Positions 1-64,000 of a stretch of 64,000 bases of DNA are shown piece by piece. The notes beneath the pieces were generated by a model. It did not search any database, had not been told where the DNA came from, and saw only the letters and a program-made list of their open reading frames with translations. Each line of letters opens with the position of its first letter. Position 1 is the stretch's first letter. Source of the stretch: Candidatus Latescibacterota bacterium. GTDB lineage: Bacteria; Latescibacterota; UBA2968. The position numbers and the translations under genes are program-made. The stretch is from the NCBI GenBank assembly GCA_965198115.1, contig OZ240241.1, forward strand, positions 2,144,001-2,208,000, in the 5' to 3' direction.

Positions 1-1119
1 CTGTCCTTCTTCGCAGAGGGCGCCGATCATTTCCCTGTCTACGGCGACGATCCCAGGAGTCTGGCTGGCCGTAAGCCGTTCTCAGCCGTGCCCGTCACCA
101 TCGGCGACAACAAACCCGGATATCTTTACGTCATCCTCGGCGGCGAGCAATACGAATCCACATCGTCCATGGTCCAGGACAGCTACACACTCCGGAATGC
201 CGCCTGGATGCTCTCGGGCACATTCATCCTCGCTGGCGCAACGGGCCTCGTCCTCTTCCTCTGGGTAACCAACCGCTTGCGAACCGTCACGCGCACCGTT
301 CACCAGTTCTCGACCGGCGACCACGAGGCCAGGGTCGTCACGAAATCGAAGGACGAGATCGCCCAGCTTGGAACCGCGTTCAACCAGATGGCCGATACGC
401 TGGCCGAAAACATCCGTCGCCTCAAAGCCAACGACGACCTGAGACGCGAGCTCGTGGCCAACGTCTCGCACGACCTCCGCAGTCCCCTCGCCTCCATCCA
501 GGGTTACATCGAAACCCTGGCCATGAAGGACGCGGACCTCACGCCCGAAGAGCGTCAAGCTTTTCTGACCACGGTGCTCAACAACGTCACTACCCTCGGT
601 CGTCTCGTCACCGAGCTCTTCGAACTCTCACGCCTCGACGCAAAACAGATGCAGCCCCAACTCGAGCCCTTCTCCGTCGCCGAACTGGCGCAAGACGCGG
701 CTCTCAAGTTTCAGCCTCAAGCCGAAGAGCGAAGCGTCGACCTCGCTGTTGAAATCCCCGAACGGTTACCGCTTGTCTTCGGGGACGTTTCCATGATCGA
801 CCGCGCCCTTTCCAACCTGATCGAGAACGGCGTCAAATTCACGCCTGAAGGAGGCCGGGTCGCTGTCGTCCTCAACGCCGAATCGAGCGGCGTGTCCGTC
901 TCGGTGAGCGACAGCGGCGAAGGCATTCCCGCCGCGGACCTCCCTTTCATCTTCGACCGTTTCTACCGCGGAGACAAAAGCCGGAGCAAGCGCGAAGGCG
1001 GCACCGGCCTGGGACTGGCAATCGCTCAGAAGCTCATCCAGGCCCACGATAGCACGCTTTCCGTCACGAGTCAGATCAATCGCGGAACCACGTTCTCGTT
1101 CAGTCTATCGGCTGCCTAG
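1..1119 (+). CDS. Sensor histidine kinase (TM-HAMP-HisKA-HATPase), 5' end outside window
   Basis: Frame open from base 1; H-box NVSHDLRSPL, N-box NLIENGVKF, G-boxes DSGEGI and GGTGLGL; periplasmic GDDPRS..RKPFSA motif. Confidence 0.93.
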   Translation: MSFFAEGADHFPVYGDDPRSLAGRKPFSAVPVTIGDNKPGYLYVILGGEQYESTSSMVQDSYTLRNAAWMLSGTFILAGATGLVLFLWVTNRLRTVTRTVHQFSTGDHEARVVTKSKDEIAQLGTAFNQMADTLAENIRRLKANDDLRRELVANVSHDLRSPLASIQGYIETLAMKDADLTPEERQAFLTTVLNNVTTLGRLVTELFELSRLDAKQMQPQLEPFSVAELAQDAALKFQPQAEERSVDLAVEIPERLPLVFGDVSMIDRALSNLIENGVKFTPEGGRVAVVLNAESSGVSVSVSDSGEGIPAADLPFIFDRFYRGDKSRSKREGGTGLGLAIAQKLIQAHDSTLSVTSQINRGTTFSFSLSAA

Positions 1120-1412
1120 AGACCGTGGGCGGTCACACAATGTCCGCCATCCTTACCCTGCACGATCGCACCACCGCCGACTCCGATCAGGTTTCCATCG
1201 CTTTCCGGTCAACGGTTCACGGAAGACAACCCACGCTACCACCTTTGCAGAACCTTCTCCCAAGCACAGGGCTCTTCTCCCCAGGCACCGAAGTAGCACC
1301 ACACTCTTTTACACCTTTCGCAATACTTTCGTGACACATTCCGGGCCTCAATCGCCCTCCTTTGAGGATGTCCATAGTCGAAGTCGGGATCATTCCTCCA
1401 AGGAGGCAAAGC

Positions 1413-3110
1413 ATGCGCAGGACTATTGAGATTCGCCCTGGCGGCGGGCCTCGTGATCGGGTGCGGTGAAGGCCGGGTCGATTCGCCCAACACCAGCAGC
1501 GGGCCCCTGACCAAACAGGCTGTGCCATCTCAGCCGCGCACCGTCGTCCTCGCGACCGTCACAGGCGCATCGTCGGCCGAGGGGCTCACGGTTTCATTCA
1601 GTTCTTCCGTATCAGGGCGCAACTCGAACTATCGATGGTCCGGCACGACCGATGCCAACGGGACCGCAGAAATCGAGATCGTCTCGGGCAGTCGCCGTGG
1701 TGCATCCGGTTACTACGCGGCACGTGCCACGGACGATGCCGGCACCGAAGTCGGGTCGTGGACGAGCATTCCTATCAACGCGGGTCGCGAGAACATCCTG
1801 ACGCTTCCCGTCGGCAGCCGCGCGAGTGTGTCGGCTGGTGACGCACTCACGCCCAAAACCGTGTTCACCGTCCGAATCGACAACGCGTCGCGTGCCTGGG
1901 ATTTCGCCGCGTCAGGCGTCTTCAACACGCCGACCGGTGCTTCCGGACCTGGCCCTCTCACGCCGGGCAACACGTATGAGTTCGATTTCACGGCCGCCCC
2001 GGGTAGCTTCCTCTCGTTCGTGACCATGTTCGTCCCTTCCAACGACTTCTTCTACGCGCCGAGCCCAGACGGCATCGCGCTCTGGGAGGACGGGTCGCAA
2101 ATCTCGGGTGACATCACCTCGCAGATCCAGCTATGGGACGGCGGTTCCGAGGTCGACCAGGAACCAGGAACCAGACCGGACCAGGCACAGCGTCAATCGG
2201 GTCCCGACGTCGGGGCAGCCGACGCCGACGCGACCGTTCGTTTGGCCGCGGACACCTTCTCGAACCTTCCTGCGGTGGCTGACGTCATTCAAGTCACCAT
2301 CACACCCACGTCCGACACCGGCTTCCACGTCAGCATCGAAAACGTCTCGACGGATGCGACGCTCAGCACGGCCGACGGCGCGACGCAGCTCGTGCCTCTC
2401 GCACCTGGAGTCTACGTCGTCCACAGCGGCCCTGCCCCATTGTTCGATGACGGGGTCGAGGACTCTGGCACCGGGCTCGCAGCAATGGCCGAGGATGGGG
2501 ATCCTGGCGCGCTGGCCGACTACGTCGGTGGCAAAACGGGACTAACGGTTCCACACTCACCCGGCGTATGGGTCGTCCACACAGGGACGGACCCCATCTT
2601 CACAGCAGGGCAGGCGGATCGCGGAGAAGGTCTGGAGGCCATCGCCGAGGACGGCGGACCTCTCACACTCGCCGATGCGCTTTCTGGTGGAACCGGAATC
2701 CAATCGAGCGGAGCGTTCAACACCCCCGTTGGCTCCGCGGGTCCGGGTCCCATCGGTCCGGGTGGCGCTTACACCTTCAGCTTTTCGGCCGAGCCGGGTG
2801 ACCGGCTTTCATTCGCAAACATGTTCGTGCCCTCGAACGACTTCTTCTTCGGGCCGGATGGCGATGGCATCGACCTCTTCCCCTCAGGGTCGGCATCCGC
2901 ATCCGGGACGTGACGGGCCAGATTGCCATCTGGGATGCAGGAACGGAGACCGATCAGGAACCCGGCACCGGTCTCGACCAGGTCCAGCGCCAGTCCGGGC
3001 CGGATACCGGTGCGGCCGATCCGGATGCGACCGTTCGACTCGCCCCGGACACGTTTGGCAACCTCCCGGCCGTCGAAGACGTCATTCGCGTGACGATGAC
3101 ATCGCGATAA
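1413..3110 (+). pseudogene. Spondin_N-domain lipoprotein with two internal repeats, frameshifted twice
   Basis: SD AGGAGG (1401) and ATG 1413 are out of frame with ORF 1426 (lipobox LVIGC); repeated SGxFNTP..MFVPSNDFF..WDxGxE motifs; second shift at ~2907 (GGG run one short) continues as ORF 2910-3110. Confidence 0.8.
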
Positions 3111-3143
3111 CGGAATCGTCAACCATGTGCCTGGTGCAGGGCA

Positions 3144-3180
3144 GCGGTCACGGATCTTCGAGGTCCGTGACCGCTTTTTT
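3144..3180 (+). terminator. Rho-independent terminator
   Basis: GCGGTCACGGA..TCCGTGACCGC followed by T6. Confidence 0.85.
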
Positions 3181-3282
3181 ACGAGCACCAACGTGATCTG
3201 GAACACGGACACGGTTGGTAGCAGCAACTACCCTAGGCAGCGAGCGTAGATATCCAACTCGGCCAGAGGATTCCGCACGACA

Positions 3283-5208
3283 ATGGCTTATCCCGAATTC
3301 CACTACAGATGGACCTGGAAGCTGCGACACACGCCTGCGGAGCTGTGGCCCTACGTCGCCGACACCAATCGGTTCAACCACGACACCGGGCTCCCGTGTG
3401 TGGATTGCCATCCGCTTCCCAAGGAGGAATCTGTCAATGCCCGGCGTAAGCTGAGCTTTCGCCGTATGGGAGTTCTCGTCGAATGGACGGAGGAACCTTT
3501 CGAGTGGGTCGCGCCTCGCAGATTCGGCGTCGTCAGACGATACAATCGCGGGCCCATCGAGCGCATGCGAATCGTCGCCGAACTAGAGCCATTCGCGGGC
3601 GGCACGCGATTGTTCTACCAAGTGTGGGCTCGCCCGGCGAATCTCATCGGCTTGCTCTCGATCCCAATCCAGATCGGCAGGGTGAGTGCCAAAGCGTTCG
3701 GCCGCGTCTTCGAGCGCTACGACGACCTCATCGACGAGGAGCGAACAGAGACAAGGTCCCAGATCCACGATTTCGTACCCGGGGGAATCAGACGCCTGAA
3801 GAGACTACGCGAGGAATTGGTCGATGCTGGCGGCGACGAGAACCTGATATCGTGTTTGGCCGACGTCCTGACCGAACGTCCCGACGTCGACGTGTCGAAA
3901 ATGCGACCTTACGTCTTCGCAGATGAATGGGACCAGCCTCGACGCAAGGTTCTCGACCTCTTCCTCCTGTCCACGCGTCTCGGCCTTCTCGACATGTCCT
4001 GGGACATCCTCTGCCCACTCTGCCGGGGCACAAAGGAGAGCGCCCAGAATCTCGCCGGCATTCTGCCCCAGGTCCATTGCGACACGTGCAACATCGATTT
4101 TGAAGCCGATTTCGACCGATCCGTAGAACTCACCTTCCGACCAGGCAGTACGATCCGTGAAGTCGGAGGAACGGACTATTGCGTCGCCGGTCCGCGCGTC
4201 ACGCCGCACGTCGTCGTCCAGCAGCTGCTCGCACCAGGCGATTCGCGGACCGTCGAGCCCGAACTCGACGAGGGACGTCATCGCCTTCGCACGCTGAAAT
4301 TGCCCGGTGGCCGTTACGTGGACGTCTCCGACACTGGCCAGCGCACGCTCGACGTGTCCGGCACAGCCGATGGCTGGTCACAGGAGGATGTGGCCGTGAA
4401 CACCCGGCCAGCACTGAAACTCCGCAACGAAACGGTTGACGAACAACTCTTCATCCTCGAGCGTGTGGCCTGGATGGACACTGCCGCGACCGCTGCCGAG
4501 GTGACGACGCTCCAGCGCTATCGCGACCTCTTCTCCAGCGAGGCCCTCCGACCCGGGCAGCGCATCGCCGTCGGCAACCTGGCCATTCTTTTTACGGACC
4601 TTTGCGACTCGACGCGAATGTATCGCGAAATCGGGGACGCCCCCGCGTTCGGTCTGGTGATGGAACACTTCGATATCCTGCGCGAGGCCATCGCCTGCGA
4701 AGGTGGCGGCATCGTCAAAACGATCGGCGACGCCGTGATGGCGGCGTTCCGCGAACCCGGCGCAGCGCTTCGAGCCGCGCTCCGAATCCAGGACACCTTC
4801 GCGCGCCACGAGGGCTTCGAACGGCCTGTCTCCCCCAAAGCCGGACTTCACTATGGCGCCTGCATTGCCGTAACCCTCAACGACCGTCTCGACTACTTCG
4901 GCTCTGCAGTCAACATCACTTCCCGTCTAGAGCACCTCTCCGAAGGTGGAATCATCGTCGTGTCCGAGGACGTCATTCGCGACCCGGAGGTCCAGGACCT
5001 GCTTGATACTTCAACCGAAATGCTTCGCATCGAGCCTTTTACCACCGATCTCAAAGGATTCGACGATGCATTCAACCTCTGGCGCATCGGACATCGGTCT
5101 GCCGACGAAACAGAACAGGCGACTCATCGTAATGAATCGCCTCGCGCTCTCCCGTTCGCCAGTTCCACGGCTCCCACTCCCCCTTTTGGGCAAAGCCGTC
5201 GCTACTGA
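3283..5208 (+). CDS. Class III adenylate/guanylate cyclase with SRPBCC-like N-terminus and DUF5939-type CxxC..CxxC region
   Basis: FTDLCDST, VKTIGDAVMA and DYFGSAVNITSRL catalytic motifs; CPLC/CDTC. Confidence 0.88.
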   Translation: MAYPEFHYRWTWKLRHTPAELWPYVADTNRFNHDTGLPCVDCHPLPKEESVNARRKLSFRRMGVLVEWTEEPFEWVAPRRFGVVRRYNRGPIERMRIVAELEPFAGGTRLFYQVWARPANLIGLLSIPIQIGRVSAKAFGRVFERYDDLIDEERTETRSQIHDFVPGGIRRLKRLREELVDAGGDENLISCLADVLTERPDVDVSKMRPYVFADEWDQPRRKVLDLFLLSTRLGLLDMSWDILCPLCRGTKESAQNLAGILPQVHCDTCNIDFEADFDRSVELTFRPGSTIREVGGTDYCVAGPRVTPHVVVQQLLAPGDSRTVEPELDEGRHRLRTLKLPGGRYVDVSDTGQRTLDVSGTADGWSQEDVAVNTRPALKLRNETVDEQLFILERVAWMDTAATAAEVTTLQRYRDLFSSEALRPGQRIAVGNLAILFTDLCDSTRMYREIGDAPAFGLVMEHFDILREAIACEGGGIVKTIGDAVMAAFREPGAALRAALRIQDTFARHEGFERPVSPKAGLHYGACIAVTLNDRLDYFGSAVNITSRLEHLSEGGIIVVSEDVIRDPEVQDLLDTSTEMLRIEPFTTDLKGFDDAFNLWRIGHRSADETEQATHRNESPRALPFASSTAPTPPFGQSRRY

Positions 5209-5234
5209 CCTCTGTCTTCTGGCCTCTGCTTCCG

Positions 5235-6083
5235 TCAACCGTCCACAGTCTCCCCTCCATACCCCTCAACCACTTCATTCAGTCTATCCGGATAATTCGT
5301 AATGATCCCCCCCACCCCCATCTCGATCATCTCTCGCATCTCCTCCGGTTCATCCACCGTGTAAACCCAGAAACCCATCGCACGACTCAGAAACATCTGC
5401 ACCAGATCGGGCGTCGCCGCAGTGTACCGGAGTGCCAGGGCATTCGCCCCCAGTTTCAGCACCCGTTTAACCACCCCCGTTCTGCGGCGAAGATTGGCTT
5501 CGCTCCCCGTCATCAGGAAGGCAGTCGGAATCCGCCTGTCCAAACGGTTGATACTTCGCACCGCGGGACCCAGGAACGACTGCATCACCACGCGGGACTG
5601 TGCACGCATCGATCGAATGATCGTGACCGCCCTTTCAGCCGCCTCTTCCGTCTTCGCTTCGATCAGCAAGAGCGCGCGCCAGCCGACAAGATCCAGGACC
5701 TCCTGAAGGGTCGGCACGCGCTCTCCGGCAAATTCACGCGTGAACCAGCTTCCCGCATCCAGTCGCTTCAGCTCAGCGAGCGTCATCTGATCGACGGGTC
5801 CCGATCCGTTCGTCGTCCGATCGACAGTACGGTCGTGGATGACGACTACCTCGCCGTCGGCGGTCAGGTGAACGTCGATCTCCACCGCGTCGACGCCGAT
5901 TTCGATCGCCTTCTCGATCGCCGTCAGCGTGTTCTCTGGGGCGAGTCCATCCCCGGAAGCGCCACGATGGGCGATCCGCATGACTGGAGGCAACGGAGCG
6001 CCGGTCCCCGAGTCTCGGATCCGTCTAAAAGCAGTCTTGATCCGTCGCCGGCGTCGTTTTTTTGTTTTACGCGAAATCTGCAT
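5235..6083 (-). CDS. Glycerophosphodiester phosphodiesterase
   Basis: IAHRGASG..APENTL, EIDVHLTADG, VVIHD, GIITNYPD. Confidence 0.92.
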   Translation of the reverse strand: MQISRKTKKRRRRRIKTAFRRIRDSGTGAPLPPVMRIAHRGASGDGLAPENTLTAIEKAIEIGVDAVEIDVHLTADGEVVVIHDRTVDRTTNGSGPVDQMTLAELKRLDAGSWFTREFAGERVPTLQEVLDLVGWRALLLIEAKTEEAAERAVTIIRSMRAQSRVVMQSFLGPAVRSINRLDRRIPTAFLMTGSEANLRRRTGVVKRVLKLGANALALRYTAATPDLVQMFLSRAMGFWVYTVDEPEEMREMIEMGVGGIITNYPDRLNEVVEGYGGETVDG

Positions 6084-6331
6084 TCGTTATCGATCAATGA
6101 GGACCAGAGAGTCCGTTCAGGGTCGCCAATTTGGGCCCGTCCACGCCGGGTCCGCAAACGGATTTCTCGCGCCAAACACCCGATCAACCACCCCTGGACC
6201 CCAAGACTCATATATGTTCAACATCCGACATTGGGCGTCGATGTTCGACATTCAATCCTTGCGCTTTTTTTCTCAGGCTCTGAGCAAAATCGCCGATAAC
6301 TTCAAGTGTGGGAACCATTTCGGGATTTATC

Positions 6332-6360
6332 TTGACCCCGATTCTGGCTTCGCGTATAGT
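6332..6360 (+). promoter_or_regulatory. Sigma70-type promoter of tRNA-Asn
   Basis: TTGACC-17 nt-TATAGT, 23 nt upstream of the tRNA. Confidence 0.7.
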
Positions 6361-6383
6361 TTCATCCACTGGATTCAAGGCAT

Positions 6384-6459
6384 TCCGGCGTAGCTCAGTC
6401 GGCAGAGCAGGTGGCTGTTAACCACCGTGTCGCAGGTTCGAGTCCTGCCGCCGGAGCCA
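6384..6459 (+). tRNA. tRNA-Asn(GTT)
   Basis: Acceptor stem TCCGGCG/CGCCGGA, anticodon arm GGTGG-CTGTTAA-CCACC, GGTTCGAGTCC T-arm, encoded CCA; 76 nt. Confidence 0.97.
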
Positions 6460-6587
6460 GTTAGAACGTCCGACTGAAACGAGCCTGGTGTGGTTAACAC
6501 TTCGGTCGGATCATCGAAGATCTCCAGGCATAACTCCTGAGATTTCCACACGATTTGGTTGATGTGGAGTCTCAGGAGTTCTTTTTG

Positions 6588-8007
6588 GGCTATATCCGGA
6601 TCTCTCAACGAGATGAAGTGGGTGAAGGTGCCGTGGTTCCTGGCATGGGGGCGCGGTTAGAGTGTGCGGAACCTCTTCGGAATCTGCTCAGGGATGTTTA
6701 TGTCTCCGACGGTAAGGAAGATCATATCGTTGAATGCGTCGAGTGTGCGGAATCCGCTGGCTCGGTTCTTGACGATTTGGACGATTCGGTTGAGGCCTTC
6801 GGCGATGGCGTTGGTAAGACGCGTGTTCACGAATGCGAGGACGCCGAAGAAGTGCTGTCGCAGGGTCCTGACGAACTTTCGCAGGGGTTCACGTCGACTT
6901 CTGAGTGCGGACGTCGTCCAGCATTTCAGGAAGCGTTCGGCAGCCCAGGGCGCTTTGTATTCCCAGAACTGCTCGAACTCGTCCTTGAGTCTCCAGGCTC
7001 TATAGATTCGGTAGTTCGCCTTCTCCAGTGCTTTGAGTGTCCGAGTATCCCCTCTGGAGCGTGTCGCTGAGTGCCGGTAGAGGAGCCATCGGAGGCCCTT
7101 CATGGCTTTGCGCTCATCCGGGGCAGCTTTACGCCACTGGTCCTTACGGACCTCGTCAACGGCGGCATTGAGAGCCTTGACGATGTGAAAGCGATCGAGG
7201 ACCAGCTTGGCATTCGGACAGTGTTCCTGGATGGCTCCGATGTAAGCTTCGCTCATGTCGCAGCAGGCCCACTCGATCTTGGATCTCCGGTAGGGACTGA
7301 GAGCCTCTGTGAAGAACCGATCGATCGTTTTACGCGCCCTGCCGCGGCCAACCCACACCACGCAGGAGCGGTCCAGATCGTAAACGAGCGTGGCGTACCT
7401 GTGACGCTTGGCGTAGGAGATCTCGTCGATCCCGATGGTTTTGAGCCCTCGGATACGATGACCTTCACGAAGCCGCGTGATGGATCGGTGAAGGAGATCC
7501 GACAGCGTCGAGGCAGAGATGCGCAGTAACTCGGACGCCGCCTTCTGCGTCATGGTCTGGCAGTAGCGCAGCATGGCATACTCGAAGCGATACGTCACCC
7601 GAGAGAACCGCTCCGCCCACGGAATCTCCTCGACCACACGACCGTGGGTAGGACACCGAATCTCCCGAGGATGGTAGAGAAGCCAGACCCTCCACCCGCA
7701 CACCGGAATGTCACGCCACCGACGCGGATGGGGCATTGTGCGGACGATTTTACCTCGACGGCCGCACTCCGGACAACAACAACCATTCTTATGTGGCTTT
7801 ACGGCGATGACGAAACAGCTTCTCCCCTCAAACCACCAGCTGACAACACGGAACCCCTTGAATCTCAGCAGTTTCGATAGTAATCTGCTCCCGGTCATAG
7901 GTCGCACCCCCTTCGCTTTGATTGTCCTACACACACAACCAAGCGTAGGGAACGATCTATGACCTTGTCATTCTATAGTTTCACCGTTGAGAAACCCGGA
8001 TAGAGCC
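6588..8007 (-). mobile_element. ISL3-family element copy 1 (1420 bp; intact 425-aa transposase 6657-7934)
   Basis: IRs GGCTCTATCCGGGTTTCTCAACG / GGCTATATCCGGATCTCTCAACG; TSD TCTTTTTG; zinc finger, GIDE, CCDM, DRFH and AEGLN motifs. Confidence 0.95.
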
Positions 8008-8507
8008 TCTTTTTGTTCCTCGGGTGTTGCTGCCCCGTAGATGTCGCTGAATCCCTCGAGAGTCGTCTTCAGCCTGACCGCATCCGCGACCTTTGTCTTC
8101 AAAAGCATCCTCTCCCGCCTTGCCTCATCGATCTCCATCTGGATTCCATCCTTCTGCTCTTCCAGCTCAACGAGTTTCTCTCCAATTGCCTTGATCTCGG
8201 CTCCGCCTTCTGCAAGCGCGACCACAAGTCGACCGATCTGCTCCTGAAGTATTTTCTTCCGCTGAGTGAGCCGACTCAGGGCATCGTCCAGCCCCTGAAC
8301 TTTGGCGCTAGACCACAGGTTGGTGCTGCAAACCAACGACCTGATTAACGCATCGTCTTCCTTCACCTGCTCAAGCCTGCGAGCCACAACGTCTTCCAAC
8401 GCCCCGGCCGAATCTGGTTTCATTGAGACAGCTTCACGCAACGACGAGCCCCTCTCTCACACTCAAGAAAGTGGGCTTCACTTTAATGATTTCCGGTGAC
8501 ATCGTTG

Positions 8508-9853
8508 GAGTTCAGGTCAATAGGTGTGTAAAAGAAATCAGGCGGCCATCTTCCCGGCTTCGACCTGCGGTCCGGTTGAGTGTTTCTGATCGTAGACTTG
8601 TTGTAGCAAGTGTGGCGCGGTGAGTTTCCTGAATCGGCTCTCTGCGACCTTGAGCGTACGCCAGATGAGAGTCGTGGCGTTCCTGACTTTCTTGAATCGC
8701 CTGGCGGCGTTTGTGCGAAGCCGAACGGAAGCAAAGGGGCTCTCGACGACGTTCGTGGTTCTCAGGTGTTTCCAGTGTTCCTTCGGGAAGTCGTAGAACG
8801 TGACCATCCGATCCCAGTCTCTTTCGAGCGTCTCCACGGCGGCAGGGAACTGTGAGCGATACCGTGCGGCAAAGCGTTTCCGGAGCTTCTCGGCCTCCTT
8901 TTTCGTGCCGGCATAGGGGATCTGGACGAGCAGTGCGCGGGCTTCAGCCTGTGCACGCTTGGCGACCTTGTCGAGCACGTTGAGGATCTTGTGGTTCCAG
9001 CACCGTTGTTGCCGGCTCTCTGGCCAGACCTGATCAACGGCCGCCCAGATGCCCATATTCCCGTCCGCGGCGATCAGGACAGGATGTTCGAGCCCGCGAT
9101 CCCGGAGATCCCGGAGCACCGTGAGCCAGGATTCTGTAGACTCTCGATAACCGGGTTCTATCGCCAGGATCTCCTTGCTGCCGTCGCTCATCGCGCCGAT
9201 CACGACCAGCAGACACGCCTTCTCGCGCTCGAGCCCGGCTTTGACGTAGATGCCATCAGCCCAGGCGTAGACCAGTTCGCGATTATCCAGACGCCTTTCT
9301 TTCCAGTCCTGGAAGTCGACCTCCCACTTCCCTCGAAGACGAGCGATCGAGGTCGGCGAAAGCGGCGCGCCATCACCGAGCAGCGCACGCAAAGACAACT
9401 CGAAGTCGCCCTGGGAGAGACCGTGGAGATAAAGGTCGGGAAGCAGATCTCCAATGGCCCTGGTTCTCCGGGCGAACAGGGGGAGGATGCGGCTTTCAAA
9501 CCGCTCTTCCAGACCACGAACCCGGGGACGCCGGACCTTGATCGTTCCGCAGCTCGTCGAGAGACGCCGGGGCTTGCCGTAGCCGTTCCTGTAGCCCGTG
9601 GAGCTATCGACCTCGGCTCGGCGCTCATACCACGACCGGCCCAAGAACGCGGTCGCCTCCTCCTCCAGAATGGACTGGAACCGGCTCTGGATCTCTTCAC
9701 GGATCCAATCGTCAACCGTCTCCCACGTCGGCATGGACTTCAATGGGGTTCTATGCGTATGTTCCTTCACGGCGATCCTCCTTCCCAACCGGGCCTCTCA
9801 CCCGGTTTTGTGTGAATCAACTATCTCACGGGAAGGGTAGGGTCGCCCTTTCT
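8508..9853 (-). mobile_element. IS256-family element A copy 1 (transposase 8538-9788), left IR disrupted
   Basis: YRNGYG, WADGIY, QRCWNH, RTTNVVES; near-identical to 31683-33056 but homology stops about 28 bp short of the left end. Confidence 0.92.
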
Positions 9854-9855
9854 AT

Positions 9856-11243
9856 GGTGTTGTGCCTATCGTAGTTGAAACTTAGAGGGCTCCAAACTTA
9901 CGTTGGGTAGACGTGTAGGAGCGTATACCCGTAAGAAAGGAGCCCAGATGGAGAAGCTATTTGTAGGCGATGGTGAAGTCAAGGTTGAGGGCGATGTCAT
10001 CGATTTGGAGACGCGTTTGTCGGTGATCCAGGCGTTGATCCCGTTGGGTCTGGAGGCAGTGGCAGACCTCCTCCAGCAGGAGGTCGAGCAGCTCGCAGGC
10101 GTTCGGTATGCGCGCAAAGGTTCGGAGCAGGCGCATCGTCGGTGGGGAAGCCAGAAGGGATCCGTGTATCTGATGGACCAGAAGCTCCCGTTAGACGTTC
10201 CCCGGGTGCGCGACGTCGAGACCGACGCAGAGGTTTCCCTGGCTGCATACCGGGCTCTACAGACGCCCAAGAAGACGGACGAGGGGCTGTTGCTTCGTGT
10301 TCTCAAGGGGATCTCGTGCCGCAACTACAAGGCCTGTGCCGAATCGGTTCCAGAAGCGTTTGGTATCTCAGCGTCCTCCGTCTCGCGGCGGTTCATCAAA
10401 GCCACCGCGAAGAAGCGGAAGCAGTTCCAGGAGCGTCCCCTCGACGACTACGGCTTCGTGACCCTGTTCATTGACGGAAAGAGCTTTGCCGACGAAGAGA
10501 TCGTGATCGCTCCGGGGGTCACGATGGACGGCCAGAAGATCCCCCTGGGCTTCGTCGAATCGGCGACGGAGAACGAACGGATCTGCCGCCAGCTGATCCA
10601 GGACCTCATCCGGAGAGGCCTGTGCTACGACCAGGGCCTTCTCGTTGTGCTTGACGGCTCAAAGGGACTCCGCAGTGCTGTCACCAAAGCCCTCAAAGGG
10701 TATGTGCGCGTGCATCGCTGTCAGTGGCACAAGCGCGAGAATGTCGTCAGCTATCTCCCGGAGAGGGAACGTCCAAGAGTTCGACGGAAGCTCCAGAAAG
10801 CCTATGACTGCGACACCTACGAGGAGGCAAAGGCCGCACTCGAATCACTTAAACCCGAACTGAAGCTGATGAATCAGTCTGCCGTAACGAGCCTCGAGGA
10901 AGGCCTGGAGGAAACCCTGACCCTCCACCGGCTGGGTATGCTCCCATTCCTGAAACGAAGCTTCCGAACCACCAACTGCATCGAAGCCCTCAACAGCAGG
11001 ACCGGCGAGCTCACTCGGAAGGTCAGACGCTGGAACAACTCTCCCCAGAGACACAGATGGGTGGCTGCCGCACTCCTCGACATCGAACCTCGCCTGCGAC
11101 GCGTGAGCGGATACAAACATCTTCCCCTACTCAGGCAAGCACTGAACAAAAATCTGAATCTCGACAACGAACAGAATGCTCAAAAGAGAGCCTGACCAAA
11201 CTACGGGGCCCGATGAGTTTTCAACTGACTATGGGACTTGACC
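9856..11243 (+). mobile_element. IS256-family element B (transposase ~9948-11195)
   Basis: FIDGK, VLDG, HRCQWHK, TTNCIE; imperfect IRs GGT..AGTTGAAA; no TSD seen. Confidence 0.88.
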
Positions 11244-11253
11244 TTTTTCACAC

Positions 11254-11893
11254 AGTCATGACCTCCGGCAAAGCCGGAGGCGTGAAAACTTGTGAACCGC
11301 TCAAAGCGGTTGGAAACCAAGCGCCACCTAAAGGTGGCGATTACCTGAAAATGTTGAGCTGGTCGAGACGCCGGTCCTCCCGCTCCTGGTTCTGGATATA
11401 CTCCCGAACCGTCTGTTCATCCTTGCCAACGGTGGAGACCCAGTAGCCTCTTGCCCAGAAATGCTGCCCGGTGAAGTTCGACCTGCGTCCCAGATAGTTC
11501 CGAGCAATGTGAATCGCACTCTTTCCTTTGATGAACCCTACCGTCTGAGCTACTGAGTGCTTCGGCGGGATCGAAATCAACGTGTGCACATGGTCGGATC
11601 GCAGGTGACCCTCTTCCACACGGCATTCCTTCTGTGCGGCCAGATCCCGAATCACCTCCCAGATAGCGACGAATTTCACCATACAACACTTTTCTACGAT
11701 ACTTCCGAACCCAAACAACGTCATACTTGCACTCCCATACCGTGTGACGTAGACTCCTTACGTTGTTCATTAGAGAGCCTTCCTTCCGTGTGCTTTGAGC
11801 GGTCCACGGCAAGGGAGGCTCTTACATATTTCTGGAACTGTCAAACTCTGGGAGTCTCCCCGGCAGAGCCGGGGGCTTACCAAGGTTTAGTTA
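11254..11893 (-). mobile_element. tnpA: IS200-type element; tnpA (11341-11770) frameshifted at ~11660; no tnpB
   Basis: HUH motif DHVH, FWARGY, EYIQNQ; subterminal hairpins CCTCCGGC-AAA-GCCGGAGG and CCCCGGC-AGA-GCCGGGG; exact ends approximate. Confidence 0.85.
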
Positions 11894-12151
11894 GGCTATC
11901 AGGCATCCGAGAAAATCTTGGCCGTCCTGAAGTTCGAAGGCATTCGAGGCAAGGAGGGCATTAGTCTCGGGATCCAGAACAGCAGCGATGTCAAGAGAAT
12001 CACTTACATCAGTCCCTCCATCTCGTTAGGTCCCTTCGATGGAGCACGTGTCGAGACCGGTGTCCGAATCTCCATCAACGGCCAGAACTTCCCCGCCGGC
12101 CCGGTCTGGACCATCGGTCTCACCTATCAAGGCAACCTGCCAGGAATTTGA
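11894..12151 (+). pseudogene. Orphan 3' fragment of a probable outer-membrane beta-barrel protein
   Basis: Amphipathic strands ending ..GQNFPAGPVWTIGLTYQG; no credible start; abuts the IS cluster. Confidence 0.4.
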
Positions 12152-12326
12152 CTTCCCCTCCAATCTCTTGAGTACTACCCGTCATCGCTTAAGTTGGCGT
12201 TGCCTGCTTTTTCCCGAATATTGCCCCAGAGTTTAGAGCCAGAATGAAAAGCGCCCAGGTGCAAAGCACGAGGGCGAGCGCGAAATGTGCGTGGCGCTCG
12301 CCTAGCTGCCTTCAGGAACACTTCAA

Positions 12327-13334
12327 ATGCGTGTCATCTACACCGATCGCCATCGCGACCACGACCCGCCGCACCAGTTCAACGTCGACCATCTCGGGAG
12401 CTATTCGGAATCGCCCGCCCGAGCGAACGCGATCGTCGGCGCGCTGAGATCGGCATCGAAATTCGACGTCGAGCCGCCTCAAGACTACGACATCGAATCC
12501 CTGCATACGGTCCACGACCCGGGTTATGTGTCGTTCTTACAATGCGTCTGGCGTGTTTGGACCGAGCGGGGCAAGACGTCGCCCCTGATCCCCTACACCT
12601 ACGGACATCGATACAGCACCCACATTCCAGCCGACATCGTCCACCAGGCGGGATATTACTGTTTCGATCCACAGACTCCGATCGTGGGAGGCACGTTCGA
12701 TGCCGCCTGGGCGAGCGCGCGGTGCGCACTGACGGCAGCCGATCTCGTGCTTTCTGGAGACGCGGTAGCTTACGCCCTGTGCCGTCCGCCCGGACATCAC
12801 GCCGGCCGCGACGTGTATGGAGGCTACTGTTACCTCAACAACGCTGCGCTTGCCGCTCGACGACAAGGTTCGCGCGTGGCCGTCCTGGACATCGACTACC
12901 ACCACGGGAACGGGACGCAGTCGATCTTCTATGCCGATCCGGATGTCTTTACCGTGTCGATACACGCCGATCCCGACAGGGAATACCCCTTCTACACCGG
13001 TGCCGAATCGGAGATCGGTACCGGCCGAGGGATCGGAACCAACCTAAACTTCGCGCTGCCTTCCGGCGTTGACGACGCCGCCTACCTGGCCACCCTCCAG
13101 CGAGCCCTCGACGCACTCGATCGGTTCGACCCGAGCGTCCTGATCGTTTCAGCCGGGTTTGACATCTACGCGGGAGATCCCCTGGGGGACTTTTGCGTGA
13201 GCCTCGACGGCTTGGGCCGGATCGGGAGCACCATCGATGCCTTCGGGCGGCCGATGGTGATCCTACAGGAGGGGGGCTACCACTCGGAGGACCTCGGCCG
13301 ATGCGCCGAGTGTTTTCTCCAGGCGATGGGCTGA
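12327..13334 (+). CDS. Histone deacetylase family / acetylpolyamine amidohydrolase
   Basis: RPPGHHA, GGYCYLNN, LDIDYHHGNGTQ, SAGFD, QEGGY. Confidence 0.93.
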   Translation: MRVIYTDRHRDHDPPHQFNVDHLGSYSESPARANAIVGALRSASKFDVEPPQDYDIESLHTVHDPGYVSFLQCVWRVWTERGKTSPLIPYTYGHRYSTHIPADIVHQAGYYCFDPQTPIVGGTFDAAWASARCALTAADLVLSGDAVAYALCRPPGHHAGRDVYGGYCYLNNAALAARRQGSRVAVLDIDYHHGNGTQSIFYADPDVFTVSIHADPDREYPFYTGAESEIGTGRGIGTNLNFALPSGVDDAAYLATLQRALDALDRFDPSVLIVSAGFDIYAGDPLGDFCVSLDGLGRIGSTIDAFGRPMVILQEGGYHSEDLGRCAECFLQAMG

Positions 13335-13542
13335 ACGGCGAAACCCGCTACGGGTCAACTGCGTCAAGGTTATTGATAGAAACCAGGGAGCAATCGATCG
13401 TGTTAGAGAACGCGTCATTCACCATCGGGGAAACCTTCTACCGCTCCAGTGTCAACCGGTCCGTTCCAGGGGAGAAGTATGCCCGGACCGGAACGGACGA
13501 TCGATCCTTGACTTGACCTAACCCATTTTTTTGCAAAATGTT

Positions 13543-13577
13543 AAGGCCGCGAGGTTGTCCTCGCGGCCTTTTGTTTT
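13543..13577 (+). terminator. Terminator hairpin immediately upstream of the ABC-F start (possible attenuator)
   Basis: AAGGCCGCGAGG-TTGT-CCTCGCGGCCTT plus TTGTTTT, ending about 12 nt before GTG 13590. Confidence 0.75.
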
Positions 13578-13589
13578 GAGGAATGTGCC

Positions 13590-16500
13590 GTGACCTTACT
13601 CGACATCAACCGCATCTCGAAATCCTATGGACCGATCGAGGTTCTGGACAACATCAGCTTCAAAGTCCAGCGAGGGCAAAACGTGGGGCTCATCGGAGCC
13701 AACGGCTGCGGGAAGTCCACCCTCCTCAAGATCATCGTCGGAGAAATCGAGGCATCTTCAGGCGTCGTCTCGACGCCCTCGGGCACACGGATCGGCTACG
13801 TTTCACAACACCTTCAGGCGGACCCGGATTCGACGGTCCTGACCGAGGTGAGGCGCGCATTCGGGCCGTTGCTCGAGCTCGAATCGCGGCTGGAGCGTGC
13901 AGAGATCTCGCTCAACGATCCGAGCACCGCGTCCGATCCTAACGCCTTGGAAAAGGCGGTGCAAGCCTTTGGCGACTTGCAGGAGCAGTTCCAGCAAGCT
14001 GGGGGCTACGAGATGGACGCGCGGGTCGACGCCGTCATCGACGGCCTCGGACTGACCGAGAGACGCGACCAGACGCTCGGTACGCTCAGCGGTGGAGAGA
14101 AGAACATCGTGGCGCTCGCCCGAACCCTGCTCGAGACCCCGGATCTTCTCCTGCTGGACGAACCGGCCAACCACCTCGACTTCGAGGGTCTTGCGTGGCT
14201 GGAGGGCTTTCTGCAAACGTATGACCGTACGGTGCTGCTCGTTTCACACAACCGATATCTCCTCGACCGAACAGTCACTCGCATCGTCGAAATCGAGAGC
14301 CGTCGAATCGCCGAGTACGAGGGAAACTATTCGAGCTACCGAGCCCAGAAAATGGCTCTATCCGGGTTTCTCAACGGTGAAACTATAGAATGACAAGGTC
14401 ATAGATCGTTCCCTACGCTTGGTTGTGTGTGTAGGACAATCAAAGCGAAGGGGGTGCGACCTATGACCGGGAGCAGATTACTATCGAAACTGCTGAGATT
14501 CAAGGGGGTCCGTGTTGTCAGCTGGTGGTTTGAGGGGAGAAGCTGCTTCGTCATCGCCGTAAAGCCACATAAGAATGGTTGTTGTTGTCCGGAGTGCGGC
14601 CGTCGAGGTAAAATCGTCCGCACAATGCCCCATCCGCGTCGGTGGCGTGACATTCCGGTGTGCGGGTGGAGGGTCTGGCTTCTCTACCATCCTCGGGAGA
14701 TTCGGTGTCCTACCCACGGTCGTGTGGTCGAGGAGATTCCGTGGGCGGAGCGGTTCTCTCGGGTGACGTATCGCTTCGAGTATGCCATGCTGCGCTACTG
14801 CCAGACCATGACGCAGAAGGCGGCGTCCGAGTTACTGCGCATCTCTGCCTCGACGCTGTCGGATCTCCTTCACCGATCCATCACGCGGCTTCGTGAAGGT
14901 CATCGTATCCGAGGGCTCAAAACCATCGGGATCGACGAGATCTCCTACGCCAAGCGTCACAGGTACGCCACGCTCGTTTACGATCTGGACCGCTCCTGCG
15001 TGGTGTGGGTTGGCCGCGGCAGGGCGCGTAAAACGATCGATCGGTTCTTCACAGAGGCTCTCAGTCCCTACCAGAGATCCAAGATCGAGTGGGCCTGCTG
15101 CGACATGAGCGAAGCTTACATCGGAGCCATCCAGGAACACTGTCCGAATGCCAAGCTGGTCCTCGATCGCTTTCACATCGTCAAGGCTCTCAATGCCGCC
15201 GTTGACGAGGTCCGTAAGGACCAGTGGCGTGAAGCTGCCCCGGATGAGCGCAAAGCCATGAAGGGCCTCCGATGGCTCCTCTACCGGCACTCAGCGACAC
15301 GCTCCAGAGGGGATACTCGGACACTCAAAGCACTGGAGAAGGCGAACTACCGAATCTATAGAGCCTGGAGACTCAAGGACGAGTTCGAGCAGTTCTGGGA
15401 ATACAAAGCGCCCTGGGCTGCCGAACGCTTCCTGAAATGCTGGACGACGTCCGCACTCAGAAGTCGACTTGAACCCCTGCGAAAGTTCGTCAGGACCCTG
15501 CGACAGCACTTCTTCGGCGTCCTCGCATTCGTGAACACGCGTCTTACCAACGCCATCGCCGAAGGCCTCAACCGAATCGTCCAAATCGTCAAGAACCGAG
15601 CCAGCGGATTCCGCACACTCGACGCATTCAACGATATGATCTTCCTTACCGTCGGAGACATAAACATCCCTGAGCAGATTCCGAAGAGGTTCCGCACACG
15701 CTAACCGCGCCCCCATGCCAGGAACCACGGCACCTTCACCCACTTCAGCTCGTTGAGAGATCCGGATATAGCCCAGAAAATGCGGGCACTGATCAAGCAG
15801 AAGCAGGCCTACGAGGATCAGCAGAAGGAGATTCGCCGACTGGAGGATATGATTCGCAGGTTCGAACACTGGGCGCACATCGTCGACAACCCGCGACACG
15901 CACGTCAAGCGCGAAACAAGCAGAAGTTTCTGGACCGAATGGATAAAATCGATCGTCCGACGCTCGATGGGGGCAAGATCGACCCACGCTTCACGATCGA
16001 TCAGCGGCAGGGAAGAATCGCCCTCGAGATTCGAAACTGTACCGTCGGCTATCCCGGACAGGCCCCGCTGCTGGACCGCGTCGGTCTCGACCTCGCCTAT
16101 GGCGACCGAGTCGCCCTGATCGGCGCCAACGGAACCGGCAAGTCCACCCTCTTCAAGCGGATCGTGACCGAAGCCGCTTGGGAGAACACCACGCTTCGAA
16201 TCGGACCCAGGACCCGCGTCGGCTACTATGCTCAAGAGCACGAAACGCTGAATTTCGACCGCTCCGTGCTCGAAGAGATTCAATTGGCCGGCAACTTCTC
16301 ACGCGATTCGGCTTTCACTGTCCTCTCACGATTCCTGTTTGAGTGGCGGGATATGGATCGTAAGATTTCTGAGTTGAGCGGCGGCGAAAAGAGCCGCGTC
16401 CAGCTGGCGAAGCTTTCAGTCATGAACGTCAACCTGCTGCTCCTGGACGAACCCACGAACCATCTGGACGTTCACGCAAGGGAACGCGTGGAAGAGGCCC

Positions 16501-16862
16501 TCGAAGCCTTCGAGAGAACCCTCTTCGTCATCTCTCACGATCGGTACTTTCTCGATCGTATCGTCGACCGTATCGTCGAGATTCAGCCACCCCACTTCGT
16601 CGAGTTCGCCGGTAACTTCAGTGCCTATTGGGAAAGACACCGGACAGATAGGCCGGGGCAAGACCGTCAGCTCCCGTCAGATGTCGATGGACGGACCGAC
16701 GAGGTCGAGCGACAGGTCGATGCACTCGAGGCCGAACGCCTTATCCTCGAATCACAGTTGGTCGAAGCCTTTCGTAAGGCAAATTACAGACGAGGCGAAC
16801 AGCTCAGCAGAAAGGTTCGCCTGATCGAAGAGAGAATCGATTCCCTCGTCGCCCAGATCTAA
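13590..16862 (+). pseudogene. ABC-F family ATPase (ribosome-protection-like) interrupted by ISL3
   Basis: Two ABC cassettes (GANGCGKS/LSGGE/DEPANHLD; GANGTGKS/LSGGE/DEPTNHLD), no TM segments; halves rejoin at TSD CAGAAAAT in the linker. Confidence 0.92.
14354..15773 (+). mobile_element. ISL3 copy 2 (1420 bp, intact transposase 14427-15704)
   Basis: Same IRs; TSD CAGAAAAT. Confidence 0.95.
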
Positions 16863-16873
16863 CGGACGACGAA

Positions 16874-18622
16874 TTGAACATCGCCTACCACCAATACCGT
16901 TCGGTCCTCGTCGAGCAACTCGGGCCACAAAAAGGACGTGTCGTCCTCCTCGCAGCCCTGATGTTCGCCAGCATCGCCGCTCAACTGATCAACCCCCAGA
17001 TCATCCGTCACTTCATCGATCTTACGCAGACCTCCGTAGAGCTTCGCCAGCTCATGAACGCGGCGGGCGCGTTTATCCTGATCGCGCTCGCACATCAGAC
17101 CCTCGAGACCGTCGCCACCTACGTGAGTGAAGTGATCAGCTGGACCTCCACGAACAGCCTGAGAGCGAAGCTCGTTCGTCACTGCCTGGGTCTGGACATG
17201 GCTTTTCACAACGACCACACACCCGGAGAGATGATCGAACGTGTCGATGGAGATGTGAACGCCCTCGGAAACTTCCTCTCGAGCTTCATCATACAGATTC
17301 TCGGTAACATCCTCCTCATGTTCGGAGTCCTGGCGATGCTGTTCCGGGAAGACTGGCGTGCGGGCGCCGCAATGCTGGCTGTGATCGTCGTGGCAATCAC
17401 CATCCTCGGCCTTCTTCGAAACATTGCAGTCCCCCACTGGGCAGCCTCTCGACAGGCAAGTGCAGATCTGTTCGGATTCCTTGAAGAACGGCTGGCCGGC
17501 ACCGAAGACATCAGGGCTTGCAACGGGAAGCTTTTCGTCCTCCGTCGATTCTACGAGCTCACAAGAGCGTGGTATAAACGAGAAGTCAAAGCCGCGCTCA
17601 TGATGAACATCGTCTTCAACACCTCTCTCCTGCTGCTCGTCATCGCCACTTCGGCGGCGCTTGCTACGGGCGCCTATCTTTATTTGGAGGGATCCCTGAC
17701 CATCGGGGGTGTCTATTTACTCGCGCACTACACGCATATGCTGGTCCAACCGGTCCAGCGACTGTCGAGCCAGCTGCAGGACCTGCAGCGAGCCGGCGCC
17801 AGCATCGGCCGAATCGGGGAACTTTTCGAGACTCGATCCTCGCTGGTCGAAGTCGGCGTCACGAAGCTTCCGGCAGGGCCGTTGAGCGTGACCCTCGAGC
17901 ACGTAGACTTCGGCTATCAGAAAGACGAACAGGTCCTCGACGGTGTGACCTTCGATCTGCCCGCAGGAACGACGCTCGGTGTCCTCGGCCGAACGGGAAG
18001 CGGCAAGACCACGATCTCGAGGCTCATCTCGAGACTCTACGATCCGTGGGCGGGTACGGTTCGCATCGGCGGCGTCGACGTGAAAGAGACCACGGCACCC
18101 GATCGAAGCGATCGTATCGCAGTCGTCACACAAAATGTCCAGATGTTTCAAGCGAGCATCCGTGACAACCTCACCCTCTTCGATCCTGCCATCGCGGATG
18201 ATCGGATTCACGAAACGCTGTCGCAGCTCGGATTGAGGACTTGGATGGAAACCCTTCCGGATGGACTCGACACCGTCGTCTCCTCCGGCGGCGAGGGTCT
18301 GTCCGCCGGACAGGGTCAGCTGCTCGCGTTCGCGAGAGTCCTCCTCCTCAAGACCCCGGACCTCGTCATCCTCGACGAGGCATCGTCGCGACTCGATCCC
18401 GCTACCGAGCAGCTCGTCGAGCAGAGCGTCGATCGTCTACTCGAGGGACGCACGTCCATCATCATCGCTCACCGCCTCTCCACTCTACAGCGGACGGACC
18501 GCGTGATGATCATCGACGAAGGGACGGTCGTCGAGCACGGGGACCGTGCCACGCTCGCGGCTGACGCTTCGAGTCGGTTCCATTCCCTCCTCAAGACAGG
18601 GCTCGAAGATGTCCTCGCCTGA
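16874..18622 (+). CDS. ABC exporter, fused TMD-NBD subunit
   Basis: TM helices plus GRTGSGKT, LSAGQ, LDEA, IAHRL. Confidence 0.92.
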   Translation: MNIAYHQYRSVLVEQLGPQKGRVVLLAALMFASIAAQLINPQIIRHFIDLTQTSVELRQLMNAAGAFILIALAHQTLETVATYVSEVISWTSTNSLRAKLVRHCLGLDMAFHNDHTPGEMIERVDGDVNALGNFLSSFIIQILGNILLMFGVLAMLFREDWRAGAAMLAVIVVAITILGLLRNIAVPHWAASRQASADLFGFLEERLAGTEDIRACNGKLFVLRRFYELTRAWYKREVKAALMMNIVFNTSLLLLVIATSAALATGAYLYLEGSLTIGGVYLLAHYTHMLVQPVQRLSSQLQDLQRAGASIGRIGELFETRSSLVEVGVTKLPAGPLSVTLEHVDFGYQKDEQVLDGVTFDLPAGTTLGVLGRTGSGKTTISRLISRLYDPWAGTVRIGGVDVKETTAPDRSDRIAVVTQNVQMFQASIRDNLTLFDPAIADDRIHETLSQLGLRTWMETLPDGLDTVVSSGGEGLSAGQGQLLAFARVLLLKTPDLVILDEASSRLDPATEQLVEQSVDRLLEGRTSIIIAHRLSTLQRTDRVMIIDEGTVVEHGDRATLAADASSRFHSLLKTGLEDVLA

Positions 18623-20396
18623 GCGAACTTTGCAGACACACCAGCACCTCCTGCATCTGCTTCGCTATCAGCCCGGTCGTTACCTGTTCATGACCGCGAC
18701 GCGGGTTATCATTTTCATGGCCCTTCCCCAGGCCCTGGGATTTCTCACACACCAGTTTTTCGACGGTCTGACCGGATCCGCTGCGATCTCGTTCTCACCG
18801 TATGCCATTTGCGCATTTATGGTCGCTGCAGGAGTCGCTCGATCTTGCTTCATCTTCATCGATATCCCGAACCACTTCGCCGCCCAGTTCCAGGCCGGCG
18901 CGCTCTTGCGCAAGAACCTGATGTCTGCTGTTTTGGATCGACCCGGCGCGAATGCCCTGCCCGATTCGACCGGCGAGGCCATCAGCCGATTCAGGGGCGA
19001 CGTCGATCAGGTCACGAACTATGTGTCGCAGTTGCCGTTCCAGGTCGGCAACATCCTCTTTGCCGTCGTCGCGTTCTACGTCATGCTGCAGATCCACGCC
19101 ACAGTGTCGCTCGTCGTGTTCCTTCCCTTCCTACTGACGATTGTGATTCTGAATTACACACTGCATCGCGTGCGGCGGTTCCGACAGGCCAGCCGAGAGG
19201 CTGCCGGCCACGTCACCGGATTTATCGGAGAGATCTTCGAGGACGCGCTTACAATCAAACTCGCGAACGCTCACGATCGCATCGTGACTCGACTGGAGGA
19301 TCTGAACGCGGATCGACGGCGCCTCACCGTTCGAGACAGGCTCTTCAACCGGGTCGTCGACTCGCTCATCTGGAACACGACGAACATCGGCACGGGTCTC
19401 GTCTTAGTTCTCGTGGGCAGCGCCATGCAGGACGGCACGTTTACCGTCGGCGACTTTGCGCTGTTCGTCTATTACCTGGGGTTCACCTCCATGGTCGTTC
19501 AGGGGTCGGCCAGAACGATTGCTCAATACAAGCAGGCCGATGTTGCCATCGACCGGCTCCACACGCTCCTGAAAGAAGACCCGCAGGAGAGACTAACCGA
19601 ACACAGCCCGGTCTACCTAAAGGGGAATCTGCCCGACATCCCTTCCCTGCCTCCCCGCGGCGAGGACGGACTCACCAGCCTCCGGGCCGAAGGATTGACC
19701 TATCACTTCCCCGACTCCAAAAACGGAATCACCAACCTTGATCTGGAAATAGAGCCCGGCACCTTTACAGTCGTCACGGGTCGGATCGGATCGGGCAAGA
19801 CGACATTGCTCCGAGTCCTGCTCGGTCTGCTACCGCGTGATGCTGGAGCCATTCTCTGGAACGATCGTGTGATCGAGGATCCAGCGAGCCATTTCGTGCC
19901 ACCCCGGTGTGCGTATACGAGTCAGGTTCCCAGCCTCTTCAGCGATACGATGAGAGACAACATCCTCCTGGGATTGCCCGAAGAAACCGTTGACCTTGCG
20001 GGAGCCGTTCAGCTGGCCCAGCTCGAAGACGATCTCGCAGAGCTCGAAGAGGGCCTCGACACGCTCGTCGGAACCCGGGGCGTCAAACTTTCCGGGGGTC
20101 AGGTTCAGCGGACGGCCGCGGCGCGTATGCTTGTTCGATCTCCTGAATTTCTCGTCTTCGACGACCTCTCCAGCGCGCTCGACGTCGAAACGGAGAGGCA
20201 ACTCTGGCAGGGATTGTTCGCCAGTCAAGACCGGGCGACCACGTGCCTCGTGGTGTCACATCGCCGCCCCGCACTCCGGCGGGCGGACCAGATTCTTCTC
20301 CTCGCGCACGGCAAGCTGCTCGCTTCGGGGGACCTCGATCAGCTTCTCGAGAACCACGAGGAAATGCGACGGCTATGGGCGGGAGACGTGACGTAA
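18609..20396 (+). CDS. ABC exporter, fused TMD-NBD partner subunit (heterodimer)
   Basis: TM helices plus GRIGSGKT, LSGGQ, FDD, VSHR; overlaps previous stop. Confidence 0.92.
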   Translation: MSSPERTLQTHQHLLHLLRYQPGRYLFMTATRVIIFMALPQALGFLTHQFFDGLTGSAAISFSPYAICAFMVAAGVARSCFIFIDIPNHFAAQFQAGALLRKNLMSAVLDRPGANALPDSTGEAISRFRGDVDQVTNYVSQLPFQVGNILFAVVAFYVMLQIHATVSLVVFLPFLLTIVILNYTLHRVRRFRQASREAAGHVTGFIGEIFEDALTIKLANAHDRIVTRLEDLNADRRRLTVRDRLFNRVVDSLIWNTTNIGTGLVLVLVGSAMQDGTFTVGDFALFVYYLGFTSMVVQGSARTIAQYKQADVAIDRLHTLLKEDPQERLTEHSPVYLKGNLPDIPSLPPRGEDGLTSLRAEGLTYHFPDSKNGITNLDLEIEPGTFTVVTGRIGSGKTTLLRVLLGLLPRDAGAILWNDRVIEDPASHFVPPRCAYTSQVPSLFSDTMRDNILLGLPEETVDLAGAVQLAQLEDDLAELEEGLDTLVGTRGVKLSGGQVQRTAAARMLVRSPEFLVFDDLSSALDVETERQLWQGLFASQDRATTCLVVSHRRPALRRADQILLLAHGKLLASGDLDQLLENHEEMRRLWAGDVT

Positions 20397-20497
20397 CGGG
20401 CCGCCGGAAAACCGATGCCGCTTGACTTGACCCGGTTCACACCAGATAATCGTTCCGATGCCTCCGTCGACCCCACACTCCGATTGAATAGGACTCG

Positions 20498-21258
20498 ATG
20501 AGCGAATCGCAGGCAGAAGTCGAGCGACTCAGGGCCGAACTGGATCGGCTGCGCACGGAGTTCAGCGAAAACGTACGCCGCGAAAATACCCGTGTGCTTC
20601 GCGAGGTTGCCAATGGGATCAGCCACAACCTGAACAACCTCCTGACGGGTGTCCTCCTTCAGGCAGAACTCATCGAATCTGTCGCGCAGGAGCCCGAAGT
20701 CCAGGAATGCATCAAGGACATTCTGCGAAACGGGCGGCGTGCTGCCGACCTCATCAACCGACTCTCTCTCTCGCTGCGCGAAGACACCGTCGACGCTCCG
20801 GAGAGCATCAGTGCCAACGCCATCATCCACGAGGCCATCGAGGCCACGCAGCCCAACGGGCTCGACGAAGCCGAGCGACGTGGCCTTACCATCACTTTTG
20901 AACACACGCAGGAGGAGCTTCCCCCTATCCTGGCCACACGGACGCTTCTCCTCAATATGCTCGTCGACTTGATTCGCAACGCCATCGAGGCGATGCCCGA
21001 GGGCGGCACCATCGCCATCGCGACCCGACGCGAAGGTCGTCGTATCTGTCTGAGTGTAGCCGACGAGGGTGTCGGAATGGATGCCGACACCGTGCTGCGA
21101 GCTCCCAATCCGTTCTTCACAACGAAAAAGACCGTGGGCGCTGGCCTCGGGCTTTCAACCGTGAGTGGTATCCTCGCCCGTTGGGGTGCCTCGACATCCA
21201 GAGCAAGCAGGACAGCGGCACCACCGTCTCCCTCTTCCTCCCCGTGTCTTCAGAATGA
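20498..21258 (+). pseudogene. Cytoplasmic histidine kinase (HisKA-HATPase), frameshift at ~21188
   Basis: GISHNLNNLL, RNAIEAM, DEGVGM, FFTTK, GLGLS; normal tail LDIQSKQDSGTTVSLFLP lies in another frame. Confidence 0.8.
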
Positions 21259-21323
21259 GCAACCCCTCCTCCCACCACGCGAGACTGAAACGCCGATCCA
21301 ACCACACCCGCCAGGGAGACCCC

Positions 21324-21719
21324 GTGTCCGGATACACGACTGCCGTCAACGACTTCACACGCGCCTGCAAGGACAACCTGCCCACCCATCCCGTCCTGAT
21401 CGGCGAGGAGCGGATCGCTTTCATTCGTCAGATGGTCAACGACGAGATGGAAGAGCTGGAACAGGCCGAAACCGTCCACGACCAGGCCGACGCCCTGGTC
21501 GACGCGATCTACTACATCTGTGACTTCGCCGCCACCCACGGAATCAATCTGGACCCCGTGTTCGAAATCGTGCATCAAGCGAACATGCAAAAGGTCGTCG
21601 ACGGGAAGGTCATCAGACGCGTCGATGGAAAGATCCTTAAACCGGAAGGTTGGCAGGACCCCGGTCCGAAGGTGGAGGCGGAGCTGCAACGCCAGATGGA
21701 CCGAGGATCTTTCAACTGA
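21324..21719 (+). CDS. All-alpha NTP pyrophosphatase (PRA-PH/MazG-like)
   Basis: DEMEEL..ADALVDAIY..VHQANMQK..DGKILKP; SD AGGGAG before GTG. Confidence 0.8.
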   Translation: MSGYTTAVNDFTRACKDNLPTHPVLIGEERIAFIRQMVNDEMEELEQAETVHDQADALVDAIYYICDFAATHGINLDPVFEIVHQANMQKVVDGKVIRRVDGKILKPEGWQDPGPKVEAELQRQMDRGSFN

Positions 21720-21775
21720 AACAACAGTTGGTGATGGAATGACGAAGGTGAACAGCAACGGCCAAGAGGTCACCC

Positions 21776-22195
21776 ATGATTGAGAGCAACCAGGTCCTGG
21801 TTCAGGCTTTTCGTGACACGGCGGATCGACTCGCTTCCGGAGCGCGTTACGAGTGGGGTCACATGGGGCGATGCAATTGTGGTCATCTTGTCCAGACGCT
21901 GACCCACATGACCGATGTCGAAATCGCCCGGTCCGTCGACTACGACCTGAACGAATGGACGGAGCACGCGAAAGATTATTGCGAGGGCACGGGGTCGAAG
22001 GTGCAGGACCTCTTCGACACGCTCGGAGACTTCGGCCTGAGTCACGAAGACCTGCGCCATCTCGAGCATCTCTCCGATCGACGTGTGTTGCGCCGGCTGG
22101 GGTTACGTGGCCACACACTTCGGCGGAACGACGTCCAGGACGTCACCCTCTACATGCGAACGATGGCTCGGGTGTTGGAAGATGTCGGTGCCTGA
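21776..22195 (+). CDS. Hypothetical protein with HMGRCNCGH motif
   Basis: ORF with SD GAGG, followed by a hairpin. Confidence 0.7.
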   Translation: MIESNQVLVQAFRDTADRLASGARYEWGHMGRCNCGHLVQTLTHMTDVEIARSVDYDLNEWTEHAKDYCEGTGSKVQDLFDTLGDFGLSHEDLRHLEHLSDRRVLRRLGLRGHTLRRNDVQDVTLYMRTMARVLEDVGA

Positions 22196-22215
22196 CCCGA
22201 ATCGGCCAACTCAGT

Positions 22216-22251
22216 AAAAGAGCGCGTCTTCCGATTCGGGAGACGCGCTCT
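22216..22251. terminator. Hairpin between convergent genes
   Basis: AGAGCGCGTCTTCC..GGGAGACGCGCTCT. Confidence 0.65.
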
Positions 22252-22274
22252 ATCGTAGTGATCGTCCTTCGGAT

Positions 22275-23441
22275 CTACATCATCGAGATCCGCTTCTTCT
22301 CGAAGAAGCCCCGATCCCATTCCGCACCCCATCCCGGACCTTCGGGCGGTCGGATCTGGCCGTTCACGGGCACGGGCGGGTTCGTGAGCCCGATCTCCTT
22401 CCCCGCCTCGTCGCGGGACCCGTTCGGAAAATACTCGTAGTAGGATGTATTCTCGACACCACAGACCAGATGCGCGTGCACCAATCCAAAGTTTCCGCCG
22501 GGCCCGTTAGGCTCGATCGTCGTCCCCATCGACGACGCCAGCCGCGCGAGTCGTAGAATACCCGTCAGCCCGTGGCGGGCGTTGACGCGAAGCAAGTCGG
22601 TTGCCCCTGACGTGAGCCACAGCGCGCTCAGATCCATATCGTTCATCATCGTCTCCGGGGTGACCACGGGAATCTCGAGCGCTTCGCACAGCTTCTGCAA
22701 CCCGACCTGATCTCGATCGAAGAGCGGTTCCTCGAACCAACCGTAATCCAGCTCCTCGAGCAGCCGGCCCACGGCGATCGCCTCCTCCAGATCGTAGTCG
22801 CACCCCGCGGCATCGTGAAGTAACGAGATGTCCGCCCCCACCGCTTCGCGTGTTGCCCTGAACCACGGATCGTTTTCCGCGCCAGTCCCTCTGTAATGGT
22901 CTTTGACCGCGCTGAATCCACGTGCAACAGCCGACACCGAATCTTCGGCGGCGGCCTCGGGCGTGGATCCTCCATTGTTATAGTAGGCCGGACACGATTC
23001 ACGCGCTCTTCCGACCAGATCCGCAACGGGCTTGTTCTGCGCTTTCCCGGCGATATCCCACAGACAATTGTCGAAGGCGCCCTGCCAACCCATCGCCGTA
23101 AACATGCCACGCGTCGCGATCTGGCACATATCGTAAAGCCGTTCACGGTCGCCCGAATCTTCACCGATCGCCAGGACGCGCAATTGCTCCAGATCGAGTC
23201 GCCGCATCGTCGTGTAGCGCGCGTCTCCAACCGTGCAGATGCCCTCGATTCCTTCATCCGTCTCCACGTGAAGCACGTGGATCTCGTCCTGGACCGACGA
23301 ATGAGGACGCCGCACCCAGCGCGACCGGTCGCGCCCCGTGTCCACCTGCTCGAGTTTGAACCGGCCGGTGTTGCTCGTCGACTCAAAGATCGAGAGCTTG
23401 ACGTCGGTGATTTTCACAGTGGCCTCAGCCTTGCACGACAA
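22275..23441 (-). CDS. Mandelate racemase/muconate lactonizing (enolase superfamily) enzyme
   Basis: DNCLWDIAGK, LLHDA, WFEEP, PEGPGWG. Confidence 0.88.
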   Translation of the reverse strand: MSCKAEATVKITDVKLSIFESTSNTGRFKLEQVDTGRDRSRWVRRPHSSVQDEIHVLHVETDEGIEGICTVGDARYTTMRRLDLEQLRVLAIGEDSGDRERLYDMCQIATRGMFTAMGWQGAFDNCLWDIAGKAQNKPVADLVGRARESCPAYYNNGGSTPEAAAEDSVSAVARGFSAVKDHYRGTGAENDPWFRATREAVGADISLLHDAAGCDYDLEEAIAVGRLLEELDYGWFEEPLFDRDQVGLQKLCEALEIPVVTPETMMNDMDLSALWLTSGATDLLRVNARHGLTGILRLARLASSMGTTIEPNGPGGNFGLVHAHLVCGVENTSYYEYFPNGSRDEAGKEIGLTNPPVPVNGQIRPPEGPGWGAEWDRGFFEKKRISMM

Positions 23442-23489
23442 GTGTGATGTGACTATGATCTGGATGATGCGAGAACATCAGGAGAGAAT

Positions 23490-24043
23490 ATGAAAAACGC
23501 CATTATCGATGATCTTTACAAAATTGACGGCAAAGCAGAACTCGTAGAAGGAATGATCGTGATGGACTCGCCGACTGGTCTCCTACCCGGATACGCGGCC
23601 GGAGAGATATTTGTGAGTCTGCACACCTATGCCAAGAAAGGAAAACCGGTCACGCCATTACAGACAACGCCGCGTTCATCGTAGATCTTCCGAACAGGAA
23701 ATCCTTCTCACCAGATGCCGCCTACCACCTCGGCCCTCTCACGATGAAGTTCGCAGAGGGCGCCCCAGTATTTGCGGTCGAGGTTCGCAGCGAAGCCGAT
23801 CAAGGCCCTACTGCCGAGAAACGGATGGCCTCCAAAAGAGCCGATTATTTCGCAGCCGGTACACTCGTCGTCTGGGACGTCGACCTCGAGGCTGAAGACG
23901 TCGTCCGCGTGTATCGAGAAGACCAGGCCGATCCCGTCAGATTCGGTCGTAGCGATTTCGCCGACGCCGAACCCGCCGTTCCGGGGTGGTCCATGCCCGT
24001 CAACGCCCTTTTCCCAGAAAACGAAACCCCCTCCAGTCACTAG
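23490..24043 (+). pseudogene. Uma2-family (PD-(D/E)xK) endonuclease, frameshift at ~23645
   Basis: KAELVEG..; FSPDAA, FAVEVRS and KRADYFAAGT in the second frame; A-run one short. Confidence 0.82.
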
Positions 24044-24112
24044 GGCGAAGACGCTAATCAATCCTCGATATTCGATATTCGATTCTCGATCTGAATGTTC
24101 AATCTTCTATGT

Positions 24113-25891
24113 TCAATGTGAATGCCTCGGCACCGTCCGCTTCACCTTCTGATACTTCACCGCCGGCTTCATCACAGCGCCATCGGCCAATTGCGACACC
24201 GTCGACCGATAGATCTCTTCCCACGGGGTCTGGTGGTCGAGCACCTTCAGCTCGAGCGCATCCTTCCTTCGTTTGATCTCGTCATCGTCGATGAGCACGT
24301 TGACTTCGCGCGTGTTCAGATCGATGCGAACGGGGTCTCCCGACTGCAGGATTGCCAGGTTGCCACCGACGGCCGCCTCCGGTGAGCAGTTCAGTATGGA
24401 TGGACTGGCCGACGTGCCGCTCTGCCGCCCGTCCCCCACGCAAGGCAACTCCGGCACCCCGCTCTGAACGAGTCGATCGGGCGGCAGCATGTTGACGACC
24501 TCTGCCGAGCCGGGGAACCCTACAGGCCCGCAGCCCCTCACGAAAAGGATGCACTGATCGTCGATTTCGAGGGCCGGGTCGTTGATACGATCGTGGTAGT
24601 CTTCCGGCCCTTCGAACACCACGGCCTTCCCTTCCCACGCATTCTTATCCCCTTCCCGCTCGAGATATTTCTCTCTAAAATCATCTCCGATGACGGACGT
24701 CTTGATCAGTCCCGAATCGAACAGGTTCCCGCTGAGAATGATGAATCCGGCGTTCTGTTTCAACGGGTCGTCATAGGTCTTTATCACCCGCGGATCCTTG
24801 ATCTCGGCGCCCTCGAGATTCTGGCCCATCGACTTTCCCGTCACCGTCAGGCACGACTCGTCGAGCTTGCGTGCTTTCTTCAGCTCACCCATCACAGCCG
24901 GAATCCCACCGGCACGGTAGAACGCCTCTCCCAACCACTCACCCGCAGGCTGGCAATTCACGAGCAGGGGGATCTCGTGGCCGTGGGTCTGAAAGTCTTC
25001 GATCGACAGCTGTGCGCCAATGTGACGGGCGATGGCCACCAGGTGCGGCGGCGCGTTGGTGGACCCACCGATCGCCGAATTCACGACGATGGCGTTCAGG
25101 AACGCTTCGCGCGTCAGGATCTGCGAGGGGCACAGATCCTCCCTTACCATATCGACGATCCGTCGCCCCGTGTGATACGCCATCTGTGCCCGTTCACGAT
25201 AGGCGCCCGGAATCGCCGCGCACCCGGTCAGCGACATGCCCAGCGCTTCGGTCAGCGAGTTCATCGACAGCGCCGTGCCCATCGTATTGCAATGCCCGAC
25301 GCTCGGCGACGAGGACACGGCCATATCCATGAAGTCTTCATAGTCGATCTTGTTCGACGCGTAGGCTTCTCGTGCTTCCCAGATGACCGTTCCCGATCCC
25401 GCAAGCATGCCTTCCCAGTGGCCATCCAACATCGGGCCGCCCGACAGCACGATCGACGGGATGTCCATCGTCGCGGCGGCCATCAGACACGCCGGTGTCG
25501 TCTTGTCGCATCCCGTGGTCAGCACGACCCCGTCGAGCGGGTAGCCGTGCAACACCTCGACGATCCCTAGATAGGCGAGGTTGCGGTCGAGCGCGGCCGT
25601 CGGTCGCTTGCCCTGCTCCGCAATCGGATGCACGGGGAACTCGAATGGGAACCCGCCCGCATCGCGAATCCCCTCTTTCACCCTTTGCGCGAGAAACACG
25701 TGATGGCGATTGCACGGGGCGAGGTCGTTGCCCGTCTGAGCGATTCCGATGACGGGACGACCACTCTGTAATTCCTCACGCGTAATCCCATAGTTCATGT
25801 AGCGCTCGACGTAGACGGCCGTCATTCCCGGGTTATCCGGATTGTTGAACCACTCCTGCGAGCGCAGTTCTTTCGGTGTATGCTTTGCCAT
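24113..25891 (-). CDS. xylD: IlvD/Edd-family sugar-acid dehydratase, D-xylonate dehydratase-like
   Basis: PCNRHH, GCDKT, GHCNTMGTA, GGSTN, DGRQSGT; N-terminus LRSQEWFNNP..YVERYMNYG. Confidence 0.8.
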   Translation of the reverse strand: MAKHTPKELRSQEWFNNPDNPGMTAVYVERYMNYGITREELQSGRPVIGIAQTGNDLAPCNRHHVFLAQRVKEGIRDAGGFPFEFPVHPIAEQGKRPTAALDRNLAYLGIVEVLHGYPLDGVVLTTGCDKTTPACLMAAATMDIPSIVLSGGPMLDGHWEGMLAGSGTVIWEAREAYASNKIDYEDFMDMAVSSSPSVGHCNTMGTALSMNSLTEALGMSLTGCAAIPGAYRERAQMAYHTGRRIVDMVREDLCPSQILTREAFLNAIVVNSAIGGSTNAPPHLVAIARHIGAQLSIEDFQTHGHEIPLLVNCQPAGEWLGEAFYRAGGIPAVMGELKKARKLDESCLTVTGKSMGQNLEGAEIKDPRVIKTYDDPLKQNAGFIILSGNLFDSGLIKTSVIGDDFREKYLEREGDKNAWEGKAVVFEGPEDYHDRINDPALEIDDQCILFVRGCGPVGFPGSAEVVNMLPPDRLVQSGVPELPCVGDGRQSGTSASPSILNCSPEAAVGGNLAILQSGDPVRIDLNTREVNVLIDDDEIKRRKDALELKVLDHQTPWEEIYRSTVSQLADGAVMKPAVKYQKVKRTVPRHSH

Positions 25892-26150
25892 GTAAGCCCC
25901 TGTAGAGTTGGTCCATTCCGCCCACGATGCCCGATGTCAAGATTGAGAATCGTCCGACCACACGCAAGGCTGACGGTCTTTGAGGTCGATTCGGGCACGA
26001 AAAGGGGTGCCGACAATCGCCGACACCCCTTTCCTCATTTTCTCATTCCAGAGACCGCCAAACCTATCACGAACCAGGTCCTACTACCGCTTTTCTAACG
26101 ACGAACGGGTCCGCACCGCGTACACGATCAATCAAGAAAGACTCATCGAC

Positions 26151-26501
26151 TCAATCACTCAGCCCTGCGATCGCTTCCGCCTCCGATTCATAAATCGTGG
26201 ATGCCTTAAGCAACCCCATAATGCGGAAAGTTTTCCCGATCGTCGGCGTCACACAGCAGAATCCGACCTTGCCATTCAGCCCTTTCACCTTCTCGATAAC
26301 TTCGATCAGGATGGAGATGCCGATACTGTTGATGATTCGGGACTGTTCCAGGTTCAACAGGATGCGAGTGACTCCGTCGTCCACCATAGTATTGCAGGCT
26401 TCAGCGACCTTCTCCGCCCCAATGTTGTTGATGTAGCCATCCGTCACGACGATGCCGACGTCACCCTCCTGTCGAGTCTGAACAGCCAAGCCCTCCGCCA
26501 T
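26151..26501 (-). CDS. STAS-domain anti-sigma factor antagonist (RsbV/SpoIIAA-like)
   Basis: GYIN, ILLNL..IINSIGIS phosphoacceptor motif, FRIMGL. Confidence 0.88.
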   Translation of the reverse strand: MAEGLAVQTRQEGDVGIVVTDGYINNIGAEKVAEACNTMVDDGVTRILLNLEQSRIINSIGISILIEVIEKVKGLNGKVGFCCVTPTIGKTFRIMGLLKASTIYESEAEAIAGLSD

Positions 26502-26514
26502 CGTAAGCCCCTTA

Positions 26515-28430
26515 GGGTTTGCCACGAAATAAGTGCTGCACTTTTCAAGGTAATGATCTTACGCTCGGAGTGTGGACGTCGAAACTCTCCGAACGAAGTA
26601 TGAAGCCTTGGCTCCGGTGCTGACGGAACGCACGCGTCGTCTGTGGGCCGCCACGGAAGCCGAAGCGTTGGGTCACGGTGGGATCGCGATTGTGGCTCTG
26701 GCGACAGGAATGTCCAGAGAGCGGATCTTTCGTGGCATTCAGGAGTTGAGGTCGGACGAACCTTTGGACCCGGCTCGCATCCGGCGTCCAGGCGGCGGTC
26801 GTAAGCGGAAGGCCGACACGGACCCGACGCTGTGGCAGGACCTGAATGATCTGGTCGAGCCAACGACTGCGGGGTCGCCTGACGACAATCCTCTGAGATG
26901 GACATCGAAGAGCACTCGCAAACTGGCCGCCGAGTTGCAAGCGATGGGGCATTCGGTGAGCCCCAGGATCGTTGCCAATCTCCTGCACGAACACGATTAC
27001 ACGCTGCAGGCGAATCGGAAGACAAGGGAGGGATCTGCACACCCGGAGGGACGCTCAGTTCGTTTACCTCGATGATCGGATTAGCCAGCAGCAGCAGCAG
27101 GGCCTTCCCGTTATCTCGGTGGACACCAAGAAGAAAGAGTTGATCGGCGACTTCAAGAATCCTGGCCGAGAATGGCGACCCAAGGGAGACCCGGAGCGTG
27201 TGAAGGTACACGATTTCATAGTACCTGCTCAGGGCAAGGCGATCCCTTATGGAGTGTATGATCTGAGCCGTGATGAAGGCTGGGTAAGTGTCGGTATCGA
27301 TCACGACACGGCCAGCTTCGCCGTGAATGCGATCCGAAGTTGGTGGAAGAACATGGGACGGCCCGCCTACGGCACTTCGACGCATCTGCTAATCACGGCG
27401 GACGCAGGCGGCAGCAACGGCGCCAAGACGCGGCTGTGGAAGTGGGAGCTGCAGCGCTTTGCGAATCGCACTGGCCTGACGATCACCGTATGCCACTACC
27501 CTCCTGGCACTAGTAAGTGGAACAAGATCGAACATCGCCTGTTCTCCTTCATCGCTATGAACTGGCGAGGCAAGCCCCTGGTCAGCCTGGCTGCAACCGT
27601 GAATCTCATTGCCGGAACGACCACTCAAGCCGGTCTCCGAGTACGCTCCGAGATCGACAAGCGACCCTACCCTAACGGGGTCAAGGTGACCGATGAACAG
27701 ATGACCCAAATCGATCTCACTCCGCACGATTTCCACGGCGACTGGAACTACACGATCCGGCCAATGGCTCAACATTGAGATCGACCGTTTATTTATGGCT
27801 CTATCCGGGTTTCTCAACGGTGAAACTATAGAATGACAAGGTCATAGATCGTTCCCTACGCTTGGTTGTGTGTGTAGGACAATCAAAGCGAAGGGGGTGC
27901 GACCTATGACCGGGAGCAGATTACTATCGAAACTGCTGAGATTCAAGGGGTTCCGTGTTGTCAGCTGGTGGTTTGAGGAGGCGAACTACCGAATCTATAG
28001 AGCCTGGAGACTCAAGGACGAGTTCGAGCAGTTCTGGGAATACAAAGCGCCCTGGGCTGCCGAACGCTTCCTGAAATGCTGGACGACGTCCGCACTCAGA
28101 AGTCGACTTGAACCCCTGCGAAAGTTCGTCAGGACCCTGCGACAGCACTTCTTCGGCGTCCTCGCATTCGTGAACACGCGTCTTACCAACGCCATCGCCG
28201 AAGGCCTCAACCGAATCGTCCAAATCGTCAAGAACCGAGCCAGCGGATTCCGCACACTCGACGCATTCAACGATATGATCTTCCTTACCGTCGGAGACAT
28301 AAACATCCCTGAGCAGATTCCGAAGAGGTTCCGCACACTCTAACCGCGCCCCCATGCCAGGAACCACGGCACCTTCACCCACTTCATCTCGTTGAGAGAT
28401 CCGGATATAGCCTTTTTTATTCGCGAACCC
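26515..28430 (+). mobile_element. ISAzo13-family element; transposase 26572-27778 frameshifted at ~27050; ISL3 inserted in its right IR
   Basis: ISVDTKKKE, ADAGGSN, TSKWNKIEHRLFS; IRs GGGTT.GC.A..AAATAA; 3-bp TSD TTA. Confidence 0.9.
27797..28412 (+). mobile_element. ISL3 copy 3, internally deleted (616 bp; 804-bp in-frame deletion)
   Basis: Both IRs intact; WWFE joined to EANYR; TSD TTATTTAT/TTTTTTAT. Confidence 0.93.
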
Positions 28431-29531
28431 TTAACGGTTCTTTACCATCGTAATCGAGGTGCCAGCGGATCCCGACTCGATTCTGACCTCATCCATCAAC
28501 TCTTCCATAATGCGTAGGCCCCAACCTCGTTTGCTTTCCCCCGACGCTCGACGCTCTTCAACGGCTTTCTTCGCGACTGTAGGATCGAATCCCTCCCCCG
28601 AATCCGCAATCTGGATCGTCAGTGCATCTTCCCCGATCTCGAAATTGATGCGCACTTTCCGATCCTTGCTCTGACTGTGTTCGAACGAGTTGATACACGC
28701 CTCGATGATAGGCAGTTTGATCTCTTCGGTCTTGTCCCGGTCCAGTTCCATGAACGTCGCCACCGCTTCGGCCGTTTTCGTCGCGGCGAGTTCCATTTCG
28801 GGCAGCATCGGAATCGACAGATCGACGCTCGGACTGGTTTCTTTTTCACTCACGGCAGTCCTGGACCTCTTGTGTTTGCCCTCTCCGACAACCCAATGAG
28901 TCTGGATGTTTCCAACCCCGGCGAGCCTGCGCCAACCTGCATCTTCGAACGAGAACCGATCGGCGACAGCCAGTTCGATCGAATCGTCCACCAGGATCTG
29001 TCCCGCCGGCGCCCCATCACACAGACGCGCGGCCTGAACGACCGCGGGACCGATGCAAGTGTATTCCATCCGGCGAATCGAGCCCACGTTTCCCGCGACG
29101 ACACGTCCCCTGGACATCCCGAACGCGAGAGGAACAGGCTCGGGTTTCCTGCGGTTGAAGCGGGCGACCTCATCGCGCATTGCAACCGCCGTCCGCACCG
29201 CACGAACCGTGTCGTCCGCCTGGCTCAGGGGGGCTCCGTAGACGACCATGAACCCGTCGCCCATGTATTTATCCAGCGTCCCGCCGTTCTCAAATATAAG
29301 CTCGTTCAAGCGCGTAAAGCAATCGTTCAGCAGCGATACCATCTCCTCTGCACCGATACGCGTCAGTAAATTCGTCGATTTCCGAATGTCTGCACACAAC
29401 ACCGTGACATCGCGTTCTTCGCCTCCGAGCGAAAGCATCCCATCCCCCTCGACCATCGCGTCGACGACCTGATCGCTGACATACGCCTTGAACATCGACC
29501 GCAAGCGCATCTCCTCCGACAAGTCCTCTAG
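28431..29531 (-). pseudogene. Class III nucleotidyl cyclase fused to RsbW-type anti-sigma kinase (HATPase_c_2), 5'-truncated by IS1380
   Basis: ADIRKST, DKYMGDG and YTCIG..AARL, then EACINSFEH, DSGEGFD and GWGL..LMDEV in one frame. Confidence 0.82.
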
Positions 29532-29551
29532 CCTGAATTATGCATAAAAAG

Positions 29552-30971
29552 GGCTCTATCCGGGTTTCTCAACGGTGAAACTATAGAATGACAAGGTCAT
29601 AGATCGTTCCCTACGCTTGGTTGTGTGTGTAGGACAATCAAAGCGAAGGGGGTGCGACCTATGACCGGGAGCAGATTACTATCGAAACTGCTGAGATTCA
29701 AGGGGTTCCGTGTTGTCAGCTGGTGGTTTGAGGGGAGAAGCTGTTTCGTCATCGCCGTAAAGCCACATAAGAATGGTTGTTGTTGTCTGGAGTGCGGCCG
29801 TCGAGGTAAAATCGTCCGCACAATGCCCCATCCGCGTCGGTGGCGTGACATTCCGGTGTGCGGGTGGAGGGTCTGGCTTCTCTACCATCCTCGGGAGATT
29901 CGGTGTCCTACCCACGGTCGTGTGGTCGAGGAGATTCCGTGGGCGGAGCGGTTCTCTCGGGTGACGTATCGCTTCGAGTATGCCATGCTGCGCTACTGCC
30001 AGACCATGACGCAGAAGGCGGCGTCCGAGTTACTGCGCATCTCTGCCTCGACGCTGTCGGATCTCCTTCACCGATCCATCACGCGGCTTCGTGAAGGTCA
30101 TCGTATCCGAGGGCTCAAAACCATCGGGATCGACGAGATCTCCTACGCCAAGCGTCACAGGTACGCCACGCTCGTTTACGATCTGGACCGCTCCTGCGTG
30201 GTGTGGGTTGGCCGCGGCAGGGCGCGTAAAACGATCGATCGGTTCTTCACAGAGGCTCTCAGTCCCTACCAGAGATCCAAGATCGAGTGGGCCTGCTGCG
30301 ACATGAGCGAAGCTTACATCGGAGCCATCCAGGAACACTGTCCGAATGCCAAGCTGGTCCTCGATCGCTTTCACATCGTCAAGGCTCTCAATGCCGCCGT
30401 TGACGAGGTCCGTAAGGACCAGTGGCGTAAAGCTGCCCCGGATGAGCGCAAAGCCATGAAGGGCCTCCGATGGCTCCTCTACCGGCACTCAGCGACACGC
30501 TCCAGAGGGGATACTCGGACACTCAAAGCACTGGAGAAGGCGAACTACCGAATCTATAGAGCCTGGAGACTCAAGGACGAGTTCGAGCAGTTCTGGGAAT
30601 ACAAAGCGCCCTGGGCTGCCGAACGCTTCCTGAAATGCTGGACGACGTCCGCACTCAGAAGTCGACTTGAACCCCTGCGAAAGTTCGTCAGGACCCTGCG
30701 ACAGCACTTCTTCGGCGTCCTCGCATTCGTGAACACGCGTCTTACCAACGCCATCGCCGAAGGCCTCAACCGAATCGTCCAAATCGTCAAGAACCGAGCC
30801 AGCGGATTCCGCACACTCGACGCATTCAACGATATGATCTTCCTTACCGTCGGAGACATAAACATCCCTGAGCAGATTCCGAAGAGGTTCCGCACACGCT
30901 AACCGCGCCCCCATGCCAGGAACCACGGCACCTTCACCCACTTCATCTCGTTGAGAGATCCGGATATAGCC
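29552..30971 (+). mobile_element. ISL3 copy 4 (1420 bp, transposase 29625-30902)
   Basis: TSD ATAAAAAG, 20 bp inside the IS1380 left end. Confidence 0.95.
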
Positions 30972-31682
30972 ATAAAAAGGTAGTCCCCTTGTACAAGTGT
31001 TTGTTTTTCCCTACATTAGGGCTGACACATCAAAACAACACTTGGAAGGAACTACCGTGATAGAACCTAGTCAGATCCGGTTACCATTCGCAAGCATTTC
31101 GGGCAAGGTAGTTGAGGCTGATTTTGCCGGTGGCGCCGTCAGGAGTGACGGTGGAGTTCTGTTGCTTCGCGCCCTTGAGTCTCAGATGGGATTGATCGCC
31201 AGAATGGTAGATGCTTTGCGAGATCGTCGTCACCCAAGCTATATCGATCACACGCTTTTGGATCTTGTGAAGCAGCGTGTTTTTCAGATCGCTTGCGGCT
31301 ATGAAGATGCCGTCGATTGTGATGATTTGCGCCACGATCCGGGCGTCAAGGCTGCCTGCGATCGGCTTCCTCTTTCCGGTCCTGATCTCGGGAGCCAATC
31401 AACGATGACACGACTTGAGAATGATGTGCGACGCTCGGATTTGTATCGGCTCGCACGGGCTTTTGTAGACGGGTTCATCGCATCGTATGACCAGGCACCC
31501 CCAAGCATCATTCTCGATATCGACGACACGGATGACCCAACGCACGGTGCGCAACAATTTTCACTCTTCAACGCGTATTACAATGAACACTGCTATATGC
31601 CGCTACATATCTATGAAGGCCAAAGCGGCAAGCTCATTACGACGATCTTGAGACCCGGGCATCCGACGAACGGTAAACAGGT

Positions 31683-33056
31683 GAGCTATAATCAAAAGGT
31701 GTGGAAAAAGAGAAAGGGCGACCCTACCCTTCCCGTGAGATAGTTGATTCACACAAAACCGGGTGAGAGGCCCGGTTGGGAAGGAGGATCGCCGTGAAGG
31801 AACATACGCATAGAGCCCCATTGAAGTCCATGCCGACGTGGGAGACGGTTGACGATTGGATCCGTGAAGAGATCCAGGGCCGGTTCCAGTCCATTCTGGA
31901 GGAGGAGGCGACCGCGTTCTTGGGCCGGTCGTGGTATGAGCGCCGAGCCGAGGTCGATAGCTCCAGGGGCTACAGGAACGGCTACGGCAAGCCCCGGCGT
32001 CTCTCGACGAGCTGCGGAACGATCAAGATCCGGCGTCCCCGGGTTCGTGGTCTGGAAGAGCGGTTTGAAAGCCGCATCCTCCCCCTGTTCGCCCGGAGAA
32101 CCAGGGCCATTGGAGATCTGCTTCCCGACCTTTATCTCCACGGTCTCTCCCAGGGCGACTTCGAGTTGTCTTTGCGTGCGCTGCTCGGTGATGGCGCGCC
32201 GCTTTCGCCGACCTCGATCGCTCGTCTTCGAGGGAAGTGGGAGGTCGACTTCCAGGACTGGAAAGAAAGGCGTCTGGATAATCGCGAACTGGTCTACGCC
32301 TGGGCTGATGGCATCTACGTCAAAGCCGGGCTCGAGCGCGAGAAGGCGTGTCTGCTGGTCGTGATCGGCGCGATGAGCGACGGCAGCAAGGAGATCCTGG
32401 CGATAGAACCCGGTTATCGAGAGTCTACAGAATCCTGGCTCACGGTGCTCCGGGATCTCCGGGATCGCGGGCTCGAACATCCTGTCCTGATCGCCGCGGA
32501 CGGGAATATGGGCATCTGGGCGGCCGTTGATCAGGTCTGGCCAGAGAGCCGGCAACAACGGTGCTGGAACCACAAGATCCTCAACGTGCTCGACAAGGTC
32601 GCCAAGCGTGCACAGGCTGAAGCCCGCGCACTGCTCGTCCAGATCCCCTATGCCGGCACGAAAAAGGAGGCCGAGAAGCTCCGGAAACGCTTTGCCGCAC
32701 GGTATCGCTCACAGTTCCCTGCCGCCGTGGAGACGCTCGAAAGAAACTGGGATCGGATGGTCACGTTCTACGACTTCCCGAAGGAACACTGGAAACACCT
32801 GAGAACCACGAACGTCGTCGAGAGCCCCTTTGCTTCCGTTCGGCTTCGCACAAACGCCGCCAGGCGATTCAAGAAAGTCAGGAACGCCACGGCTCTCATC
32901 TGGCGTACGCTCAAGGTCGCAGAGAGCCGATTCAGGAAACTCACCGCGCCACACTTGCTACAACAAGTCTACGATCAGAAACACTCAACCGAACCGCAGG
33001 TCGAAGCCGGGAAGATGGCCGCCTGATTTCTTTTACACACCTATTGACCTGAGCTC
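31683..33056 (+). mobile_element. IS256-family element A copy 2 (1374 bp, transposase to 33026)
   Basis: IRs GAGCT..AGGTGTG.AAAA; TSD AAACAGGT inside the IS1380 transposase. Confidence 0.94.
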
Positions 33057-33969
33057 AAACAGGTCGTTTCTATTCTCAAGCGCTTGGTGGAACACCTACG
33101 CGGATCTTGGCCAAACGTGGAGATCATCGTTCGCGCAGACTCAAAGTTCAGCTCACCAGAGATGCACGATTTCTGCGAAGACAACGGTATCTACTACGTT
33201 CTGGGCCAGGGCGCCAACTCCAAGCTCAAAGCGGCTGGACAAAACCTGATGGACCAAGCGCTACGTCTGAGCGAGCATAAGGAGACGATTCGCTTGTTCT
33301 CATCCTTCTCATATCAGGCTGGCACCTACCGGCAGCCTCGCCGGATCATTCACAAGGCTGAAGTCACAAACGGCGAAGCAAATCCAAGATACCGCGTGAC
33401 CAATTTACAGAGTAATCGAGACGGCTTTATCTATGATCGTATCTACTGCGCAAGGGGACGCACGGAAGGCTTCATCAAGGACCACAAAACATTCCTTCAC
33501 TCCGATCGAACATCGTGCCACAAGTTTGAAGCCAACCAGTTCCGACTCTTTCTACACAGTGCTGCATACGCCTTGCTTCACGCACTCCGATCACAGGGAC
33601 TCAAGGGCACCGCGTGGACCAAACCTCAGGTCAACACGATACAGAACCGTTTCCTCAAAATCGGCGCGAGAGTCATTGAAAGCGCACGAAGAATCCGATT
33701 CCATTTTCCAACATCGTATCCACTCAAAAACGTCTTGGTGTCAATCATCACCAGGCTCGAAACGAACACGCAGTAACAACGCCGATCTATACCGGGGACA
33801 GCTATGTACACGTCGCAAAACAACACCTGTTCCGGACGAAAATCGTGACTCTTGCGACTCGTAGAGACCGCTTACGGGACCTTGGACATCCGAAGAAGCC
33901 GAGAACAAATCCTGTGCGTGATCACATCACTCCAAAACAACCTAAACTCAAATTCATGCATGATTCAGG

Positions 33970-34299
33970 CTAAAGTTCGCACTCCTTCTCGTGACCATCC
34001 TCTTCATTTCGAAAGCGATGACCGAAACGATGGGAGTCCAGGGCTTACTTCTGACGGCCGGCATTGCCGGGCTCGGGGATGCGAGTGCTCTGACCATCTC
34101 CGCAGCCCGTCTGACAGAAACATCCGCCATCGGTATGGAGCAGGCAGTCTGGGCGATCTGGTTGGCCATCGCAGCAAACGCACTCGCCAAGTGGATCCTC
34201 GCCGTCACACGAGGTGGTAAGCCACTTGCTTTCTGGCTCGTCGGCGGATTTCTCACCATGCTCGGCGTAGGCATCGGCCTGACACTTTTACTCATCTGA
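33970..34299 (+). pseudogene. 3' fragment of a DUF4010/MgtC-SapB-like membrane protein
   Basis: LKFALLL..GIAGLGDASALTIS..AIAANALAK; begins at the IS1380 end with no start. Confidence 0.65.
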
Positions 34300-34302
34300 G
34301 CC

Positions 34303-36001
34303 ATGGCCCTCGTTCTCCTCGTCTTGATGCTCGCCGGGGCAATCGTGGGGCGATGTCTCCCCGAGCACGATGGCGCGATGCGCGCTGCCGATCTGCTGCT
34401 CCGGCTATCGATCTTTGCACTCCTTTTCTTTGGCTATATCCGGATCTCTCAACGAGATGAAGTGGGTGAAGGTGCCGTGGTTCCTGGCATGGGGGGCGCG
34501 GTTAGAGTGTGCGGAACCTCTTCGGAATCTGCTCAGGGATGTTTATGTCTCCGACGGTAAGGAAGATCATATCGTTGAATGCGTCGAGTGTGCGGAATCC
34601 GCTGGCTCGGTTCTTGACGATTTGGACGATTCGGTTGAGGCCTTCGGCGATGGCGTTGGTAAGACGCGTGTTCACGAATGCGAGGACGCCGAAGAAGTGC
34701 TGTCGCAGGGTCCTGACGAACTTTCGCAGGGGTTCAAGTCGACTTCTGAGTGCGGACGTCGTCCAGCATTTCAGGAAGCGTTCGGCAGCCCAGGGCGCTT
34801 TGTATTCCCAGAACTGCTCGAACTCGTCCTTGAGTCTCCAGGCTCTATAGATTCGGTAGTTCGCCTTCTCCAGTGCTTTGAGTGTCCGAGTATCCCCTCT
34901 GGAGCGTGTCGCTGAGTGCCGGTAGAGGAGCCATCGGAGGCCCTTCATGGCTTTGCGCTCATCCGGGGCAGCTTTACGCCACTGGTCCTTACGGACCTCG
35001 TCAACGGCGGCATTGAGAGCCTTGACGATGTGAAAGCGATCGAGGACCAGCTTGGCATTCGGACAGTGTTCCTGGATGGCTCCGATGTAAGCTTCGCTCA
35101 TGTCGCAGCAGGCCCACTCGATCTTGGATCTCCGGTAGGGACTGAGAGCCTCTGTGAAGAACCGATCGATCGTTTTACGCGCCCTGCCGCGGCCAACCCA
35201 CACCACGCAGGAGCGGTCCAGATCGTAAACGAGCGTGGCGTACCTGTGACGCTTGGCGTAGGAGATCTCGTCGATCCCGATGGTTTTGAGCCCTCGGATA
35301 CGATGACCTTCACGAAGCCGCGTGATGGATCGGTGAAGGAGATCCGACAGCGTCGAGGCAGAGATGCGCAGTAACTCGGACGCCGCCTTCTGCGTCATGG
35401 TCTGGCAGTAGCGCAGCATGGCATACTCGAAGCGATACGTCACCCGAGAGAACCGCTCCGCCCACGGAATCTCCTCGACCACACGACCGTGGGTAGGACA
35501 CCGAATCTCCCGAGGATGGTAGAGAAGCCAGACCCTCCACCCGCACACCGGAATGTCACGCCACCGACGCGGATGGGGCATTGTGCGGACGATTTTACCT
35601 CGACGGCCGCACTCCGGACAACAACAACCATTCTTATGTGGCTTTACGGCGATGACGAAGCAGCTTCTCCCCTCAAACCACCAGCTGACAACACGGAACC
35701 CCTTGAATCTCAGCAGTTTCGATAGTAATCTGCTCCCGGTCATAGGTCTCACCCCCTTCGCTTTGATTGTCCTACACACACAACCAAGCGTAGGGAACGA
35801 TCTATGACCTTGTCATTCTATAGTTTCACCGTTGAGAAACCCGGATAGAGCCTTTTCTTTCTCGGCATCGATATCGGCGGCAATGACGACGTCTTTGTGA
35901 GTCTGGACACGATCGGGTTCGAAGCCGTCGCCATCGCCGTCGCCGGAATCCTCGGATGCGGCCCGTTCGCGATGCTGCTTCGCAGGTCGATTCGCCTGTG
36001 A
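34303..36001 (+). pseudogene. Small LysO/DUF340-type membrane subunit interrupted by ISL3
   Basis: IFALLFF|LGIDIGGN rejoins across TSD TTTTCTTT; TGATG overlap with next gene. Confidence 0.75.
34432..35852 (-). mobile_element. ISL3 copy 5 (1421 bp, transposase 34502-35779)
   Basis: IRs; TSD TTTTCTTT. Confidence 0.95.
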
Positions 36002-36597
36002 TGACGAGCCTCGCCATCGCGGGCAGCTTCATCATCGGTGTCGTACTCGGGCGGCTCGGCCGCGTCCCCGACGTCCTCGACAATCCCGACCTCAGTGTCT
36101 GGACGCTCTACCTCCTGATCTTCATCGTCGGCGTCATCGTCGGTCTGGACCGCCGTGTGCCCGCTTCTTTGCGCTCGACGGGATGGAAAATCGTGGCCGT
36201 CCCCTGCGCCGCCATAGTGGGAACGGCCTTCGGCGTCCTGCTCCTTGCACCGTTCCTCGCCGCCGCCTTCAACCACGTCCTTGCCGTGGGTTTCGGCCTG
36301 GGTTACTACAGCCTGTCGTCGATCCTGATCGGCCAGATTGTGGATGACCGACTCGCGCTCGTGGCGTTGCTTGCCAACGTGGTTCGCGAGCTCATTACCG
36401 TGACTTGTGCGCCCGTTCTCGTTCGGTTCTTCGGACCCTTCGCCCCCATCCTGGCCGGCGGCGCCACGACGATGGACACCACGCTCCCCGCAATCATCTT
36501 CTCCTCTGGACGCGAGTATGTCCCGATCTCGGTTTTCAACAGTGCCGCCCTTACGCTCGTCGTGCCCGCCCTCGTGATTGGGGCGTTGTCTCTATGA
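36001..36597 (+). CDS. LysO (DUF340) family exporter
   Basis: GLGYYSLSS, LANVVRE, GGATTMDTTLP. Confidence 0.88.
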   Translation: MTSLAIAGSFIIGVVLGRLGRVPDVLDNPDLSVWTLYLLIFIVGVIVGLDRRVPASLRSTGWKIVAVPCAAIVGTAFGVLLLAPFLAAAFNHVLAVGFGLGYYSLSSILIGQIVDDRLALVALLANVVRELITVTCAPVLVRFFGPFAPILAGGATTMDTTLPAIIFSSGREYVPISVFNSAALTLVVPALVIGALSL

Positions 36598-37028
36598 ACG
36601 TGATCCAAGTCAGTTTTCCGGTCGTCCGGAAAACTCGACTCGCTGGGCAGATCAGACACGCGCCCTTGCTCTGACCCGGTCGAATTCGTCGCGCCAAGTT
36701 AATTGTCCGATCGATCGGACAAATGACAACCAAGAGGTTGAATTGTGGCTGCCTGGACACGTAAGGCAACGAGACATGAGAACATGCGGCGATTCCTATG
36801 ACCCCGAGGGGACTGCATGCCGTGGCCCTACAAGCAAAACTCTGACGTGAGGTACGACAGGTAGAACGGTAACTACCGTTGCCCATCTCGACTCTTCAGA
36901 TACTTGTAGATCCGCGGACGATGCGTTCCCAGAAGCTTGGCGGCGGCCGAGAAAAGGCGAATATTTACGTCAGCTTGATTTATGTAAACGCCAGAGGAAG
37001 CTCGGTAAACAACCGTCAGGAGAGTTGA

Positions 37029-37778
37029 ATGCCCCAGGAGGAAAGAAAACTCGAAGGAAAAGTCACCGTCGTCACCGGCGGAGGTCGCGGCATCGGAGCC
37101 GCGATCGCGATCGCCTGTGCAAGGGAGGGAGCCCGTCTTGCCCTAGTTGCCAGAACGGTCGAGCAGCTGAACGACGTCGCCAAAGTCATCGATGAGGTGG
37201 GCGCAGACGTCACGACCATCCCGACGGACGTCACAGACCAGCTCCAGACCGACGCCATGGCTCAATCGGTTCGTGAATACTTCGGTCGAGTCGACATCCT
37301 TTTCAACAACGCCGGCGGTGGAAGTGAACGACGGCCCGTCGCGGAAAGCGAGCCGAACCAGTGGATCTATGACGTCACCCTCAACCTGACCAGCGCCTAT
37401 CTCGTCACCCACGCCCTCCTCCCGCTGATGATCGAATCAGGTGGCGGCAAGATCATTAACACCGGATCGGGGATGGGCCATAGACCAGGCTCGGGAAGCT
37501 CCGCTTATCGCGTCGGCAAGGCGGGTATGTGGATGCTCACTCAGTGTCTGGCCGAGGAGCTCTGGGAGCACGGCATCACCGTCAACGAGCTGATCCCCGG
37601 CCCAGTCGCCACCGCCGCCACCAAAGGCCGGATGGAGGTCGGGGGACCCCCTCCGTTCGCACCGAGCGAATACGTCAAGGGTCCGGAGGACGTCGTGCCC
37701 CTCGCGATGTGGCTCGCCACTCAACCCGACCACGGCCCGACGGCGCAGAGCTTCAGTCTGACACGGAGGCCGATTTAG
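37029..37778 (+). CDS. Short-chain dehydrogenase/reductase
   Basis: TGGGRGIG, NNAG, YRVGK. Confidence 0.92.
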   Translation: MPQEERKLEGKVTVVTGGGRGIGAAIAIACAREGARLALVARTVEQLNDVAKVIDEVGADVTTIPTDVTDQLQTDAMAQSVREYFGRVDILFNNAGGGSERRPVAESEPNQWIYDVTLNLTSAYLVTHALLPLMIESGGGKIINTGSGMGHRPGSGSSAYRVGKAGMWMLTQCLAEELWEHGITVNELIPGPVATAATKGRMEVGGPPPFAPSEYVKGPEDVVPLAMWLATQPDHGPTAQSFSLTRRPI

Positions 37779-37865
37779 ACCTGCCTGCGAAGGGCAGGGG
37801 AGAACGCACGGAAGTCCAAGCCATTCGTCTGCTCCCAACGGTGTCCCCGACACTCGGAGAACGCA

Positions 37866-39143
37866 TTGACCACCCGCAACGTCATCAGCATCGCCAGCTT
37901 CACCTTCGTCTGGTTTCTCGCGTCCTCACCCGTCCACGCCGCCGACAGCTTGCTGCTGAAGAAGGGCGATCGGATCGCGATGGTCGGAGACTCGATCACC
38001 CAGCAGCGGCATTACACCGGGTTCATCGAGTCCTATCTTCTTGCGGCGTATCCACACCTCGACCTTCAGCTCAGGCAGTTCGGACTCGGAGGCGAGCGAG
38101 CGCCTCAGTTCGCAAAACGGATGCATATCGTCCTGATGCCGTGGCATCCGGACGTCGTCACAACGTGCTACGGGATGAACGACGGACGGTATATCGCTTA
38201 CGAGGACCGGATCGGTCAGCTCTACGAGGAAGGCATGACGGCCTCGTCGACGGCATTCTGGGGCTAGACGCAACCGTTCTGGTTGGCTCGCCAGGCGTCG
38301 TCGACACGCATACATGGTACACGCGAAGTCGAAACATCTCGGCCGAGATGTATAACTCCAGCCTCGCGACCCTCAGTGGAATCGGAAAGCGTCTCGCGCA
38401 AGCCAGAGAGTTGCCCTTCGCCGACGTCCACGAGGCAATGATGCGGGCGATGGTGTCGGCCAAAGCGTCCTACGGAGAGATGTATGTCGTCGGGGGGCGC
38501 GACGGCATCCATCCCCAGGCGAACGGCGCGTTCGTGATGGCCTATGTGTTCCTCAGAGGCCTGGGGCTCGACGGGCGCATCGGCCGGAATCGACGTGGAT
38601 TGGGCGAGGTCGACCACCAATGCAACAGAAGGCCATCGCGTGCTGTCCGTGAGGGGCGGGACGATCGAGGTGGAAAGCAGCCGGTATCCATTCTGCCACT
38701 TCGGGGACTCGACCGACATCGAGGGCACGCGAAGCATCCTTCCCCACATTCCGTTTCAGGATGAACTCAATCGGTTCGACCTCGTCGTCGCGGGTTTCCC
38801 ATCGGACGACGCGCGAGTCACGTGGGGCCATAGGTCCATCGTCGTCGACCGACTTAGGCTGGAGCACGGCCTGAATCTAGCCGACGCCTTCCTGGCCAAC
38901 CCTTTCAGCGGCCAATTCGCCGAAGTCCGCGCGCGCGTCGACGAAAAACAGAAGTACGAATCGAACCTGATGCGCTCCATCACCAACTTCAGCGCGATCA
39001 ACCAGCTGTTCGGCGACGGCGAAACGAGGGAAGCTTCCGATGTCATCATCAAGAAGCTGAGAGATCGCCATACGGAGATGCACAACGCAGTCCGGAGCGC
39101 CATCACCCCGCTCGTCCACACCATCCACATCGAGCCGCTGTGA
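37866..39143 (+). pseudogene. Secreted SGNH/GDSL hydrolase, frameshifts at ~38243 and ~38585
   Basis: Signal peptide, GDSIT, GMND and DGIHP spread over three frames. Confidence 0.82.
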
Positions 39144-39277
39144 AGATCGAAATGGACCCGGCTCAACAGCGTACGCGGGGGACAAAGTTCCTCTCCAAGG
39201 GTCTTTAAGTAAAAAGGGCCGGCGCCGCGAAGCGGTCCGAGCCCCAATACTCGATTCTCGATGTTTAATTTTCGATT

Positions 39278-40074
39278 CTAGTGCCCTTCAAGGGCCTTCC
39301 TCATCCCCTCCCCATTCTCCTTCAACCAGCTGATCCAAACGCTCACATCCGTTCCAATACAAAAATGCCGCACTCCCATATCCAGATATTTCTTCGCCTG
39401 ATCAGGTGAGGTGATTTCGCCGCGTGGATGGATACCCATCGCAAGACACGTCTCGATCACCTTCTTCTCCGTGGCAACGACGGCTGGATCGCTGTGCTGC
39501 TGATTCTTCCCGATGCTCAGAGCGTAGTCGCCAGGCCCGAACTGAACCATATCTAGCCCCTTCACCGACAGCATCGCCTCCAGGTTTTCCACCGCGGGAT
39601 CCTTCTCGATCATAATCGCGATCACCGCATCTTCCAGCGCCTGAACGAACGCCTCGGATCCCGACTCGGCACCGAAACGCACGTAGCGACGCATGTTCAC
39701 GCCGTGCTGCCCACCCGTTTCGGGCGTCTCCGCACGAACGGCTCTCACGGCCTCCTCTACGTCCTCCGGCGTCCTGGGATCGGCGAACAGCAGGTTCTGG
39801 ATGCCCGCCCCCATCGCCCGGTTCGCGATGTGACCACGCGGTTCCTGTTCGATCTTGATCATCGAGCTGAAGTTGTCGAACAGGTCGACCGCTCTTCCCA
39901 GATTGTCGAACGTGTGCAAATCGTAGGGCGCGTATTCCGACACATACTCCACGTAATCGAACACCCCAGACTGGCCGACCATCTCGATGATCGACGGCCA
40001 CGGGCTGTGTGAACGTGGGTCCCCAGGCTGGGTTTACCTTCACGGATCAGATTTCTCAGATGATTCGGTCGCAC
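39278..40074 (-). pseudogene. HpcH/HpaI aldolase family, frameshift at ~40010
   Basis: MRPNHLR..LGTHVH then SPWPSIIEMVG (extra CA); IMIEK, FGPGDY. Confidence 0.85.
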
Positions 40075-40261
40075 AGATGTTCTCCTCTCTCGTTCGGTCT
40101 CGTCAACGGAGAACCAAACTACCTCACGACAAGTCCGGGGGCAAAAGAAACGGACCGACGCTCGCTGAGAACGCCGGCCGTTTCTCGTCTACCGTCTGTC
40201 GTCACCGTCTGCCTGCCCGCCATAGCAGGCGTCTCTGCCTGCGAAGGAGGCCCGTCTGTTG

Positions 40262-40582
40262 CTACTCCAGGAACCGACTCATCGGCACCTGGATCCACGC
40301 TCGGCTCAGATAGTCGCTCAGGGTCAACCCCAGAAGGATGAGCAGCCACAGGAACCCCGCAGCGGCGAAAATCCACGTCAGTCGGCTGCTGTACTTCACG
40401 TGCATGAAGAACAGGACGACGAGCAGCCCCTTCGTCACGGCGATCGACATCGCCACCACGTCGTTCAGACCACCCAGATCGATGAATGCCACGTAGACAG
40501 TCACCGCCGTCAGAACCATCAGGGCGAAGAAGATCGCCAGGTATTGGGTCACAGAGCTTATATGATGATCTGCGTGATTCAT
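40262..40582 (-). CDS. ctaF: Cytochrome c oxidase subunit IV
   Basis: LMVLTAVTV, KGLLVVLFFMHVKY, DYLSR. Confidence 0.9.
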   Translation of the reverse strand: MNHADHHISSVTQYLAIFFALMVLTAVTVYVAFIDLGGLNDVVAMSIAVTKGLLVVLFFMHVKYSSRLTWIFAAAGFLWLLILLGLTLSDYLSRAWIQVPMSRFLE

Positions 40583-40608
40583 GAGAGGCTCAAGGGTGGG
40601 AGATTGAA

Positions 40609-40674
<66 letters not shown>

Positions 40675-41334
40675 CTAAGTTCTCCCCAGCAGATACAGCA
40701 GGGGGAACAGGAAGATCCACACGATGTCCACGAAGTGCCAGTAGAGGCCCACCATTTCGACAGGTGCGTAGTACTCGGCGGTGAACCCGCCTCTTGCCGC
40801 CTTCAAGATCAGCCAGATCATCAGACCCGCGCCGATAATCATGTGGAAAGCGTGCATTCCCGTCATGGCAAAGTAGAGCCCGAAGTAAAGCTCCATCTGC
40901 ACTGGATAGGCTCCATCGGGGCCGAACCCGAACACCGTTCCGGGAACGAGGTGTTCGTGAAACTTGTGTGAGTACTCCACCGCCTTGATGCCGAGAAAGA
41001 CGCTGCCCAGGATCAACGTCAGGACCAGGAACAGGATGATCCCGTTCCGCCTCCCCAGCTGTCCCTCGCGAACGGCGAACGCCATGGTCAGGCTGCTGAA
41101 AATGAGCACCGCCGTGTTGATCGCCCCGAGCTTCACGTCGAGGTGGTGGCTGCCCGCCTCCCACGCATCGGGATAATACGTCCGATAGACGAGATAGGCA
41201 CAGAAGAGACCGCCGAAGAACAGAATCTCCGTAATCAGAAACGTCCACATGCCGAGCGTGGCGCACTCTTTCTGCTGCGCCATATCCTCGAACTGATGGG
41301 CGAATCCGATCGGATGCTCCGCGTGGTCAGCCAT
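40675..41334 (-). CDS. ctaE: Cytochrome c oxidase subunit III
   Basis: [26 protein letters not shown]. Confidence 0.93.
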
Positions 41335-42976
41335 GCCCGCCTCCCTCCGGCATGTCACCGTAGCCGTAGGCCTCCTCGGTCACCGTCGGCGTCTCCGCAA
41401 AGTTCAGCGTCGGAGGCAGCGACGTCGTTTCCCATTCGAGGCCCTTCGCTCCCCAGGGATTCGACCCGGCCAGCGGTCCGTAGCGCAGCGACCACAACAG
41501 GTAGATCAAAGGAACGGCGTAGCCCACGGCCAGGATCGACGCTCCCGCCGTCGACAGGACGTTCAACACCTGGAACTCATCCGGGTAGGCGTGGTAGCGA
41601 CGTGGCATGCCCAGGTACCCCAGCAGGAATTGAGGAAAGAACGTCAGGTTGAACCCGACGAACACCAGCAGCGCCGCGAACCGTGCCCATCCCTCCGGAT
41701 ACAGTCTTCCGGTCATCTTCGGCCACCAGTAATGGATCGCTCCCAGGTAACCCATCAGCGTCCCGCCGACCATGATGTAGTGAAAGTGGGCGACGACGAA
41801 GTAGGTGTCGTGTAAGTGAATGTCTGTTGCCAGCGAGGCGAGGAACAGCCCGGTGAGGCCTCCGATCGTGAACAACCCGATGAAGCCTAGGGCGTAGATC
41901 ATCGGCGCCAGATACATCACCGATCCTTTGTAGAGCGTCGCCATCCAGTTGAACACCTTGACCGCCGACGGCACGCCGACGAGGAAGCTCAACACCGAGA
42001 AGATCATACCCGCGTAGACCGATTGGCCGCTCACAAACATGTGATGCCCTCAGACCAGGAATCCGAGGACCGCGATGGCCATGCTCGAGTAGGCGATGAA
42101 CTCGTAGCCGAAAATACGCTTCCGCGAAAACGCCGTGATCAGTTCGCTGATCACGCCCATCGACGGAAGGACCATGATGTAGACAGCGGGATGCGAATAG
42201 AACCAGAAGAGATGTTGGAACAGCACGGGATCTCCGCCCAGCTTCGGGTCGAAAATCCCGATTCCGAACCCGCGTTCCAACGCCACAAGCACGATCGTGA
42301 TCGCCAGGACGGGCGTACCCAGGACCTGAATCAGACTCGTCGCGTAGTGGGCCCACACGAACAGTGGAAGCCGAAACCACGTCATTCCCGGCGCACGCAT
42401 CTTGTGGATTGTGACGATGAAGTTCAACCCCGTCATGATCAAGGAGAACCCGGTGATGAAGATCCCCACTGCCGTCACGATCACGTGGCTGTTGGCGTAG
42501 GTGCTGCTGTAGGGTGTATAGAACGTCCAACCCGTATCCACGCCGCCGACGACGACCGCGTAGAGGGTGATCAGACCGCCGATCGTGTAGACATACCAGC
42601 TCCCGAGGTTCACGCGGGGGAACGCGAGATCCTTCGCGCCGATCATGATCGGGATCAGAAAATTGCCGAACACAGCGGGAATCGACGGGATCAGGAAGAA
42701 GAAAACCATGATGACCCCGTGCATCGTGAACAGCTTGTTGTACGACTCGGCCTGAACCATGTCACCTTCGGGCGTCAGGAGCTCCAGTCGGATGCCGACG
42801 ACGAACAGCCCTCCCAGCACGAAAAACAGCGTAATCGACGCCAGGTAGAGCAGAGCGATTCGCTTGTGGTCGGTCGTCAGCAGCCAGGACCTGATCCCGT
42901 AGCTCACGTTCAGGTAGTGGGTCCGAGGTTGCTCTCCCGGCTCGACGGCCGGTGGTGGGGTAAGCGCGACGCTCAT
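41327..42976 (-). pseudogene. ctaD: Cytochrome c oxidase subunit I (A2 type) with in-frame TGA at 42050-42052
   Basis: TDHKRI, GWTFY, YSHPAVY, V*GHHMF (TGA where W is expected), [11 protein letters not shown]. Confidence 0.93.
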
Positions 42977-43917
42977 CCCCCCGTCCTTTCAGGCGAGAGT
43001 GACTTCATGTAGGCGATCAGTTCGAGGATCCCCTCCTCGTCGATCTGGCTCGCGAACGTCGGCATCAGTGGTTTGTACCCGGTGATCATCTTGGCGTTGG
43101 GATTCACGATCGACTCTCTCAAGTATCCGTCATCACGGACGACCGTCGCGCCGTTCTGGAGTGCGGCGGCCTCGCCGTAGATCCCGTCGAGGGCGGGGCC
43201 ACGATTCCCCGAATCCGCACTATGACAGGTATGACACGCGTATTGTTGGAAAAGCCGTTCTCCCGCTTCTGCCATCGTCTCACCCCGGACGCCGCTCTCC
43301 AGCCACGCCTCGTAGTCGGCCGGTTCAAGCGCGACGACCTTGCCGATCATCCTGCTGTGTTCCGTACCGCAGTATTCAGCACAGAAGAGATGAAACTCGC
43401 CGGTCTTGGTCGCTTCGAACCAAACCGACGAATACCGGCCCGGCAGCACATCCATTTTCATCCTGAACGCCGGCACGAAGAAATCGTGGATGACGTCCTC
43501 AGACGTCATCGTCAGTCGAACCGGTTGGTTGACTGGAATGTGCAGCTCGTTGATCTCGCGCCGGCCGGACGGATGCTGCAGCTTCCACATCCACTGTTTA
43601 CCCACGACGAAAACCTCGAGCGCATCGGGAGGCGGCGTCAGCAGGTCGAAGTAGAGCTTGGCCGACCACGCGAAAACACCCAGCCCCAGGACGAGAGGGA
43701 TGATCGACCACGTGAGCTCTAGCCGGAGGTCACCGAGAATCGGTTGAGCGTGCTCGTCTTCCGTCCGTCGTCGGAACTTGATCGCAAAGACGGCGATCAG
43801 AACGAAGATCAGCCCGGAGAAGAAGACACTCAGCCCGACCAGCACGAAAAACAGGCTGTCCACCTGCGCCGCGATCGTCGACGCCTGCTCCGGAAGAAGA
43901 GGAAAGTCTTCTCTCAT
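42973..43917 (-). CDS. ctaC: Cytochrome c oxidase subunit II with fused heme c (caa3 type)
   Basis: [18 protein letters not shown] (CuA), CHTCH. Confidence 0.93.
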
Positions 43918-43923
43918 GGAACG

Positions 43924-44736
43924 TCAGGCTCCCGCCGCAGGCGCAGCCTGACGTTCGCGCCGAATCATGAAGTAGACCATTCCGACCAGACCGACGACGG
44001 TCAACCCCCCGGCGGCACGCATCACATTCATGATCGCGAGGCCGTACTTCCCCGTCGCCGGGTCGTAGTGGAAGCAAAACAGCAGCACCTGATCGACGAC
44101 CGACCCGATCACCTCATTCGAGGCTTCCACGAGCCCGAGCCGGACTTCTCGCGGTGCGTACTCGATCCCATAGTAATAACGCGACAGCCTTCCGTCGGGC
44201 GTGGCGATCATGATCGCACTCCCGTGGGCGAACTGGTCGACCTCGGGCTGGTACTGGTAGTGAAAACCCACCGCCCACGTCACCGCCTCGATCGCCTCGG
44301 GATCGCCCGTCAAAAATCGCCACCCCGTCTCCGCACCCTCACGGTCATAGCTCTCCAGGTAGGACGCCTTCTTCGCAGCAGCCAGTTCGTGCGTCTCGCC
44401 CGGATCGAAGCTGATCGTCACCACGTTGAATTCGTCGCCCACATTCAGCGACGTCGCTCTCAACGTCGCCAGCAGCCCGTTCAGCACCTGCGTGCAGAGC
44501 ATCGGGCACTCATAGTAGACGAAGCTCAAGATCACGGGCTTTTCCCCAAAGGACTCCCCCAGACGAATCTCTCGCCCGGCTGAGTCCACGAACCTCGTAT
44601 CCAACGGTAGGGTCGCTCCAAGCCTCTGATCGATGCCCACCTCGTCGAGCACGGCGAAGGCCGGGTTGCGGGATTCCTGCGCTTCCAACGACACGGCGAG
44701 CAGCAACCCAAGCACCAGGAGCTTTCCGCCGTTCAT
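43924..44736 (-). CDS. SCO1/SenC family protein
   Basis: YYECPMLC, FAH, C-terminal TM; ATG at 44736. Confidence 0.9.
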   Translation of the reverse strand: MNGGKLLVLGLLLAVSLEAQESRNPAFAVLDEVGIDQRLGATLPLDTRFVDSAGREIRLGESFGEKPVILSFVYYECPMLCTQVLNGLLATLRATSLNVGDEFNVVTISFDPGETHELAAAKKASYLESYDREGAETGWRFLTGDPEAIEAVTWAVGFHYQYQPEVDQFAHGSAIMIATPDGRLSRYYYGIEYAPREVRLGLVEASNEVIGSVVDQVLLFCFHYDPATGKYGLAIMNVMRAAGGLTVVGLVGMVYFMIRRERQAAPAAGA

Positions 44737-45113
44737 CGAGAAGTCCCCTGGCGTTCGGCATAGAGCGAGATCGCCCGGTCGATCGGGATGTGAATGACCC
44801 CGCTTTCCGGGGCGACCCACCCGTAGCTCGTCAGCCGCTCGTGCCACAGCTGCCGCGCCGCGGCCAGCTCTTTCGAGGGATCGACTTGAAGCACGGGCCC
44901 GGGCGGGCGTTCTCGAAACGCCTCCATCGGATTCGGCTCGGCCGCCGACATCGCTTCCTGGCGCTCGAACATCCGGAACGTCAGGCCCATGATCAGTGCC
45001 GCGCCCACAACAAGGAGAATCAAGAGAAGGCCCCAAACGACCAGCGGTTTGGCGCGGGTGTCCTGTGTTTCGTAGGGCGGGCTGGGATCGCCGGTGGTCA
45101 TAGGTGTACTCAA
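44733..45113 (-). CDS. Single-TM ACIII-associated protein (ActG-like)
   Basis: YETQD..TM..PVLQ..LTSYGWV..HIPIDRAI; position after actF. Confidence 0.65.
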   Translation of the reverse strand: MSTPMTTGDPSPPYETQDTRAKPLVVWGLLLILLVVGAALIMGLTFRMFERQEAMSAAEPNPMEAFRERPPGPVLQVDPSKELAAARQLWHERLTSYGWVAPESGVIHIPIDRAISLYAERQGTSR

Positions 45114-45543
45114 TGAGTGGCGGAGGAGAGATACTGATCCATCCGCGGATCGTTCGACGGAAGCAATGGGAAGCTGCGAAGGTGCTTCAGAAAAAGGGCA
45201 ACCCAGATACCACCGATTCCGACGAGGGCTGACGCATCCAGCCAGTGTATGTGGAACGGGACGCTCAAGTGGTCCTCACCGTGGCCCTGTGTCGGCCCGA
45301 TGTACCAGAAGAGATCCACGAATCGCATCAGAAGGACCAGGACGGCGATGGTCGTCATCACGCCCACGTTCGATTTGACCCTGCGAGAAAGGAGTAACGA
45401 GAACGGCAGAGCAAAGTGAAGCACCAGAAGCGCCATCCCAAGGACGCCCCAGGCCCCCTTCCCGCGGACGATGTAGAACGGAATCTCCTCCGGCAGGTTG
45501 CCGGACCAGATGATGAGGTACTGCGAAAAGCACACGTAGGCCA
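45110..45543 (-). pseudogene. actF: 3' fragment of alternative complex III subunit F
   Basis: AYVCFSQYLIIWSGNLPEE, RFVDLFW; 5' part missing. Confidence 0.85.
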
Positions 45544-45654
45544 GACCACACAGCTCATTGGGCTATCGCCCACCTGCACCTGAAGCGGTCACCAAACCGC
45601 TCACCGCAGCCATATCCTAACTCTGGATGTGGACACATAGATGGGGGCAGGTCA
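45543..45654 (+). mobile_element. IS3-family remnant (transposase C-terminus plus right IR)
   Basis: Encodes RPHSSLGYRPPAPEA..*; ends GTGGACACATAGATGGGGGCAGGTCA (..CA terminus). Confidence 0.8.
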
Positions 45655-48386
45655 CGAGCGTGGTTGATCCGCTGAACGCAGAACGTGCACTTCTCCATCA
45701 CGCCTCGTGCGCGAACCGTCACGTCGGGGTTGCGCATCAATTTCAGACTCTCTGTTTCGTCGTCGGAGTAATGGAAAAAGTTGAAACGGCGGACCTTGTA
45801 GGGACAGTTGTTCGAGCAGTAGCGCGTGCCCACACACCGGTTGTAGACCATGTCATTCAGGCCTTCCCGACTGTGAACCGTGGCGTTCACGGGGCAGACC
45901 ACCTCACAGGGCGCGTTCTCGCAGTGCATGCAGGGTACCGGCTGATGCAGCACCTCCGGTTCGTCCAACCCGCCCCGGTAATACCGGTCCACACGGATCC
46001 AGTGCATCTCGCGGCCACGGCTGACCTCCTTCGAGCCGACGACCGGGATGTTGTTTTCGGACTGGCAGGCGAGAGTGCAGGCGCTGCATCCCGTACACGC
46101 ATTCAGGTCGATCGTCATCCCCCACGCGTAGCCTTCGTGTCGATGGGTCTCGTTATCGTAGAGGGTCATCTCCTCGCCGAACGCGTGAGCGTGTTCGTGA
46201 GGGGCGTGTGGATCTACCTGGTAACGCTGAAGGTCGGCCGTGCGCACGATGGCGCGTCCCTCCATACTGTGGTGGTCTTGCGTACACGCGAGCTCGACCC
46301 GACGCCCCACCTTTTCCAGTCGCACGACCCCCGCTGCCCCGATCATCGGCATGGCGTTGAACCCCACGCCCGTCCCCACGCGCCCGGCGTGTTTGCGACC
46401 GAATCCGGCGTGCGCGACGAGCACCTCGTCGGCCTGACCGGGCTGGACCCATACGGGTGCTTCGACCGAGGCTTCCCCGACCGCCGCCCGGACGACGTCT
46501 CCGTTCGAGAGTGCGAGCGTTTCCGCGGTTCTGGGAGAGACCAGGAGCACGTTGTCCCACGTCAAACGCGTCATCGGACGCGGTAACTCCTGCAGCCACC
46601 CGTTGTTCGCGTAGCGTCCGTCCCAAACGGCCGAGTCGGGGCGCACGGAGAGCCGAAGACCCTTTCCCTCCTTCGTGGTGCCGGCCGCCACCGACGTACG
46701 AGCCTTGATTCGTTTGGCGCACGATCGTGTCCCTGCTACGACGCCGTCGTGAAGCGAGCGACGCCACGTCTTCTCGAACCCGGACCCCATCCGTGCGGAC
46801 CACCCGGCGCGCACGGTGTCGTAGCTCGATTTTCCCGCCTCGCCCAGCAGCACACTCACCACCTCGTGGGATGAGCGTCCGCCGTAGAGCGGTTCGATCA
46901 GAGGTTGGACGATCGACGCGGTTCCGTCGAAGGCGCGAGCGTCTCCCCACGTCTCGAGCGGATGCGCTTCGGGAACGTGCCAGTGGCTCAGCCGGGAGGT
47001 CTCGTTGAAGTAGGAACCGAGGTGGGCTCGAAACGGGATCCTCTCCAAGGCCGCTGCAAAGTCGACGTCTCCGGGGGCCGTGTAAACCGGGTTGCCCCCC
47101 AACATCAGGAGGTGCGTCATAAGCCCTGCGTTGGCATCCTCCACCAGCTCCGCCAGAGCGTCCCGCCCCGATTCCGTTCGTGCCTCCACCGGGTCGATCA
47201 CGTCGAACGTCGAGCCGTTGTTGCCCAGCGCTTCGTTCATCGCGTGCGCCAGCGCGTGCACCTCCGGCGGCATCTCATCACCCGGCAGGACGAGACACCG
47301 GCCGCGGTGCGCTTTGAGATCGCCGGCGATCGCACCTACCCAGTCTGCGCGCCCTGCGTCATCTCCCCTCGACGTGTCGACACCAACGTGGAAGGCCAGC
47401 TCACGCGCGAAAGCGACGATCGCCGCGGGCTTCAAGGGCAAGCGATGATCGGCCACGGATCCCGTGTTCGTGGGCGTCGACTCGATCGCATACAACCAGT
47501 TCATCCTGTTGCCGTTTTCCGAGACCCGACGCCGATCGGCGAACGCCTTCGCGTGAACGAGATGCGCGGATCCCGAAGACAGGAAATCGGCGTCGAGCGC
47601 GACGATCACGTCTGCCCGGTCTACGCGATAGACCACGTCCACGTCCTCACCGAACGCCCTCCGCGCCCCCTCACGGACCGGGTCGCGACCGAACGGTTCG
47701 TAGACGAGCCACTTCGCCCCCGGAAACGCCTCGAGCACCGAATCCAGCTGCCCCGCCAGTGTCGGCGAGGTAACCGTTTCAGTCAGGATGCGCAGCCCCG
47801 ACTCGCCTTGAGTCGAGAACCGTGCGCGCTCGACAGCGATGGCGTTCACGAAGTTGTCCCACGTGGACACCTGCCCGCCTCGCTGAACGACGTGGCTGCG
47901 ATCGGGGTCGTAGAGCGTGAGGATCGACGCCTGCGTGATCGCGTCGGTTGCGCCGTGCGTCGCCGGATGGTCCGGGTTGCCCTCGACCTTCGTCGGGCGA
48001 CCTGAATGACTTTCGACCAGCACGCCCGTCGCGTAGCCCCGATGCGACAGGGCAGACGCGTAGTAGAGCGGCTTCCCTGGAACGATCTCCTCTGGGGCGC
48101 GAACATACGGGACGAGCTTCTCCACCGGCTGGCGAGTGCACGCCGCGAACCCGCCGAAGGCGAGCGAGGCAGCCATCAGCTTGAGGAACTCGCGGCGGCT
48201 ACGACCATCTTCCCACGTGTCCGCGCCTTCAGGAAACTCGTGCTCCACGTAGTCGCGGAAGACATCGGTGGTGGCGACCTCCTCGAGGCTTCGCCAGAAA
48301 TCGGGTCCCTGTTTGCCCTGAAGCATCGATCGTATCTGCGCCAGATCCACGGCGCCGCGATGTCCGTCCCGGGTTACCGGTGGCAT
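45655..48386 (-). pseudogene. actB: Alternative complex III subunit B (Tat; molybdopterin-fold plus Fe-S), 3'-truncated
   Basis: FWRSLEE, SRREFLK, GRPTKVEGNP, CTGCSAC, CMHC, CVGTRYC, EKCTFCVQR; final Cys motif absent. Confidence 0.92.
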
Positions 48387-49025
48387 ATCGAGCAGTCCTG
48401 TAGGCGTTGGATGTCGTACGCTTCGACGAGCTTGGGCCCGATCACGGATTGAGGTTCCGCCGGCTCATAGTCCACGTTGAACACTTGCTCCCTCGGCCGA
48501 ACGTGTCGCTCGGGTGCGCGATGGCAGTCCAGACACCATTCCATGTTGAGCGTGTTCGCCTTCCGCATCAGTGGCATCTCGCCCACTGCGCCGTGGCACG
48601 ATTGGCAGCCGATCCCCTTGTGGAGGTGAATGCTGTGGTTGAAGTAGGCGAAATCGGGGAGGTCGTGGACTCGGTTCCACGCCACGGGCGATCCCGATCG
48701 CCAGCTTTCTCGAACGGGTTCGAGGAGGGGGGCGTCCCGCCAGACCTGAGAGTGGCACGTCATACACGTCTCGGTAGGAGGAATCCCCGCAAAGGCGGAC
48801 GTTTCGACCGAGGTATGGCAGTAACGACAGTCGAGTCCGATACCCGTCACGTGATGCTTGTGGCTGAACGGGACTGGCTGCTGTCGAGCGACGCCGACGT
48901 GGGTGAAGTAAGAAGAACGGTTGAGTTCGAGGATCATCCAGACGACGCCTGCGAGGACGAAAACGGCTGCCGAAGATGCTTAGTCGAGCGATGGTGTTCG
49001 TGCTGCGGTGGAAGAACTGAGGCAT
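48374..49025 (-). pseudogene. actA: Alternative complex III pentaheme cytochrome c, frameshift at ~48968
   Basis: MPQFFHRSTN start; QPVPFSHKHH; five CxxCH motifs. Confidence 0.9.
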
Positions 49026-49044
49026 CCGACCTCATCTATAATAT

Positions 49045-50461
49045 GGCTCTATCCGGGTTTCTCAACGGTGAAACTATAGAATGACAAGGTCATAGATCGT
49101 TCCCTACGCTTGGTTGTGTGTGTAGGACAATCAAAGCGAAGGGGGTGCGACCTATGACCGGGAGCAGATTACTATCGAAACTGCTGAGATTCAAGGGGTT
49201 CCGTGTTGTCAGCTGGTGGTTTGAGGGGAGAAGCTGCTTCGTCATCGCCGTAAAGCCACATAAGAATGGTTGTTGTTGTCCGGAGTGCGGCCGTCGAGGT
49301 AAAATCGTCCGCACAATGCCCCATCCGCGTCGTGGCGTGACATTCCGGTGTGCGGGTGGAGGGTCTGGCTTCTCTACCATCCTCGGGAGATTCGGTGTCC
49401 TACCCACGGTCGTGTGGTCGAGGAGATTCCGTGGGCGGAGCGGTTCTCTCGGGTGACGTATCGCTTCGAGTATGCCATGCTGCGCTACTGCCAGACCATG
49501 ACGCAGAAGGCGGCGTCCGAGTTACTGCGCATCTCTGCCTCGACGCTGTCGGATCTCCTTCACCGATCCATCACGCGGCTTCGTGAAGGTCATCGTATCC
49601 GAGGGCTCAAAACCATCGGGATCGACGAGATCTCCTACGCCAAGCGTCACAGGTACGCCACGCTCGTTTACGATCTGGACCGCTCCTGCGTGGTGTGGGT
49701 TGGCCGCGGCAGGGCGCGTAAAACGATCGATCGGTTCTTCACAGAGGCTCTCAGTCCCTACCAGAGATCCAAGATCGAGTGGGCCTGCTGCGACATGAGC
49801 GAAGCTTACATCGGAGCCATCCAGGAACACTGTCCGAATGCCAAGCTGGTCCTCGATCGCTTTCACATCGTCAAGGCTCTCAATGCCGCTTGACGAGGTC
49901 CGTAAGGACCAGTGGCGTAAAGCTGCCCCGGATGAGCGCAAAGCCATGAAGGGCCTCCGATGGCTCCTCTACCGGCACTCAGCGACACGCTCCAGAGGGG
50001 ATACTCGGACACTCAAAGCACTGGAGAAGGCGAACTACCGAATCTATAGAGCCTGGAGACTCAAGGACGAGTTCGAGCAGTTCTGGGAATACAAAGCGCC
50101 CTGGGCTGCCGAACGCTTCCTGAAATGCTGGACGACGTCCGCACTCAGAAGTCGACGTGAACCCCTGCGAAAGTTCGTCAGGACCCTGCGACAGCACTTC
50201 TTCGGCGTCCTCGCATTCGTGAACACGCGTCTTACCAACGCCATCGCCGAAGGCCTCAACCGAATCGTCCAAATCGTCAAGAACCGAGCCAGCGGATTCC
50301 GCACACTCGACGCATTCAACGATATGATCTTCCTTACCGTCGGAGACATAAACATCCCTGAGCAGATTCCGAAGAGGTTCCGCACACGCTAACCGCGCCC
50401 CCATGCCAGGAACCACGGCACCTTCACCCACTTCATCTCGTTGAGAGATCCAGATATAGCC
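49045..50461 (+). mobile_element. ISL3 copy 6 (1417 bp; transposase frameshifted at ~49331 and ~49889)
   Basis: TSD TATAATAT; inserted 19 bp upstream of the actA start. Confidence 0.94.
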
Positions 50462-50610
50462 TATAATATGGACCTACCTTAATCCAGATGCTAGGCACGA
50501 ACAAGAAGCTGGTAAATATACGTCCCGCGGACAGAGCGTCAACCGACAGGCCTGCGAGTCCCAAGGAAGGGGAAACCCCAACACGACAGCGACTTCCTTC
50601 CTCGTCACAC

Positions 50611-51972
50611 TCAGCCGCGCGCTTCCTGGGCGGTGACCCGACGCTGGCCGGCCTTGCGTGTGGTCTCGGCCGGAACGATCTCGGGCGCGAGCTCCCCTGC
50701 TTGAACCATCCGACGAACCAGTCTATCGCGCATCACGACTCGGACGTCTTCGTGAGACTCCGCGCCGACCAGATTGGTCAGCTCGTACGGATCGACCTGC
50801 AAATCGTAGAGGTATTGCTCCACATACGATTCCGATCCGACGTCATCTCGACCGGACTTGTCGGGCGCATCCACGCCGTATTTCCACCGATGCGTGCGCA
50901 CCGCGCGACCCACCTGAGTTTCGCTGATCTGGATGAACGCCTCCTCCGGCCAGTCATCCGCACCCCCCCGAACGACCGGTAAAATCGATCGGCCCTGCAT
51001 CTCATCCGGGACGTCAATGCCTGCAGCATCGAGCAGCGTCGGCGGGAGATCGATCAGACTGATCATCTCGGTCAGAGAGCCGCCGGCATCGAACCCGGGA
51101 CCTTGAAAGGCGGTGGGTACGTGAACGGAGCTCTCGTGACACGATCGTTTGTATTCACTGTTTCGAGTCTTGAAGTGGCAGCCGTGGTCCGACGTGAACA
51201 TCACAATGGTTTTCTCCATCAGCCCCAGGCTCTTCAGCGCGTCAAGCACCCGTCCGAAGGCCTCGTCCAATCGTTTGACCATCCCGTAGTAGCCGCCCAG
51301 ATGCTGATGCGTCGACCCGCCGAGCGCGGCCAGGTCGGGGGGAATCCAGCCACCTGTGTAGCGCTCTCGATAGCCGTCCGGGGGAGGATAGTCGTCCAGA
51401 TGATTCTGATGGTGGGGTTCGATGTAGGATGAGAACAGGAAGAAGGGCTCGTCCTGATGCGCGTCGATGTAGCGAATCACGGCATCCACCCGATACCCCG
51501 GCATCTTCACGGGGTTCCCGTCGTTGTCATACATCACACAGTCATAGGCGTCCGAAGTAAACTCGAGCACGTTCGACGCCAGCCAGTCCTCGTAACCGCC
51601 TCGCTGATCCTCGGGCACGGGGCCCGCGATCTGACTCTCTGGACGTCCGTCCCCCGCCGCAAGATGCCACTTTCCGATGTATCCGGTACGATAGCCGGCT
51701 CCACGAAAGTGATGAGCCAGGGTCGTCGCGTCCTTCGGCAACGGAATCCCGTTTCGATGGCATCCGATCGTCGTCGCGTAGAGCCCCGTCTGCAGACACG
51801 ATCGCGCCGGCCCGCACACCGGCTGGCACGTAATCGAATTGACCACGTGCGTGCCGCGCCTGGCCATCGCATCGAAATTCGGCGTCAGGTCCATCGGGTT
51901 CCCGTGCAGACCCGACGTGTCCCATCGCTGCTGATCCGTGAAAAACACGATCACATTCGGCCGATCCGCCAT
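50611..51972 (-). CDS. Formylglycine-dependent sulfatase
   Basis: FTDQQR, CGPARSCLQTG, GKWHL, TSDHG. Confidence 0.92.
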   Translation of the reverse strand: MADRPNVIVFFTDQQRWDTSGLHGNPMDLTPNFDAMARRGTHVVNSITCQPVCGPARSCLQTGLYATTIGCHRNGIPLPKDATTLAHHFRGAGYRTGYIGKWHLAAGDGRPESQIAGPVPEDQRGGYEDWLASNVLEFTSDAYDCVMYDNDGNPVKMPGYRVDAVIRYIDAHQDEPFFLFSSYIEPHHQNHLDDYPPPDGYRERYTGGWIPPDLAALGGSTHQHLGGYYGMVKRLDEAFGRVLDALKSLGLMEKTIVMFTSDHGCHFKTRNSEYKRSCHESSVHVPTAFQGPGFDAGGSLTEMISLIDLPPTLLDAAGIDVPDEMQGRSILPVVRGGADDWPEEAFIQISETQVGRAVRTHRWKYGVDAPDKSGRDDVGSESYVEQYLYDLQVDPYELTNLVGAESHEDVRVVMRDRLVRRMVQAGELAPEIVPAETTRKAGQRRVTAQEARG

Positions 51973-52236
51973 CCACACCTCCTGCGGGGGTTCATATGTA
52001 TCGGGGCACGGCAATATAGACGCTTTCTCCCGTTCCACTGGACATTTCTAACCGTTCCGCAGGTGTCTAAGTGTCAGTGTCTGGAGGGGGTTCCGTCTTT
52101 CCTGAACACCGAACACCGAACACCGCTTGCCGCCGAAGCCCCACAGAGCGAAGAACCGCACACTCAAAGCTGGCCCCCGGTCCGACTGACCGCTATCTTT
52201 CAATCGATCAATCAACTCAACAGGGAAGCAATCATC

Positions 52237-53520
52237 ATGGCCGACACGCCAGAAGGAAACGCCGCCCACCTCGAGCTCGCCGATCGGTATCTCCCGGGCG
52301 CGAGCCTTGGAATGTTCCAGCTCCCGGATGAAAGCCGGTTCGTCATCGCCCGCGGCAAGGGGAGTCGCGTATGGGACTCGGACGGCAAGGAATACGTCGA
52401 CTTCGTGCTGGGGTCGGGCCCGATGGTTCTCGGCCACGCACCCGACAGCGTCGTCGAGGCTGTTCAGAAACAGGTCGCACTGGGATCGACCTACTACGGG
52501 CTGAACGAACCCGTCCTCAGGCTGGCGCAGCAGATGTGCGATGCCTCTCCCTGCGGCGAAATGGCGCGATTCACGTGCTCGGGAACAGACGCTACGTTCT
52601 CCGCGATCCGTCTCTCTCGTGCATACAGCGGTCGCGAGAAGATCCTCAAGTTCGACGGGGGATGGCACGGTGGCCACGACTACGCCCAACAGGATATGGC
52701 CGATGGCGGGCCGGCAAGCCGCCCCCTCTCGGACGGCATTCCCCAAGGGGCGACCGACACCGTACTCGTCAGTCCATTCAACGACGCCGCCACCGCGACA
52801 GATCTGATCGGTCGCCACGCCGGCGATCTGGCCGCCGTCATCGTCGAGCCTCTCCAGCGAGCGATCAAACCCGAACCCGGCTTCCTCGAAGCCCTTCGCG
52901 AGGTGACGAGCAAACACGGTATCGTCCTCATCTTCGACGAAGTCGTCACCGGCTTCCGGCTCGCCTGGGGCGGCGCGCAGGAGCACTACGGCATCGAAGC
53001 TGACGTCGCCGTTTACGGAAAAACCATTAGCGGCGGTTATCCCCTGGCGGCAGTCTGCGGGCGGAAAGACATCGTCGACTGCGCCGATCCAGGACGCAAG
53101 GGGAAGGAGCCCTACGTCTTCATCAGCGGGACGTTCAACGGGAACCCGATCAGCGCGACGGCCGGTCTTGCGACACTCGAAGCATTGCACCAGCCTGGCG
53201 TCTACGATCGCCTGTTCGAGGTCGCCGATCGCTTGAAAGCGGGGTTCGACAAGGCGGCCGGCGAGCGAGGCATTCCCTTTCAGATCATTGGGGACGGCCC
53301 CGTGCTCCAGCCGTTTTTCTTCACCGAGCCGATTCGCAACCACGCCGATTCGCAGCGCGGCGATCGAACCCGAATCAATCGGTTCGGAGATTCCCTCATC
53401 GAGCAAGGCATCTTCATCAACCCCAGCGGAAAGATCTATCTGTCCACGGCACATTCCGATGCCGACATCGATCACGCGATCGAGGCAGCGGGACGCGCGT
53501 TCGACCAACTCGATAGTTAA
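52237..53520 (+). CDS. Class III PLP aminotransferase (glutamate-1-semialdehyde aminomutase-like)
   Basis: SGTDA, WHGGHD, LIFDEVVTGFR, YGKTISGG, SGTFNGN. Confidence 0.9.
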   Translation: MADTPEGNAAHLELADRYLPGASLGMFQLPDESRFVIARGKGSRVWDSDGKEYVDFVLGSGPMVLGHAPDSVVEAVQKQVALGSTYYGLNEPVLRLAQQMCDASPCGEMARFTCSGTDATFSAIRLSRAYSGREKILKFDGGWHGGHDYAQQDMADGGPASRPLSDGIPQGATDTVLVSPFNDAATATDLIGRHAGDLAAVIVEPLQRAIKPEPGFLEALREVTSKHGIVLIFDEVVTGFRLAWGGAQEHYGIEADVAVYGKTISGGYPLAAVCGRKDIVDCADPGRKGKEPYVFISGTFNGNPISATAGLATLEALHQPGVYDRLFEVADRLKAGFDKAAGERGIPFQIIGDGPVLQPFFFTEPIRNHADSQRGDRTRINRFGDSLIEQGIFINPSGKIYLSTAHSDADIDHAIEAAGRAFDQLDS

Positions 53521-53535
53521 TGAGGGGAGGATGCG

Positions 53536-54219
53536 ATGGGTATCGTGACGGTTTCCAGACAGTACGGGTCCGATGGGCGAACCGTCGGCCTGAGAGCATC
53601 CGAGCGGTTGGGCTACCGCTACATAAACAAGGAGATCATCTCAGAAGTCGCACAGAAAGCCAACGTGCCCGTCAACGAAGTCGAACGGTTTGACGAACAG
53701 CCTGAATCAGCCGCCCTACGAATCCTCAGAAAATTCCTCGCCCCCAGCTACATGACAGTCGGGCCGGAACTGGCCGAACACGATTGGTGGACGGCCACAA
53801 CACTCGCCGGCGTCACGCCCTCCAACCACGAGAGTCTGTCGCTCGACGAAGACGTATTCGTCCAGCTGACGCGGGAAGTGATCAACAAGCTGGCGGAACA
53901 GGGCAACATCGTTCTTCTCGGCCGGGGCTGCCAGGCATTGCTGTCCGGCCGGTCCGACGTCCTTCACGTACGCGTCGTCGCCCCGCTCGAGTATCGCATC
54001 GATGTCGCCAAAAGACGCGATGACCTCGACGAGACCGCCGCAAAGGCCGAGATCCAGGAAATGGATCAGCTGCGAAAAACCTATCTGAAGCGACACTACA
54101 ACGTCGATTGGAACCGCGCTGATCTGTATCATCTGGTCGTCAACACGGCTTGGCTGGGCATCGAAGGAGCAGCCTCGCTGATCGAGTCGGCCGCACGCGC
54201 CCTCCCCTTCCGCGCCTGA
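53536..54219 (+). CDS. Cytidylate kinase-like family protein
   Basis: VSRQYGSDG, LLGRG, YHLVVNT. Confidence 0.85.
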   Translation: MGIVTVSRQYGSDGRTVGLRASERLGYRYINKEIISEVAQKANVPVNEVERFDEQPESAALRILRKFLAPSYMTVGPELAEHDWWTATTLAGVTPSNHESLSLDEDVFVQLTREVINKLAEQGNIVLLGRGCQALLSGRSDVLHVRVVAPLEYRIDVAKRRDDLDETAAKAEIQEMDQLRKTYLKRHYNVDWNRADLYHLVVNTAWLGIEGAASLIESAARALPFRA

Positions 54220-54335
54220 TCGGGATCACGCCCCACCTCTGCTCTGGCAAGGCTTAACCCCTCGGGAGAACGACGGATAGAGCACCATACAGGCCTTCTA
54301 TCCTATTGTTTCTTCGCGCCTTGGTGTCTTGGTGG

Positions 54336-54362
54336 TTCAGCTTTTGCGAAAACCGCCGATAA
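54336..54362 (+). promoter_or_regulatory. Sigma28 (FliA)-like promoter
   Basis: TTCAG-14 nt-GCCGATAA. Confidence 0.5.
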
Positions 54363-54423
54363 TCGGTAGGGGCAGCGCTACAAAGCGCTGACGCAGCGCC
54401 ACAGACCTCTGGGAGCACTTGCC

Positions 54424-54633
54424 GTGAACCCGATCAATCCCTTATACGGTGGCCTTACTGGATATGGATCCACCAGTCTGGACCTGATGGAACGAACGGC
54501 CGAACTAATCGAGGAAGTCGTCCAGTTTCGCCCAGAGATACGGGACTACAGCGCGCCCCGCATGTCTCTCGCCTCCTCGCTCAACGCCGTCCCGCTGGCG
54601 GATTTGAGACCGGTGATCGACATTCAGGCCTGA
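54424..54633 (+). CDS. Small hypothetical protein (69 aa) ending VIDIQA
   Basis: SD GGGAG; followed by a terminator. Confidence 0.55.
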   Translation: MNPINPLYGGLTGYGSTSLDLMERTAELIEEVVQFRPEIRDYSAPRMSLASSLNAVPLADLRPVIDIQA

Positions 54634-54657
54634 ACGGATTCTACACGAAACGCATAT

Positions 54658-54691
54658 AAAAAGGCCCTCGTTCCTGGAACGAGGGCCTTTC
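54658..54691. terminator. Bidirectional terminator between the two small genes
   Basis: AAAAGGCCCTCGTTCC-T-GGAACGAGGGCCTTT. Confidence 0.8.
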
Positions 54692-54729
54692 ATCATTGCG
54701 GGGATGTGCGGGCGTGCTGGGATAGTCGT

Positions 54730-54909
54730 CTAGGCCGTGACATCCACGTGATGCGCGTCCACTTGTGGCGTGTCGGCAAGCTGCGTCGTCGGCGCATCCA
54801 CTCCCCCGTCACTCGATTTCGGGACAGGAGTTGGCATTTGCTGTAGGGATCTGACGATCAAATCGACCGTCAGGCTATTGATTCCCTGAACGGATGCCGA
54901 CATCGTCAT
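54730..54909 (-). CDS. Small hypothetical protein (~59 aa) ending HVDVTA
   Basis: Strong SD AGGAGGT. Confidence 0.6.
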   Translation of the reverse strand: MTMSASVQGINSLTVDLIVRSLQQMPTPVPKSSDGGVDAPTTQLADTPQVDAHHVDVTA

Positions 54910-54951
54910 CACCTCCTCTAACGCACATCCCTCTACTGGGCCTTAGTTTTA

Positions 54952-54979
54952 ATTTCGGCATCCAAATCGCCAATCTTGA
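54952..54979 (-). promoter_or_regulatory. Sigma28 (FliA)-like promoter
   Basis: TCAAG-15 nt-GCCGAAAT on the minus strand. Confidence 0.45.
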
Positions 54980-55137
54980 CTGAGCGGCCCGAAATCCGGA
55001 CGATTTTTCCCGCGTAGACCAAAACCCGCCTCGGACCTTCTGAATCAACAAGACCGGTGTAACGGACAGTTCTCCGAGATTATTATCCCAAACGTCTATA
55101 AATCAACATGTTATTGACTTATATTTCGCCCCAAGAA

Positions 55138-55172
55138 AGAAGCCCGGCACCTACACCGGGCTTTCGTTTTTT
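55138..55172. terminator. Terminator hairpin
   Basis: AAGCCCGG..CCGGGCTT followed by a T-rich tract. Confidence 0.7.
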
Positions 55173-55268
55173 CGGTATCTCCGCCTCGAATGACCCCGGG
55201 CGCGATGTGATCGTCACCTTGCCCGCTGTGCCATGAGGCAGTCCCGTCCGCGGTCGGTTTCGGCCTCG

Positions 55269-56501
55269 CTACGACATCGCCTCCGCGACCTTGTTGATCG
55301 CGGCACCCACATCCCGGATGTCATCCTCTGCCATGTGTTCGTGGATGCCTCGCACAACGACGGTCTCCAGTCCCTTGACCGCTTCGGGGACCAGCTCCGG
55401 CCCGTAGGTGTAGTCCCGGCTCGTTACGCCGCACGTGAAAGGACAGCCGCTCGTTCCGTAGGTATGCTTTTCCGTCAGGAAGGAGCCGCGCATGTAGATC
55501 GGGTCGTTGATGTAGTGGGCGCGCATCGCCACACCCTCGGCCGTGGCTGCCTCGCAGAACTCGTCCGGATCGTGTCCGGTCACGTGGAAGATGAAATTCC
55601 ACCACGACGTCTCGCGATCGTCTTGCACCTTCACCGTCGTGATTCCCGGCGCATCCTCGATCAGATCGTTCAGCAGGGCGCCCAGCTCGATACGTCTCTC
55701 AACCGTGCCCCGCACTTTCTCCAGCTGAGCGATCCCGACGGCCCCCTGCAGTTCCGTCATCCTGTAATTCGGCGCGAGGAAGGCGTGGTCCCGATCGCCC
55801 ATGTATTTGTAGTCCCAACCTTTGTCCGCGAAGAGCATCAGCCGTCGGTGGGTATCCTTGTCGTCCGTGATCGTCACGCCACCGTCGCCGGTCGTCATAT
55901 GTTTCGACCCCTGCAGACTGAAGCAGGCCATATGTCCGTAAGCCCCGGCGAATCGATCTTTGTACTTCGTCGCGTGGCATTGGGCGCAGTCCTCGATCAG
56001 CACCAGGTCGTGCCTCTCCGCGATTTTCACAACCTCGTCGATATTGCAGGGGCGCCCGAACAAATGCACCAGAATGATGGCCCGTGTCCGATCGCTGATA
56101 TTCGCCTCGATCGATTCCGGCGTCATGTTCAGCGTCAGCGGATCGACATCCGCGAACACGGGCACCGCCTGCTGCATCAGGATCGGCATGACACTACCCG
56201 GATCCGTGATCGGCGCAGTGATGATCTCGTCCCCCGGATTCGGATTGACCGCTCCGATCGCAATGTGGATGGCCGACGTACCGCTCGTCGAGCACTGCCC
56301 ATACTTCGCCCCATAGAAGTCGGCAAAGGACTGCTCGAACCGCTTCACGAACGTACCGCTCTTTCCAAACAGATTCTGACTCCTCACCGCTTCGAGCAAC
56401 AGCGTCTCCTCTGTCGTATCGAACGGGGCGCGGTTCGGAAACGGCGTCGTTCGAACCTGTTCACCGCCGTTGATGGCAAGAGCTTCGGTCGTTGTCGTCA
56501 T
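55269..56501 (-). CDS. DegT/DnrJ/EryC1/StrS PLP aminotransferase
   Basis: SGTSA, VHLFG, IEDCAQ, FSLQGSKHMTTGDGG, NYRM. Confidence 0.92.
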   Translation of the reverse strand: MTTTTEALAINGGEQVRTTPFPNRAPFDTTEETLLLEAVRSQNLFGKSGTFVKRFEQSFADFYGAKYGQCSTSGTSAIHIAIGAVNPNPGDEIITAPITDPGSVMPILMQQAVPVFADVDPLTLNMTPESIEANISDRTRAIILVHLFGRPCNIDEVVKIAERHDLVLIEDCAQCHATKYKDRFAGAYGHMACFSLQGSKHMTTGDGGVTITDDKDTHRRLMLFADKGWDYKYMGDRDHAFLAPNYRMTELQGAVGIAQLEKVRGTVERRIELGALLNDLIEDAPGITTVKVQDDRETSWWNFIFHVTGHDPDEFCEAATAEGVAMRAHYINDPIYMRGSFLTEKHTYGTSGCPFTCGVTSRDYTYGPELVPEAVKGLETVVVRGIHEHMAEDDIRDVGAAINKVAEAMS

Positions 56502-56561
56502 AGAATCCTCGATGCGAAACGTTGATACATCACTCAAACAGGAGAGTCGTCGCGAAATAAT

Positions 56562-56589
56562 GTGGGGACGCTTCGCGAAACGTCCCTAC
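56562..56589. repeat. REP-like palindrome
   Basis: GTGGGGACGCTTCGCGAAACGTCCCTAC, of the GTAGGG..CCCTAC type. Confidence 0.55.
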
Positions 56590-56592
56590 GCG

Positions 56593-57180
56593 TTATACAA
56601 TCTGCAAAATCATCTCGTAACGATCTCGACCCTTCGGAAACGGCATCATCATCACCAGCCGCGCCTCGGCGATCGCTCCTTCGCGATCAGAACTCGGCCA
56701 GACAGGCCATTCGATGCGTGCACCACCCGGCAACAGCAGTCGCCAGACACCGTGCTCGACCGCGCCGGCCTGTCCCGGAACGGACCACGCAAACGGCTGC
56801 TCCCCGAGCAGAATCGCATCGCCGGTCGAGAGCTTCACCACCTCACCGGTACGCGGAACCAGCGGCAGGCATCCCGTCAGCTGGTCGGCCTTCCCATCGA
56901 CTCCGTAGACGATACCCAACTCGGCCTCGCCCCGGTCGATTAGCCTGACCGTCCCGACATCATCTCCATAAGTCAGACGAACCCCGTAGCCGTCTTCCTC
57001 TTCCAGCAGCTCGGTCTTATCCGCCTCGTCGACGCTCGGCACTGCAGCCGCGAAGGACCCATCCCCAACCGCAAACGGGCCCCCTCCAATGACGAGCCCC
57101 GCCCTATCGTGACGAACGCTGAGGCCCTGTTCGTCAACATCGAAGACCCAGGCGCTCCTCACTACCGCTTCGCCTGCCAC
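56593..57180 (-). CDS. Hypothetical protein, possibly 5'-truncated
   Basis: ORF co-directional with neighbours; no motif recognised. Confidence 0.5.
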   Translation of the reverse strand: MAGEAVVRSAWVFDVDEQGLSVRHDRAGLVIGGGPFAVGDGSFAAAVPSVDEADKTELLEEEDGYGVRLTYGDDVGTVRLIDRGEAELGIVYGVDGKADQLTGCLPLVPRTGEVVKLSTGDAILLGEQPFAWSVPGQAGAVEHGVWRLLLPGGARIEWPVWPSSDREGAIAEARLVMMMPFPKGRDRYEMILQIV

Positions 57181-57289
57181 GAGGTTCGATGCTGGGTCTT
57201 CAATTCTCGATTCTCGATCTCCGATACTCGACCAGCATGGCCATTAGAAGGGGGCATCGCCAACGGCGTTACGTTGACACGCGTCACCT

Positions 57290-58462
57290 TCAAACGGACA
57301 GTCCTTCGATCTCGCCTCGCTCGAGAAAGTCCAGGTCGAGAGTCACTTCGACACGCTTTCGGTTTTCACCCACGAGCGCGACGCGACCGTCCTTCGCCCG
57401 ACGGATATTCCTGACGCGATCGAACCCCTGGGGTACTTTCGCAACACCCAAGATGAGGGTCACGTCCGTCGGTCGACGAGGTGAGAGGCGATCGATGGTT
57501 TTGACGCCACGCCTCGTAAAGTCGTTTGCTCGCAGCGAATTGGCGATCCCGTCTCCCCAGAACGTCGTGCCTTCCTCGATCCCCATCACGTTGATGTGTC
57601 GTCCGTTCCACGGTGCGGCGTATCGTCCTCCGTTCGTGATCCACAGAACCGTGCTCGCCAGAACACGCGGATTCTTGATGTTGAAGTAGACATAGCCCTC
57701 GCGCGCGAACGTCACGGCCGACCACGCAAAAGGAAGCGAGGGATCCGAACAGAGCATGGCCAGGTCTTCATATCCTCTTCGAGCCGGGTAGGACGTCAGA
57801 TCGGCCGTGGTCCCGTCGGTGAGTGGAACCCTCCTGAGACTATCGATCACCTGATTCGGCTTCAGAATCGAATAGGTGCCGACCTCCGGGCTCTCCACCG
57901 GCTCGTAGAACGTCGCGGCGTGGATATGACGACTGAACGAGAGCCGCCCGCTCCCCGGCCGGTCCGGAAACTGAACACACGGATGATGCGCGAACGTCAT
58001 CGGTCCAGACATCCCCGACAGACGATGGCGGCTGTAAACCGCGTTGTGGCCGTTCATCAACGTCAGCGACTTGGTAACTGTCCCCGACTGGACACGAAGC
58101 CTCATCTCCAGGTGAAGAGACACCCCCGACTTCGTTCGTGACTGTCCGAGCAAACGCCACCTCCGGTTGGCCGTTTCACCGTGCGCCGGATAGGTCTTTC
58201 CTCGGTAAACCGTATCTCCTCCGCTGAACGGCATACAAAAAAAATCGCCCCGCAGCCCCTGAAGGAGCGGTTCAACGCCCGGAGGCAGCTTCTCGGTCGA
58301 CCACGGCGCGATGGCATAGGGCTGAACGGGCTTTGCCGTGTCCCGGTGGAAGGTGACCGGCGCCATCATCCCACCCAACCGAGCAACAGACATAGCCACG
58401 GTATCGGACCGCACGGTCCAACTCGGCTGCCCACGCACGACACGCAGTGCTGGTTTTGTCAT
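57290..58462 (-). CDS. Galactose mutarotase/aldose epimerase-like fold protein
   Basis: LRGDFFCMPF, PAHGETAN, AHHP, LWITNGGR..PWNGRH. Confidence 0.6.
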   Translation of the reverse strand: MTKPALRVVRGQPSWTVRSDTVAMSVARLGGMMAPVTFHRDTAKPVQPYAIAPWSTEKLPPGVEPLLQGLRGDFFCMPFSGGDTVYRGKTYPAHGETANRRWRLLGQSRTKSGVSLHLEMRLRVQSGTVTKSLTLMNGHNAVYSRHRLSGMSGPMTFAHHPCVQFPDRPGSGRLSFSRHIHAATFYEPVESPEVGTYSILKPNQVIDSLRRVPLTDGTTADLTSYPARRGYEDLAMLCSDPSLPFAWSAVTFAREGYVYFNIKNPRVLASTVLWITNGGRYAAPWNGRHINVMGIEEGTTFWGDGIANSLRANDFTRRGVKTIDRLSPRRPTDVTLILGVAKVPQGFDRVRNIRRAKDGRVALVGENRKRVEVTLDLDFLERGEIEGLSV

Positions 58463-58526
58463 AGGGAAGCATCCTGGTAAGGAGTCATTGCCAAATGCTC
58501 AATATTTCGATTCTCGATGTTCGATA

Positions 58527-59510
58527 TCAACAGATCATCCCGCGCTTCGCCCGAATCCCGTGGGCGGGCGGATCATCGCCGATCCAGCGATCGTCCACCG
58601 GGTCTGACGCCAACTGATACCTGGAATCGGAAGAAATCCGCAACCGGTCTGTGTGATTGTCGGAACTCGCGTGCATCGTGTACATGCTGAAAATGAGCAA
58701 GTCACCCATTCGATAATCGTTCGTCAGCCAACGCCCCCCCAACTCCTCACGCGCCGCAATCGCGTCTTTCGAGTAAGAACCCGTCGAGTTCCATCGAATA
58801 GCCTTCTGCTCTTCAGCCGTCAGGGGCCGCTCCTCGGCACGTGCGGCTTCGACCACAGCCTCCGCATCCCCCTCGTTGCTGCAGTAGAGATCGACGTCTG
58901 TCGATCCGTAGCCCGCTTTCAGCTCGGCGTTCAGATGTGATCCTTCGAGCACCATCAGTCCACCCATCTGCAGCGGCACATCCCCATAGGGCACCCACGC
59001 CGAAAACAGCTCCTTCGTGCCCCGTCCCATATAGACGATGTCTAGATGGGGATTCGTCGCGTGCGTCGTCCCCGGTCGCTTACATCGAAACCACGTGTAG
59101 TCGTAGTGGCGAACGGGGCCGCCAAGAAATCGCGTGAAGAAATCAATCAACGGACCTTCGTGAATCACCTGATCGAGCTGTGGGTTGTCATTCGCCATCC
59201 GGGGCATGAACGGTCCCGTTGCGGCTGGATTGATCTCCTTCTCCGACGCAACGCCTTCACTCACGGGGTGGGCCGGATCGAGCGCTCCGATCTCGTTCAG
59301 CCGGTTCATCACCTCGAGACGCGCGGCATTCACTTCATCCACGTTCAACAATCCGGGCAGAAAAAGATAGCCATCCTCATCCATCCTGCGTCGCAGGGCC
59401 TCCGTATCGTGCAAGACCTCATCAGACCGACGCAGCTGAGCGAAGTCGTCGAGCGACGAACCCAACGGGTTGCCGTGGTAAGTCAGGTCGAGGTAGCGGT
59501 CGTCCATCAT
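58527..59510 (-). CDS. Phytanoyl-CoA dioxygenase (PhyH) family Fe/2OG oxygenase
   Basis: DGYLFL, PHLD, GGLMVLEGSH, TMHAS, RISSDSRY. Confidence 0.88.
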   Translation of the reverse strand: MMDDRYLDLTYHGNPLGSSLDDFAQLRRSDEVLHDTEALRRRMDEDGYLFLPGLLNVDEVNAARLEVMNRLNEIGALDPAHPVSEGVASEKEINPAATGPFMPRMANDNPQLDQVIHEGPLIDFFTRFLGGPVRHYDYTWFRCKRPGTTHATNPHLDIVYMGRGTKELFSAWVPYGDVPLQMGGLMVLEGSHLNAELKAGYGSTDVDLYCSNEGDAEAVVEAARAEERPLTAEEQKAIRWNSTGSYSKDAIAAREELGGRWLTNDYRMGDLLIFSMYTMHASSDNHTDRLRISSDSRYQLASDPVDDRWIGDDPPAHGIRAKRGMIC

Positions 59511-59605
59511 TCACTCCATATTCACGGGTTTATCGGGCGATGGTATACTAGCCCATTTTGACCCGGATGGCAAAACAGCGTTGATCAACCTGCTGGGAGA
59601 GCACG

Positions 59606-61358
59606 ATGACAGTTTCTGAGCTGACCCCGTTGCTGCAAGTCTTCGATATGCGAGCCTCCGTCGCCTTCTACCGCGACACGCTCGGTTTTGAGGTGTCAGG
59701 CACCTACGAACCCGACGGTCATCTCTACTGGGCAGAGCTCAAGCTGGGAGCTGCCACCTTGATGCTGAATGCCTCCTTCGAGGATGACGAGCGGCCCGCA
59801 GAACCTGACGCAGCACGCGCCGAAGGACACCACGACACCGAACTGTATCTCCGATGCGAAGATGTAGGCGCAATCCATGCCGACTTGCAGAAGCGAGGCG
59901 TCGCCGTGACCCCGCCACAGGAATCACACGGCCGGCGGGAGATTCGAATCAGCGACCCGGACGGCTTCGTGCTCTCTTTTTTCCGGCTATATCCGGATCT
60001 CTCAACGAGATGAAGTGGGTGAAGGTGCCGTGGTTCCTGGCATGGGGGCGCGGTTAGCGTGTGCGGAACCTCTTCGGAATCTGCTCAGGGATGTTTAGGT
60101 CTCCGACGGTAAGGAAGATCATATCGTTGAATGCGTCGAGTGTGCGGAATCCGCTGGCTCGGTTCTTGACGATTTGGACGATTCGGTTGAGGCCTTCGGC
60201 GATGGCGTTGGTAAGACGCGTGTTCACGAATGCGAGGACGCCGAAGAAGTGCTGTCGCAGGGTCCTGACGAACTTTCGCAGGGGTTCAAGTCGACTTCTG
60301 AGTGCGGACGTCGTCCAGCATTTCAGGAAGCGTTCGGCAGCCCAGGGCGCTTTGTATTCCCAGAACTGCTCGAACTCGTCCTTGAGTCTCCAGGCTCTAT
60401 AGATTCGGTAGTTCGCCTTCTCCAGTGCTTTGAGTGTCCGAGTATCCCCTCTGGAGCGTGTCGCTGAGTGCCGGTAGAGGAGCCATCGGAGGCCCTTCAT
60501 GGCTTTGCGCTCATCCGGGGCAGCTTCACGCCACTGGTCCTTACGGACCTCGTCAACGGCGGCATTGAGAGCCTTGACGATGTGAAAGCGATCGAGGACC
60601 AGCTTGGCATTCGGACAGTGTTCCTGGATGGCTCCGATGTAAGCTTCGCTCATGTCGCAGCAGGCCCACTCGATCTTGGATCTCCGGTAGGGACTGAGAG
60701 CCTCTGTGAAGAACCGATCGATCGTTTTACGCGCCCTGCCGCGGCCAACCCACACCACGCAGGAGCGGTCCAGATCGTAAACGAGCGTGGCGTACCTGTG
60801 ACGCTTGGCGTAGGAGATCCGACAGCGTCGAGGCAGAGATGCGCAGTAACTCGGACGCCGCCTTCTGCGTCATGGTCTGGCAGTAGCGCAGCATGGCATA
60901 CTCGAAGCGATACGTCACCCGAGAGAACCGCTCCGCCCACGGAATCTCCTCGACCACACGACCGTGGGTAGGACACCGAATCTCCCAAGGATGGTAGAGA
61001 AGCCAGACCCTCCACCCGCACACCGGAATGTCACGCCACCGACGCGGATGGGGCATTGTGCGGACGATTTTACCTCGACGGCCGCACTCCGGACAACAAC
61101 AACCATTCTTATGGGGCTTTACGGCGATGACGAAGCAGCTTCTCCCCTCAAACCACCAGCTGACAACACGGAACCCCTTGAATCTCAGCAGTTTCGATAG
61201 TAATCTGCTCCCGGTCATAGGTCGCACCCCCTTCGCTTTGATTGTCCTACACACACAACCAAGCGTAGGGAACGATCTATGACCTTGTCATTCTATAGTT
61301 TCACCGTTGAGAAACCCGGATAGAGCCATATTTCCAGGGAGGAAACAACGATGACTGA
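59606..61358 (+). pseudogene. VOC/glyoxalase protein with ISL3 in its last codons
   Basis: FYRDTLGF, DPDG; native tail (Q)GGNNDD* lies after the IS and overlaps the next start. Confidence 0.8.
59985..61327 (-). mobile_element. ISL3 copy 7 (1343 bp; 77-bp deletion between AGGAGATC repeats, frameshifted)
   Basis: IRs; imperfect TSD TTTTTTCC/ATATTTCC. Confidence 0.93.
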
Positions 61359-61761
61359 CGCGGCCCCTGCGAACCTATCCGCAGACAAGGTGGTGCCGAT
61401 CCTCGGCGTCGATGACATCTCCCGCACTGTCGAGTTCTACGTCGATGGGTTGGGCTTCACCAAGAAGAACGAGTGGATCAAGAACGGACGTCTGAGATGG
61501 TGTTATCTCGAGTACCCTGGTGGCGCTGCAGTGATGGCGCAGGAAGGCCAGCCGGACGATTCGACATCTCGTAAAGGGGTCGGGATCAAGCTCTACTTCT
61601 GGTGCAACGACGCGATCGCTTTCCACAAAGACGTCACAGAGCGCGGCATCGAAGTCCACGAGCCTTTCGTCGGCAACGGGATGCACGTCGTCGATCTGCA
61701 GGATCCAGACGGATACGACCTGGCGTTCCAAAGCCCGGCAGGGAACGCCGAAATCAACTGA
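61351..61761 (+). CDS. VOC/glyoxalase/bleomycin-resistance family protein
   Basis: FYVDGLGF, EPFVGNGM, QDPDGY. Confidence 0.88.
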   Translation: MTDAAPANLSADKVVPILGVDDISRTVEFYVDGLGFTKKNEWIKNGRLRWCYLEYPGGAAVMAQEGQPDDSTSRKGVGIKLYFWCNDAIAFHKDVTERGIEVHEPFVGNGMHVVDLQDPDGYDLAFQSPAGNAEIN

Positions 61762-61866
61762 GCAACTAGGTGTGGAAGACCCAGATGGATACGAGATCGA
61801 CTCCAGGAAGAAATTAGCAATCGCTAAAGGCGAAGCCTTCCTGAAGTGGACTGAACGGAGGAAAGG

Positions 61867-62615
61867 GTGCCGAAACGGAGAGATCAGCTGGACAAAGCCC
61901 TGGAAGTGTTCGCCCGCGCGTGGACCTTCACGCGCAGCTTCACACACCCCTACCTGGCGGAACGGGTCGAGGGAATGTGGGTGATACGAGATGGTCCCCG
62001 GAAGAACGGCAAATACCGATCGGAAGAATGGATTGCCAGCGGCATCGCACCGGAGCGCGTGGATCGGATCGTGCGGGCACGCACGCGCGGGCGGTTCTCC
62101 ATCTGCCGATCTGCCCCGAAGGCGAGTCTGATACGGGTCTACGCGAGGACTATCGGGCGCTCGATTACCGGCTCGGCACGACCGAACCAGTGATGGTGAC
62201 CGAGATCAAGCGTATTCCGCGTTTCAAGAATTCGGTTGAGATCAGGCGCGTGCGAACGCAGGAACTGGCGGATCAGCTGAACACCGCGGCACGGGCTCGT
62301 CAGATCTTGCCGGAGCACCTCGAGGATCACGCTCCGCTCCGCCAGTACGTTGCACTCCAGGGCAATAACCCGGTTGGGTGGGTCCGTAGTATCGTCGTAG
62401 ACGACGCCACCTGGTGCTCGGACATGTACGTGAAGAAGCCGTTCCGCCGTCGTGGCATCGGTCGCTCTCTGATGGAGACAATGCTTCGGGACGACCGAAA
62501 GTACGGCGCCTCTCTGGCCGTCCTGACTGCCAGTCACACAGGTGCGTTGCTCTATCCGCTCCTCGGCTACAGACAGATCGCGAACCTTCTGCTCTACACG
62601 CCACGAAAGCGCTGA
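61867..62615 (+). pseudogene. GNAT acetyltransferase, frameshift at ~62107
   Basis: ORFs 61867 and 61920 join; FRRRGIG, LYPLLGY. Confidence 0.78.
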
Positions 62616-62999
62616 TCCAGATCCAGAGATCCGATCTCTCACGATCGCATTTCAACCGACTACGTTCAGGGGGGTGGTTTACAGTCTGATTTTTGGCCTC
62701 CCGTTCGTGTTTTTTGTGTAATTCGTGGTTCGGGTTTGGTTTTTCCGTGTATTCCGTGTGTGGAGCCTGCCCCGAACGAACGTGAGGGGTGGTCCAATCT
62801 GTTTCTGCATTTCCGTGTTCTATGAGCCTTTACCTCATCGACGCACCTTAGAGGTACCCTCCTTATTCGAGCGCACGGTATGCGTAGGGGATCCGGGTCC
62901 ATTTCCGGATGAGGGAGTGATTCGATTCGTCTGCCTGACAACTGACGACTGGTTCCGATGCGACGCCCACAGGGCGTCGTTTGCGGAACCCTGACAACT

Positions 63000-63420
63000 A
63001 TGTCCCTCACAATCCGCCTCGCCACCGAAGCCGACGTCCCCACCATCGGCGACATCTACAACCATTACATCGAGCATTCGACGTGCACCTTCCACCTCGA
63101 GCCGCAAAGCCACGAACATTATCTGGCCTGGTTTCACGATCGATCCGAGGCCCATCCCATCACCATCGGGGTCACGGACGACCTTGTCGTCGGGTGGGGC
63201 ACCCTAGCGCAAAGGTATTGGTAGCGCACTACTGGCCGACCTCATTGAGCGCGCACGTAACCTCGGGCACCGGACGATTCTCGGGGGTACGTGCACCGAG
63301 CACATCGGCAGTCTCGCTCTACAGGAAGCCTTTGGGTTCCAGCACGTTGGAACACTCAAGGAAGTAGGCTTCAAGTTCGACCGCTGGCTTGATGTCGCAT
63401 ACACGCAACTGCGGCTATAG
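63000..63420 (+). pseudogene. Phosphinothricin-acetyltransferase-like GNAT with internal deletion and frameshift
   Basis: IYNHYI..TF, then KGIGSALL..LKEVGFKFDRWLD in another frame; central strand region absent. Confidence 0.8.
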
Positions 63421-63422
63421 AC

Positions 63423-64000
63423 ATGTCCGGGTCCCACCGAACCGACTACGACAAAGTCGCAGCCGACTACGACGACGACCCGAAACGTCGGAAGGATGTC
63501 GATGCGTATCTTCGCTCGTTCGTCGAAGAGCGAGAACCAGCGTCAGCAGAATGGTCGGCCCTCGATGTCGGGTGTGGCACGGGCAACCAGCACCTCGCCA
63601 ATCGCCAGGCCTTCCCCCTTGCTAGGCTCGTCGGTCTGGATCCTTCCCCTGGGATGTTGCATCGCGCTCGATCCAAGACTACAGACGTCGATTGGGTTCG
63701 TGGAGACGGGTGCCGACTCCCCTTCGCAAACGAGTCGATCGACTATGTAAGCAACCAGTTCGCCTACCCGCACGTCTCGGACCGTGAGGCGCTCATCAGG
63801 GAGATCTTTCGCGTTTTGAAACCCAAAGGACGATTCGTACTCGTCAACATTGCTCCCTGGATGAGCCGGGGTTGGATCTACTATCGATTCTTCCCGGTGG
63901 CCTGGGTCCGTGACGAACAAGACTTTCTTCCCAACGATCGACTCGAAGAGCTGATGCACGAAGCGGGGTTTGCAAATGTGGAGACCACCGTGACCCCACG
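63423..64000 (+). CDS. Class I SAM-dependent methyltransferase (runs off window)
   Basis: LDVGCGTG, GLDPSPGML, LPFANESID, RVLKPKG. Confidence 0.88.
   Translation, partial: MSGSHRTDYDKVAADYDDDPKRRKDVDAYLRSFVEEREPASAEWSALDVGCGTGNQHLANRQAFPLARLVGLDPSPGMLHRARSKTTDVDWVRGDGCRLPFANESIDYVSNQFAYPHVSDREALIREIFRVLKPKGRFVLVNIAPWMSRGWIYYRFFPVAWVRDEQDFLPNDRLEELMHEAGFANVETTVTP

Follow-up and report, generated by a model that had tools for sequence, protein, structure and literature searches.

The window considered here is the whole stretch of 64,000 nucleotides taken from contig OZ240241.1 of a Candidatus Latescibacterota assembly (GCA_965198115.1, called G000 below). On its minus strand lies a frame of 366 open codons, with LEDLSEE as its first residues, within which Pfam places both a Guanylate_cyc domain (E 6e-24) and a HATPase_c_2 domain (E 1.5e-22). 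The first-pass annotation, made from the letters alone, had read this frame as a PAS-exit-like linker, a cyclase and a kinase, and was right to do so. The frame is the 3' half of a gene for a GAF-GAF-PAS-class III cyclase-RsbW-type kinase protein (Table 1). The same annotation called the copy 5'-truncated; the 5' part is indeed missing here, but we reject a simple 5' deletion, since the gene was cut by an IS1380 element and its 5' half is located at G000:1474344-1475690(-), about 700 kb away in the same assembly. The two halves are mutually in frame, with 299+365 open codons.

Table 1. Features of the locus, in window coordinates
Feature	Position	Strand	Basis and remarks
STAS anti-anti-sigma-type protein, 116 aa	26151..26501	-	PF01740 at 26154-26501; alignment A3
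ISAzo13	26515..28430	+	PF07592; inserted at kinase stop codon
Internally deleted ISL3 copy	27797..28412	+	nested in ISAzo13 right end; repeats D1, D2, I2, I3, I5
3' half, GAF-GAF-PAS-class III cyclase-RsbW-type kinase gene	28431..29531	-	PAS exit helix, cyclase, linker, kinase
RsbW/SpoIIAB-type GHKL kinase domain	28434..28829	-	PF13581; alignment A2; PDB 6m36
In-frame GTG, SD-like sequence upstream	28851..28853	-	9 codons before kinase core
Class III cyclase domain	28887..29414	-	PF00211 above cut-off
IS1380 interrupting the gene	29532..33969	+	PF13701, PF01610; element ends
DUF4010 gene 3' remnant, unrelated gene	33970..34299	+	PF13194

The IS1380 carries a full ISL3 (about 29553-30970) and a further transposase ORF at 31776-33026(-), putatively IS256-like. 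The flanks of the IS1380 do not belong together, because the far flank is the remnant of an unrelated DUF4010 gene, which rejoins in frame with the flank at G000:3009355. At the other end of the gene, ISAzo13 is flanked on both sides by TTA, duplicated at 26512-26514 and 28431-28433, and the right-hand copy, on the minus strand, is the stop codon of the kinase. The genome has about 70 near-full copies of the element that begin at this same end, mostly after TTA or TAA. Removal of ISAzo13 in silico leaves flanks that read TAA-GGGGCTTACG-ATG, as had been noted before. The gap of 10 nt is compatible with the claim built on this, that the STAS gene was translationally coupled to the kinase, but is no demonstration of it; in relatives the gap measures about 15-70 nt.

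The gene in the window is a relic, split by IS1380 and parted from its STAS gene by ISAzo13, and a working full-length protein is very unlikely to come from this copy. X1 and X2, two runs of a single sample that may be the source, each have one contig that crosses both IS junctions without differences, and next to none of the fused gene is present in run X3. The assembly is IS-ridden, and frameshifts lie within the same operon as the split gene. In front of the 5' half stand genes for a Gfo/Idh/MocA protein, a second STAS and a second kinase. Neither gene half has a PP2C beside it or a sigma gene at its locus; PP2C is unlinked in G000, where a propeller-PP2C is present at 2891328-2894288.

The fused proteins and their neighbourhoods

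Several sequence sources together yielded 50 full-length homologs with the layout GAF(-GAF)-PAS-cyclase-kinase, all with both domains, 99-100% query coverage and 42-91% identity. In a quick tree that included one quarter of the "other" cyclases and from which L118, L136 and the cyclase upstream in L171 had been dropped, the fused cyclases formed one branch (SH-aLRT 98) neighbouring the unfused cyclases of the module (93).

Numbered from L1, the window cyclase keeps D48, K88, D92, T158 and R169, and has V165 (AVVQAAR, codon 29037-29039) at the position of the transition-state Asn, in agreement with the earlier description of a domain with both Asp, the ATP-specifying Lys/Thr and the Arg in which the catalytic Asn is replaced. 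A second conserved residue is also gone, the Lys of the "KG" motif being changed to Ala, as in P0001 only. The PDB sequences nearest to the family profile are 6fht, 2w01 and 3r5g. Both metal-binding Asp are found in all 50 homologs, the ATP-specifying Lys in 44 and the Asn in 30, and we therefore reject Asn loss as a family trait. In a wider count, from which L118 (a cut fused copy), the frameshifted fusion L099, the partial L136 and the unrelated cyclase upstream in L171 were dropped, the Asn is absent from 22/54 fused cyclases, 0/20 unfused module cyclases and 0/66 other cyclases, and all 22 Asn-less proteins retain both Asp, the Thr and the Arg. The loss arose at least four times, probably six, in fused proteins only. 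Class III cyclases without this Asn can stay active, Rv1900c being an example (PMC4886424). Since the metal, adenine and Arg contacts are kept and the Asn is lost, the Asn-less fused cyclases, including that of the window, are likely to be weak cyclases or ATP-binding regulatory domains.

The kinase domain is intact at the N-box Glu/Asn/His, the G1 Asp, the G2 box and RGWG, and matches the RsbW structure 6m36 (E 9e-21), so that its reading as a complete GHKL kinase domain stands. It falls under the curated NCBIfam RsbW/SpoIIAB equivalog cut-offs (64 against 145 bits and 56 against 135 bits), as the STAS protein does under the anti-anti-sigma cut-off. The internal GTG with a Shine-Dalgarno sequence that had been suspected near 28853 was located; its SD-like sequence scores -6.8 kcal/mol, against a background median of -3.1 and a 5th percentile of -6.3, and it is possibly the relic of an internal start or an active one. 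An SD with ATG or GTG stands just ahead of the kinase in seven of 12 fused loci, and the other five have no good internal start. Met occurs in the cyclase-kinase linker of 21/50 homologs, which does not differ significantly from the 36% expected by chance. In a predicted model this linker (residues 221-232) is disordered.

The STAS protein, which the first-pass annotation had rightly paired with the fusion, is its syntenic partner, and an adjacent STAS is absent from the fused genes in 4/11 loci of the phylum. Its putative phospho-acceptor, S59 of the NSIG motif, aligns with the DSS of SpoIIAA and is invariant in 28/28 STAS sequences (alignment A3), as expected from the earlier reading of that motif. 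A second STAS paralog, beside a different kinase, retains the same invariant surface residues.

Kinase and STAS each belong to one clade that is also found unfused in Marinisomatota, Bacteroidota and Acidobacteriota. At 64 kinase-clade loci we counted a STAS within 3.5 kb in 55, a PP2C within 7 kb in 43, a cyclase within 4.5 kb in 31 and a sigma gene in three. The PP2C is typically a beta-propeller membrane sensor, and its frequency leads us to reject the "no PP2C" reading and with it the earlier framing of a cyclase in place of the phosphatase; kinase, STAS-type protein and PP2C are co-encoded with a nucleotide cyclase. L134, for example, has the gene order of G000 (Gfo/Idh/MocA, STAS, kinase) followed by the fusion, its STAS and a convergent propeller-PP2C, and L102 and L152 are similar. 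These neighbourhoods were drawn in part from a metagenome pattern scan (8 loci, two of which, L094 and L097, have no module domain), a contig pattern scan (at least two fused matches) in whose 18 module loci cyclases are over-represented owing to a generic cyclase pattern, and 11 wide Acidobacteriota loci out of 52 genomes with matches; the unpublished genome G846 (L212) was left out of all counts. Searches seeded with the kinase only found an adjacent cyclase in 5/9 Marinisomatota loci and 3/4 of the top Bacteroidota loci. The cyclase is of class III, with GGDEF only at L027, and cNMP-binding genes adjoin module genes in six loci.

A GAF subfamily and a proposed partner switch

The most informative part of the protein, the N-terminal GAF, lay outside the view of the earlier analysis, which saw the cyclase and kinase correctly. 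The kinase clade travels with a GAF subfamily marked by a DKExR hairpin and a variable pocket, which is carried by five types of effector: adenylate cyclase, diguanylate cyclase, PP2C, sigma-54 activator and histidine kinase. Their output chemistries would be cAMP, c-di-GMP, Ser dephosphorylation, sigma-54 activation and His phosphorylation. Over 44 rows that cover all five types, E137 and F145 are invariant and D135, K136 and R139 are at least 90% conserved; column conservation reaches 0.67 for the hairpin but 0.20 for the pocket lid, the pocket region being the least conserved part. Genomes with a high-scoring GAF also encode the kinase clade in 15/16 cases in the phylum, a figure that is partly trivial because both sit in one fused gene, in 6/6 cases in Marinisomatota and in 37/38 in Acidobacteriota, many of whose GAF genomes were absent from model building; the genomes compared are related and partly incomplete. 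Conversely, 3/9 Marinisomatota genomes and three genomes of the phylum have the kinase/STAS pair but not the GAF, so that the pair has other outputs. The NKFDE motif, a feature of cNMP-binding GAFs (PMC4411481), is kept by this GAF in the variant form D-K-F-D/E, and the domain may on this ground have a ligand role. Foldseek matches in the PDB were generic (10-23% identity), with the CyaB2 GAF a weak match (E 1e-4; Foldseek rank 21).

We propose that STAS phosphorylation gates the effectors through docking on the DKExR GAF, a reading whose support is genomic and to which we assign a probability of about one half; that the intact relatives form a partner switch with an enzyme output, not a sigma factor, is likely. 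The kinase would phosphorylate S59 of the STAS protein and the membrane beta-propeller PP2Cs would dephosphorylate it. In one phospho-state, STAS would dock on the effector dimer, at its DKExR GAF/coiled-coil stalk, and switch it, analogous to the action of SiaC, HsbA and BgrV on diguanylate cyclases, and a cyclase effector would give cAMP. Through fusion the kinase would have become tied to the output it controls, after which several fused branches, including that of the window, would have lost the Asn. A bolder proposal, to which we hold only tentatively, is that the GAF subfamily gave up small-molecule sensing and reads STAS phosphorylation for five output chemistries in at least five phyla, and that, in the one lineage where kinase and cyclase fused, the cyclase decayed repeatedly towards a nucleotide-binding pseudo-enzyme, an output domain turned into an input domain.

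Several other explanations were weighed. The kinase itself, and not STAS, might dock on the GAF, following the logic of RsbT-RsbU and MtT-MtG: unphosphorylated STAS would sequester the kinase, freed kinase would switch the effector, and the fusion would be the intramolecular version. The co-occurrence of GAF and kinase clade fits this equally well, the internal starts in 7/12 fused loci would yield free kinase, and one fusion retains upstream of it a kinase-clade protein that lacks both the N-box Asn and the G1 Asp. We nevertheless consider it unlikely, as three of the four cyclase cases described have a STAS-type protein as the binding partner (PMC8457831), the invariant surface is shared by the STAS paralog that has a different kinase, and linker Met is barely above its chance level.

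A reverse flow also seems rather improbable. In this reading the GAF/PAS, together with a cyclase domain that is weak or dead, would sense cAMP, as in CyaB1/2, or ATP and tune the kinase, while phospho-STAS acts elsewhere. It agrees with the loss of the Asn in fused proteins only, where the contacts to nucleotide and metal and every kinase motif are kept, with the missing KG Lys of the window/P0001 branch, and with the cNMP-PP2C that follows STAS in L103, and the GAF-GAF-PAS-cyclase layout is that of CyaB2 (PMC4411481). It leaves unexplained the unfused operons with intact cyclases and the linkage of the GAF to kinase/STAS in cyclase-less lineages, and the poorly conserved pocket, the weak CyaB2 match and the disordered linker speak against it. 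Reverse flow may nonetheless apply to the Asn-less branches and STAS docking to the rest. Both mechanisms suggested by the first-pass annotation, gating of the cyclase by STAS phosphorylation and nucleotide sensing by a degenerate cyclase on behalf of the kinase, are thus still viable.

Less probable still is a classical switch, with the kinase domain as anti-sigma factor for an RpoS-like sigma and the cyclase as a co-regulated passenger. In L136, L139, L148 and L220 the fused gene is indeed preceded, at 0.6-0.8 kb and on its own strand, by a short RpoD/RpoS-like sigma gene, 32 sigma-70 region-2 matches are encoded in G000, and the kinase-domain proteins HsbR and CrsR regulate RpoS (PMC6482189). 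Yet the three tallied loci with sigma and L220 are all of one family (f4), none of 42 loci outside the phylum has one (by a profile built from G000 only, and with some loci truncated), neither the kinase nor the STAS protein reaches the RsbW, SpoIIAB or anti-anti-sigma cut-offs, and the dedicated GAF is unexplained. Finally, a fusion produced by a lost stop codon or a sequence error peculiar to G000, the refutation foreseen by the first-pass annotation, can be dismissed: unfused versions are common, an SD and GTG precede the kinase and the assembly has the insertions and frameshifts described, but the 50 full-length fused homologs come from several sources and form one clade, 5/12 fused loci lack a good internal start, and the X1/X2 contigs are identical to the window.

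Relation to known systems

Partner switches that gate diguanylate cyclases are known, namely SiaABCD, HsbRAD and BgrUVWR (PMC8457831). Our literature search found no paper on a partner switch gating an adenylate cyclase, nor on a cyclase-RsbW fusion. SiaABCD of Pseudomonas aeruginosa likewise has a PP2C, a switch kinase and a STAS-like protein in a cyclase operon described without a sigma factor (PMC8457831, PMC7647112), and there too partner phosphorylation gates the cyclase, as proposed here. It differs in its c-di-GMP (GGDEF) output and in SiaC, a DUF1987 protein with Thr68 that binds a bare stalk, and it is described without a fusion; the system described here has a class III cyclase, a PF01740 STAS with Ser59, GAF-PAS input and the kinase-cyclase fusion. 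BgrU/V/W-BgrR of Sinorhizobium meliloti and HsbR/HsbA-HsbD of P. aeruginosa have true RsbU/RsbV/RsbW-type parts, and in them STAS phospho-state modulates the cyclase (PMC8457831, PMC7647112). Both are described as acting on diguanylate cyclases, with no class III cyclase, and HsbR has its kinase fused to PP2C and also regulates RpoS (PMC6482189).

In the RsbT-RsbU N-terminal module, including Moorella MtT/MtG, a regulatory domain tied to a switch kinase/STAS set is likewise swapped among PP2C, GGDEF and His-kinase effectors (PMC12143880, PMC7647112); here a GAF subfamily takes that place, and adenylate cyclase and sigma-54 activators are among its effectors. No stressosome (RsbR) genes were seen with the present system. 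It shares the kinase and STAS folds and the phospho-Ser position with Bacillus RsbU/RsbV/RsbW-sigmaB and SpoIIE/SpoIIAA/SpoIIAB-sigmaF, from which it differs in scores below the NCBIfam cut-offs and in having no SigB/SigF-type sigma nearby; the ELDHH of SpoIIAA is GYINN here, and the FAR position of SpoIIAB is LAA. Anabaena CyaB1/CyaB2 have the tandem GAF-PAS-class III cyclase layout (PMC4411481) but are not described with a C-terminal switch kinase; their GAF is weakly similar, and the pocket is unconserved here.

If the proposal is true, the control of cAMP in abundant uncultured lineages would gain a route through Ser phosphorylation, and the GAF would be a protein-docking module swappable between effectors. 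The series from unfused active through fused active to fused Asn-less proteins, as predicted, would offer a natural setting in which to study the passage from enzyme to regulatory pseudo-enzyme, and the parts of the system, all small or soluble, are testable in vitro.

The fusion in the window and its relatives

The first-pass annotation placed a class III cyclase and an RsbW-type kinase in one frame and proposed an architecture search for homologs. The Guanylate_cyc and HATPase_c_2 domains do both lie inside a single frame of the window (table), and contigs from two sequencing runs of one sample, possibly the source sample, cross it at 28391-29573 (X1) and 28391-29561 (X2) with 0 differences. 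Our long-protein search gave 228 matches; the best 50 of the 120 listed span 99-100% of the query, measure 642-886 aa and have both domains C-terminal to GAF and PAS. The architecture is thus present in at least 50 long homologs and the fusion is real; that it is an artefact is scarcely credible. Fused genes occur in named records labelled Ca. Latescibacterota and an uncultured Gemmatimonadetes bin, and no NCBIfam family above cut-off covers the fused protein except the PAS domain.

The intact operon of one relative (locus L134) reads oxidoreductase, STAS, second kinase, fusion, STAS and a convergent propeller-PP2C, and those at L102 and L152 are similar. STAS lies directly 3' of the fusion at 7 of 11 fused loci, two of them cut by contig ends, and not at the other 4. 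Immediately 5' of the intact fusion at L152 (3098-3790) is a kinase-clade protein whose N-box is degenerate (EACLYTFQK) and which lacks the G1 Asp, likely a pseudo-kinase. Read-through is the probable origin of the fusion, and fused genes may still yield free kinase: an ATG or GTG stands 7-11 codons before the kinase core, with SD ≤ -5.8 kcal/mol, in 7/12 fused loci. The count of Met before the kinase at the protein level showed no significant excess.

A profile search of 50% representatives revealed other architectures among 28 long matches scanned of 150 listed, namely REC-cyclase-kinase, HD-kinase, PP2C-kinase and ATPase-kinase. Related kinases of ∼580-830 aa stand behind an AAA_16/ATPase_2-type domain in the homologs P0156, P0157, P0180, P0189, P0190 and P0192. 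Long kinase fusions of similar size occur in 13 Acidobacteriota genomes, none of them with the DKExR GAF described below.

Features in the window and at loci of relatives (L-numbers)
Feature	Location	Strand	Remark
Guanylate_cyc + HATPase_c_2 frame	window 29531-28431	minus	open 366 codons
STAS gene	window 26151-26501	minus	domain match
ISAzo13	window 26515-28430		deleted ISL3 nested in right end
cNMP-binding proteins beside kinase/STAS or fusion genes	L103:8198-9370; L135:8955-9953; L137:2208-3125; L142:5713-6561
Short RpoS-like sigma-70 genes	L136:5396-6367; L139:9999-10874; L148:5812-6738; L220:5261-6148

A gene split among insertion elements

The window copy had been called 5'-truncated; it is instead split, with its 5' half elsewhere in the same assembly (G000). 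An IS1380 end starts at 29532, and on translation of all genomic IS1380 flanks the one at G000:1474344(-) ends ...ILGVVVAL; a tblastn search with homologs located the GAF-GAF-PAS half at this flank. The reading frame continues across the two halves (299 + 365 open codons), which overlap by 4 nt with a mismatch, TTAG/CTAG, that recurs at five other IS1380 copies. The right flank of the window IS1380 is half a DUF4010 gene, the other half of which is at 3.009 Mb. Since the halves of both genes each lie at separate IS1380 sites, three sites have exchanged flanks, by either recombination or assembly misjoin. These same-orientation copies are at G000:1471285-1474344, 2173532-2177969 and 3009355-3012362.

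G000 has a very high IS load, with ∼70 near-full ISAzo13 and ∼40 IS1380 copies (one at window 29532-33969), and ISL3 lies repeatedly in the A-rich ends of both. The 4-mers flanking IS1380 are centred on CTAG, are identical in just 15/34 same-element pairs and often have a single mismatch in an outer position (TTAG/CTAG, CTAA/CTAG), a pattern reminiscent of donor-carried CTAG ends entering imperfect targets, piggyBac-like.

ISAzo13 duplicated TTA, the kinase stop codon, and on its removal the flanks read TAA-GGGGCTTACG-ATG, the junction originally proposed. Compared with the contig into which the other copies collapse, this one lacks 2 nt at window 27047, giving a transposase frameshift. Upstream of the front half of the gene are a Gfo/Idh/MocA gene, a second STAS and a second kinase; this kinase and the first GAF each seem one G short in a G run, where contigs concur with the assembly. 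The operon is a relic in G000.

Unfused modules and a shared GAF domain

Fused and unfused versions have the same kinase and STAS (mean column identity 54% in each alignment). Unfused operons, kinase-STAS-GAF-PAS-cyclase, were found in Marinisomatota and Bacteroidota and mostly adjoin a Reg_prop/Y_Y_Y/SpoIIE phosphatase. Kinase-clade proteins occur in 17/168 genomes of the window's phylum, and kinase-only searches found the clade in 9/251 Marinisomatota, 4/401 Bacteroidota (at ≥175 bits) and 52/301 Acidobacteriota genomes, 13 of the latter being the long fusions. Neighbours over 64 loci were STAS (55), PP2C (43), cyclase (31) and sigma (3), so the contrast initially drawn with PP2C-paired switches was wrong and the cyclase is the added part. 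Bacteroidota module cyclases at L026, L041 and L051 (6.1-8.3 kb) have a C-terminal HD domain in place of the kinase.

The PAS-adjacent GAF recurs in the module cyclases and in a GGDEF protein at L027; in Acidobacteriota it sits on PP2Cs and sigma-54 activators, and in the window's phylum on His kinases. None of the 44 aligned rows departs from E137 or F145, and D135, K136 and R139 are almost as constant; a predicted model (pLDDT 92) puts DKE-R-G in a protruding beta-hairpin, with mean conservation of 0.67 vs 0.20 in the pocket lid. Genomes with a high-scoring GAF also have the kinase clade in 15/16 cases in the window's phylum (including G100, which has an interrupted fused kinase), 6/6 in Marinisomatota (next score 79 vs 185 bits) and 37/38 in Acidobacteriota (genome G846 left out), counts that include kin genomes and are not independent. 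Many of the Acidobacteriota genomes lie outside the training alignment, and in them 1-2.5 kb separate GAF and kinase. The converse is looser, with kinase and no GAF in 3/9 Marinisomatota genomes. We infer that one of the switch proteins docks on this GAF; our search found no close solved GAF structure. The module GAF region at L006:5627-7663 weakly matches the NCBIfam diguanylate cyclase DgcA (NF041606, E 5e-11, far below cut-off).

Possible cyclase output and a proposed working of the switch

In the reading we favour, at a probability of about 0.5, PP2C and kinase would set phosphorylation of STAS at S59, and STAS would dock on the GAF/stalk and switch the effector. Each step draws on homology, co-occurrence and the SiaC/HsbA/BgrV precedent for STAS-type docking (PMC8457831). 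That the kinase is itself the docking partner, by analogy with RsbT/MtT, seems unlikely.

We also doubt that kinase activity is adjusted by the sensor domains together with a degenerate cyclase; this reading would be most likely in branches lacking the transition-state Asn, such as that of the window copy. The cyclase residues first reported were correct (D48, K88, D92, T158 and R169, numbered from L1 of the frame), with Val at the Asn position. Asn is kept in 20/20 unfused module cyclases and 66/66 other cyclases and lost in 22/54 fused ones; its loss therefore stands for the window copy but not as a general trait of the fusions. Each of the 22 retains both Asp residues along with Thr and Arg, and Lys is present in 20. 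A quick tree unites the fused cyclases in a single branch with six changes at Asn, at least four of them forced by well-supported branches. The KG Lys, which binds phosphate, is absent in the window copy and in P0001, a fused homolog also without Asn. The Asn-less fused cyclases may catalyse weakly or not at all but are not shown to be dead, since Rv1900c is active without Asn (PMC4886424).

The favoured docking switch could act on cAMP: cNMP-binding genes adjoin module genes in six loci and G000 has 22 cNMP-binding matches, both compatible with cAMP output, and such neighbours are a possible feedback arm. Among the proteins in the table one is fused to PP2C and one to REC.

Classical anti-sigma action on an RpoS-like sigma is quite improbable; in its favour, four genomes, all of one family, have such a gene upstream of the fusion. 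Each of these genes has a REC-sigma-54 activator on one side and the fused gene on the other, and a GAF-sigma-54 activator then follows in 3/4.

Gating of a diguanylate cyclase by partner switches is already described (PMC8457831), and PMC7647112, PMC12143880, PMC4411481 and PMC6482189 offer related comparisons. Our literature search, mostly outside subscription journals, returned no paper on an adenylate cyclase controlled by a partner switch or on a cyclase-RsbW-type kinase fusion. New here are the fused family, its repeated, fusion-specific loss of Asn, the GAF subfamily that is swapped between effectors and the subset linked to an RpoS-like sigma.
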